From positions 12,338,001 to 12,402,000 of the forward strand of contig OY740804.1 in assembly GCA_963514005.1 (NCBI GenBank): 64,000 nucleotides of DNA, in the 5' to 3' direction. The translations under genes and the position numbers were made by a program. A model generated the notes under the pieces. That model searched no databases, was not told the origin of the DNA, and saw nothing but the letters and a program-made list of their open reading frames with translations. The stretch comes from Raja brachyura. Lineage: Eukaryota. Shown one piece after another: positions 1-64,000 of this stretch (its first letter is position 1; every line of letters starts with the position of its first letter).

Positions 1-133
1 ACTTCAACCACGTGATATTTTTTCTATTACAAATCTCAAATTGTGGAGTACAGAGGCAAATAAATAAATGATCTTTGTTCCAAACATCAGGGAGGGCATA
101 ATCTTTGTTCCAACGAATATGGAGGGCACTGTA
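1..133. mobile_element. Tc1/mariner-like terminal fragment
   Basis: Ends ...ATGGAGGGCACTG-TA (TA + CAGTGCCCTCCAT on the reverse strand). Confidence 0.5.
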
Positions 134-139
134 TATGAT

Positions 140-880
140 CACAGACTTCCCTGGGTCCGTGGTCAAATGGACCTCAGCTGGCGAGTCCAACCGGGGAGCA
201 CAGAAGTCCTTCCAGGTGAGACAGAGGTTCATGTGTAGCTCTAACCTCATCTACTGCATCTTGTGTTTACAATATTGCCTCCTTTACATCGGTGAGACTA
301 AGCAGACTTGGCAACAGTTTCGCCGAACACTTGCACCTGGTCCGCCAAGGACTACTGGATCTCCCAGTTGTTAACCATTTTAAACCTCCTTCCCATTCCC
401 TACTGACCTTCTTCCATTGTCAATGAGGCCACATACAAAATGGAGGAACAGCACATCACATTCCACGTGGGTAGCTTACAAAGCAATGGTGTGAACATTG
501 AATGCTCCAATTTTAGCTTTCCGTCTTCCATGGGTCCTACCTGGTCTCGCACCCATCTCTCCCCTTACTCTAGCATCATAACTTGCATAATTTCTATCCT
601 TAGCTCACACCTTTTTGTCTTTTCATTTCTGGCCCTTGTCCAACTATCTGCCTATCAAAATCCACCATCACTTGTACCACCCATCACTTGCCAAGCTTTG
701 TCCTAACCTTCCTCTTTCTTCCTCCCCATCACAATCAGTCTCACCGGGGGGGGGGGGGAAGAGGGGGTCTGACCTGAAACATCACCCTATACACGTTCTC
801 CAGAGATGCTGCCTGACTCACTGAGATACCCCAGCACTTTGTACTTTTTTGCAAAGCAGCACTTGTAGTTCCTTGTTTCT
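140..880 (+). mobile_element. Degenerate Penelope-like 3' fragment and terminal repeat
   Basis: KSFQVRQRFMCSSNLIYCILC...YIGETK; MEEQHITFHVGSLQ. Confidence 0.8.
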
Positions 881-2878
881 ACTGATGAACTCTACTTGCC
901 AAATATTCTCAGTTTTAAATCAGAAGACTTTTCAGGTTGCACATTTTCACAGAGAAAATAAAACCATTCAACCTGACAAACCATAGGAGTCTTCACAGGA
1001 AATAAAATGTGCCATTGTATCACAGACAAGGTTATTCAGATGGGCAATGGCACGAAAAGGTTGCTGCTGGCCACCTCTTGAAGCAGATGGATATTAATTA
1101 ACATCTGCCTTATTTCGAGAAAGCATATGAATTTTACTGCAACCTAGCCAGATCAAATTGATGTCACTAGTGGCTTTCAGGGAAGCAATTTTTCAAAGCA
1201 CAATTGCATAATGTTCGGCAATTAACCTGTTACTTTGAATTTCACATGACACATTTTAGGCAGAGCTGAGGCAAGGTAGCTTTCTGTGAAATTCACAAAT
1301 TAGTTTGGCAGAATACAATTCATGATATTGTTACCCAGATTTAGTTGGCATTAGCCAAATGATAGCCTTGGCTAAGCTAATAACTTGTTCACTTAATTAA
1401 AATTAGCCATTCAACTTCCCAGAATTGTGAATCCACAAAAAGATTCAATTAGCCTCACCACAAATATTAATTGTACTGTGACTAAACCATGCTAAAATTT
1501 AATTCCATTGAAACAGCCTAAATATTCTCCATTCAGAAAAAGCAGCACATATTAATGGAATACAAACAGGGTTTGCAAGGATTCTCCCATTTTTCCTGAA
1601 CAAAAGGTGTCACACCAAAGATATAACCAACATGCTGGAGTTACTCAGTGGGACAGGCAGCATCTCTGGAGATAAGGAATGGGTGACGTTTCTTCAAACT
1701 CAGTTCAAACTTGAACATTGAAAGCTTACAACAATTGCAATCTAGTTTATTCATACCGACATAACATCTGTGACATTAGCCAAAATTGTATTCTAAGGAT
1801 GAAACACAGACTTCAAAGTTAGAACATGAAGCAGCAAGGTAGAAATATCGTTGTCTTCTAAAGACCCTAAACCGGTTTGAAGCTTGGTTTATGGAGATCA
1901 TTTTTTAGTAAATCTTTTTCTGCCATAATAAATTGCTCAGTTTAAGTTGCTGTAGCATTTGATGGGAGATATAGCCTGAATTTTATGGCTAGATTAGAAC
2001 AGTCATTTAATTTGTGGTGAAGCTATCCTCATGCACATAGAGGGGGGAAAAAAAGAAAAGATTTTAAACTCTAACCTGGCATTGTGCCTTAATTTTAATA
2101 TAAATTGAATAACTATTCTGTAACCAAATGTGCTGAACGATGAACAAAATGTCCATTAATCATTAATAACCATACTTCCACAAAAAAATGGAACACCTTA
2201 TAATCCATTATGGGATATGTTTAGACGTGATTGTACAAGATGAGAAAACTAACCGACACTAGCTCCAGCAGCCACATAAAAATCATGCATTGAGATCCAG
2301 CCCAGAATCAGTATGATTATTTTACAGCCAGATGCCTGCAATATAGTGAACGGCCATTCCACCCACGTACTGAAAGAGCAGACATTTGGTTCCGTACCCT
2401 TTTTTTCTGCAACTCTAAACTCGTGTTCAAGTCCACAATCTTTTTACTGAACCAACTTCCATCACTTTTCAGATACCATGCAGTTCCCGATAATTAGGTG
2501 AAAATATCTCTCATTTATCATTGATCTTTTCCAACTAGTTTTAAACCAATGACGTTGATTTTACCATGTGTAATCTATAGAGAAATAGACTAATTGACCC
2601 ATAATTGAAGTGAGAAAAATAAAGCCTACATTAAAAGCCCTCACTTTGATGAACATAGTTCACTTTCAGCTTCATCATTCTACGATCAGAATAACTACAG
2701 ATATCTAACAGCCTTGATTTATATTTCTACAGCAGGTATAACATTCATATTGTAATCAGTTTTGGTCTGGAAATAAATGATGCCTTTGAAGAATCCAAGA
2801 GAACATCTTAAAATGTCTACAGAATCGACATCTTAAAGCAGGCCGAATCCAATCCTGTACATTAAAAATTCATGTTAC

Positions 2879-3043
2879 CTTTTCTTTACTTTTAGCCGGG
2901 CTGGTGGACTTAGATATTGATCCAGCAGCTTCTTTCTCCACTACTCCAAAGTAACGTTGCTCAGATTGGGTGTGAAACGACACTGTTCCTTTTGGAAGCT
3001 TTTTAATTCGAATTGCATGGTTCCTTTGAGCTGAAAGGACATC
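2879..3043 (-). CDS. CSDE1: CSDE1 coding exon, 165 nt (last exon found in the window)
   Basis: tctaag|GATGTC...GAAAAG|gtaaca; [55 protein letters not shown]. Confidence 0.97.
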
Positions 3044-3699
3044 CTTAGAAAAAACAAACTTTAATTACAGATTTTCACAGATAAGGCTAATACCCAATAG
3101 ACTGTTGCTAAGGAATGATTTTACCATGTGTAATCTATAGAGAAATAGACTAAATGTTTAATATTTCTGTAAAATATCTGAATTAATCATCTGTTCTGAT
3201 TAGAAGTGTAAAAAATGGAAGAGCCTTCATTCTTCTCCAGCACCATTCTCAACCAGACAGACTTAGTTTATTTTTATAGGACTGTGTCGCCCTGCCCTCT
3301 ACATTTACAATAATCTTGGACTGAATTACTACCTGCTGCATCAAAGTCCGATATGGGGATTAAATGACAGAACAGAAATAACCATTCTGTAACATTATTA
3401 TTTTTTTAATTACAGTAATCTTAATTTTATATCTGACATGGGCACCTTCTCTCCCTGAACTCTACTCAGAGCAGAACCCAGCGTACTCGAGAGTGTTTAA
3501 CTGCCATGTGCATTAGGAACAGAGCAATTAAATGTGTACTTGCTGCAGATTTTACTAGTCAATTCATGTAATAACACAAATTAAATATATAATAATCAAT
3601 GTACAATGAATTAAATCAGTAATGCTAGGTAACCAGACTATGAGAGTGCCAAATTGAAATAAGTAGTGCAGCCAAAGACAGTCCATTGATCAGAGTTGC

Positions 3700-4740
3700 T
3701 GAAGTAGGGATGTAGTTAGGGCTATGCATTGTGCAACAGCCTGATGGTGATGGGAAGCTTTTCTTGAACAAGGAGATCACAGTTCTTCCCATTGGGAGCA
3801 GCAAGATGAGAGTGTGGCCAGGATGGTGTGAATCACTGATGGCATTGGCTACATTTGAGGCAGCTCTTTCTGCAGATCCTTTTGATGGTAGGGAGGCAAA
3901 TACTCTGGGTGGAATTGGCAGTGGTTTCCACTTTATGCAGTCTCTTTCGTTCCTGGACATTCAAGTTACTGAACCAGGCCACGATGTAATCAGCCAGTAT
4001 GCTCTCTACTGTACACCTGAAGAGAGGCTCTAGAGTATCCAATCAACTCCGTGATCTTAGCAACGTCGAGCAGGAATGCTGCTCTGACAGCTTTTAGGTT
4101 ATCAATCTCCCTCCCATACTGTGACTTATCGTTGCCCATTATTCGCTCAGAGATGGTATTGTTGATGAATTTAAAGACGGCAAAGAGCTGCAACATGGGC
4201 ATAGAGAGTAGAGCAGAGGGTTGACCACAGCCTTAAGGTGTTCCTGTGCTGATGGTTGGACGAGGAACTGTTGCCGCCAATCGTACCGATTGAGGTCTCC
4301 TAATGAGGCAATCGAGGATCCAATTGCATCACGACTCATGTCAGACTTTAATGACTAGTTTAGAGGGGATGTGTCGAGCACCAAGAGTCAATGAACAACA
4401 GCCTGACATACATTTTTCTTGTCTTAGTGATGTTTTAGTGATCCAGTTAGAGGGGAGAGCCAGTGTCATCACATCCACTGCTGATCTGTTAAGGCGGTAC
4501 ATGAATGGAGAGGGGAGGGGGGGGGGGGGGGGGGGGGAATCCAGGTCCTTAAGGCAGGAGTTGATGTCATACCAAACTCTCAAGATAACTCATCACAACG
4601 GACGTGATGGTAGTTATTGAGGCTGGGCACCATGCTTTTCTTGGACACCCGTATTATGGATATCCTTTCAAAACAGGTGGGGACCTTAGTAGGGGAGGGT
4701 GGAATATGTCCACAAAGAACTCCAGCCGGTTGATCCACTC
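3700..4740 (-). mobile_element. Degenerate Rex1/Babar-type LINE fragment
   Basis: FRCTVESILADYIVAWFSN; FKKSF.PS C-terminal motif. Confidence 0.7.
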
Positions 4741-5950
4741 AGGCATCAGAGCTAGCTCATCACCACCACCACAGGGTTAATCCAGCAATAATTCGATGGG
4801 ACACGGCGACCACCTGGGTCATCCTTCCTTAATTGCCAACTATGTCAGTGATTCACCTTCCAATTTCTATCTAATGGCTGATCTGATCACCTGTCCCTAG
4901 TGTCAGTCACATAACATTTTGCCATTTGGCAGGATTTTAGCTTAAATTATCATCTATAATTACAGTTTTCTCTTAGATCTTGCACTGAAGTAGTGCACTT
5001 CCCCAGAATTTGGGCTTTGATCGTTAGTCTTATGAAGTTCCTAGTGATCTAGGTAATCAAAATCCACAGGAATTGGATGTGGTTAATTTTAATTGACATT
5101 TCTCACATGGAGGTCTTTGTCTCTCAAGGCTTGCGGGGAAACTGAATATTAAATGCTGATGAACATTCAGCTACGTGACTTTACTGTACACAGTCCCACA
5201 AATGGAATTAGGCACTCTTCCTGTTTTTCAACCATACTTTGGGAGGAGCCCAGGTATAATGAAAATCAGTTTCTAATCCTGAATCCTGAATCAAGAGTTC
5301 ATAAAAAAACAAAAAATGTGTGGATTAAGCACACAATGCAAGGTTACAAAACTTCACATTTTTAAACACACCTTGGTGTGCATGCAAGAATCCTGGCATT
5401 ATGCCAATACTTGACTGTAGGCCAATGAGACGTTGAAAATTCTTATATTTATATCAAAGTATAAAACTTGCACTGAGTTCGAAGCAATGGGTGATTAACA
5501 CGTTGTAAATGTAGTGGGCAAGCAGACATTACTCCTACACAACTCAAAGTCTGCCTCTAATAACTCGTCATTAGAGATTTCAAACTTTAATTTACTCAAT
5601 TATTTCCCCCCCCCCCCCCCGTTTTCTTCCTTTGTAAGGACTTGATATATGTTCCATGAGATACCATTCCTTTCTTAAGTAGCATTTCATATTTACCAGA
5701 ATAGTATTCCTCCAATTGGAACCAAAGATAAACAGTATTAAACATTAATTACCAATTTGGAATGTCATAATACACAGGCAGTTTGCTTACAATGTCATCA
5801 AGCTAACTTCAGACGTGAAATATAGACGACGTCATTTATACAGAGCGAGTAACAAGCCAGGACCCGAAGGCGAGGGTGCTGATCCATTATTAGCTTGAAC
5901 ACATCTGTGTTTAGATTTTAGTAAAAGCACTCAATAATTAAAGCACTTAC

Positions 5951-6091
5951 GGGGACAACTGTGAATTCAACCTCATCCGAGATGTGGAGCTGCAGACTAT
6001 CCATGATCTCACTAAAGTGGAAGAACATTCGAGCATCGCGATCTACACATTTAATGAAACCAAATCCATCCCTCATAGCTGCAATCACACC
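5951..6091 (-). CDS. CSDE1: CSDE1 coding exon, 141 nt
   Basis: ctatag|GGTGTG...GTCCCC|gtaagt; [47 protein letters not shown]. Confidence 0.97.
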
Positions 6092-6381
6092 CTATAGAAA
6101 CAAGAGAACCTGTAACTCTTCAGGGAAGGAGAATACACAACTTTGGAAATTTTAATGTGGAAGTATCTCCATTGATATTTAACTCTCCTTAGCATAGTCT
6201 TTAGTCACAGCAGAAAATCTAAATAGTGATCTTAACTCGTGCTCCCAACTGTTATCTCACTATCTGCTACTTTGTCTCCCCTTATAAAACCATAGTGACT
6301 GTTAAAGTCACTAATATCTTGTAGTATCCTAACAGTATATTGGATATATTAAGAAGAGCGGTTTAAAATATAAAAACCTAC

Positions 6382-6594
6382 CAGTTCTCTGGATTCTTCA
6401 GTTACGTCAAACGAATCAGTCAGGATTTCAATGTTTGTAGCACGCTCTAATTTGTCACGTCGATCAGTGGAGATATTAAACCTGACATGGTCACCTTCTA
6501 ATAAAGTCACTTTAGATCTGGTGTCCTTATCTCCAAAGGGAAGTTCTTTGGAAATGGCGAAGTTTACTTTGATACGTCCTGGCAAAGGATCAGT
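6382..6594 (-). CDS. CSDE1: CSDE1 coding exon, 213 nt
   Basis: ttttag|ACTGAT...GAACTG|gtaggt; TDPLPGRIKVNFAISKELPFGDKDTRSKVTLLEGDHVRFNISTDRRDKLERATNIEILTDSFDVTEESREL. Confidence 0.98.
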
Positions 6595-7468
6595 CTAAAA
6601 AAAGTGACAACTATTTTAGTAGGTAAAGTAATAGCATGCAAAGATTAATAATTCAGAAAAATATTGCTGAAACAGTAAACCCAAATTAAAAATAAATGCA
6701 TTTTGTAATGTTTTCAGAAACATTTTTGTAGGGAAGAATCTTATCACGGGGCTGGTATTGTTTATGGATTAATAAACTGTAAAAGGATTACATGCAATGG
6801 ATAGAGTGGTTTTATTGCTCATTTGCTTGAACTGGTTTGGTCAATTTTCAAAGATGTTGACATTTACTATCACATTAGCGGACAAAGCATACAGGTCAAA
6901 CCACTCATGGTATTTAGCATAGAAATCACTAGTGTCCAGTGAAAATGTTTTATTGTAACCCCTGCCTCTCAATGCTATCACTGACATTAGACATTTCTTG
7001 ATTAGAACGGGTGTTAAGGGTTATGGGGAGAAGGCAGGAAAATGGGATTAGGAGGCAGAGATCAGACATGATTGAATAATGGAACAGACAAGATGGCTGA
7101 ATGGCCTATTTCTACTATAACTTGTGACATTAATTCACAATTAATTCTATTTCCCAGTCATAGATGTATGTGGCTTGATACGTGGACGATTATTCTTTTT
7201 AAAAACAGTGGCAGGTGCCTGGAACACGCTGCAAAAAAGCAGATATAAAAGTATTGTTCAAGCGAAATTTAGACAGGGAATGCAGGGATGTGCATCACAT
7301 GCAGGCAGACGGGATTAAATTTGGCGTCATGTTTGGCACAGATATTGTGGATTGAGGGACCCGTTTCTGTACTGTACTGCTCTGTGTTCTATGACTTGCA
7401 TTTGGGCATTATGCACTTGTACTTAAAATGATTTCTTATATGTTCCCGTCTTTCCCATTTGTATTTTT

Positions 7469-10345
7469 AGAAACATAGACATAGAAACATAGAAAACAGG
7501 TGCAGGAGGCCATTCGGCCCTTCGAGCCAGCACCGCCATTCATTGTGATCGTCCCCAATTAATAACCCGTGCCTGCCTTCCCCTCATATCCCTTGACTCC
7601 ACCAGCCCCTAGAGCTCTGTCTAACTCTCTTAAATCCATCCAGTGACTTGGCCTCCACTGCCCTCTGTGGCAGGGAATTCCATAAATTCACAACTCTCTG
7701 GGTAAAAGTTTTTTCTCACCTCAGTCCTAAATTGCCTCGCCCCTTATTCAATGACTGTGGCCCCTGGTTCTGTACTCGTCCAACATTGGGACCATTTTTC
7801 CTGCATCTAGCTTGTCCAGTCCTTTTATAATTTTATATGTTTCTATAAGATCCCCCCCCCCATCCTAAACTCCAGTGAATACAAGCCTAGTCTTTTCCAT
7901 CTTTCCTCATATGACAGTCCGTCCATCCATCCCAGGGATCAACCTTGTGAACCTATGCTGCACTGCCTCAATCACAAGGATGTTCTTCCTCAAATTAGGA
8001 GACCTAAACTGTACACAATACTCAAGATGTGGTCTCACCAGAGCCCTATACAACTGCAGAAGAACCTCTTTACTCATATACTGAAATCCTCTTGTTATGA
8101 AGGCCAACATTCCATTAGCTTTCTTCACTGCCTGCTGTACCTGCATGCCAATTTTCAGTGACTGGTGTACAAGGACACCCAGGTCTCGCTGCACCTCCCC
8201 TTTACTTAACCTAACCCCATTGAGATAATAATCTGTCCCGTTGTTTTTGCCGCCAAAGTGGATAACCTCACATTTATCTATATTATACTGCATCTGCCCA
8301 CTCACTCAACCTGTCCAGGTCACCCTGCAACCTCCAAACATCCTCTTCACAGTTCACACTGCCACCCAGCTTTGTGTCATCCACATACTTGCTAGTGTTG
8401 CTCCTAATTCCCCCTTCCAAATCATTAATATATATGGTAAACAGTTGCGGCCCCAACACCGAGCCTTGCGGCACTCCACTCGCCACTACCTGCCATTCTG
8501 AAAAGGACCCGTTCACTCCTACTCTATGCTTCCGGTCTGCCAATAAATTTTCTATCTATGTCAACCTACCCCCAATAAAATGTGCTCTAATTTTAGTCAT
8601 CAGTCTCCCGTGCGGGACCTTATCAAAGGCTTTCTGAAAGTCTAGATACACCACATCCACTGGCACACCTTCATCCATTTTACTGGCCTCAAAAAATTCC
8701 AGAAGATTAGTCAAGCATGATTTCCCTTTCATAAATCCATGTTGACTTGGACTAATCCTTTTAATCCTATACAAATGCCCCATTATTACCTCTTTAATAA
8801 TTGACTCCAGCATATTTCCCACCACCGAAGTCAGGCTAACTGGTCCGTAAATCCCCGTTTTCTCTCTCGCTCCTTTCTTGAAAAGTGGGATAACATTAGC
8901 TATCCTCCAATCCACAGGAACTGATCCTGAATCTATTGAACATTGGAAAATGATCACCAATGCGTCCACTATTTCTAGAGCCGCCTCCCTGAGGACCCTG
9001 GGATGCAGACCATCAGGCCCAGGGGATTTATCATCCTTCAATCCCATTAGCCTACGCAATACTATTTCTCGCCTAATGAAAATTTATTTCAGTTTCTCTA
9101 CCCCCTTAGATCCTCTGTCCTCCAGTACATCTGGGAGATTGTTTGTGTCTTCCTTAGTGAAGACAGATCCGAAGTACCTATTCAACTCTTCTGCCATTTC
9201 TTTGTTGCCCATAATTATTTCACCCATGTCTGCTTTCAAAGGACCCACATTTGACTTTGCTACTCTTTTTCCCTTAACATATCTAAAGAAGCTTTTACTG
9301 TCCTTCTTTATATTCCTGGCCAACTTCCCTTCGTACTTCATCTTTACAGCCCATATTGCCTGTTTTGTTTCCTTCTGTTGTCCTATGAAAGTTTCCCAAA
9401 CCTCTGGCTTCCGGCTACTCTTTGCTGTGTTATAAATCTTTTCTTTTAGTTGTATTCTATCCCTAACTTCTCTTGTCAGCCACGGTTGCCTCCTACTCAC
9501 CGTAGAATCTTTCTTCCTTTTTGGAATGAAATGATCCTGCGTCTTCCGGATTATGCCCATAAATTCCTGCCATCGCTGTTCCACCGTCATTCCTGCTCGG
9601 ATCCCTTTCCAGTCTACCTTGCCCAGCTCCCCTCTCGTGCCTTCATAGTCCCCTTTGTTCAACTGCATCACTGACACTTCCGATTTAACGTTCTCCTTCT
9701 CAAATTGCCGATTAAAACTAATCATATTATGATCACTACCTCCAAGCGGTTCCGTTACTTCGAGTTCTCTTATCATATCTGGTTCATTGGACAACACTAA
9801 ATCCAGAATTGCCTTTTCTCTGGTCGACTCCATTACAAGCTGCTCTAAGAATCCATCTCGGAGGCATTCTACAAACTCTGTTTCTTGGGGTCCTGAATCA
9901 ACCTGATTTTCCCAGTCTCCCTGCATATTGAAATATCCCATCACCATAGTGGCATTACCTTTGTTACATGCCAGTTTTAACTCCTGCTGCAACTTACACC
10001 CTACATCCGGGCTACTATTTGGGTATCTGTAGATAACACCAATTAGTGTCTTCTTGCCTTTACAATTCCTCAACACAATCCGCAGTGACTCTGCCTCGTC
10101 AGTCCCTATGTCTTCCCTCGCAAGGGACTGAATTCCATCCCTCACCAGCAGAGCTACCACCCCCACCCCCCCTCTCTTCTGCCCACCAGCCTGTCCTTTC
10201 TATAGGATGTATAACCCTGAATATTAAGTTCCCAGGCCTGATCCTCCTGCAGCCACGTCTCGGTAATCCCCACAATGTCAAATCTACCAACCACTAACCA
10301 AGCCTCAAGCTCATCTACTTTACTTCTTATACTTCGTGCATTCAT
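7469..10345 (-). mobile_element. CR1 LINE, near-complete degenerate ORF2 (APE endonuclease + RT) with 3' microsatellite tail
   Basis: ORF fragments NARSIRSKVDEL/GITETWL, KSPGPDGLHPRVL, YLDFQKAFDKVPH, GVPQGSVLGP, YVDDTKL, LYRALVRPHLEYCVQF; (TTTCTATG)n-like tail at 7469-7497. Confidence 0.95.
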
Positions 10346-10595
10346 TTTGATTTGATTCTTCTCACAGCCTTTTTGAAGCAACAGTTAATGCCATTTATTT
10401 GTTAGAATGTTTAAACATAAAATTGTTTGCCCAATTACCAATATTTTGAAGAGTTACAAAAAATGGTGGTAGAATTATTGGACATAATATTTTCCAGAGA
10501 ACACTTGCTACCTGTAACAAGTGTTCTTTGTTCTCTTCAATCCTGTACTTAACAACTTGTATCTTCTAAAAAGAACAAACGTGTACTACATTTAC

Positions 10596-10721
10596 CTGGG
10601 TTTTACTGGATACTTTTGGAATAATTTTTGTGACAGTTCCATCAAACTGTTCAATACTAACATCCTCAAATATAACAGTTCCTTGGGGTAACAGTTTCAC
10701 TTCAGTGGCAACTTCTTTTCC
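10596..10721 (-). CDS. CSDE1: CSDE1 coding exon, 126 nt
   Basis: atctag|GGAAAA...ACCCAG|gtaaat; GKEVATEVKLLPQGTVIFEDVSIEQFDGTVTKIIPKVSSKTQ. Confidence 0.97.
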
Positions 10722-13058
10722 CTAGATAAAAACAAAAATCCGACGTGTTTTTACTAAGGTTATTTCAAATAATTATTTTGAGAGCATTTCAATTTTTTTC
10801 CTGAATACGTTTTAAATCTGGGCATGTACAAAATGAGCAAAATTGTTTTGGAAATTTTCTAACAACGAAGAGTTACGATTAGCTTCCCACTTGCAGAAAT
10901 GTACTGTGAATTTTTATATATTTCTAGATATTTACTAAAGAATTGCACATCTTAGAATCATAAAACATCACACCCCATTATGATGGCTGTAACAGTAAGA
11001 AACCTGATGTAAAGAAATCTTTCATAATTTTACAATATGGAATCCTCATAGTTCTGAGATCAAGTACAAATTCGGTCACATCACATCTATCTGCAGTTTC
11101 ACATCATGGCAGATTCAAATGTTGTACCATTGTTATATCAGTACCAAATCACCTCACGTGCTAGCAGTTAATGGAAGCATCATTTCAGGTAGGAAAGCAG
11201 ATGTACTGCTCTCACCTTATTTCAGAAGGAAACAAAATGTGTTATTATAAGGGGAGTCATGAATGTAGCCAAAATTATAATTCCAAGGATTCTGACATCT
11301 ACGATCTCAAATTGGCAGAATTAGTTAACTAATCTTGAATACACAGATTGGTCACATCACCCGAGCCTTAAAAATGGAACTCTACCCCAATCATTTCCCA
11401 CAAAAGACAAAATGTAACTCAGTGGGTCAGCGTCTCTGGAATATATGAAAAGGTAATTTTTGGGTCGGGACCGTTCTTAACACAAATTCAAAAGATTTAA
11501 AAGAGATGTGGGGGGGGGGGGGGGGGGACAAGTGATGTGGATACAGATGAGGGGGAATTTTATCGGCAGATGGGTGGATAGGGACCAGAAATGAAAAGTC
11601 AAGGCTGTAAGGAGACAAGCGGCGTAAATTGTGAAGCTAGAGGAAGGGATATAGGTGGAATGGGACAGGGGGATAAATGGGTGTGCATTTGGTGGTTCAC
11701 AGCGAAGAAGGACAAAAAGGGGGACGGATTGTTACCCAAGGTTGGAGAATTCAATGTAAGCTACCCAAGGGGAATGATGTCCAGCAAGCCTAGGTATACC
11801 TACAACGTCACCTATCCATGTACTCCCTGGAAGCTTCTTGATCTGCACAGCTACTCCATACTTTGTATCTTTTTGTTAAGCATAGGCTTAGATTGTAATT
11901 GAAAACCTCAGCTACATAGTTCAACGTGACGTGTATAAATGTACAGATTTGAGAAAATTAGCCACAAATTGCACACATGCATTTTCAGAATTTTTTAAAG
12001 TCTGGAATTCACATTCAAATAAAATGAACATCCACAGTATGCCTAAAGGATAACACTTTTCATCCTCACACTAGATGTCACTATTACCAAAAACAAATTC
12101 CTAATCCTCATGGATTATATATCCATAGGCCAATCCTTTGAGGAAGGAAAAAAAAGCCACCCACGGAAATTTAAACATGTTCTTTGCAAATGTTTTGTAA
12201 AGATAGGTCTTATCAGCTCAGCTGGCTTCTGCCTGTGTATATGGATCGACATACACCTTTGTACATTTCATCTTAGCCCATACATGTCAGTGTTCCTTCA
12301 GAAGAAATGTTCTCATTCAGATGTTGAAGCTATGGATTTCCCTGTCAGATAACACTGGAGTCTAACTGAATATATTTAAGGGATGGAGCTTTCTAGACAA
12401 CAAAGGAGTCTTTCAAGAAAGCTGGAATATGAGATAAAGAGTAGTGATTGTACTGTATGGCAGAACAGGCTTGAGTGTAGGACAAAGAAAAGCCAAAATA
12501 ATATTGTTTCTTATAAAGGATAACGTGTGTATTAAATCCTGGTAGCCAAGCACGCACTTAGTTAATTTAACTTTTCTTGCACTTTACTCATTTGTTTCCA
12601 GAGCCAGTACCTTAAAACGAGGGCCACTGACTGTGCCGATCCTCACTGTATCCCCAGCCACTGGCAGGCCCGGGTCATCGACGTGGCCTGATTCGACAGC
12701 AGCACGGGCCAGTTCCAGGCCGGCAGCAACTCCAACTGCTTCCTCTTGATTGACCCTCCTGGCACCTATTGTTCCGCTAGATGCCTTCAAACCGTTGACA
12801 ACACTGACACTGCTGTGCTCTGCTGCCCTCTCATATCCCCATGCTAACCATGAGACTTCTCCTCGCCACTTCATCCTCCGATCTGAGCCCCCATCCTCCC
12901 TCCACCTCAGGGTCTGGGTCTATCTCCAGCCCCAACCACTGTCGGTGTTTCACCAGCCCGCCCACATGTAACGCTGTCCTCAGCAATTGCTTTAGTTTTT
13001 AACCCGTACGCCCACACTTCAAATATACCCACATTAGTTATCCTTCAACAACGCTTAC

Positions 13059-13187
13059 ATTTCTTTCTTTGATCGTAAATTCCACATCATCGCCAGGTTG
13101 CAATGTGTCCAGATTTCCTTTGAATTCGCTATAATGGAAGAAGATCTCTTTCACAAGGTCACCTCTTTCAATGAATCCAAATGCTTC
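13059..13187 (-). CDS. CSDE1: CSDE1 coding exon, 129 nt
   Basis: tcacag|GAAGCA...AGAAAT|gtaagc; EAFGFIERGDLVKEIFFHYSEFKGNLDTLQPGDDVEFTIKERN. Confidence 0.97.
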
Positions 13188-14593
13188 CTGTGAATTTCAG
13201 TAAAGAATTAGTGCTGACACAATGTCCTTAAATTACATCCATGCATACAAGATCCTCATGGATTAAACTTACACATTTTTTCTGATAAAAGTTCAGTTAA
13301 GTGTATGTTGGCTTAAAATATGCAACTATCTTGCTTCCCCAACAAATGTACACTTGCACTGGTATAATCATTTCCCTGCTGTATTGAAACTTGAAAGACA
13401 TTTGGACAGGTACATGATAGGAAAGGTTTAGTGGGATACGAGCAAAACTTGACTAAGTTAGTCATACAAAATGGCAACGGGCCTAACTTGATCAGCATGG
13501 ACGAGCTGGGCCGAAGGGCCCATTTCCATGCTGTATGGTCTAAATATTGGACGCAATGCAGAAAAGTACTCAAACCACATTAACATACACACTTGCTTGG
13601 CCCTTTTGAAACACACCACTATATTTCCTATTTTGAAGTCATGAGCAAAAGATTGGGATGAGTTAAACGATAGTTTTCTGATATCAAATTTACAAACTTT
13701 GTCCTAAAATCCAAAGAAACTACTGCAAACCAATGAAAAAGGGTGATTTTTAAAATTTTAAAAAGGCACCTTCAATCAAATTCTGAAAATCAGTAGTGCT
13801 TTCAGGAAATCAGAGGGCATGGCAACTGAGCATGAACCATGGTCAGAGGCTTGAAGGGCAAAAGAAAAAGCCATTCCTGCTTCCTTTTCCCACAACCCAA
13901 CAATTCATCTTAATTGAAATCAGCATCTGCAGTTCCTTCTTACACAAATCATCATGTGCATATTTTGAAAATATCAGATGAATCGAGCAAATGATAACTA
14001 AAAATCCATATTGTTATTTAACAGCGTAACATACCAGTAGGTTACAGTGGGAATGTGACATTTTATGTAGCCAAACCAAAAAGTGTGATAAAAGGAAACA
14101 AAAAGACACAAATCGTAGGATATTTAATTAAACAGCAGAATTGTTAATATACATGCTAAATATTTTCTGCATTTGTTTCCCCCCCCCCCCACACCTCAAG
14201 GACTGAGAGCATTGAGACTGGGCAAAAACAAAAAATGGGACTCAAGGTACACAATTAAACATTATATAAATGAATGGGAGAACAGGCGTTAGCAGACAAA
14301 ATATTCCACTCCTATTTCTTATAACCAAAACTTAAAACTGTCATATTCAGGACATACAAAAGGTGCACTATATAAAACAGTAAGAATATTAAACCAATCC
14401 AATTATTTTGGCAGATTTTGTTTAAGGTTCAACTGCCCTTGATTATTCAAAATTCTTCACTGTTTTGTCCCTGTACGTTTCGGCTTTACAAACAAGTCTG
14501 CTATCTTCCTGTGAACAGAAATGTTACCAGCTTTCCATACATCAACATTATCCATCCCTTCCATGATAACAAGTGTCTAAATAGGAAACCTAC

Positions 14594-14675
14594 CTTCATG
14601 GCACAAACTACACCTTGACATCGGCCCTGTTTCTTCTTCACCAGTACAATGTTGTGAGCGTTTACAGCACCAGTA
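14594..14675 (-). CDS. CSDE1: CSDE1 coding exon, 82 nt
   Basis: tgtcag|TACTGG...ATGAAG|gtaggt; (H)TGAVNAHNIVLVKKKQGRCQGVVCAMK. Confidence 0.96.
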
Positions 14676-15639
14676 CTGACAAATACAAGATTTTGTAATT
14701 AATGACCTCATATTAGTAATTTGAACAATTAGATTTGGCAAGAAACTGAATTTTTCTACTTCTGCTTTGCCTCACATTCATATATAATAATTAACCTAAA
14801 AATTACTTCATGTACATTAAACATATCCACAATTAACCTACACAAATGCCAATTAAAATACAGTAAAAGCTGAGTTTTCTGGCACTTCAGTGGGTAGCAG
14901 CTGAGCCAACAAAGCAACATCTGGACAGATACTGGTTTAGCCAGCTCGTCAAGTCCGCCACTTAGCAAATGAAGAAACAGTCTACCATGAGAAGTGAAAA
15001 TTTCATAAAATCCCATTTGTCAAATTATATTGATGCAGTCAAGTTATATTAAATTACCATACGTTTCTTAGAATGCAGTTAAAACGTCACAAAAAGCTCA
15101 GATAAGCATTCCAATAATGAAGTTACCTCACCGATTCTCTGCAGAGCAGAGCAACCCATAAAGGCATGCAGAGCAACCCAAAGTTCGTCAGCGCTTCCTG
15201 ACCACTTGGTGTGAAACAATCTAACCCAGTGATTGCCAATATGCTCGAGGTTGGGTGGGGAGTCAGAGACTAATAATAGTTATAATTTAGTTATAAAGGC
15301 TTACATGTAAAAATATACTCAGCATGTTAGCAGAGTCAGACATATGGCTCTAGCAGCACTGGGACAACACCAAATCCCTGAAAGATCTGGTCAGGAACAT
15401 CATCTGGAATTTGTTGGCATTGGTGATGAGGGCTGGGGAGAAGTGGAACGGGTTGCATGTTGCCAAGTGCAAATAAGCAGAGTATGTTAGAAATTTTGGA
15501 TACCTTGAACAACACATACAAGGTAGTTCACACGAAGAAGCTACTTCTTGCATCAAATGAAACTGCCTACACAAGCATCATCTTCGGTTTGTTAACTAGA
15601 ATGCAAATTTTGCAAAAGTACCAGCATGTCAGGGAATTA

Positions 15640-17360
15640 TAAATATCTGACATGAAATGGTTACATTAAATCCAATTGTCAAATGATGAGCAAGTGGATG
15701 TCTAAGGAAAGAGGGACAAAAGGGCTAATATGTGTGTTGCCAGGGTATATTGGCAGGTGCTAAAAGAATATTCCTCTAAGATATTCATCAAGGACAACTT
15801 TAGGATGATGCGCCCTTCCGGGAGGAATAGGTAGATGGACTGGAGCAAGTCAATATTAAGTTTTAAGATGTCTTTGAACACACAAGAATGGTGATGAGAT
15901 CTAATCCAGAGCCTAATGAGATCTAACCCAGATTGTTATGAAAATGCAAGAGGAGATTGCTGGGAACCTGAATGATTTGTGCATCTTAGTTAGACAAGGA
16001 GAGGTAACCAATTGGATATAATGTTGCACCTTTATTCAGAAAGTGCAGCAGGGATAAGCCAATAATAACAGGCCAGTGAGCCTTATGTCAGTGGTAGGGA
16101 ATTATTGATGAAATTACTGAGGAAAATGGTTTATGCATTTAGAAAGGTAGAAACTTGGAATCTGGAAACTAAGAACTGTCAGCATAGTTTTGGGAAGAAG
16201 AAATGATCTCATTAATTTTTGGCGTGTTTTTTGGGAAGGTTGTAATAAAGGAGATTGAAGAAAGCAGGGCTGTAGATATTATCGACATGAAGTTTTGCAA
16301 GGTACAGAAAGTTAAGGAACATGGGATCCATAGCAAGTTGACCAATTGGATCCAGAATTAGCATGGAGGAGGCAGAGGGTCGTGGTGGTAGGGGAGTTAT
16401 CTAATTGGAAGTTTGAGAATAGTGGTGTATCATAGTGACCGATGCTAGGATCTTTGGTGTTTGTGATATACATTAAAACTTGGACGTGAACTTGAGGTGT
16501 GGATGACAGGAAAATGGGTGGTAGTTTAAAGCGACGGCAGGATAGATCAGAGGGAAAGTTGGGCAGAGCAGTGGCAAATTAAATTTAATCTCAGCGAATA
16601 TTTTTAAAAACGGTGATGTTTTGATACAATTTAACAAAAGGCTGGTTTGGTCAAACATTGTATTGTATGTAGTTCTGGTTGTCACACCATAGGAAGAAGT
16701 AGTTGCATTTGCAAAGAGTGCAAAGATTCATATGGATGTTGTCTAGATTGGAGGACTTTAGTTTTGAGAAAGGATAATCTGTGGCCATTTTACCTGCAGT
16801 AATGGAGGTCGAGAGGCGAACTGACGGAAGCATGAGAGTAACTGGTAGGGTAGGCAGTCAAATCTATGACTTAGGCTCACAAAGTTTGCACCGAACATGA
16901 TGCCAAGTTAAACTGGTCTCACCTGCCTATACACGATTCATATCCCTCTAATCCCTGCACTTCCAAATGCCAACCCAAACACCTCTTGAACACCACTATC
17001 GTATCTGCCTCGACCACCACCCAAGGCAATGTATTCCAGGCTCCCACCACTTAAAAAAAAAACTTGCCCCACACATCTCCAATAAAATTTCCCTTGCCTT
17101 ATGGCCATGCCCTCTAGAGTTAGTCATTTCCACCCTGGGAAAAAGGTTCTGACCGACTACCCAATCTATGCCTCATAATTCTATATACTTCTATCGCCTT
17201 CCCTCAACCTCTGCCGTTCCAGAGAAAATAATCCAAATCTATACAACCTCACCCTGTAGCTGAAACCCTCCAATCCAAGCAGTATTTTGGTAAACCTTCT
17301 CTGCACCCACTCCAAAGATTCCACATTTTGTTTGTGTAATGGGGCAACCAGAGCTACACA
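15640..17360. mobile_element. Degenerate CR1 fragments (plus ~15640-16860; minus 3' end ~16880-17360)
   Basis: Decayed CR1 ORF2 motifs, e.g. LEWVQRRFTKILLGLEGFSYRVRL. Confidence 0.7.
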
Positions 17361-18319
17361 CAAGACTCCAAATTCTTTTTTTTTTTTTAAATCACAGGTT
17401 TTTGAGTTGCAATATGACATTACAAATAATAGTTGGGTTTTAATGGCTGGGTTATTTGTTTCCCTGAGAAAATGAAAGGAATTAGAATTGTTGACTTGGA
17501 GGTAGGATAGTTCACCTGAAGCTGAACAGTTTCAATTTCATCAGCTGAGGAACTTAAGCAAATCTGGAATACAAAGCTAGTATCAATATTGATGACCATA
17601 GATGTGGTTGACTCTTAACTGCCCTCAACTAGCCCAACAGTTCACCAGCTCAGACATAAAAGTGTGGATGCAAATCGTACCAGCAATGCCAGTCCTGTGA
17701 ATGAACAATGAAAACTAACCAGATCTTAGACAACAGCATGCCATGTCACATGGCCAATCTTGGTATTCACCCAACCACAGATATCCCCTTTATTCTTTTT
17801 ACCTATTCTCCCTCACTGTTACACACACTTGCGGCTCAAAATAATCCTCACTTATAAATTTGACGACAACTCAACCTGAATTGCTAAATCCGGTTCCCTC
17901 GAAAATACGTTGCTTTACCTCCTGCGTACCTCCAGGATGTTGTGTTAATGCTTGATAAGTAGAAACAATGTGTTTAAAATTAATACCAGTTTGAAAGAAC
18001 AAATGTCGTGGTGTGGTACAGAAAACAGGTATTTTATGTTCACAATAGAGCAAGGGAGGTTTACACAAAACCATTTTGAACATTCAATCCGTTATATGGC
18101 AGACCTTTCAATGCGACAGTGAATCTTGTTGAGATGCTATTGGAAAGCGACACAGTTTAACAGCAAAATATCATTTAAGAGGAAGCCAGCATGTTTATGA
18201 AAACTACACACGCCATCTAATCAAGACATTAGTTTCAGAATATAGGGCTGCAGTTTGAATTTATCAAGCAAGGAGTCTCATTACATACAGATTCAGGAAA
18301 TGAAGGAGACCATACGTAC

Positions 18320-18417
18320 TGTTTATTGGTTTCCATGGAGAAAGAAACTTTATCTCCTGTTTCAAGTTGGACATTTCCATCAACATCTTCAGTTGTATAT
18401 GTCAGATAAAACACTTC
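18320..18417 (-). CDS. CSDE1: CSDE1 coding exon, 98 nt
   Basis: tttag|GAAGTG...AAACA|gtacgt; EVFYLTYTTEDVDGNVQLETGDKVSFSMETNK(H). Confidence 0.96.
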
Positions 18418-21399
18418 CTAAACCAAAAAGTAATTAATTAGATCTGGTGGTTTAAATACAATCACAGGCCAAACCAATTAAAAAATAGCATATTAAAATG
18501 GTTGTGGTACAATAGAAAAATGTCAGAAATATGACATTGCATATTTGTGAGACTGAATATTTTTCTTTAACAAGCAAGTGGAAAGTACACAGCTGATGCT
18601 AATCCATGTTTCCTATCAAGGCACCAACCGGCACAGACATGTGATGCTCCACATTGATGTTCTCACTTGCTCTAATCACCACTTAATTTTTGTCAATTAG
18701 AATTAAATTTGCAATGACCAATAATTACTAAACTGCAGTCAATCTTAACTAAATGCAGATAATCAATCAAATGTTATTCTACCTTTATCCAGATCCCTCA
18801 CATGCTACTCTTGTTCAGCTGTCTCTGATCAGAAGGAATGCTGACCAATTGCCCCAAACCCAGAGCCACCAAGGTCAATGGTGTGCTGAAAACTAATGCA
18901 GCTTGGGAGAGAAAATCAAATTTAGCAGTTCTCTCATCTTGATAACTTGGCTATTCCACTGATGAAACACAGTTGGGAATGTTGTTTTATTTTCTAAAGA
19001 GACCATTACATGGGGCACCATCACAATTACCATACCATTAATTCTCTCAACCCCCCCCCCCCCCCCCCCCCCCCCAGCCACCCGAACTGCTTTTTAACAA
19101 TGCTTGTCAAACTTTTCAGTTTGTAGATGAAGCTAGCAAGATGCTTGATTGACCTCTTTTTTAAATTCTTTCATCTTATGATACCCTCACCAAAGTCAAA
19201 CAGTGGAGACCTAAGAAATTAATCTGTGGAGATCGAGAGGCAAGAAAAGTGAACATTTTTAAATAATTTGCTTTCATGCAAATTAAAAAGAGAAAAAATG
19301 AGATGAGAGATCACTTAAAATATAAAAATCCAACTCGAGTACCTGAAGTAATTTGTAATTAGCAGAAAAGCATAAAATACAAAGTTCCCATTTTCCCCTC
19401 AAGTTACAGCACTGAAGAGAGCCAACAAAGATACCAGGTCCACTAATCCTCTGGTGAAATGCTACACATTATTTAACACTCAAACAAATAAGCACATTTG
19501 ATGAGGGTACACAGGTTTGACAGGATCTTAAGGCACATTTCCCCAACACTCTAGAGGGAAACCGATTGCTGTGTGAAAAAAAAACATCACCCACATGCTC
19601 AACATATCACACACATATTGTAAAATTCCTCATAGGTCAGTCTCCCATATACACTTGGGTTTAGTTTAGTTCTGAATGTGCCAATTATGAGTTTGCTTTT
19701 TGTATTCAATTGCTCCCCTTTTAAATAATATGTTTCAAATGATTAACCCAATCTTGAGGGCAAATAACACAGTTAGCCAAGGAAAATGAGCAGGCGTTCT
19801 ACAGAATTTAATTCCAGTAATAATTCCCTGCGCGATAGGTTTTGCACTACATAAATCTAAAGCTATTTATGCAAGAGACAACATAAACAAAATGGCAGGT
19901 AACAGTGTTTTAGGGTCTCAAGAAGCTGCACTTCTGATCTTTAGAAAGTTTTAGAAAAATTGAAATTTCCAGAGTCATTCGTGAATGACGGTTTTAACAG
20001 GATTGAATTTACAGGTGGTCTTGGTACTAGGTTACCTATCGACCTGATTGAAGAACTAGCACATGCATCTGATATAGGATATCAATGTCAAGTGGCAACA
20101 TGCCTCTTTTCCCTCTATGTTCCAACCAAACTAAGTGCCGCTTCTTTGAAGGGCGTTAGGAGCCACTACTGAAACAATCTGATGTACTCACCAACAGGGA
20201 AATTCAAGAATACAGCATTTCCTACTAGGTAGTCAAAAGCCAAGGCTGAAGGAAAAAAAAGCATTTTGTTTTTAATTTTCCTCTGCCTTCCTACCCTTGT
20301 TAGGAAGTGAAAGAAAATAGAGTTTAAACAGAGCAAGACCACTTTAACAGAACTCGGCATACCAGGAATTAAAGGCTCATGGTTTTCTTGCATGATGATC
20401 TGTAACACAATACTGAATCCTGCATACATGAAACACTGCAGCCTTGGCGGACAGCTTTATGTAACAGTTCAAGATTGCAAGCCAGGTACCAACAAGCATG
20501 GACAACTTTTTTTTTCTCCCCACACTCTACGACAGGACTACTCCATTGTAAAGTAGAACCTTTCCAATTCCAAAATTTTCACCCACTACTTTAAGTTGGG
20601 AGAGGATCTCGGTTGTTCCTTCATCACGATCACAGTGGTCTGAACAATGATTTCACATGGAGCTAAACAATACAATTTGTATCCTATTGGGACCGAATGG
20701 TTTGACAACGACAAAGAAACTGAAAGGGAGAACTTAATTATCTTTAGCAAATCCCTAAACAGATAATTAGAGGATAGAAAAACAGCAAAAAGATTTAAGC
20801 AATGGTAATACTGGATTCGATTTTAAAGTAGAACCACATCCAATTCTGCCTGTAATTAGACAACCATTATGCTCCATTACAACTAGCTTGACTATTTCTA
20901 TATACCAATAGCTTCCAAATCAAATTATTATAGCAGGCACCAAGTAAAAACCAGGAACTCCTTCATAGGAGCCAAAAAAAGATTCAGTTACCCATCTTCT
21001 TTCACATATTCTCCCATTAGCATTAAATAGAAATAATTCAAGCAAAAGATATTGCAGAAGGTCCTGTTCTACATGTGGGATTGAAATTTTAAAAAAGGTA
21101 ATGAAACAATTTGCAGATCCCAAATTAAAAAGAACTGGAAATACTCAGGTCAGGCAGATCTGTGGCGGGGAGAGGGAAGAGAGACAAAAAGAGTTAACAT
21201 TTTAATTTCTTTGCCAGAACTGGGGAAGAAATAAAAATGGTAGTTTAAAATTGCATTGTGGCAGTAAGAATGAACAGGATGAAAAAGGGAGCAACTGTGA
21301 AAGGGCAAGACCAAGTCAAATGGGATAACAGGGATAGCTAGACGAAGATTGTGCTTTACCCGTGCTGCATTGGTAATAACCTGGCCCATCACTCTTACA

Positions 21400-21825
21400 T
21401 GTGTAGGAAGGAACTGCAGATTCTGGTTTAAACCAAAGATAGACACAAAATGCTGCAGTAACTCAGCAGGGCAGGCAGCATCTCTGGAGAGAAGGAATGG
21501 GTGATGTTTCGGGTCGAGACCCTTCTTCAGACTGAGTAGGGGGAAAAGGGGACAAGAGATATAGATGGGGATCTAGAGAGATATAGAACAAATGAATGAA
21601 AGATACGTTAAAAAAAACGGAAACAGGCCATTGTTAGCAGTTTGCTAGGTGAGAACGAGAAGCTGGTGAGACTTGGTGGGGGAGGGACCTCCTTCCTCAA
21701 CTCTGTCCAGAGAACCCAGCAGTCCTTTCAGGTTAGGCAGATATTCACTTGTACCTCCTCCAACCTCATCGACGGTATCAGTTGTTCAATATGTGGACTC
21801 ATACATCGGCGAAGCTCAACATAGA
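21400..21825. mobile_element. Penelope-derived terminal repeat (minus) joined to a plus-strand GIY-YIG fragment
   Basis: ggaaggaactgcag...tttcgggtcgagacccttcttcagact followed by QSFQVRQIFTCTSSNLI. Confidence 0.8.
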
Positions 21826-24607
21826 CCGGGCAATAGATAGATATGATATTTATTAAATCCAAGTTGAAAATGAGATTTATGAGGAATTTTTAGATATATA
21901 AAAATGGAGTAGTAATGGATGGAATATGTTGCCTGGGGAAGTGGAAGAAGCAGATGTGATAGAGGGGGTTTAGATAGGCACATAAATAGACTGGGAAATA
22001 CATAAAGTGCAGGCAAATGGCATAATGGCCAGCCCCGACATAGCAAGTCAAAGGACCTGTTCCCATTCTGTATAGTTTTATGTTCTATAGAGCATTCCCA
22101 GTTCTGTAGTCTTCAACCCAAAATATTAAGTTTCCTTCCGTAGATGCTGTTTTACACTGAGTATTTCCAGCATTTTCTTTTATTAGAAAACATAAAAAAA
22201 TGCCCTTAATGTATTCATATGAACTATATTAACTGCACTATTCTTTGATAAAAGATTTTTCCAGAAAAGTCTTCAAGAGTTTAGCCAAGTACAGACAAAT
22301 GACTATGCGTGGACAATTTGAATCAATTACATAGTTCAGCAGTAACTAGGCATGGCAATCATCTCCCCACAAGGAACCATCTTTACCAACATATTGATAA
22401 CTATGCTGCCTTGTCGGCACATGGGATGCAAAGCAATTTCCAGGTCAAACGCATCAATCCAAAAATCTAACCGGTGCCTTCCCATCATGAAATCATACTT
22501 TAAAAAAAAAAGCCAAATCCAACACACTTTCCACAGTAAAACAAATTTGATCACAGATGACCAATTGTACCTACTGCCGGTGGTGACCTCTGGGTTTCTA
22601 TGGCTTGCTTTAAAGCAGCACAGATTAAATGGAGTCTCGCATTCTAGGTCTCAATCGACACCAGACCCTCTTCAAATATTATTAATTGGGTTTTTAAGTC
22701 ATACCACCCGCCCCATTGCCACCTCTCCAGAACCCCCTAAACCCAACAAAACACCCTCCCAGCTCCTGATGGACAGAAGGCATGTACAAAACATTGAAAC
22801 TAGCAAACTAGCCTGAAAAAACAAATTCCACCAATTGTTATTTTTGTGAACAGAATACAACATAAGAGGGCAGCAAGAACATTTAGTTATAAATTTGGAA
22901 ACTGGTACTTGGCAAAGGAAAATTTAGCAAAATTCAAGGCAGAAAGTTAACTCAGTACAGGCAGATTGTCCATTTATAGCTTTCCATTGTTATCCTATAC
23001 AGGTGCAATTATACTCTGCAGGAGTGTAGGGGGAATAAGCAATTTTAATACCTTTAAGTGGATTTACTGGATTTGCTTTTCATGGTATGTAGAGGATAAT
23101 GTAGAATGAACTAGGAACACACCAAAACATTCATGGAGAAAAACAAATCGAGGGCAAATTTGTCCTTCTTCCAACTTAGTTCTAGCAGTTGAATAGATAT
23201 TGAAGACTACTGGTTTCCCCCCTTCTACCTTGCGACAACTGAGCAAGAATTTTTGAAAGCTCAGCTGATACCAAATCCTGAAGCAAAATCAGAAACCTTT
23301 TGCACTTACAACCTCTGTGCCGGCTTCAATTAAAGAGCATAAAGTCAATACAATAGCTTCAAACCTCTGCATGTGGCCATTTATTGAAACATTTAAAGCA
23401 TTTGCCTTAATGTATTGCAGTTGATGTTTTTGTTCAAGAGAATAACTCTTTGCCGAGAAACACACAACCAATACATTAAGCAAAGTATAGTTTAAATCAT
23501 TCAAATCAACACAAACTCAAACAAACTTTTAAATTATTCTGGCTGGCTGACTAACTTTTGAACCTTTTCTTGAAATAATCCACATTTAAATTAGAACAAG
23601 GCAGCGAGAGAGAAGGATTCAAATTATACAACTCAGTTTTATAGAAGCCACTACTCCCTTGGAACTACAGACACATTCTTAAAGTATAATAATTTAAACA
23701 TTTCCCACATTGGAAGCTCTTCCAAATGAACTGATAGCAAAGTCTCACACTTCAAAAAGCAACAGGGATTACCCAATGACCTTGAAACCTTTCTATTACT
23801 CATGTAAAGTCAAAGCCTGCTTTGTTTAGACAAGCTAGGGCCTAAAATCTCCGACCAAACGCACAAGACACAAAGTAGTCCACATAACGCATGGCAATCT
23901 TATCTCAGGCTGTCAACACATGCAACTTCTGCAAGGGTCATTCATGTCCATCTCTCATATACCCAGAAATTCTCATGTCCGATGTGCTCCCCACTAATCC
24001 ACTGCGTTATAAAAATATCAAACCAGGATAGGGTGGTATTTTGAAGCTTGCTAATGAGGGACCATCTGCAGGTAAACTAGATGTTGATAATGCTCTGCAA
24101 AGGATCCAATGTTTGTCAGGGACTGAAACAAGCATTTGCATCAAATTTAGAAAGTGAAACATCTACCAGTGTTTAAAAATCATGCACACCATTCACTGAA
24201 GGACTAAGCTTGGAGCCAAAATCCTGCAGCTGTAAAAATTGGTTATTAAATTTAAAGCTACATTTGGACATTTTCATGCTTTTGCCAAACAAAATATTTC
24301 TGTTGCTTAATTCTGCACATTTCTATACTTTAAACTCTAGTTTTGTAAAGACTCAACTAATTTTAGCTCTAACGGAATTTTTCCATGATCTTTGTTCAAA
24401 TGCTACCCAAATGGTAAAAGCCAAAATTAGCACAGAACAAGGTTAATGGGGCGTGGAATTTGAGGCAAGAGGTTACCCATATTTATAGGAACCATCTAAT
24501 TTAAAATCAATCTGGCTGACGTATGCATGCATGCCTAAACTCAAGTGCCTATATGGGCGACCTACCTGAAATCATTTATTACCTGGAAAGACAAAATCCA
24601 ATCTTAC

Positions 24608-24706
24608 CCCATTGCGTTCATAGCACACACTGCCTGAAGTCTGACCAGGAGATGAAGGTTTCAGCCCAGATTTGTTCTCAAGGTTAAGGGGAGCAGCACA
24701 GACAAC
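24608..24706 (-). CDS. CSDE1: CSDE1 cassette exon (homolog of the mammalian alternatively spliced 'exon 5'), 99 nt, symmetric phase 0
   Basis: gtccag|GTTGTC...AATGGG|gtaaga; VVCAAPLNLENKSGLKPSSPGQTSGSVCYERNG. Confidence 0.95.
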
Positions 24707-27700
24707 CTGGACATACCATGACATAACAAAGAATAATGTCAGGAGGGTACATGAAGGCTTTCCAGGGGTTGAAAATGCCACTGGTCAAAGGCCCCAGGTA
24801 TGTCTAGTTTTTGGGTTTAGACCAGCAGAAAATATTCCTCCAATGTCTTACGAATTGGTAGAAAAACTTGACTTATTATAGTACCAGATTTCTGCCACTA
24901 GCTATTCTATTCACATTACAGCACATATCTAGCAGCAGTAATTCGGTACTCAAACTAATCAGACCTGCAATGGCCCGACAAACTGATTAAAATTCCAGTG
25001 TCTGTTTCCAAACCACTACATCTAACTTTTCAACCCCTGATTTCCAGATGATTTTTTTGGCAAAAACAGTTCTCTTACAAAGTCAGAAACTTGTAGACAA
25101 CAATAGTCAAAACATATGATGACACTGTTCCATTAGAGAAAGGTAACTTGCACACCAATAAGTATAGTTTCATTCAAACATGAAGATATTATCCTCCACA
25201 TACCATGGGGGAGAAAGAAAATCATGATTCAATGGGGAAACCACTGTTCATCTGTCCCTTTAAGAGATTTGCCCTTGAGCATCCCCGAATTTAGCCCTTC
25301 TGCCATTGGTGGTTATGCTTTTAATAACTCGGCCCCTTTCCTTCAAAACAAAAATCTACTTTTAACAAGATTTTGGTCATCCAACCTAATTCCTCCTTAT
25401 GAGGCTGGGAGTCACACATTTAAAAAATATTTCGCTGTAAAAGTGTTTTCGACGTTGTCAAATGAAAAAATGTATACGGGGTTGCTGTTGATTATCGAAT
25501 TCCCTTTCCAAGTTACATGCAGAAAACCTCTTCAAATCCACTACAAAGTTTATTAATTTTGAGAAGAGTACTTACATTAAGAAAGCCAGAGCAGGTCAGA
25601 CTGCGCTCCCTAGAACTAGGAACAAAGTACAACAAAATGGAAAGCTATATCCAAGAACCCGATTATTAAAGCAAGGCCCAGAACCGGAGAAGAGTGGCGA
25701 GTAAAGGACCAGTACGTTGACTTACTTCAACACAAAATGGAAGTTGAGGTTTTTTTTTTCATTATCCTCCACATACCATGTACATCTCCACAGTAGAATC
25801 TCAAATAATAAGCAGAAAGACTATATTCTGCCAGGCTAAGCATCCAATAAAATATCCACCAATTAGCATCAAATCATGGTATTTTAAAATAAGTAAATAA
25901 TGGATTACATTCAGTAATAACAGTAGAATGTTGTTAAACCTAGAATTTAGTTACCACATGAAATAAAGTGTTACCACAAGAAAACTGCCCTAATCTCAAA
26001 ACAAAACAGCACTGAGAAATACTGTGGGTCTTTTTTTTGTAAACCAGCATCTGCAGTACTTGTATTTACTGAGAAGTAGTTGTTCACTCACCCTGCTGGC
26101 TGATGCTCAAGACACAATGACACCTTCCCACATTTGATATCGTCTAAGCTAATTAATAAACACATCCATACCAAACTCACACTATTGTCCCCCCCTTCAT
26201 AATTTTAGTAACACAGATTACCCATTCAGCCTCACTAATGGAGTACAGAATGCAGTTTATAATTCTTGTGCATCACAATGGAAGTGTTCTACACCTTTTT
26301 ATATACACATTACAGACCACAAGGCATTACAAACTGCACACAAAGCAGGCTCATGCTACCAAGAATGGGAGATCATTCCTCTTCCCCACTGCACTGGTTG
26401 CTGTATTTAAAACCAAATACCTGTAACCATGGCCCATAGTTAAACTGTTATTTTCCGTTATCAGAGAAAGGAATTAATGCAAATGCTTCTCCTTGTTCGA
26501 AAAGTTAAGTGTCCAGTAAGTAAAATTCAAGGACATAACTGGAATTAACCCAATTCCCTTCTACCTTGTTCAAATAAAGATACATTAAATTAGAACTAAT
26601 TCCATCAAAATAAATTGCCATCTGATGATTTAGTATTGGTTGGAACCAGTCTCCCTTCAGGGCTTCAGGGTTTTACCCCCCCTGGCATAATGGAGATTTT
26701 GGAGTCTTTATGAGACTACTCTTTCGTAGCTCGAGTTGTCTAAATGTAATTGCCAGTACTGATACACAATCTCAAATACCCCAAGAAGTAACCCCTTAGT
26801 TTAACAAAATTCAACTATAATAATAATATGCACACAGGGCCAATAATAATGTGTCCAAGTTAGTGATTATGATTTCACTGCACCCAAAACGCCACCATGA
26901 TTGATTTTCCTGGCATGTATAGTTTGCATTGGGGTCTGGATTCCTTCCTCAGACCAATCCCCATTTTCACAAACTAGCTACTCATTATAGGTGAATGTCA
27001 CTTTCTCCTGCCCACTTTTTGGTGTAGGAATCAAAGTCAACATAAAGGGAATGAGAAGGCTATTGGAAAGCACATAATGCAATCTGCATGTACAAGATTG
27101 CCACGTTTGTCGTGCAATTATCCCCTTTCTCCCCAAACAATTGGCAGATCTTATTACTGTCACCAGGTGCTGGTCCTTTGTGACATTTCTACCATTGTTA
27201 AATATGCTGACTCATAGATCATCCTCGATTTAATTATAGTTTGAGGCAGAGGAAAAAAAATGAGGGGAAGATAGAAAGATCAAGCTTAAATATCAAATGA
27301 GAGTCACTGATTAAAAAACTAGTCTCAAAATAAGGGCAACTGCATTGAGAAGGTTCATTTATTTTCTTCCCTGACCAAAACAGATGGGCTCAAATACTAT
27401 TGCCACACACAACTGCATTCTATATATCAGCAGATTAGAGTAAGGCAGGGTCTCTAATGTTCCATCTAAATGGGGCATAAGTGTAAGCAACTTCAAAGTG
27501 TAAGTAACTCAATTCTGTTTATAAAAAAAAAATACAAATAATGGTTAAGTGCTCAACACTGGTAACGAAGCCTATATGTAAACCCAAGAACACCACCACC
27601 AAATATTAGCATGGTTAAATCATGATAACCATATCCATAAATGTAGCAGGTATACTCCAACAGTATATTGCAAGCTACTGTGTACCCAGGTCAATCCAGA

Positions 27701-29501
27701 GTTTCACTTCTCTTCTTGACCTACCCACATTTACCGTACAAATTAAATGTGCATGGACCAGGAATACTTGGCTCAACAATTAAGGAATTATCAACCAATT
27801 TGACAATGACAATTGCACAATCATACCTTTCCTCAGCACAATCAGTTCTTGATCAGTGAAAGTACAATTAGAGTTTTTTCTTGAAGGCATCTGAATTTGC
27901 TTGATTTGATTTTCACAAGTCTAAATGTAATGTTTTAGATGGGAATTCAAAAAGAGAATTTGAACTGTTCCTCGTGAATTTGTAAAGTTTTATGTTTTGA
28001 AACCTAATTTTTTTTAAATGTAAAAATCTAGTTGAATGGCCATGGCTTTTTGAGCAGGGTCCCCGAGATCAAAAGAAATAAAGTTAGTGGTAATTAAGCA
28101 GCACTGTAGACTGGCTTCTCTCACCCACCAAAAACGATTACACCAGATACACGTTGGGGCTGTGATGCCAGGAAGTAAAGAAACATAAATCAGCATAATG
28201 AGTTTTAATCTCAAAATAATGCTGGTAGAGGTGCTCGGTATTATAAATAACCCTTTTAATACAAGGAACACAAGTGGATTTTCCAGAGATCGAAAAAGGT
28301 GCACACTTCATGGATGAAAACAATATCGCCTAAATACCAAAGAACTTCTACAAATATGACAGTAATACTTAAAATTCCTGGCACTCATTAGCCCATTTTC
28401 CCTCAAAATATTACTTATCGTGAAGAGAACCGTTTCTTGCATCCAGTTTGGAGAATGCAATTGAACTTTTAATTTTAACCAGACAACACAAGAGAAAAAG
28501 GTGTGAACAGATGTAGGATTGTGGAACCAAAGTGCTTGCGAATCCAGTCATTGTTGTGCCTGAAGGATAAACTCAAGATTTTACCAAAAGTTGCTTGCAT
28601 TGGAAGAGCACACAAATCGGATTGTGATTAAAGATCATTTGCATGGAGCAGCCAAGGTTGGTGGGGAAATAAACAATATTTCCTGAGAAGTATGGAATGG
28701 AAGGTTCAGAAAGCCAGCACATAGCCAATTCTGACTGTTCCATCGATTAAGAGATTCGCACTACAACTGCAGCTCATTAAAAATAATTAATGTATGTTCA
28801 ATTAGGGCCCCAATAACAGAAAAGCTGAAAATCAATAAGCATCACTTTTTCATGTTGCTCACACACAAGTTCCATCTAGATGAAGGCTATGAAATTTCAA
28901 ACTTGAATCCTCAAGTCTAAGTCTAACAGATGACAATTACTTTCAATACCACCAGGTGGGAGATGCAGACAAGGTACTCTCTCAAAGGAGCAGGAATTCA
29001 ATCATCAGCTTTCCATTGGATTTATTGATTTATGGGAACTACATATGGTATGTGGAGAACAAAGAATTTAACGTACTGACCTTCCTTCACCCACTACCCA
29101 TCCCCATCCCAAGCATTAATATTTTAGGATTTGAAAAAGGTCAGGCTTCCTGCATGCTGTTATTAAAAAAAACTCAATTTGAAGTTGGTAAGACAGTTGT
29201 TCCATAAGATATCTACTTCAATCCATATTAAATAAAATTAGATTGCTGTCGGAGAAGATAATGCATTGTAAATTTAGCTTCGGAACTGTAACTTACAGAA
29301 TAGTAAATACTCTAAGAGTCAGAATTATACAGCATGGAAACAGGCCCATTGGCCCACCAAGTCTGCACTGACTTTCAAACACCCATTCGCACTAATCCAG
29401 TTTTATATTCTCCCCACATTCCCATCAACTCTTTCCAATAGTGTTAATGACGTTGGCAAGATATTTCCCTAATCTCAATGCAGCAACATAATTATCTTTA
29501 C

Positions 29502-29611
29502 CTGACCAGTGATCCTTTCTTCAGGCAAAATTTCAGGCTTTACTTTCAGCAGTTTAACAGCAATAGGTTTTCCAGTCCGTCTGTCAGAGGACACTTCGAA
29601 TTCCACATCAT
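29502..29611 (-). CDS. CSDE1: CSDE1 coding exon, 110 nt
   Basis: ctgcag|ATGATGTG...GGTCAG|gtaaag; (D)DVEFEVSSDRRTGKPIAVKLLKVKPEILPEERITGQ. Confidence 0.97.
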
Positions 29612-30399
29612 CTGCAGATGATTCAGATGGGTTATCATGGAGCTCTTACAATGCCACAACATGAAATTGTCAATTTTGTACATACAATATTTTAAACAAA
29701 AGTGCAATACTTCCATTAACAATCTGAATGCAAGATAATAGTTTGAGGTAGCAAGAAGACATTACATCTCAATGACACCTATTTTGTTGAATACAATGGG
29801 TGCACTCCTAGTGCATACTTCCCTCAGGTTGTGGCAAGTGTGAAATTGTTTTAGAGCAACTCAGCGAGATCTGCATTCTGGGGAATATTACAGTTATACC
29901 AGTTGATATATTTGCATGATTATCTACTCGGGTTTCAGAACAAAATATTAGTTTAATTCCATGGTAGTTTCTGCTCAGGGGACAATCCACCTGCACTCGC
30001 TAATCTACCAACCCAGTATGGTCCGCTTCCATCTCACCTGGGCTACCCAAGTCTCATGTAGGGATCCCAATCGTGTATTAGAGAAAATTGGTTTTAAACT
30101 AAAACAGGGCTCCAAACGTCTTACAAAAAAAAATAGAATTGGGCAGACATCCTAAGGAAAATTAGTTTCTTAAAAGGGGCAAATTAACATGACCAGGAAA
30201 AAGGCAGAGGATCCAAAAGAATACCCTGGAGGTTGTAGCTGCAGGATTGTCAAACCTCCCAGCACCAGTACTGTCCACCTGGAGGGCCAGTAAAGGATAC
30301 CTGAGGTCAGGGAGCACGTTGGCACAACCCAATGTCCAGAGCAAGGGTGCAGATCCTACTCTAAACACAGGAGTACTTCATTAGCAGATGGGTGTGACA

Positions 30400-31035
30400 C
30401 TATAGCAGTGGTACAGGCCTGAAACCTGTTCCTGTGACTATGGTGTGCCTCAGGGATCAGCGCTGGACCCATTGCCGTTTGTGGTTTAGAACAACGATTC
30501 GGATGAGAATGCAGAAGGAATGATTATTAGCTAGTATGCAGATGACACCAAAGTGGGCAGCATCGTAGATAGCGATGATGGTTATCAAAATTGACAGCAA
30601 GTCACCCTGCTATAGGAAGTATGTTGTTAAGCTGGAAAGAGTGTAGAGAAGATATACGAGGATGTCACCAGGACTTCAGAACGTGAGCTACAGGGAACAG
30701 CTGGGACTTTATTCCTTGGAATGCGAGAGGGTGAATACAGAGTCTTTGACCCAGCGTAGGGGAAATCAAGAACCAGAGAAAATAGGTTTAGGTAAGAAGA
30801 AAGATTTAATAGGAACCCAAGGGGCAATGTTTTCCACACAGAGGGTGGTGGGTATACAGAACAAGTTGCCAAAACAAAGATATTAAAACAACCTGTACGA
30901 CATTTGAACAGGTACACGGATAGGAAAGGTTTAGAGGATATTGGCCAAACACCGGCAGGTGGGACTAGTAGAGATGGGGCATCTTGGTTGGCATGGGTAA
31001 GTTGGGCCCAAAGGCCTGTTTCCGTGCTATACGAC
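30400..31035 (+). mobile_element. Degenerate CR1 3' fragment
   Basis: GCAGATGACACCAAAGTGGG (ADDTKVG), SYREQLGLYSLE, CR1-type 3'UTR. Confidence 0.7.
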
Positions 31036-31185
31036 TAATATTGGAAAACTGTACTGAAGCACAAATCCATCACTGCATAAAACAGGAACACAAAATTAGT
31101 GGGTATATCCTTTAAAGATTGACACAGGCATAATTTAAATAAATCTGAAGTCAGTTACCTACTTGGTAGGAGTATAGACCAAGGA

Positions 31186-32447
31186 CTTTTTTTGAAGATG
31201 TAACTAGGAAAATGGACAAGGGAGAGCCAATGGATGTAGTGTACCTGGACTTTCAGAAAGCATTTGATAAGGTCCCACATAGGAGATTAGTGGGCAATAT
31301 TAGGGCACATGATATTGGGGGTAGAGTGCTGACATGGATAGAGAAGTGGTTGGCAGACAGGAAACGAAAAGTAGGGATTAACGGGTCCCTTTCAGAATGG
31401 CAGGCAGTGACTAGTACCGCAGTGACTAGTAGGCAGGGTACCGCAAGGCTCAGTGCTGGGACCACAGCTATTTACAATGCACATCAATGATTTGGATGAA
31501 GGGATTCAAAGTAACATTAGCAAATTTGCAGATGACACAAAGCTGGGTGGCAGTGTGAACTGTGAGGAGGATGCTATGAGAATGCAGGGTGGACAGGGTG
31601 GGGGAGTGGGCAGATGCATGGCAGATTAAATTTAATGCAGATAAATGTGAGGTTATCTACTTTGGTTGCAAAAACAGGAAGGCAGATTACTATCTAAATG
31701 GCATCAAGTTTGGAAAAGGGGAAGTACAACGGGATCTGGGGGGTCCTTGTACATCAGTCTATGAAAGTAAGCATGCAGGTACAGCAGGCGGTGAAGAAAG
31801 CAAATGGCATATTGGCCTTTATAACAAGAGGAACCGAATATAGGAGCAAAGAGGTCCTTCTGCAGTGGTACAGAGCCCTAGTGAGAACACACCTGGAGTA
31901 TTGTGTGCAGTTTTGGTCCCCTAATTTGAAGAAGGTCATTCTTGCTATTGAGGGAGTGCAGCGTAGGTTTACAAGGTTAATTCCCGGGATGGCGGGACTG
32001 TCATATGCTGAGAGAATGGAGCGGCTGGGCTTGTACACTCTGGAGTTTAGAAGGATGAGAGAGGATCTCATTGAAACATATAAGATTGTTAAGGGCTTGG
32101 ACACACTAGAGGCAGGAAACATGTTCCCGATGTTGGGGGAGTCCAGAACCAGGGACCACAGTTTAAGAATAAGGAGTGAGCCATTTAGAACGGAGACGAG
32201 GAAATACTTTTTCTCACAGACAGTGGTGAATCTGTGGAATTCTCTGCATCAGAGGGCGGTGGACGCAGGATCTCTGGATGCTTTCAAGAGAGAGCTAGAT
32301 AGGGCTCTTAAAAATAGCGAGTCAGGGGATATGGGGAGAAGGCAGGAACGGGGTACTGATTGGGGATGATCAGCCATGATCACATTGAATGGTGGTGCTG
32401 GCTCGAAGGGCCAAATGACCTACTCCTGCACCTATTGTCTATTGTCT
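31186..32447 (+). mobile_element. 5'-truncated CR1 LINE (RT C-terminal half + 3'UTR)
   Basis: YLDFQKAFDKVPHRRL, FADDTKL, RTHLEYCVQFWSP; (CTATTGT)n tail. Confidence 0.95.
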
Positions 32448-34167
32448 TGGCATTTACTCTTAACAAGAGCTGGTAAGTAGTCTACCAACTTTTTTTAAAG
32501 ATATGTGCATCGGGCTCAAGGGATACCCAGAGGAGACACTGCACTATATTTATGAATATGGTTGGAAAGGAAATGTGTACAGCTTCTTGACTTCCAAGTG
32601 GGAAATGCTTGCTTCACAGAAACAGCTAAGTTGTATCAACGGCTAGATTTAAACCTTTTCGGGTCTGGATCATCTTTGCCAAATTATCTGGAGCACTGCC
32701 TTGAGAACTCGCAAAATATAGGAGATGTTGAAGAGATAAATTCTGCAGAAGGTGCAGAAGAGCAAAACTGAAGAGATAGGTTAAAAAAAGGACTAACCAT
32801 TCTAAATTTTCTGGCAGAGCGAGGGGCCAAGGTCAAAACCCGATCCTCAAATCCCACCACTTTCCCAGATATCTCAAGCTCCCAAACACTTTCCTACAGG
32901 AGTTTTGCACATCCGAGAAAATACCTTGCAGCTGAAGAGTGAGAAACTCTTGACACCTCTCTCCACCTACCCTTAGACTTGATGGCGTGGCAAAGGAGGG
33001 ACTTGTTTTTGCCAATCCATCAATGTGGCATTATATCCAAATCTTAATACTCCACACTGATTGACAAAATCTGTTTATTTTGCACAAGCCTTATCGATTT
33101 TCTCCACTCATCCCTATCCCCAACTTCATTTTGAATACAGCTATTAAATCACTGCGATAGGTCATTGTGTCAATGCCAATAAAATGGTTTCATACCAGAG
33201 AAAACCATCCCATAGGAATACATTTGTGCTTATAACAAGAGATACAATGGGACAAAGGGGGATTGCTTTACACAAAATAAAATCGCAATATGGATGGTGT
33301 TGCAATAATGCGACCCCTCCATAGTGAGGGGGAGCCCATATTTCCAAGGAGTAAAAAAACAAGGAGTGATCTCAGGGTAGCAGTTGAGTGCCTGGCTTGA
33401 AAGTTTTTTCCCTGAACAAGAAAATTAATGTGCCATGTACAGAATTGTTTTACCTTTATCTTAAATGTTTAACGTTGCGCACCCTCAGGAAGGAAAGATA
33501 AATATGGATGGGGTTGTACCAGGCACAAAAGGAATATGGCCGTGGCCTTTTAACAGCCAGTATTGAGGTAGTCAGCTGCATCATCAATAGTGTTCCCATC
33601 GTCATTTGGCCACAAAGTAGGCTACCCATAGATGGCAAAGTTCAGATCTATTTGAAATTCTTCATAATGAAAAAAATCCTGACTGTTGCCAGTACGATTT
33701 GCATATTGTCCAAGCTCAAACCAATGTAGTCTAAACCTCATGTCCTAATAGTCAATGACCAAGTGCATAAGAATATAACCCTCTCCAAATACTTTCATTA
33801 GTAGTACCACTTTCAAATCACTCAGTGGCCTTAGGACCACCTAAAATTGAAATGGATCAACCACAAAAGCCACAGCATGTCAAAGATAAGATATTCTGTG
33901 GCAAGTGACTCCAAAATACCTACAAGTCACAGCATGTGCGTGTGGCATATTCTCCATTTAGCTGGATGAAGCCGATACCTATACATACAGCTATACAGCA
34001 TCAAAACATTTCAAATCACAATTTCAAATTTGTCTTGCAAAATGCAAAGCTGGTTCTATCTGCCCAAGACTAAATCCACAGAAAGTGGCAGCCACCTTAA
34101 CTTCAAGACTAGACGAATACAGAAGCTGAGCCAACCACCCAAGAAAGTAAAGTATACTCAGTGACTA

Positions 34168-34406
34168 AAGGGCCTGTCCCACTTGGCGATTTTTTTCAGC
34201 GACTGGCGGCATCATTGACTGACGTATCAGGTCACTGAAAAAGTCGCCGCGTGATGATGTATTGATGAGCGGTGTTTCCTCAGGTGTCGCAACATTTTTG
34301 TCGCTGCTGGATTTTGAAATGTTCAAAATCTTTCAGCAACCCTGATACGTCAGTTAATGATGCTGGCAGTCGCCGAAAAAAAAGTCACCAAGTGGGACAG
34401 GCCCTT
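34168..34406. mobile_element. MITE (non-autonomous DNA transposon, Harbinger-like termini)
   Basis: ~75-bp imperfect TIRs AAGGGCCTGTCCCACTTGG.../...CCAAGTGGGACAGGCCCTT flanked by TA on both sides. Confidence 0.85.
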
Positions 34407-35120
34407 TAGATATTTTACTTGTAGCAAATGAAAGAAAGGTTTGGAATAATCCTCTGATTCATTCTTCTGACTGACTTTGCATGTCTTGGTAACCATGATT
34501 TAACTATGACAAAATAATTTTGATATTCTTTAATGCAATTTCACTTCCATGTTTTGTTATCCTTTTCAATGAGCTTCATTGTTATTCCTTTGTCAATTGT
34601 CTACAGTGGGTCAGCTCTGCCAAATTTGAAAAACAAATATGTTCATCTATTTATGTATTGCCCTACATTTAGGCAGAATTTCAAGTTATGCTTGCACAAA
34701 ACTGCCAAAACAAAATATCCAAGTTCATTTGTGTAATACAGATTTACTGTGAAAGAGACGCACCAATCCCTGTTCTATAGCCAGGCAATCCCATTACAGA
34801 ACATTGTGGATGGGGAGCTAGGCATTGATGTCTCAGCAGTTTTAATTGAAAAACATTTGTGCTCTCATTCACTTGAATGTACTGCCCATGTCAGAAATGT
34901 GAAATGTAGAATATAATGGTGTGCATTTAAAAACATTTAAACATAAGCACGACACATATTTTACACAAACGTGTTAATTAACAATTTGAATTGAAATAAG
35001 AAATTTCAAAATAAATTAGTGCCCTACATATAACGTTATTCCACTTCATACAGGGCAATGAAGTGCCCATAAAATGGACAACTGGAACATTACACATATC
35101 AAGCAGTGACAATTTCTCAC

Positions 35121-35319
35121 CTCCCACTTTCAGATCTTGGAGATTACCACTGTATTGTGAGCAATGGAAGAATAGTCTGGCTTGACGTTCAGTGCACTGG
35201 ATAAAACCATATGATGCCAGCAGCTTCTCAATAACGCCAGTTTCGCGCAGGGCTCCCGAGGTACCGTTAGCAAAACCAGAGTGGCCATTGTTATGCAAGA
35301 GGTTTGGATCAAAGCTCAT
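35121..35319 (-). CDS. CSDE1: CSDE1 coding exon with the main ATG (CSD1 start), 199 nt
   Basis: tcgcag|ATGAGCTTT...GTGGGAG|gtgaga; MSFDPNLLHNNG...LQDLKVG. Confidence 0.98.
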
Positions 35320-37275
35320 CTGCGACAAGGATATATAAAAAGAGATATTCATGAATTTAACTGACACCCCAATTCACTACAAACCAAAACATGCTGCAAC
35401 CAGATAACATTGATAACAAATGCAGTAAAAAAAAACTACCTATGTAACTGAAATCTAAACAAAAAATTAGTAATAGTTTCTATAAGAAATCTCACCAAGC
35501 AATTCACAAAATAGAATACATAGACAATTGCAGAATGAGAATTCAATATTTGAGTAGGATGAGAAAGGGGAGAAACGGCAGAAGAACACCAAGCAGATTC
35601 ACTGACATTCTTCAATTACTCACCACATACTGCAGGTTCAGGTTGGTTACTAATATGCAGGAACTGTTGCTTCATTATACCATTGGAACATTTATAAATT
35701 AAATAATTTCCACTATATTATCTTAGCAAGGAGGGGAAAAAAATCTTTAATGATAATGCTTTCAGAGGATTAAAACAATTACTCCAGGGTTCTAAATTTC
35801 AGCATTAACATACCGTGTACATTTCAAGTTTGAAAGCATGAAGATAATTTATAATTAATATTCACAAGACAGTTTAATACTATGACAAAGTACAGGTAAT
35901 TCTGCTATAACGCAATAGTTGTGCTATGAAACCTGGTATGATTTTCAAAAATAGGTCTTTTGTACAAGTTTGTTTTTGTTACTGCATGTTAAAAATATTA
36001 AGATACTCTTAAATCATTTAAGAGTTTTTCATTGCACAAGTGTCAATAGGGCATTGGTTGTCAATTTATATGACCACCAGTGGATATTGTAGTAGTATTG
36101 TTCTTGAGACAATTGGAAACTTTTTTCTGTATATTATATAAATCCAAAATAGCTTTGTCGGCTTTACAATTCAGAAAGTAACTTAACTGCTTCTCTAATT
36201 CCCAATCAAAATCTCATTATCAGTAATTTGGCCTCCAAAATGCAGATTGCATTTCCAATTTTAACAATCACATTATATCCAATTCACGTTAAGGAATTAT
36301 AGCAGAACTACCACCATGTTGTTTTATCCAAGCAACGTTCTAAAGTGAAGATTACATTTCAGACTGGCCCATTATTTGCAACTAAATTATTTAGAAACGG
36401 GTGCAGAAAAAAAGGACAATAAATAAAATCACTGGGTGCAAGTTTGGTGTTTGTTAGTTTGAATTCAACATGCATCTACATTAATCATTGTTTAATTAGC
36501 AATACAAACCAGCTTTGAGCATTAGGATCCAAAAAGGTGATGCTGACAAATTACTATCAAAAGACCCAAGTTGCTCCTACCATAACAAATTTTCTTTGGA
36601 ACTATTACGGTAGTTCTTTAATATTCAAGACAGCCAAAAGAAAACAGGATACAAAGATCGGGTTGTGACTTTTGTTTGAATATTGGGGATTATTTCCATT
36701 TCCTCATGCTAAATGGGACTCAGAACTTAAAGTAAAACCTGCTGCAATTAACAAGATCAGCTTTTCAACCCAGATTTTTACAGTAGTGTCCAACTCATTT
36801 AAACTCTGAAAAATCTATACCAGAAACATTAGCCAGTCTATTCTCCCCATATCTGATGTCCGATTGTAGTGAGGTCATTACTTCATACAATCTTTAGGAT
36901 GCAAAGTAGTTTTACACATGGTGCTCAGGTACGGGTGTAAAGTATACCAGGTGTTTAAACTTGCTCCCAGAAAGATCTTAGATGCCAGCAACATCAAACA
37001 CGCTGTCACCAAATAGCCATGTGCTCCAAACATTGCCATGCCTCAATTTAAATTTGGTTTACAAGATTATGACAAGAAGTGGCTGATAGATCAATTTATA
37101 TTACCAACTACAAAATTAACAATGCTCTAACCACCTAAAAATAGTTAAACGCTTAGGGTGTAAATAAAAAGCAATGTCCATGCAAGTGGGCTTATATCCC
37201 AAGTTCAAACTAATGCTGTTACTACATGCTGTTAGCACAAGTAAGAGATTAAATTCTCAATTCTTCCCCACTTAC

Positions 37276-37410
37276 TGATCTCTGATAAAGTGGAATTCTC
37301 TTCTGTTTTTTAGCACTGATTGAGGCAGAACGTGTTGAAAGAGGGTGACAGGGAGTACTGGAAGTTGAAGGATTATGATGCTCTGAAGACGCAGCGTAGA
37401 GATTCTCCAT
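37276..37410 (-). CDS. CSDE1: CSDE1 alternative exon encoding a 45-aa N-terminal extension (exon 37276-37417)
   Basis: ctccag|CTATAAAATGG...TCA|gtaagt; MENLYAASSEHHNPSTSSTPCHPLSTRSASISAKKQKRIPLYQRS resembles the long human isoform (MEN...KKQKRTPTYQRS); phase 0 into the MSFDPN exon. Confidence 0.88.
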
Positions 37411-40289
37411 TTTATAGCTGGAGTGCGAAAGTAAAGCATCATAGAACAAATCTATGAAAACCCAGTTGCATTTTGTAAACAACATCCATATGAAAAGGAC
37501 ATTCCACATGAAAAGGACATTAAATTCACTACATAAATGTTCATTTTCAGTATGTGCCATAATATATGGACATTGAAGACAACCAGTAATTACAAAAATG
37601 GCTTGGCCTCAACTTAGCAAGCAGACCAATGCAAACTAAGAAAATTCAGGCTTCAAACTTTAGTCCACTGGCGATCTCAGCAGAAGTGGTAATAAGAACA
37701 TTACTGTTCATGGCAAGGTCATTTAAAAATCCTTTTAATGCTCACACCCACCCAGGCTAAGCTCAGCTGAATTTCATCCAAGCTTGAGGTTTGCAAAGGA
37801 CAAATGTGTAGCACACTGCAGTTAGAACAGGAGAAGATCCGGGGGGGGGGGGGGGGGGGGGGGGGGGAGGGGAGAATGCCAAGCAGACATGGAAAACTAT
37901 TTCAAACACTTTTGACACTCAATATCCTTGTTTAAAATGACGAATGCCGTCATTTGTACCAGTCACTATAAACACAATTTTGCTATTCAGTGTTCAAAAC
38001 ACCATAAATCCCAATTGGCGAGGGATACAAATCAATTATGATCATTCTAAAATAAAATCTAGTTACAGACAGAACCATACCTAATGCAACTCTGCTGAAA
38101 GGATATCATACTAGTCAACCTACCTTGGATCTTAGTTAATCATGCTTTCAACCAAGTTTCAATCCTCATTTTCAAATCCCTTCATGCTCTCAGCAAATCT
38201 ATGAAGTAACAGCTCTGCAAATCCATCAGTTTTCCAATTCTGGCCTCAGTCATTCTCGAATTTTATTGTTATTCCACTAGCAATTAGGACATTAAATGCT
38301 AAAATACTCTTCAAATACTTCTCACATCCAAACCTTGTAAAGGAGTTATGCCCAAATCTTTGACCAATTTTTTAGTTATACTTTTCCACATTTCTACCCT
38401 CTGCCACAAATTCTTCGAATTTGTAATGTTCTAGAAGACGCTCATTTTCAATCACACTGCTAAAATGTTTACACAATTGTCCACAAAACTGACATCAAAA
38501 TGCGTCAGTCCAGCCATCGTTCGCACTTAAACTATTCCTGTTACACCATTTCAACGGTTCAACTGTGCTTTTGTTGTCACATGTGAAACGCACAGTGAAA
38601 TTCTTTCCTTACATACAGTCCAGAAAAGTATTGTCATCCCCAAGCACAATCAATAATTAGCAGTGTACAGAAATAGTCCACTGAGCTCACATGCAGGAGA
38701 TGCCATATTTTAGGTGCCATTTCAAAATCCAGTCTGCGCTCTGGGTCTTGAGCATTGCCCGATCCAGGCAAACATTAGGCTGTTGCGGGCCTCAAGCCAC
38801 CACCTTCCTTGGTGTGGATTGACCAGCGAAGAGATGTCCCTCTCCTCGCCTGTCCCCCTTTGTGCCCTGGGGGCACCTTCCGCAGCCGACCTCGAGGGTG
38901 CAGTAGGCCAGTCCCTCTCCTGCTGGCCATGCGCCTTGCACATTGTGCCCATCATCGTTGTGGCCGGCCTCCCCCCAAACAGGCTGTGGTATCCCCGATC
39001 TTGCGTCCGGCCACGGGGACGAGAACTCTTCCCCACCCCTTCTCATGCAAGCGAGAATGTTCAATGTTTTTCCACCTCCACCTCAGCAATCATCCTTTAC
39101 ACATGAAACAGCAATTTACTTGTATTTTGCGTATTTACTACTTAAATGCAAACCAAGCGCTGAGGCCAATAAACACATGCCTATTTGTACCATGAAGGTT
39201 ACCAGTTATACTCAAAATGGATAACACATATCCAAATAATATTGTTATTCTTTTCTATTATGTAACCAGCAGAGATAATTGATGCTTTTCTTTGGCATTT
39301 ATAACAATAACTGATGCTCATAGCACTGCTTTACTGCTCCACAGCCATTACAGCCATTTTGAATCTTTAGCAAGCTCCTAATAAGCAGTATAGAGTACAT
39401 TAGTTGAACTGAGAGAGGGCATATCATTCTTGCTCCCACCAACAACCATTCAAGTGTTTTAAGATACAAGATCATAGATTTCTAGCGAAATTTTGCTGAC
39501 ATACGTAATTAAGTGGAACATACAGGCTGCACAGAAAACATTAAAGCCTGGTCTTTAAAATAATAAATAAATGTTAATGTAATAATTCACTTGAAATGGT
39601 TTGGAATACAATAAAAGGCAAGCTGTTAAAGCAGCAACAAGCAAATCTGACTGGATCTTCGGTGCTTCAGATGGACTGATCCATCTATGGGGATTGCAGC
39701 TGCTGCAGGTTTGAATAGACTCAAGAACACTAAGCAAATTGACCAATTAAAAAATGGTCATTGTGAAATGCAGATTACAGACACTGGTACCCGGGGTAGA
39801 AGATTGCAACCTTCACGTGGTCCGCCCTGCTTCGACGAATGCAATCAACGCGGCGTGCACAATCAAATAAAACAAGTTGTCCAACAACTTTAGGCTGTGC
39901 ACGCCATATGCAAGAAGAAGAAGACGACGACACTGGTTCCCATCTAAAGAACCATGTTACCACACAACGACACAAAATATTAAAGTAACTCAGCAGATCA
40001 GGCGAAATCTTCGGTGAAGATGAATGGGTGACGTATCTGATCGGGACCCTTTTTCTGGGAAGGTTCTTAACCTAAAATATAATCAACCTATGTTCTCCAC
40101 AGATACTGCCTGACCTGCAGAGTTACTCCAGCATTGTCTCTTTAAAAAATATATATAAACCAGCATCTGCACTTCCTTGTATCCACATGTTACCATACAT
40201 CCAGTTAAGTCAACCATTACAAAAAACAAAAATATATTGTTGCTCCTCCCCACCAAGGCAACATTTTACAGCAGGCAAAAGTTTACCTT

Positions 40290-40612
40290 GTCCAGAACAA
40301 GGGGTCACAGTCCAGAACAAGGGGGTCACAGTTTAAGGATATGGGGGAAGTCTTTTAGGACCGAGATGAGAAAAACATTTTTCACGCAGAGTGTGGTGAA
40401 TCTGTGGAATTCTCTGCCACAGAAGGTAGTTGAGGCCAGTTAATTGGCTATATTTAAGAGGGAGTGAGATGTGGCCCTTGTGGCTAAAGGGATCAGGGGG
40501 TATGGAGGTAAGGCAGGTACAGGATACCGAGTTGGATGTTCAGCCATGATCATATTGAATGGCGGTGCAGGCTGGAATGGCCTACTCCTGCACCAATCTT
40601 CTATGTTTCTAT
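40290..40612 (+). mobile_element. CR1 3'-end fragment
   Basis: SRTRGHS...FFTQSVVNLWNSLPQKVVEA and a CTATGTTTCTAT tail. Confidence 0.85.
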
Positions 40613-40899
40613 ATTTATCAACAGTGGGTTATGGACCATGGTAGTACTGCTAATCTTTGCAACTGCACTTAAGTTTCACCCATTCTTCATCCATTTTTCA
40701 ATGTCATCATAAAGAGAAATCCGGAGTTAATACTATTCCACTCTTAACCAAGGGCAGGGACAAACTCAGCCAAGAATTAATATTTTGGAATCAAAACACT
40801 GATCCAACAACTCGAAATAAACAATTCCTATAAAAACAAAATAGGCAAATGGCTTTCAAAAAGATTATTGCGTCATTTGAATACTATTATTCCGTATCC

Positions 40900-41420
40900 T
40901 TACTCACTATACCCTGGACTCAGCACATCAATGCAGTTAGAAAGAAAGCCCATCAATGCCTCTACTTCCTTATGTCAACTATAGATGAACAAATATTCTC
41001 TTGAACTTCTACAGGTAGAGAGCATACTCACTGGATGCATCACGGTCTGGTTCAGCAATGCAGATGCCCAGGAATGGAGATCACAAAAAGTGGTGAATCC
41101 AGTGAACACTGCCCAGTCCACCAGCAAAGGGATTTATCAGAGACACTGCCACAAAAAGGCAGCCAACTTTTCCAGGGACCCACACACACACTCTGGCACA
41201 CTCTCTCACATTACACTCCTGCCATTAGGATGACGACAAATGCCTGAAAACTAACATCCAAGTTCAGGAACAGCTTCTTCCCAACAGCCATCGGGCTATT
41301 GAACACTAACTACTCCTACTAAACCCCGAAGTACAATGACATTCCTAGTGCATTGCCTGCACTAGGAATGTCATTGTTCCATTTCAGAACATATGACAAT
41401 AAAACACTCTTGACTCGATT
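40900..41420 (+). mobile_element. Rex1/Babar-type LINE 3' fragment
   Basis: VESILTGCITVWFSN; RNSFFPTAIGLLN; caataaa + ctcttgactc tail. Confidence 0.75.
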
Positions 41421-42014
41421 GCGAGTTATAGCATCACCTACGAAAGACTTTATAAACCTTCAAAAGTGTGAATTGGGTTGGGTTTTTTAACGTAGAATTC
41501 TGCATTATACGTGGAATGTTCTGCACAGGATAGGGAAGTGTATTAAACACAATTCGTCTCCTCAAATGGCCCAAATTTCAAGAAGCACTTCCCTCTTGTG
41601 GGTCCCCAGAGTTGGAGATAGCAGAAGTCAAAGGAGCCTTCAAAATAAATATAGGATCCATGCATATGGTACCATCCTTATAACAATTAGTCCTCAAGAA
41701 CATGGAAGTAATCTTCACAAGGATGATTTCCAATAATTAAAATGAAAAATATTACATATTGTGCACTATTGCATGTTAACTCCATTCATCTAAAATAACA
41801 GCTGAAAAAATACCAAATATTGAAAATGCGGTGTTGTTAGAAATGCAAGTTTGGAAATACAATCCATTTTAAAAAGCAGAATAAATTCAAGATGAACTTT
41901 TCTTAGTAAATGAAAAGTTGAAAATGTAAAATTTCCACTTGCTCTTTTTCTAAAAAATGCAAAAATTCAAAGTTGGTGAATTCTAGTGCATGGTACAACA
42001 ATTAAAAAAGTACA

Positions 42015-43028
42015 CCAGCTGCAGACCCGTTGGGCCCGTCCCATAATGCATTATACCACCACTGACCCCTTAGCCCCCAACTGCGCAGGCGCAGCTGACA
42101 GGTTCCCAGGGTTAGGGCCAGAGATCCCCGTTGTGACGCAAGTCATGGCAACCTTCCCCCCACCCTCCCTCTATCCCCCACCCTCCCTCCTTACCGCCCC
42201 CACTTCCCCTCCCTCCCACCCTACCCCTCTCCCCCAATCCCCTTCCTGCCCCACTCTCTCCTCACCCTCACACTTTCTCCTCCCTACCCCCTCCTCTCCC
42301 TCGATCCCCTTCTCCCCCACTCCTCACCTCCCCACAATGAAAATCGTGGGAAAAAAATGAAATTATCAATGAAAACCTAAACACAATGTTAGCTGTTAAT
42401 GAAAACGAAAGAAATTTGATTAAAATGGATTTGATTTCAGAATAAAATCAATGTAAACGAAAATCTCGATTTTTAATGTAAATGAAATTCGGGATCCCAT
42501 TGTGACTTCGAACGCGGCTGACGGGCAGGGTGGAAACGAGCTTTTTGTAAAGTTTTAAATGTCAATAACTTGTAAAATATAACATAAATCTGAATGAAAC
42601 TTGGCTAATGCACACCCCAGGACAATGGTGAGTAAGGTGGGCCAAATATTGTAGCTCCATCATGTACCATTTTGGCGGAGTTATCAGAACACGCACTCAT
42701 GCATACAAACAAGATGAGAGTTTCAGTAATATATGCTAGACCAAGTGGGACTCAGTGTCCTGTCTTTGTAACATTGTAACGGGCAGGGGCAGCAAGTTGG
42801 AATTGGATTTTTTACAATGAGAAGCTAATTTTCTTAAGTTTAAAATGTAAATAACTTGTGAAATATAACATAAATCTGAACGAAACTTTGATTAAATGCA
42901 CCACAGGACAATTGTAAGGTGGTCCAAAAATTGTATCGTGTACCGTTTTGCCGTAGTTCCGGGAGCACATGGGCACTCACGCAAGCGGACAGAATCACAA
43001 ACAAGATGCGAGTGTTAGTAATATATAG
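42015..43028 (+). repeat. Composite repeat with two related ~250-bp units (Helitron/Helentron-like non-autonomous element, tentative)
   Basis: Repeated ATAACTTGT.AAATATAACATAAATCTGAA.GAAAC and CAAACAAGATG.GAGT.T.AGTAATATA ends at ~42730 and ~43025. Confidence 0.45.
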
Positions 43029-44118
43029 AATGATAAATAAACATACTGCTCTCTTAAGGTCAATCTTGTAATAATCCAGAATCCCAAGAATGCTGCTAAT
43101 TGTTGTCTCGAATGATCAAGCCGGCTATCCCTGCTTCTTTCAGAAGCAAAAAAAATCTAAGCTTTTCCAACAATGCCACCACAAATCAACTTTCATTGCA
43201 TCTTTGTCGAAAAGCTTTTGTATTAAAACATCCACATTTCTTTCACAATAAATGGTCTGACAAAAAAAAATCAAGAAAATTTAGCTAACTAAAATGGCCT
43301 ACCATCAACCATAACTAACACAATAGGACCAAGTTTTTTTTTTAATTTGGGAAAACTTGAGCACTTTGGAAGTCCATTGCCACTGGTAGCAAATGTTGCA
43401 AGTTTTGTGTTATATTGATAAACTTCATCTCAGCACAGGCTAAAGAAAAATATCAAGTAATACCGTACATCTACAATCAGTTCAAAATAACAATCAAGAT
43501 ATGCCAAATTACAGAACATTTCTGTCTGATGTTTTTTGCATACATTTCTTGCTGTTTAATTAGAACTAAGTGTGCATAAAAAGAGCCAAAGTATTGCATC
43601 TAATTTACAGATTTATTTTGTCTCTCTTTTCCCTTCACTGAATATGCCATCCAATGTTACAAATATCAGATAGCACAATTTTAAGCAAATTGCACTAACA
43701 TTCTCTCAGATGCAAGGTATTCAAAAACGAGAAGCCCACTGAATAACTGCAGTAAAAACAACTTAACCTTCTAAAAGACAACTGTGTAGTTTTGTATACA
43801 ATTACACCAATTGTGATAGGTATCTTGTTTTATCTTTAGCCAACTTAAAATAATGAAGCAACTTTAAAAGCCCTTTGAGCAAAGATACGGGAAAATCTGA
43901 TTTGAAAAAATCTGTTTTGAAATCAAAGACATAATAATGGACAGCAGCATTTTCCAAAAATTCCCTGTAGCACAAGAATAGAAGAAATGTTGTCTGCAAA
44001 AAATATATATAACTGGACGAAACTCCAGTTGTTTCTACTGCTCCCAAAGTCAAGATGCTTTTTGAGAACCAACCGTGAACTTACATCCACTAATGTCTAC
44101 GGTGAAGAATGGTACTTG

Positions 44119-46880
44119 TGTGGCGGCACCTGATAGCAACCCAAGGTCACGACGAACCATCGGCTCTAGAGGGAGCTGCGCCTTGGTGGGGAAGACGCGA
44201 GTCACGGGGTCGGTATCCAAGTTGTTATTTAAGGCCGGGCAACGCCCGTGTCAGCTGAGGAGTAGGGAGCTGTATGCAGAAGAATAAACACGTCTAGAGC
44301 ACACAACTTGTGTCGACTAGTTTTTTGGCTGGACTCCTGCCAGTCCCTGCCACAATTGGTGACCCCAGACCTCCCAGAAGGGAAATTTAATTAAATGCAT
44401 TCTGCCGCCGCCGCCTACGAGGCCGAACTCAATGCGGTCTCCCTGAAGCCACCTACATTTTGGACCTCGCAGCCGATTTCCCATTCGCGGCGTTACACCA
44501 TCCAATTTCACATCCGCGGCGTTACAGCTGATGAGACTCGCTATCACTATGTGGTAAGCGCCCTTGACCAGCAGGCAGCCGGACGCGTCATTCCTTACCT
44601 GGATAACCCGCCGGTCGCGGGGAAATACACAGGCCTCAAGGAGTTGTTGCTCCGGATCTAAAGGCCGAGCCGAATGCAGCACGCCTGTCAGGTCCTTAAC
44701 ATGGGCGGGCTCGGCGATCGGATGCCCTCGACCCTCATGAGTGAGATGCTCACGCTCATGGGCAACCACCTGCCCTGTCCGCTCTTTGAATTCACCTACC
44801 TGCAGCAGTTGCCACGAGACCTCCGCCAGCAGCTCGTGGGGGAGAGCTTTGAAGATCCCATCCAGCAAGCAGCCCGTGCTGACGAGCTGTGGATCTCTGA
44901 CCAGCAGCAGGTGGGCGCGCTGGAATACCTGGAGCCGCTGGAATCCCAGGAATCGCTGGACTGGATTGATTCAATGTCCAGGCTGGCCCAGCGACCCAGG
45001 ACCACGCCCACAAGAGCCACAGACAAGACAAGTGGCACAGGAGAGGATGGCTGAGCAGGATCCAGGAGATCCAAGGAGAAGAATGTTGGGTGTTTATCAC
45101 CAGCGCAAGGGTTCAGCAGCCCGCCAATGCCGCCAGCCATGTTTGTTTCCAGGAAACGGTAGCGCCGGCCGCCGATAGTCACTGCGGTGGACCGCAGGAT
45201 CCATCGACTGTATGTCTTGGACCGGCGCTCGGGGCTCAGATTCTTGGTGGATACGGGGGCGGAGGTCAGCGTATTTCCCCCATCAGGACTTGACCTTCGA
45301 GCTGGTAAGAGGGGGCCCCCCGTTAACTGCTGCGAATGGCAGTTCAATCCACACATATGGCGTCCGCACGGTTCCTGTCATTTTCGGCGCGTGCCATTTC
45401 ACCTGGCCTTTCATCATCGTAGACGTGGCCCAGCCGCTGGCCACAGATTTCTTGCGGGCGCAGTCACTCCTCATGGACGTGAAGGGCCAACGTCTCATCC
45501 ACGCGTCAACTTTTGAGAAGATCTCCTTGCGCTCCACTGCGCCGGTCAGCAACCCTGTAGCGACGGTGGACAATGTCTACGCCCAGGTACTGGCTGAGTT
45601 CCTGGACATTGTCACCCCCAAGTTCGGCGCAGCCAGCCTGAGGCATGGTGTCATGCTCCATATTCTAACACCGGGTCCACCGCTCCACGCTCGCGCCCAT
45701 AGGCTTGCTCCTGACAAGCTCCTCATAGCAAAAGCGAAGTTTCGGAGTATGGAGGCCATGGGTATCGTTCGACACTCCAACAGCCCATGGGCTTCCCCGC
45801 TGCACATGGTGCCGAAGGTGTCCGGCGGTTGGAGGTTGCGCGGGGAATACCGCCGCCTTAACGAGGCCATGACCGCTACCCTATTCCCCACATACAGGAC
45901 TTCTCAGCACATCTGGCCGGGGCTAGGTTCTTCTCTAAGATCGACCTAGTCCAGGGATATCACCAGATCCCCGTGCGACCGGAGCATGTCCCCAAGACGG
46001 CAATTATCACCCTTTTCGGGATGCCCTTCGACCTCAAGAATGTCGCGCAGGCCTTTCAGCGCTTGATGGACACCGTGTTGGCGGGCTCTACTTCCTATTT
46101 TTCTACTTGGACGATATCCTCGTGGCAAGTCCCTCGTGTGAGGAACACTGCGTCTACTCTTCCAGCGCCTCAGTGACCATGGCCTCGTAATTAACCCTAG
46201 CAAGTGTCAATTCGGCCTTCGGGCCATCAACATCCTGGGGCATTGGGTAACACGGCACGGAGCAGTGCCTCTGCCGAGGCAATCCGCCAGTTCCCGCGGC
46301 CTCTGGCAGTTCGTAGAGCTGGTCACATTTTACCACCGGTTCGTTCCGGCAGCTGCCGAACTTTTGCTGCCACTTTTTCCAGTTGCTGCAGCGCAGATAG
46401 AGCGGTACGCTGTAGCCATTTGAAGGGGGGAAGGAGGCCTTGGCTCGGGCGACTATGCTCGTGCATCCGTGCATCGTGTAGCCCTTACTGTGGATGCCTT
46501 GGACTCTGCGGTCGACGGCGTTTTGGAACAGTCCGTTAACGGCCTCTCGCCTTCTTTAGCCGGCACCCGAGGGTTGTGGAGCAGCACTACAGTGCTTTCG
46601 ACCGGGTGTTGCTCGCCTTACACCTCGCAGTGCGGCACTTCCGATACTTCCTTGAGGGGCGTTCCTTCGTAGCCTTCACGGACCATTAGCCCCTCACATT
46701 TGTTTTTGCGAAGGTTCCGGATCCTTGGTCCACTGTTCAGCACCGCCAGCTGGCGGCCATTTCGAAGTATACAACGGACGTCCGGCACATCGATGGGAAA
46801 TGCAACCTCGCGGCGGATGCTTTGACCCGTCCGGCAATTGTAGCCGTGCTTTACCCGGCCTCGGGGATAGATTACTCCAA
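44119..46880 (+). mobile_element. Ty3/Gypsy LTR retrotransposon, 3'-truncated (5' LTR 44119-44354, PBS, gag, protease, RT, RNase H; no integrase or 3' LTR seen)
   Basis: TGTGGCGG...CTGCCACA termini with AATAAA; PBS TGGTGACCCC (tRNA-Trp-like) at 44357; gag VSLKPPTFW...RYHYVVSALD; protease FLVDTGAEVS; RT SPWASPLHMVPK; many frameshifts. Confidence 0.92.
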
Positions 46881-47619
46881 CTTTTCTATTGTCATGGCAA
46901 ATTTCTATGCTGTGCCAGAACTAAATTTTGAATGAATTTTGCATTGCATTAGCAGAACAAAGTTAAAAATCCTAACCAATGATTTCACCGCACAGTACCT
47001 CTACTGGTTAATGTTGTGAGCCTCCATGAATCTCTGCGCAGTATTGCACATCTAATTAATTTGGGGAAGAATGTGCTTCTCATGTGCTGGTTATCTCTTA
47101 CCCTGGAGCAACCTCTCCTAAAACTTTTGAAAACGACTAGACAGAGATAAAGGCAAGAGGAAATTAGCCTTCAGATTTAAAACGTTTATAAAACCCCAAA
47201 TCTCTCCATACCATTCCAGTTATCTTTCATCTTCAAAAACTGCTCAACTCAGCCACGCCAAGGGAAAATTACATTATATCTGTTCAATTGGATAACTTTC
47301 TTTTACGCTAACGTCTAATGGCAGGAGGGTGTATTTACACTACGCAGTTTCTAATTCCATATAGAAACTACAGAGAATACACAATCCATATTTTTTCCAC
47401 CTGCAAATCATAATCTGATCTCAATCTTTAATCCTGCTTCCTAAAACGAGAATAGTGCAAACACTTGCACCGCTAGGATAGACCAACTAGCAAACGAAAA
47501 AGCTGTTAGATACTAAATGCTTCCAAACAAAGTCATATATGATTCACACTGAATTTTTTGGGAGTACATTCGATAATCTTTCATAGCATCCAAGTTATGA
47601 TGCGCATGTCCAAAAATAA

Positions 47620-47775
47620 ACTACACACTTGCACTTTTTGGGGTGAAAGAAGAGAACCACGATGTTACGAGGAGAACGTGCAAACTCCACATAGACAGCA
47701 CCTGAGGTCAGGACTAAACCCAGGTGTCTGGCACTGTGGTGCAGCAGCTCTACCAGCAGCACCACTGTGCCACCC
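47620..47775 (-). mobile_element. tRNA-derived V-SINE (HE1-like) fragment
   Basis: GGCACAGTGG...GGTAGAGCTGCTGC head and V-domain GTGGAGTTTGCACGTTCTCC. Confidence 0.75.
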
Positions 47776-48458
47776 ACTGCAGGTTGAAATTTTACACAAG
47801 CAGTAAATCTCTTCACTTATAATATCCATCATTATTTTACCAATTAATCAGATAAATAAGATTTAAGACAACTGTGTAAAAGTTAACTTTCCAACAGGAA
47901 AGAAATTAATGATTGTCAGATACATGCACCAGTCAATTGTATGATCTACAAGAGTGCACAACATTTTAGGTTGAGGACCAAATCATCAATACAAATCACT
48001 TGCAATAAATATCTGTACCTTGTTGCGTGTTTTAAAAAAAACACATTTTTGAAGACAGATACCAGAGGAGAATAAAGACCTAGTTTGTTCATTTGGTTGT
48101 GGAACTTTTCTGCGATGATTGAAGGAGACTGATTGCGTCTCTGGTCATGGAGAAAATGAAGGACACATGTTTTTCATACATTGAGGACTGATATGCTTAA
48201 AATGTATTGAATTTAAACAGAAAAGATTGATATGTGGAACAAAAATCAAATTGCTGAAGGAACGCGTAAGCGTATCTGTGCAGAGTTGGAACAAGGACTG
48301 TTCCATAGAGACAACATAAATACAGGCATAGCGGGGGCCCACTCCAGTGCTCATGGTTCTCCACTTGATGTGTAAAAATTGTGAAGAATTGAAAGTCAAG
48401 CTGTTCAGAGTAATACATTCTTCCTGGCAGTTAGGAGTCCATGCAGAGGAACTTATTA

Positions 48459-49530
48459 GGTGTTAAAGAAGGAACTGCAAATGCTGGAGAATCGAGGGTT
48501 ACACAAAAAGCTGGAGAACCTCAGCGGGTGCAGCAGCATCCAAGGAGCGAAGGAGATAGGCGACGTTTCGGGTCAAGACCCTTCTTCAGACTGGTCAGGG
48601 ATCAGGGAAATGAGTGATATAGACAGTGATGTGGAGATGTGAAGAACAATGAAAGAAAGATATGCAAAAAAGTATAGATGATAAAGGAAACAGGCCATTG
48701 TAAGCTGTTTGTAGTGTGAAAATGAGAAGCTAGTGCGACTTGGGTGGGGGGGGGGGGGGGGGGGGGAAGATAGAGAGAGAAGGAATGCCAGGGCCCAAGG
48801 GCTGAGGGAGAGGTGGGAAGGGCAGGAGGCAGCCTGGGTTAACAGAATTGAGAAAATTCAATGTTTAAGCCCCGAGGATGCAGACTCCCCAAGTGGAATA
48901 TGAGGTACTGTTCCTCCAACTTGCGGTGTTGCTCACTCTGGCCGTGGAGGAGGCCCAGGACCGAGGGGCCGGATACGGAATGGGAGGGGGAGTTGAAGTG
49001 CTGAGCCACCGGGAGGTCGGGTTGGTTATTGCAGACCGAGCGGAGATGTTCGGCGAAACGATCGCCCAGCTTCCACTTGGTCTCACCGATGTAGATCAGC
49101 TGGCATCTGGAGCAACGGATGCAGTAGATGAGGTTGGAGGAGGTGCAGGTGAACCTCTGTCGGACTTGGAAGGACTGCTTGGGTCCCCGAAAGGAGTGGA
49201 TGGGGGAGGTGAAGGGACAAGTGTAGCATCTCTTGCGGTTGCAAGGGAAAGTGCCCAGGGAAGGGGTGGAGCGGGAGGGAAGGGAAGAATTGACGAGGGA
49301 GTTGCGGAGGGAGCAGTCTTTGCGGAAGGCAGACAGGGGGGGAGATGGGAAGATGTGGCGAGTGGAGGGGTCACGTTGGAGGTGGCAAAACTGGCGGAGG
49401 ACTATCTGTTGTATGCGCCGGCTGGTGGGGTGAAAGGCGAGGACCAGGGGGACTCTGCCCTTGTTGTGAGTGGGGGAATGGGGAGAGAGAGCAGTGTTGC
49501 GGGGTATGGAGGAGACCCTGGTGCGAACTT
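48459..49530 (-). mobile_element. Penelope-like element 3' part (GIY-YIG + terminal repeat), inverted relative to 53962-55000
   Basis: ORFs 48878..49594(+) and 54050..54610(-) are nearly identical translations. Confidence 0.92.
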
Positions 49531-50075
49531 ATTAGGTATTTGTTTCAGAAAACAGAGGGCCCCCAAACCCTTCCTGATTGTGAGGGGTGTATAGATGATG
49601 TCCACAATGAAAATGAAGTGTTGGAGCCAGGGAATTGGAAGCTGTCAAAACACAAGAGGTGTGCTGAATGTAGCTGGGAAGGCACTGAACAAGGCAAACC
49701 AGGATAGAGTTGAGGCATAGTGACAGTCGCATAAGAGCAGCCAGACGTAACAGTTCCTATCTGTGGAGTAGATTTAAGTTAAGAGAATGAAAGATTAGAG
49801 AATTATGAAAGTTTCACTAAATGGTAAAGGGGCATGGGAGTGAGAAATTTGGTGCCTATGGATGGAGTAAGCAGAAATAATCACCATATTTTAAAAAAAA
49901 CCCAATTGAGGACTTAATGAATCATAGCCTATGGGTGCATAACCCAAAGCTCATTTTAGCCAGCATTAATGTGGGCTGGTAGAGAAAATTGCTGGAGAAA
50001 CTCAGCGGGTGCAGAAGCATCTATGGAGCGAAGGAAATATGCAACGTTTCGGGACGAAACCTTTCTTCAGACCTT

Positions 50076-50874
50076 CAGCCAGTGCAAGCTGGGTGATGAA
50101 AATCTTCACCAATTACAAGGTTTGCGTCCATTTCATTCAAGGTTGTTACACTTCTTAAAAAGAACGGTTGCACTTTAAACAGCTTCAAGCATTAAAATAA
50201 ATTTCAACACCCACATGAAAGAACTGGAATGACCTCCTATCTAATGCACTTTACCTGGTGACTGTGGTGTGGGTCAGAAAGATATAGAGCCCTAAAGTTT
50301 CTACCTAATCCAATCGCAAATGATCTTTGTATGCTTTATGTTGGCTGAATGGTCTTGTGCCTTTATTTTCTATGATTCTGAGAACAACCATGATTTTTAA
50401 AACAATTTGTTTACCAACTAGAAACTGGTTAGACAGGATTTGCTGACCAACTATCATTAATTCTACTGGGATTACATGCTAGACCATCTGCTTGTCAGCA
50501 AATGAAGTTTACTGTTATTGCTGTTGACATCAGTTAATTATTTTGCGATGACTTTGGAGATGGAGACCATGGTCATTGAATGATACAAAGTTGATTAGTT
50601 TGCGTTGTCACCCAGCCAGTGCAAGCTGGGTGATGAAAATCTTCACCAGTTACAAGGTTTGCGTCCATTTCATTGAAGGTTGTTACACCTTTTAAAAAGA
50701 ACGGTTGCACTTTAAACAGCTTTAAGCATTAAAATAAATGTCAACACCCACATGGAAGAACTGGAATGACCTCCCATCTAATGTACTTTACCTGGTAACT
50801 GTGGTGTGGGTTAGAAAGATATAGAGCCCTAAAGTTTCTACCTAATCCAATCTCAAATAATCTCTGTATGCTTT
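50076..50874 (+). repeat. Local direct duplication of ~262 bp (50076-50337 and 50613-50874)
   Basis: CAGCCAGTGCAAGCTGGGTGATGAAAATCTTCACC...TGTATGCTTT appears twice with only scattered substitutions. Confidence 0.95.
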
Positions 50875-51269
50875 CTGTGCATTACTTTACCAGTGTCAAA
50901 CCTTTCAAGCATTTCTGGTCTACCAAAAAGGTCCCTTTATAAACTTATTGTTGTTCCAGCCTGGATTGTTGGGATGCATTCTATGAAACAGACTTAATTC
51001 CAAATCTACACGCCCCAATGAAATCATGGATAATTTGTGACAATTCTGTCTGCTCACATTTGCCCCATCAAAGCCGCAATTTTTATCTAAAGGAGCAGTG
51101 ATTAAAGGAATGAAAAATTAGCAAGATTGAATGGTCCCAGATTAAAGATATGTTTCTCTATAATATAAATTAATTTAACAATAGTTTTTTCCAAGTGATA
51201 AAAGCATTTCAATAAACATCCCAGGCAAAATTTGTTTACTCTCAGATAATATCCAAGTGAATCACGTAC

Positions 51270-51620
51270 CTTGAAGTGACGTTGAATATTGCACGCACTG
51301 CTATCTGATCTGTTTAGCACACGTTCGTTTACAAATGCAGGGTGGACAGAGAGAGAAGGATCTATCAAGCTAGCAGAGAATTCCTATTCTTGCTGCACTA
51401 GTGAGCATCCCAGGACAGCAACAAGAAGTGTAGAAGGTCTAGCAGCGTTGGGAAGTGCTCTTTGTAGGCTGTTGAGTAGGCACAAACTTCTGTTTCGGAT
51501 CAAGTTTTCAGCTGTAGTTTGCTCTTTGGTTGTTGTTCAGCGTTATTTTCTATTTCTCAACGTGATCCGAACTTGAAGCAGCAGTTTCAGATGGTAAATT
51601 CAGTTATATTTCACTTCATA
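51270..51620 (-). other. CSDE1: CSDE1 exon 2 (5'UTR, 351 nt; region of the reported UNR IRES)
   Basis: tttccag|TATGAAGTG...CTGAAACTGCTGCTTCAAGTTC...GAAGTTTGTGCCTACTCAACAGC...GAGCACTTCCCAACGCTGCTAG...CTTCAAG|gtacgt; blocks match the recalled mammalian CSDE1 5'UTR. Confidence 0.88.
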
Positions 51621-52439
51621 CTGGAAAGACAATAGAATCAATGTTAAAATTGGAAGTGCTGGAAGCACCGACGGTTAAACAGCATTGGAAATAATCAGAT
51701 CCAGCATTTCGGGTCAAGGAATCTTTACATAACCATTTGATAACTTTGCTCCACTTAAAAGTGATTGAAATGCAAGTGTTTAAACAGTTTTAAAAGCTAA
51801 GGAAACCCCACAGTAAGTTGAGCTGCTCCAATAAAAACTGAGCCATTAAGAGCTCAAAATTGGAACCGCCTGCACAATAGAGAAAAATACAAGATGTAAA
51901 CATTTATTGTAAGTAAATTAGGGGTTGTTGATTTATTGTAACTATCATACCTTATTTGCAGTTTCTATATCTCTATTGAATCTGCTCTCAGAACATCCAT
52001 GATATCCTCGCCTCAGCAAGTATGGATTTCCCCATCAGTCGCAGATGGAACCCGAATCCATGTCTCCTCTGTTACCCAGTTTTGCTCTTTCCTCCACCTC
52101 CCTGACAGAACAAGGGTTGACTTACCCTGCTACCTCCATTCACCCCATCAGTTTCCATATCCAAACCCTCATTCTTTGTCATTTCCACCACCTTCAATGT
52201 AATCCCACCACCAGTCCCACCTTCACATCTCTACCCCCATCTGCTTTTTTGCACTCTTTATGATTCCTTTATTTGCTCATCTATTTCCAACATGCCCTGA
52301 TCCAGTTGTCCCCAGCAACCACAGGCAGTTCAACATATGTCCCTACACATCCTCTCATCTCCATTCCCAGAGAAAAAAAATGGGAGCAGCTGACATTAGA
52401 CAAGTTCACACATCATTCATGTGGGATTAGTTTAAAGAC

Positions 52440-53320
52440 TAACTAATTAAAGGACGGACCACATGCTCCGGTAATGAGAGAATAAGGATGGCAAGGTAAC
52501 CCTGGATGAAGAGGATGTCTGTGAATTTGGTCAATAAGGAAGCATGTGTAATGTTTAAAATGACAGATTCTTTGAGATTGAGAAAACAAAAAGGGAATTT
52601 GAAAGGACAAAAGGACCCATGAAATGTAATTGGCAAGTCAGATTAAAGAAAATCCCTGGGCATTTTATAACATACGTTAAAAACAAGAGGGTAACACTGG
52701 CAGAAGGTAAGACCACTCAAGGTTAACTTCGAGAATTTATGCTTAAAATAAGAGGATGTAGGAAAGGTACGAAGTGAGTATGTTGCATCTGTATTCATCA
52801 TGGAGACGGACACAAGGACAGCGAGATCAGTATGGGGAATATTAATATGCTAGGGCAGTTTGAAACAAAGAAGGTGGTGGTGTTGGATCTCTTAAAAGCA
52901 CTAAATTAAGATTGATAAATCCCAGGGGCCTGATAGAATTTAGCCCAGGTTATGGAAAGAGGCAAGAAAAGAGATTGCAAGGGTCTTAACGAAGATCTTT
53001 ACAATTTCCATTGCCACAGGCAAGATACCGGAGGATTGGAGAGCAGCCAATTTTGCTTCCATGTTTAAGAAACTGTAGATAAACCATGAAATAATAGGCT
53101 GGCAAGCCTCGTGTCAATGGTAAGGAAGCAAATAGGGAGGATTCTTCAGAATGGAATTTGCTTGCATTTAATGGGTTAATTAGGGAAAGTTAGCACAGTT
53201 TTGTCCGCAGAAAGTCTTTTTGAAAAGGTGATTGATGAGAGTAAAGCCGTGGATGTTGTCTACGTGAATTGTAGAAAGGCAAAAGGTTGAGGATTTTATA
53301 TAGGCACATGGATATGGATC
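52440..53320 (+). mobile_element. Degenerate CR1 ORF2 fragment (interrupted by a Penelope insertion)
   Basis: Decayed DKSPGPD and PEDWRAAN motifs. Confidence 0.7.
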
Positions 53321-53333
53321 ACATGCAAGAGGA

Positions 53334-54997
53334 TCACATCTCACTCTACACCTCCATCCCCCACCAGGATGGTCTCAAAGGCCTCCGGTACTTCCTCGAC
53401 CAGGAGCAACCCATACCCGTCCACTGACACCATCCTCCGCCTAGCGGAGTTGGTCCTTACCCTCAATAACTTCTCTTTTGACTCCTCCCATTTCCTCCAA
53501 ACACATGGCGTGGCTATGGGCACACGCAATGGCCCCAGCTACGCTTGCCTCTTTGTCGGGCACGTCGAACAATCTTTGTTCTCGGCGTACCAGGGCCCCA
53601 TCCCCGACCTCTACCTCCGTTACATCGACGACTCCTTTGGTGTCACCTCCTGCACCCACACACAACTGATTGACTTCATCCATTTCACCACCAACTTCCA
53701 TCCGGCACTCAAATACACTTAGACCATTTCCCTACCATTCCTTGCCCTCACCATCTCTATTGCAGGTGATACACTCCTGACCGACATCCACTACAAACCA
53801 ACTCACTCCCACAGCTACCTGGACTACTCTTCCTCCCACCCTGCTTCCTGTAAGGACTCCATCTCCAATTCCTCAGTCAGGATGAGGCGTTCCACACCAG
53901 GTCATCACAAATGTCCTCATTCTTCAGAGAACGGGGATTCCCCTCCCCGACTATAGATGAGGCTTGCACCAGGGTCTCCTCCATACCCCACAACACTGCC
54001 CACTCTCCCCATTCCCCCACTCACAACAAGGGCAGAGTCCCCCTGGTCCTCACCGTTGACCCCGCCAGCCGGCACATACAACACATAGTCCTCCGCCAGT
54101 TTCGCCACCTCCAACGTGACCCCTCCACTCGCCACATCTTCCCATCTCTCCCCGTATGCCTTCCGCAAAGGCCGCTCCCTCCGCAACTCCCTTGTCAATT
54201 CTTCCCTTCCCTCCCGCTCCACCCCTTCCCCGGGCACTTTCCCTTGCAACCGCAAGAGATGCTACACTTGTCCCTTCACCTCCCCCATCCACTCCTTTCA
54301 GGGACCCAAGCAGTCCTTCCAGGTCCGACAGAGGTTCACCTGCACCTCCTCCAACCTCATCTACTGCATCCGTTGCTCCAGATGCCAGCTGGTCTATATC
54401 AGTGAGACCAAGCGGAGGCTTGGCGATCGTTTCGCCGAACACCTCCGCTCGGTCCGCAATAACCAACCCGACCTCCCGGTGGCTCAGCACTTCAACTCCC
54501 CCTCCCATTCCGTATCCGACCTCTCGGTCCTGGGCCTCCTCCATGGCCAGAGTGAGCCACACCGCAAGTTGGAGGAACAGTACCTCATATTCCACTTGGG
54601 GAGTCTGCATCCTCTGGGCTTACACATTGAATTTTCTAAATTCTGTTAACCCTGGCTGTCTCCTCCCCTTCCCACCTCTCCCTAAGCCCTCGGGTCCTGG
54701 CATTCCTTCTCTCTCCATCTCTCCCCCACCCAAGTCGCACTAGCTTCTCATTTTCACACTACAAACAGCTTACAATGGCCTGTTTCCCAATACTTTTTTG
54801 CATATCTTTCATTCATTGTTCTTTATCTCCACATCACTGTCTATATCTCTCGTTTCCCTGATCCCTAACCAGTCTGAAGGAGGGTCTCGACCCGAAACGT
54901 CGCCCATCTCCTCCACTCCTTAGATGCTGCTGCACCCGCTGAGTTTCTCCAGCTTTGTGTACCCTCGATTCTCCAGCATCTGCAGTTCCTTCTTTAA
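53334..54997 (+). mobile_element. Penelope-like element (RT + GIY-YIG endonuclease), 5'-truncated, with 14-bp flanking direct repeat CACATGCAAGAGGA
   Basis: LTLNNFSF...QTHGVAMGT...YLRYIDDSF (RT); FTCTSSNLIYCIRCSRCQLVYISETKRRLGDRFAEH (GIY-YIG); direct repeat at 53320-53333 and 54998-55011. Confidence 0.92.
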
Positions 54998-55099
54998 CAC
55001 ATGCAAGAGGACATTAGTTTAACATGGCAGCATGTTCTGCACTGACATTGTGGACCACAGGTCTGTTCCTGTGCAGTGCTGTTCTAGGTTTCCTTCCAT

Positions 55100-56640
55100 C
55101 CACTACACCTCCCTCTTGTTTTATAAGAGTACCACACAGGAACAGGTCCCTCGGACCACAGTGTCAATGCCAAACATGATGCTGAGACCAATTCCTATCT
55201 GCCTACACATAATCCATATCCCCTCATATCCATGTGCCTAACTAAAAGTCTCTTAAATTACACTATTGCATCTGCTTCCACTACCACCACTGGCAGCACA
55301 CCACCATTTATGGAAAAAACATGCCTCTTAATTTTATACACTTTTATCAGGTCTCCCCTCAACCTCTGGCATTGCCGGGAAAACAATCCAAGTCAGTCCA
55401 ACCTCTAGATCATTAAACAATACCTCTAGATCATTCTAATAAATCTTCTCTACACCATCTCCAAAACCACCACATCCTTACTGCAATGAATCAGCAGAAC
55501 TGCACGCAATACTCAAATGCAGCCTAACCGAAGTCGTATAAAGCTGCATCATGCCTTCTTGACTCTTATACTCAATGCCTGATCTATGAAAGCAAGAATA
55601 CCATATGCCTTCTTTACCACCCTATCAACTTGTGTTGTCACTTCCAGTTAGTTATAAACTTGGATCCTAAGATCCCTCTGTACATCAATGCTGTTAAGGG
55701 TCGTGACATTAATTGTATATTTTCCCCTCACAATTGACCTCCCAAAGTGCAACACCTCACACTTGCTCAGATTAAACACTACCTGGCATAGCTGGAGCTG
55801 ATCTTTATCCAGTGTTTACTTTAATAGCCTTCCTCACAGATAGTGACTGCAAAAATTTTGGTGACATCTACAACCCATCTGCATTTACATCCATGTCATT
55901 TAGGTATATTACAAGCAACATAGATCCCTGCAGAACTTCATATGTCAGACCTCCAGTCTGAATATTATTCTCTCACCACAACCTTTGGTTTTCTACCTGT
56001 AAACCAGTAATGAATCCATGTGAACAAGTCAATGTTAATCCCATGCATCTTCATTTACAGGATCAGCTAACCATGGGAGACTTTATCAAATGCTTTACTA
56101 AAATGTATCCATCACCCTACCGTTATCAATCACCGTCACCTCCTTAAAAAACATAGTCAGACACGACCTGCCAAGCACAAAGCTTTGCCGACTGCCCCCA
56201 ACTAACTTATTATTTTCCAATAAAAATAAAACATATCCTGGAGATTTTGTCTCTCATTAGCTTCCCTGAGGCTCATCAGTATATAATTTTATCAAATCTC
56301 TCTACTTCCCTTCTTAAACAAAGGAACAACTTTGGCTACTCTCCTGTGCTCCAGGACCTTTCCTATGACGAGAGAAGACAAAGATCTCCATCAAATCTCC
56401 TGCAATCTTTATTGCTCTCTCAATAACCTAGGACGGATTCCATCAGGCCCTGATAATTTATCCACCTTATACTCCTCAAGAGCCCCAACACCACTTCCTT
56501 TATCTCAAACTGCCCCTGCATATTAATATTCTTCACATTGATCTCATCCTCCACATCCTTCTCCTTGGTGCAAACAGATGCAAAGTACATGTTTAGTACT
56601 TTGCCTACATCCATTGACTCGAAGCACAAATTTCCTCCCT
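55100..56640 (-). mobile_element. Degenerate CR1 fragment
   Basis: Reverse-strand CR1 ORF2 remnants (VLNMYFASVCTKE, ccatcaggccctg, ttatcaaatgctt) and 3'UTR. Confidence 0.7.
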
Positions 56641-59600
56641 TGTCTCTATTTCACATTACAAATCTCCTATTCGGTCTTTATCCAATTCCATATCTGTACT
56701 TTCCAATCAACGTCACCTCCATCCGTTGTTACTATCTCCCTCATCTGCCAACCATCCCTTCCTCATCAGAATCCACCTACCATTTCCCATTTTTGCCCCA
56801 TCCCTTCCCCTCAACCTCTTTACGAGCATCTTCTCCTCTACTCAGTTTGAAGAAAGGTCCCAATCCAAAACACCACCTGTGCATTTCACTCTACAGATGC
56901 CTGACCTGCTGAGTTCCTTCAGCACTATTTTTGCTCAACATCCAGCATCTGGAGTCTCTTGTGTCACCATTAATCACAGCAATAGCTTCATAATAGTTTA
57001 TCATTCATGGATTAGTATTTTAAAAGTGTGATGTACAAATAGCAATTACCAACACAAACAAATAATAAAACAAACCGTTCAGGCAAATGAAACAGTAGCC
57101 AGTGTGAAGAATACAAGCATGCTATAGACTAACTGGACTGTGCGTATCATTTGGTATTAAAGCACCACGTACACTTAACACCTATTGATTGTTCCAATTG
57201 CTTGTAATTCCCTACAGGGTTACATGGTGACAAAATAAAATCACACAGACCACAGGGTAGAGAGTTTGATTTCTCCTCATATAAATTACCTTATCTTGCT
57301 AGCCATGAGAATAACCCATGCTAGGAAGGAATGGAGAAATGTTTTCTTTTTGATCAGTGATTCCACATCAGTGACTCCAGAGAATAAAACATTATAGTTT
57401 AAACTATAATATTTTTTCTTAATGTTTTAATGTTTTGTGTTTTATTCTTAATTGTTTACTGCATGTCGTGTTGTTACTTGCGAGCGGTGCACCAAGGCAA
57501 ATTCCTAGTATGTGTACATACTTGGCCAATAAACGTATTCATTCATTCGCATTGCATCCTCATGCAAATAGTGTTACACTTGCAAATTAGGTTTCAATAC
57601 AATTAATTCTCCCCAATACTAAGTTAACACTTAATTTAAGATTATTTTTGAAAAACAGTTGCTGGAATAAAATATGAGTGTGTAAGAAGTAACTGCAGAT
57701 GCTCGTTTAAACTGAAGATAGACACAAAAAGCTGGAACAAGGCAACGGGTCAGGCAGCATCTCTGGAGAAAAGGAATTGGTTACATTTCAGATAGTGACC
57801 CTTCTTTAGACGAGTGGGCAGTTAATGGAGGGCAACTATCATGCTCCAGGTCATACAATAAAAAGATAAAACAATTCAAGAATACATAGGAGTAAAATAC
57901 TATAGCGTTATTTTCCTAAAATGACATTCAGCTCCGTGGTAAAACATTCAAGCCCAAGTAAAACAATCTAACACAAAAAAACAAAAGTTTATTGTTCCAC
58001 TTTAATGCTGTAATGAAACTTTTCCAAAATCTGTCCTCGAATAAAATGTAATCTTGCCCAAAATCAGCCCACTCTATTAACCTACATCCAACATTTTTCA
58101 ACATAATTAATTATAATGTAGTCTGTCACACAATCTAATCAACAGCAAACATCAGATGTGATTTACCCAGCATCAGTCCTATAGAATAAATATACTTTGC
58201 TTAACCTCTGGAGGTGGGGGGTTAAAACTTTCACCGGAGACCCTGTTTTCTGTTAAGCTTTGTGATTTGCCTCTTCCTCCCTAGTTATTTTCTAAGATGC
58301 ATAATACTAATACATTCCCAATCTGATGAGTGGTTGAATTGAAACTATTTCAGTTCTTTCACCACACATCACCTGCTCTGATGATTACCACAACTCAGTT
58401 TCTACTTGATTTCCAGCATCTACAATATATTGTCTCAATGAATCTATTAAGCTAGAACATAGTAACATTTCCTGAAGAATTTGTGATGGAAAGGATGCAT
58501 GCTTTCAACATTACAAGAGGCTTGTGCAATTATTTCTGGAAGAAGAAATATCACTTTCTGGCTTTTGGCGCAGACAGAGCACATTTCTGAAAATAGTAAT
58601 CGACAAGACGGACAAATTAATCTGGTACATTTTCAGCACATTATTGAGAAGGGCTTTACAGACAATCACAAGGTAAACAGGTTTCACTTGCCTGCGAGCT
58701 AGAAAAAAATTGCGACATCATGTCCAATAGAATTTGTGCTGTTCCTGGTTACATACTAAACATTCCCGACACTACTGGATAATCAGTTTTAATCAATGTT
58801 GTTTTTTCCACAAACTAAACCAACTGTCCCATTTGCATTTTGGTGAAGAGTCCCCTAATGGAAATCATATGTGATACAAGAGGGCAATGTGGCATGAAGA
58901 ATCACAAGGTGGCTGAAGCCAATAAATGATGCAGTTTTGATTTAGACTGCTAATCAAATGGGTTTAATCATAACAGTTTATTCTTGGGTTTTGTTATATT
59001 CATATTTATTAACAACATGACACCCACCACAGATTTACAAATTATGTCAGAACATTACAAGAAAATGGATTGCAGCGGATTTGGGAAAGTGGGGCTATGA
59101 TTTGAAAAATAAATTAAACAGCGTAACTGCACATTTCAACTCTTGCAATCTATTTGGAATAAAAAGGTCTAAATGACAGGAAAGCAGCCACCAACTGCTC
59201 CAATAAGTTTTAAATTGAATATCAGGAAAGTGGTGCAATGATCTGGACAGATGAGAGATGTTAAAAGTTCAAGAAAATGTAATCTTAAAGTGGCTTCCAC
59301 TTATGGAAGAGCTCAGCTTGAAGGAGCACAAGTAGGTAACAAGACAAATTAAGTAGGACATTGATACGAGTGAATAATGGGGAAAAATCTAAAATGGTTC
59401 ATATGAAATATTAATCTACATGGCCAACTCATTCCTGCAAAATAATGTTTATCATTTCCAGTACCAAAATGGTGCAGCATGCTTAGTTAAAACCTCACTT
59501 GGAATAGAGTATAATTTTAGTTAGTCATATTAACATTACAACAGTTTAGGTGGGTATCATAAAAACATTTAAAAGAGATTGGGACAGGTACATGGATAGG

Positions 59601-59731
59601 AAAGGTTTAGAGGGATATGTGCCAAACAGGAGGAGGTGGACTAGTCTGGCAAGGCATCTTGGTCGCCACGGGCAAGTTGGGCCGAAGAGCCCGTTTCATT
59701 GCTGTACGAGTATGACAATGACTTTTCCTCA

Positions 59732-59867
59732 NNNNNNNNNNNNNNNNNNNNNNNNNNNNNNNNNNNNNNNNNNNNNNNNNNNNNNNNNNNNNNNNNNNNN
59801 NNNNNNNNNNNNNNNNNNNNNNNNNNNNNNNNNNNNNNNNNNNNNNNNNNNNNNNNNNNNNNNNNNN
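59732..59867. other. Assembly gap (136 N)
   Basis: Run of n. Confidence 1.
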
Positions 59868-62389
59868 TTATAGTATGTATATATATTCATAGTATAATAA
59901 AAACACACACACACAATCCTATCTGTCACCAAAATTAAAATTCCTGTTGATAATTCTATGGAAACCTGCAGGGTTTCAACATAATGCATCACATTTTGTG
60001 GTGAATCAGCACATTATTTTCAATGAATGACCCGAGCTCATCATTGGGAAGCACACTCACATCAAGCTGCCAAGTGAGTTTCTGCAACACCCAGAATTGA
60101 ATAAACTATAAAAACAAACCAAATATCTTTAAAACGGCTGTTGTTCAGGGGGTGTTCACTGCTTCAAGTATGCACATTTTAATTGGTGCTCATTAATGAT
60201 CAATAACAATTATGAATCATAAATCATAATTTCACAACTCCCAAAAATCACCGATTTGTAGTCCTTCTCAAAGGATAGAAGCCATAATTTTATGGATTCC
60301 TAGACACTAAAATGTCCAGTGCTTTATTATTATGCAGCACAAGATTAAATACCCAGAATGCAGGAAATGGTGGAGGTTGCCAATAATAAAGGTTGACATT
60401 CTAAAAGGTGGTACGTATCCACCCACACTAAAATTGTGGAAAGCTAGAATGATCATGTCAAAGTAACTCACAAGAATTTTTGATTGATCAGCTACTCAGA
60501 AATTAAGGTGCAAAGACAAACAGTCTCACCATTAAAATACATCAAAGCAAGTTTATCTTTAAATTTCATTCAGTGCCCTAAACTATATTGATGCAACTGA
60601 AAACAGCATACTGTTTTCCAAATAAATAGCTTTCCATATTTATTCCCAAGATGGTTACACAAAAAACTGGAGAAACTCAGCGCGTGCAGCAGCATCTAAG
60701 GAGCGAAGGAGATAGGCGACGTTTTGGGTCGAGACCCTTCTATTCCCAAGATGTTCTGCTGTTTTTGATGCTGGGTATAGTGTTGGTGGAGATACAGAAA
60801 AGGGGTGGTATACAGCAGTGTTACAAGTTGACAATCAGGATAAGAATTTTAACAGGCATTGTTTTAGCCTCAGTACTAACAATAGCAAGACCACATGGTG
60901 GCTTAATGGTTAATTCACTGAACGATGTTGATGCCCCTGGACTACAGGCCTGGAAAGAAGCTTAAACATTTCATCATCAAGGCTAAGGAATGTAAACTCA
61001 TAAATAAAACTGGAACAACTAGTAACAGTAATCAAAACCACTAAAATACTAAATTATACAAACTCAGCTGGCTCAACAAAATATACTCTCCACCTGAAGC
61101 ATCACCCACTCCTATCCAGAAATGCTGCCTGTCCCGCTGAACTACTCCAGCATTTTGTGTCTATCTTCCATGTAAATCAGCATCTGCTGTTCTTTCCTAC
61201 ACAAAATACGGTACCCTAGTTTCAACTCCAAACACCGTTGTAATCGGCTCTTAACTATTCCCTAGTGGCCTAGCGAGCCGAAGCAATCAAGGATGCCAAA
61301 TATTTTTTTGTCTTGTCTGTGACACCATGTCCCATTATTGAACAATCCAACAAAACAAAGAATAAACTTGGTCCCCAATGCAAACATGGAAATTGTAAGT
61401 TGGCACTCAGATCCACTCGTTCTACTCAACCCCTTAACACAAGGAGTCTGCCACACAGCCTCTCAAGCCTGTCACACACTCAATGTGATCATAGCTGATC
61501 TATGTTGCAACCTGTTCTATGGCAGCTTCCCATAAACCTCTATTTTTTTTCAAATATCTATTGTCTTGGTTCTTGGTCCTCCAAAATATTCCAACTGGAA
61601 TTTAAACTGGAGGTGGTGAAGGGAGGGGGTTAGCCAGAGAGGGTTATTGTCATCTAATACATGATTTGTCACCTAAATACATGACATTTTCTAGCTTTAG
61701 CCAACCTTGAGGCATTGCATTTTAGAGATTCACTACCCTCGGAAGAATTTGCTACACACCATTATTAAAACGCCAACCCCTTATTTTTTTTAATAACCAT
61801 CCCCATGCAAACATCTCAGTATCTATGTTTAAGAAGTAACTGCAGATGCTGGAAAATCAAAGCTAGATAAAAATGTTGGAGAAACACTGAAGAAGGGTCT
61901 CGATCCGAAACATTGCCCATTTCCTTCGATCCATAGATGCTGCCTCACCCGCTGTGTTTCTCCAGAATTTTCATCTCAGTATCTACCTTGTTAAGTTCCT
62001 TTAGGATCTTCTATGTTTGAATAAGGTCACCCTTAAAACATCCTTCCTGGATCCACCCTGTAATGCCTCGTTTATCAAGGTTAAACCGTATAAATTCTAA
62101 CGTCAATGTTTGAAGTTGGCTATAACTAGATAACAATTAACAACGTCACACTATTTCCAAGCATAAACCCGAGAGAAGCTACTCAGTTAATCAAATACGC
62201 GTATTCTACCTTAGCAGTATAATTACACTTCCTAATCCTTTCTTCTGTATTTAATCCTGAAAAAGCCAACACAGTAATGGATAACAATATTTAACGCAAC
62301 ACTTGACGGATTAACAAGGAAATCTACTTTCCAGTGAAACACAATACTGCATGTATCGCTCGTGCTTCTTCTAATCTTGTTTACAGCCA

Positions 62390-63100
62390 GCTAACGAGGT
62401 TGCGCAATTCCGCCTGCAAGTGCAGAGGGTTGATATTCCGGGCCGGAGGGGAGCGGAAGCGGGCGCGGTGCACCGTGGTATTTGTAGTCCGACACGACAA
62501 ACGAACGCCCCACCCGCCCGGAAGCGGAAACCATCGCCACGAGTGGCGACGGAAATCCCGCCCCTCTACTCGCACGTGATTGGTTCGCCGCCACATCCAT
62601 CAACGTCAACCCCATAAAAGGCGATCCACACGTACGTAAAAAAAAAATTCATGCGGTAGTTGGGGGGCGAGAGAAAGAGAGAAAGAAAGAAAATAAATAA
62701 GAATGGAGGAGGGAGTCTGTGGATAGGGAGGGCGCGGGGGCGCCTGTACTGGGGGCTGCCGGCGTCGAGCAACATGACGGACAATAACAGCAGCAGCAGC
62801 AGCAGCAGCTCCCCCCGCGGTGGCGCAGCTCGGCGGCTGAGGGCCAGGCCCCGGCCCGCGGACCCGCAGCGCCACCGCTCCCCTCCCGCCCGCCCGGACA
62901 CGCACCGCCGGCTTCACCGCATCCTCAACCCGTGCGGGGAGAGGGTGGGAGCCGGGCGCCGGCCGGCGGAGTCCCGATCCCCGCTACTCACCCCAACAGC
63001 AGAAGCACTCCAGCGCCGCCATAAGCAGCACGGCACATGACGTAGCGATCCGCCCGGATCTCGCGATGACGCCCGCAGCTGCGGCCAAATCCCGCGCGAG
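62390..63100. promoter_or_regulatory. CpG island / CSDE1 promoter and proximal intron 1
   Basis: Sharp rise in GC and CpG; TCTCGCGA (BANP/ZBTB33-type) at ~63059, TGACGT at ~63038, YY1-like GCCGCCAT at ~63015; ZNF143-type, ETS, E-box and CCAAT motifs at 62464-62583. Confidence 0.85.
62992..63040 (-). other. CSDE1: CSDE1 exon 1 (5'UTR; TSS approximate)
   Basis: Minus strand GTGCTGCTTATGGCGGCGCTGGAG...GCTGTTGGG|gtgagt, matching the recalled vertebrate CSDE1 exon 1; lies in a CpG island. Confidence 0.85.
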
Positions 63101-64000
63101 GAGGGGAGGGAGCAAAGGAAGGGGGAGGAGGGAAGAGGAGAGGGGGAGGAGGGAAGAGGAAAGGGGGAGGAGGGAAGAGGAAAGGGGGAGGAGGGAAGAG
63201 GAAAGGGGGAAGAGGAGAGGGGGAGGAGGGAAGAGGAAAGGGGGAGGAGGGAAGAGGAAAGGGGGAGGAGGAAGGAGGGAGGGAAGAGGAAAGGGGGAAG
63301 AGGGAGGGAGGGAAGGGAAGAGGAAAGGGGGAAGAGGGAGGGAAGGAAGGGAAGAGGAAAGGGGGAAGAGGAAGGAAGGAGGGAGGGAAGAGGAAGGAAG
63401 GAGGGAGGGAAGAGGAAAAGGAGGGAAGAGGAAAGGGGAGGGAAGAGGAAGGGAGGGGAGGGAAGAGGAAGGGAGGGGAGGGAAGAGGAAGGGGGGAGGA
63501 GGGAGGGAAGAGTAGGAGCAAATATCCCAGTAGGAGGGGCAAGAAGAAGCAAGGGAAGACTGGACAAGGATGGGGAGAGAGGAGGAAGAGAGGATGAGAA
63601 GCAAGGGAAATGAGGGGAAGAGGAGCGGGAGGGGAAAGAAGAAGAGTAGAGTAGGAGGAGGAAGGGAAATAGACAATAGGTGCAGGAGTAGGCTATTTGG
63701 TCCTTCAAGCCAGCTCCGCCATTCAATGTGATCATGGTTGATCATCCCCAATCAGTACCCTGTTCCTGCCTTGTCCCCATATCCCCTGACTCCGCTATTT
63801 TTAAGAGCCCTATCTAGCTCTCTCTTGAAAGGGAGGAGGGGGAAGGGAAGAGAGGAGGAAAGGGGGAAGGAAATGAGGGGAACCGAACAGACGGAGGGAA
63901 AGGAAGAGGGGAGGTGGAGGAGGGGATGAGAGAGAAAGGAAGAGAGGCGGGGATTAGAAAGGGAAGATGAGGAGGGATCAAAAGAAAGGGATGAGTAGGA
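63100..64000 (+). repeat. Polypurine low-complexity tract (GGGAAGAGGAAAGGGGGA-type units) interrupted by a CR1 3'-end fragment at ~63670-63830
   Basis: Almost pure G/A on the plus strand with degenerate ~21-nt units. Confidence 0.9.

Follow-up and report, generated by a model that had tools for sequence, protein, structure and literature searches.

In CSDE1 (UNR), a broadly acting RNA-binding regulator of translation, the splicing of a small exon past the first cold-shock domain is alternative in animals ranging from sharks to mammals, and no mechanism for its choice was found in the literature searched. The gene as it stands in Raja brachyura raises the question of whether such a mechanism is written into its introns, where copies of a 20-nt motif and their complements surround the exon. 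The window analysed here is a stretch of 64,000 nucleotides (contig OY740804.1, positions 12,338,001 to 12,402,000), and its minus strand carries CSDE1: the translation of one exon is 97% identical to skate proteins and 90-94% identical to proteins of sharks, rays and chimaera. The order of the elements in the pre-mRNA is upstream donor, a complementary arm (A_up), two selector copies (S2, then S1), a motif core at the cassette 3' splice site together with the exon (S0/exon), and a second complementary arm (A_dn) (Table 1). The five motif sites named in the initial annotation are all present, letter for letter, and the 20-bp pairing that it gave A_dn with either selector stands except that S2:A_dn actually spans 21 bp. 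Complementary arms lie on both sides of the cassette exon, as in long-range loop-out pairs, with S1 and S2 upstream and A_dn downstream.

Table 1. Features of the CSDE1 cassette-exon region, in window coordinates. The exons (29611-29502, 24706-24608 and from 18417) were placed by translation and a junction in RNA-like contigs.
Feature	Position	Strand	Basis and remarks
Constitutive 110-nt CSDE1 exon preceding the cassette, encoding the second half of cold-shock domain 1	29502..29611	-	Translation matches CSDE1 proteins; junction to 18417 in RNA-like contigs
A_up, upstream complementary arm	29045..29062	-	439 nt past upstream donor; predicted helix of 18 bp with S1 or S2, including 2 G-U, at about -26 to -28 kcal/mol
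S2, distal selector copy	25761..25780	-	20-mer identical to S1; partial sequestration in a local hairpin with 25695-25709 predicted
Candidate poison exon between selectors, 40/34 nt (unsupported)	25576..25615	-	AG...GTAAGT ends, consensus donor, in-frame stops
S1, proximal selector copy	25188..25207	-	482 nt 5' of cassette acceptor, within constrained block
Constrained block around cassette exon, S0 and S1	24117..25432	.	Low divergence in organisms C, D, E and F
S0, 10-nt motif core replacing the pyrimidine tract of the cassette 3' splice site	24711..24720	-	Sequence; splice-site scoring; Callorhinchus P0129 codons
In-frame cassette exon, 99 nt (33 aa); counterpart of mammalian Csde1 alternatively spliced exon 5	24608..24706	-	CSDE1 protein comparison; PMC5805679 (accessible part)
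A_dn, downstream complementary arm	23081..23100	-	1507 nt past cassette donor; predicted 20-21 bp, 1 G-U, -30.6 to -33.2 kcal/mol; highest accessibility among the four sites
Following constitutive CSDE1 exon, whose acceptor the skipping junction uses	18320..18417	-	Translation, RNA-like contig junction, splice-site score

The 99-nt exon is a true in-frame cassette. It is absent from 57 and present in 108 of the 165 CSDE1 proteins that were parsed (179 stored, 14 unparsed), and the exact cassette peptide of the window occurs in 37 of the 108. The parsed proteins vary by the presence or absence of this one exon, apart from three odd Callorhinchus models with extra upstream residues. The same protein comparison identifies the exon as a cassette in tetrapods and coelacanth also, and exon 5 of mouse Csde1 is alternatively spliced according to the accessible part of PMC5805679. 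In two RNA-like runs (X20 and X21; one study, organism E, RNA status guessed, read as contigs, which drop rare isoforms), the skipping junction has depths of 1870 and 861 and the cassette bin depths of 0 and 1.4; the exon is mostly skipped in both. The earlier proposal that this exon is looped out is upheld to the extent that a true cassette exon lies between the arms and is skipped in the RNA-like runs examined, the pairing itself being predicted.

The motif is specific to this locus. Scanning the window at no more than 3 mismatches gave 3 matches, against 0.00 in 100 shuffles, and A_up is a fourth copy, with 4 mismatches across 20 positions. In the genome (2.7 Gb), the 20-mer has 4 matches at no more than 1 mismatch, 3 of them local and the remaining one at chance level, and its reversed control has 0; the 13-mer core, with 94 matches versus 81 for its control, is at chance level, and 4 of the 94 lie inside this 6 kb. 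Three extra local copies have a probability of about 1e-8, even allowing any seed. These counts confirm the initial view that the motif is not a dispersed repeat; together with a read depth that is single-copy at each of the four sites in 4 DNA runs and the arrangement of the copies as two inverted pairs of opposite polarity, unlike transposon terminal inverted repeats, they also rule out an origin as such a terminus. Viral contigs gave no match, and Rfam no family match (one sub-threshold match, at 26 of 78 bits, lies elsewhere in 18 kb). An insertion of S2 into a repeat, suggested by RNA-like contigs with a joint that omits 25746-25781 (depth 253 and 60, side 20), is likely spurious, as a DNA search of 25660-25880 matched only itself.

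The flanks of the motif copies show no similarity to each other or to the cassette exon. Within 464 kb around the locus there are seven local-only families of at least three exact 13-mers, a family scan having been used because the corresponding pair scan requires a 13-nt exact seed and misses the A_dn pairs. Six of these families have similar flanks and are parts of longer duplications, and only the CSDE1 family has unrelated flanks. Because its genome copies are few and its flanks unrelated, the motif is neither a transposon nor a segmental duplication; it is a locus-specific short motif and not a virus, an Rfam RNA or an exon duplication.

The differences among the copies are biased towards G-U pairs on the sense strand, as had been proposed. 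All three internal differences are G-U on that strand. The stronger wording, that every non-Watson-Crick position is G-U, is correct inside the trimmed arms but fails over the full 20 positions, where the two terminal positions of A_up add a C-A at position 1, which would be G-U on the antisense strand, and a U-U. A further difference comes from organism E, in which both RNA-like runs carry T>C at 25765; this is an A>G in S2 on the sense strand, opposite a U in both arms, and the pairing is kept as G-U. Because it is complete in both runs and lies in a G-A-U context, which is disfavoured for A-to-I editing, this is more likely a genomic change than an edited site. Four of four differences in the G-U direction are suggestive, with p about 0.06 if direction is random. 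The core duplexes are 4.3 kcal/mol stronger on the sense strand than on the antisense strand, and the four pairings are four of the five strongest among 48 unmasked, uninterrupted sense helices of at least 16 bp in 17 kb; on the antisense strand of the same 17 kb, none of them is among the best 12 of 13 helices. Extensions of the helices beyond the cores are no better than random flanks (p 0.16-0.70), and the local hairpin partner of S2 ranks 8th, with background energy. A homotypic cluster of protein-binding DNA sites, acting as an orientation-independent intronic enhancer or silencer, would fit the presence of both orientations near constrained DNA, but is scarcely credible: the core has no genome-wide excess, no second cluster occurs among the 94 genome places listed, and the differences lean to sense G-U.

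The reading favoured here, with a probability of about 60%, is that the four copies are locus-specific intron arms that fold the CSDE1 pre-mRNA, with S1:A_dn looping out the 99-nt exon, which would be skipped by default. The minimum-energy fold of the 6.1-kb region, a length at which folds are unreliable, contains A_up:S2 and S1:A_dn together, and S1:A_dn is still predicted without A_up. Before A_dn is transcribed, the predicted pairing is A_up:S1. The opening cost is 12-14 kcal/mol for S2 versus 7-10 kcal/mol for S1, and this lower accessibility of S2 is why A_up is predicted to prefer S1 in nascent RNA. On the antisense strand the same pairs also fold, in a shorter form; thus, folding alone is no proof of function.

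The initial annotation had described an equilibrium switch of the docking/selector kind, in which pairing with A_up would free the exon and, in addition, a candidate poison exon lying between the two selectors would be gated. The predicted folds point elsewhere. A_up holds only one of the two selectors, A_up:S2 and S1:A_dn coexist, and a freed state is predicted only before A_dn is transcribed. Because both selectors and both arms can find a partner simultaneously, A_up would not free the exon at equilibrium, and any switch would be kinetic. The folds do offer one point in favour of gating: nascent A_up:S1 pairing loops out S2 together with the candidate poison exon, which has a consensus donor and in-frame stops, and neither loop of the full fold contains the candidate. 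However, the candidate is one of six pseudo-exon donors with equal scores by splice-site weights across 32 kb of the gene, it diverges at the neutral rate, and unspliced contigs (depth 3.7-5.5) cross both of its borders; no junction to it occurs among 15 of 52 joints listed. The sequence exists, but exon use is not seen, and the candidate is unsupported, though NMD could hide its use. This version as a whole, equilibrium switch and poison exon together, is highly improbable.

Under the preferred loop-out reading, the finished transcript would carry two tandem helices, A_up:S2 with a 3.3-kb loop and S1:A_dn with a 2.1-kb loop that contains the exon, and silencing would be redundant, since either selector could serve A_dn. 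In nascent RNA, A_up:S1 would bring the cassette acceptor closer to the upstream donor, leaving about 0.9 kb between them in place of 4.8 kb. For the exon to be included, exon definition would have to take place during the 1.5 kb of transcription that precedes A_dn; the proposed kinetic order is A_up:S1 first, followed by S1:A_dn and A_up:S2. We propose more tentatively that this 2x2 RNA relay may serve as a transcription timer, built by cartilaginous fish from the cassette's own 3' splice-site sequence, in which A_up:S1 bridges the exon to the upstream donor until, 1.5 kb later, A_dn displaces A_up, which passes to S2, and locks the loop.

An unpaired A_dn might in addition block the weak 3' splice site via S0. 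Taken further, this gives a reading in which the arms mainly mask splice-site-like sequence, with A_up and A_dn hiding cryptic donors or the acceptor and S1 and S2 titrating them as decoys. Each sense copy carries a donor-like G/GUAUGU, whose score of 3.4 is inside the 1.7-5.1 range of 8 scored real donors, and the cassette acceptor, at -0.1, is the lowest of 11 scored acceptors. S0 is the best A_dn partner in 17 kb after S1 and S2 (-17.1 kcal/mol), and inactive and cryptic sites show an excess of complementary regions according to the accessible part of PMC8052449. Nevertheless, the pairing of S0 with A_dn is 13-16 kcal/mol weaker than that of S1 or S2 and is absent from all three predicted sense folds, S0 is not among the 8 best partners of A_up, and no junction using the S1 or S2 donors occurs among 15 of 52 joints listed. 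Masking as the main role of the arms is thus quite unlikely.

The copies could also be a neutral DNA-level relic: templated insertion or template switching in an ancestral skate would have copied a 20-mer three times in 6 kb, and the complementarity would be idle. The intron comparison that bears on this covers close relatives (organisms C-F, 1.5-3.7% diverged), among which invariance of the 20-mers has little power; it draws on 40 of 345 substitution rows, including all 37 of organism C over 23000-26054. A_dn, S0, S1 and S2 contain none of these 37 substitutions, a result of low power when divergence is 1.5%. In the constrained block, organism C has 0 substitutions or gaps versus about 17-20 expected, the count of about 17 being a conservative estimate because 14 clustered rows were taken out when only 11 should have been, and contigs of D, E and F that span the block have 52, 67 and 26 substitutions versus 114, 96 and 58 expected from their own upstream-intron rates. 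Around A_dn, organism E has 1 difference in 192 nt versus 6.1 expected (p=0.016); we infer that A_dn itself is unchanged in this organism, whose DNA difference at 23150 would account for the one change. S2 sits in DNA diverging at the neutral rate. Contigs have 9-18 gap letters each, and 16 of the 18 in organism C are placed elsewhere; thus, A_up is not deleted. Because most contigs have too few gap letters to remove copies, the motif copies predate the split from organisms C-F.

Several of these results suit an idle relic, among them the neutral surroundings of S2, the lack of any two-sided compensatory change among these close relatives, and the p value of the G-U-type transitions given above. 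Isolated local pairs of at least 18 nt are not rare either, 26 having passed the filter in 464 kb. On the other hand, a relic needs three independent copies of the same 20 nt without a shared flank, and there is no comparable family among the seven in 464 kb. S1 and S2 are still identical despite predating the split from C-F, the one cassette exon under constraint lies between the copies, and the core falls on a 3' splice site whose conservation extends to Callorhinchus. A neutral relic is on the unlikely side.

The splice-site core S0 looks conserved as far as Callorhinchus (elephant shark). Callorhinchus model P0129 reads through the intron end, and the 14 codons before the exon are the same as in the window, which fixes 7 of the 10 S0 letters via the genetic code. 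Beyond cartilaginous fish, a tetrapod-type read-through (P0180) has a plain pyrimidine tract and no S0; a more distant bony-vertebrate form with a 1310-nt upstream intron (L046) has a pyrimidine tract and neither S0 nor S1, its best match having 8 mismatches. A translated-relative search of intron read-through frames gave 1 match for the cassette frame, and 0 of 8 candidates matched for the A_up frame. Because the motif is missing from P0180 and L046, the system appears to be at most chondrichthyan, and the 20-mers are seen only in skate-like relatives. Skipping does not require the motif, since tetrapods and coelacanth have the exon as a cassette too.

The CSDE1 arms resemble those of CASK exon 19 (R3/R4) and PHF20L1 exon 6, which likewise are short intronic arms kilobases apart around a cassette exon with low inclusion (accessible parts of PMC10573301 and PMC8052449); looped-out exons are less included (PMC8052449). 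At -30.6 kcal/mol, a computed value, the CSDE1 arms lie beyond the energies of the validated loop-outs of CASK exon 19 (-21.6 kcal/mol) and PHF20L1 (-23.6 kcal/mol), and several predicted pairs described in the same source had no splicing effect when tested (PMC10573301). CSDE1 is unlike both genes in its two identical selectors, its two partners and its core in the 3' splice site, and also in its predicted pairing and in conservation apparently limited to cartilaginous fish at most. With ATE1 (R1/R4-R3), as portrayed in the accessible part of PMC7797038, the locus shares sense copies that compete for a complementary element, one kind being located at a 3' splice site, and a possible role for co-transcriptional folding, which matters in ATE1. 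However, each of the duplicated mutually exclusive exons of ATE1 has a copy to itself, whereas CSDE1 has one cassette exon, and the 2x2 layout of CSDE1 can pair fully without competition.

The likeness to Dscam-type docking sites and selectors that had been drawn for this locus is limited to repeated short elements complementary to shared sites. The Dscam type, by the definition in the accessible part of PMC6071210, involves tandemly duplicated mutually exclusive exons, one pairing at a time and activation of the exon beside the selector that pairs. CSDE1 has a single cassette exon with no duplicated or mutually exclusive partner and no tandem exon array, the selector flanks are unlike the exon or each other, and A_up:S2 and S1:A_dn co-fold (by computation only). 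Moreover, the pairing is predicted to exclude the exon and not to activate it. The second partner could act like the balancers of Dscam1 (PMC8791459, accessible part).

The literature search found no description of a long-range structure in CSDE1, of a poison exon, of base pairing at the cassette or of work in skates or sharks, subscription papers being outside its scope. The supplementary files of PMC8052449 that were examined do not mention CSDE1, and the full catalogue may lie elsewhere. The locus contains a real, statistically striking and apparently undescribed motif network, most likely a 2x2 variant of long-range exon loop-out. Its near-perfect, genome-unique 20-bp arms and 2x2 layout offer a clean, directly mutable test of whether co-transcriptional folding order sets inclusion. 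If only the loop-out holds, CSDE1 would add a case from an unstudied lineage to a known mechanism. If the arms do act as proposed, different vertebrate lineages could reach the same splicing outcome by different cis elements, and, should the timer also be true, cartilaginous fish would have a switch specific to their lineage, kinetic and made of RNA alone, acting on one exon whose splicing is alternative in all jawed vertebrates.

Two additional donors lie downstream of the in-frame 99-nt CSDE1 cassette exon (24608-24706), both of them inside the constrained block around that exon (24117-25432). The farther one, CAG|GTAGGT, scores 6.1 against 4.0 for the real donor with splice-site weights, and its use would bring an in-frame stop into the CSDE1 transcript. 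If unproductive splicing occurs here, this donor makes a stronger candidate for it than the putative poison exon at 25576-25615 proposed in the initial annotation.

A predicted long-range helix encloses the upstream constitutive exon and the cassette exon. Its arms are each unique as an exact 18-mer, and the downstream arm sits 110 nt beyond A_dn, the motif site downstream of the cassette exon (23081-23100). This pairing may be a chance occurrence, may be SINE-derived, or may represent a sixth and seventh element of the motif set. None of the high-copy SINE-like fragments listed below overlaps a motif site. The window also holds a MITE-like local inverted repeat, and a cluster of differences found in organism C only, a close skate-like relative, is probably a micro-rearrangement.

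Features in and around CSDE1
Feature	Position	Strand	Details
Two additional donors	24566-24607	minus	25 and 42 nt past cassette donor
Predicted 18-bp helix	29980-29997 with 22954-22971	sense	-29.4 kcal/mol; 3 G-U
High-copy SINE-like fragments	26020-26061; 21400-21540; 29328-29406		Dominate read depth
Inverted repeat	34190-34382		Arms of 25 bp plus 16 bp, ~110 nt between
Organism C cluster	23713-23737		11 clustered substitutions, 3 one-letter gaps
Other variable CSDE1 exons	5951-6091; 2879-3043		Example isoforms without them: P0004, P0009, P0021, P0040, P0083

Two other CSDE1 exons are likewise skipped in certain isoforms of shark, skate and coelacanth. In the CSDE1 protein comparison, 37 of the 38 elasmobranch proteins containing the cassette exon share one identical peptide for it, and this peptide shows almost no variation among tetrapods and coelacanth; together these patterns point to nucleotide-level constraint on the cassette exon.
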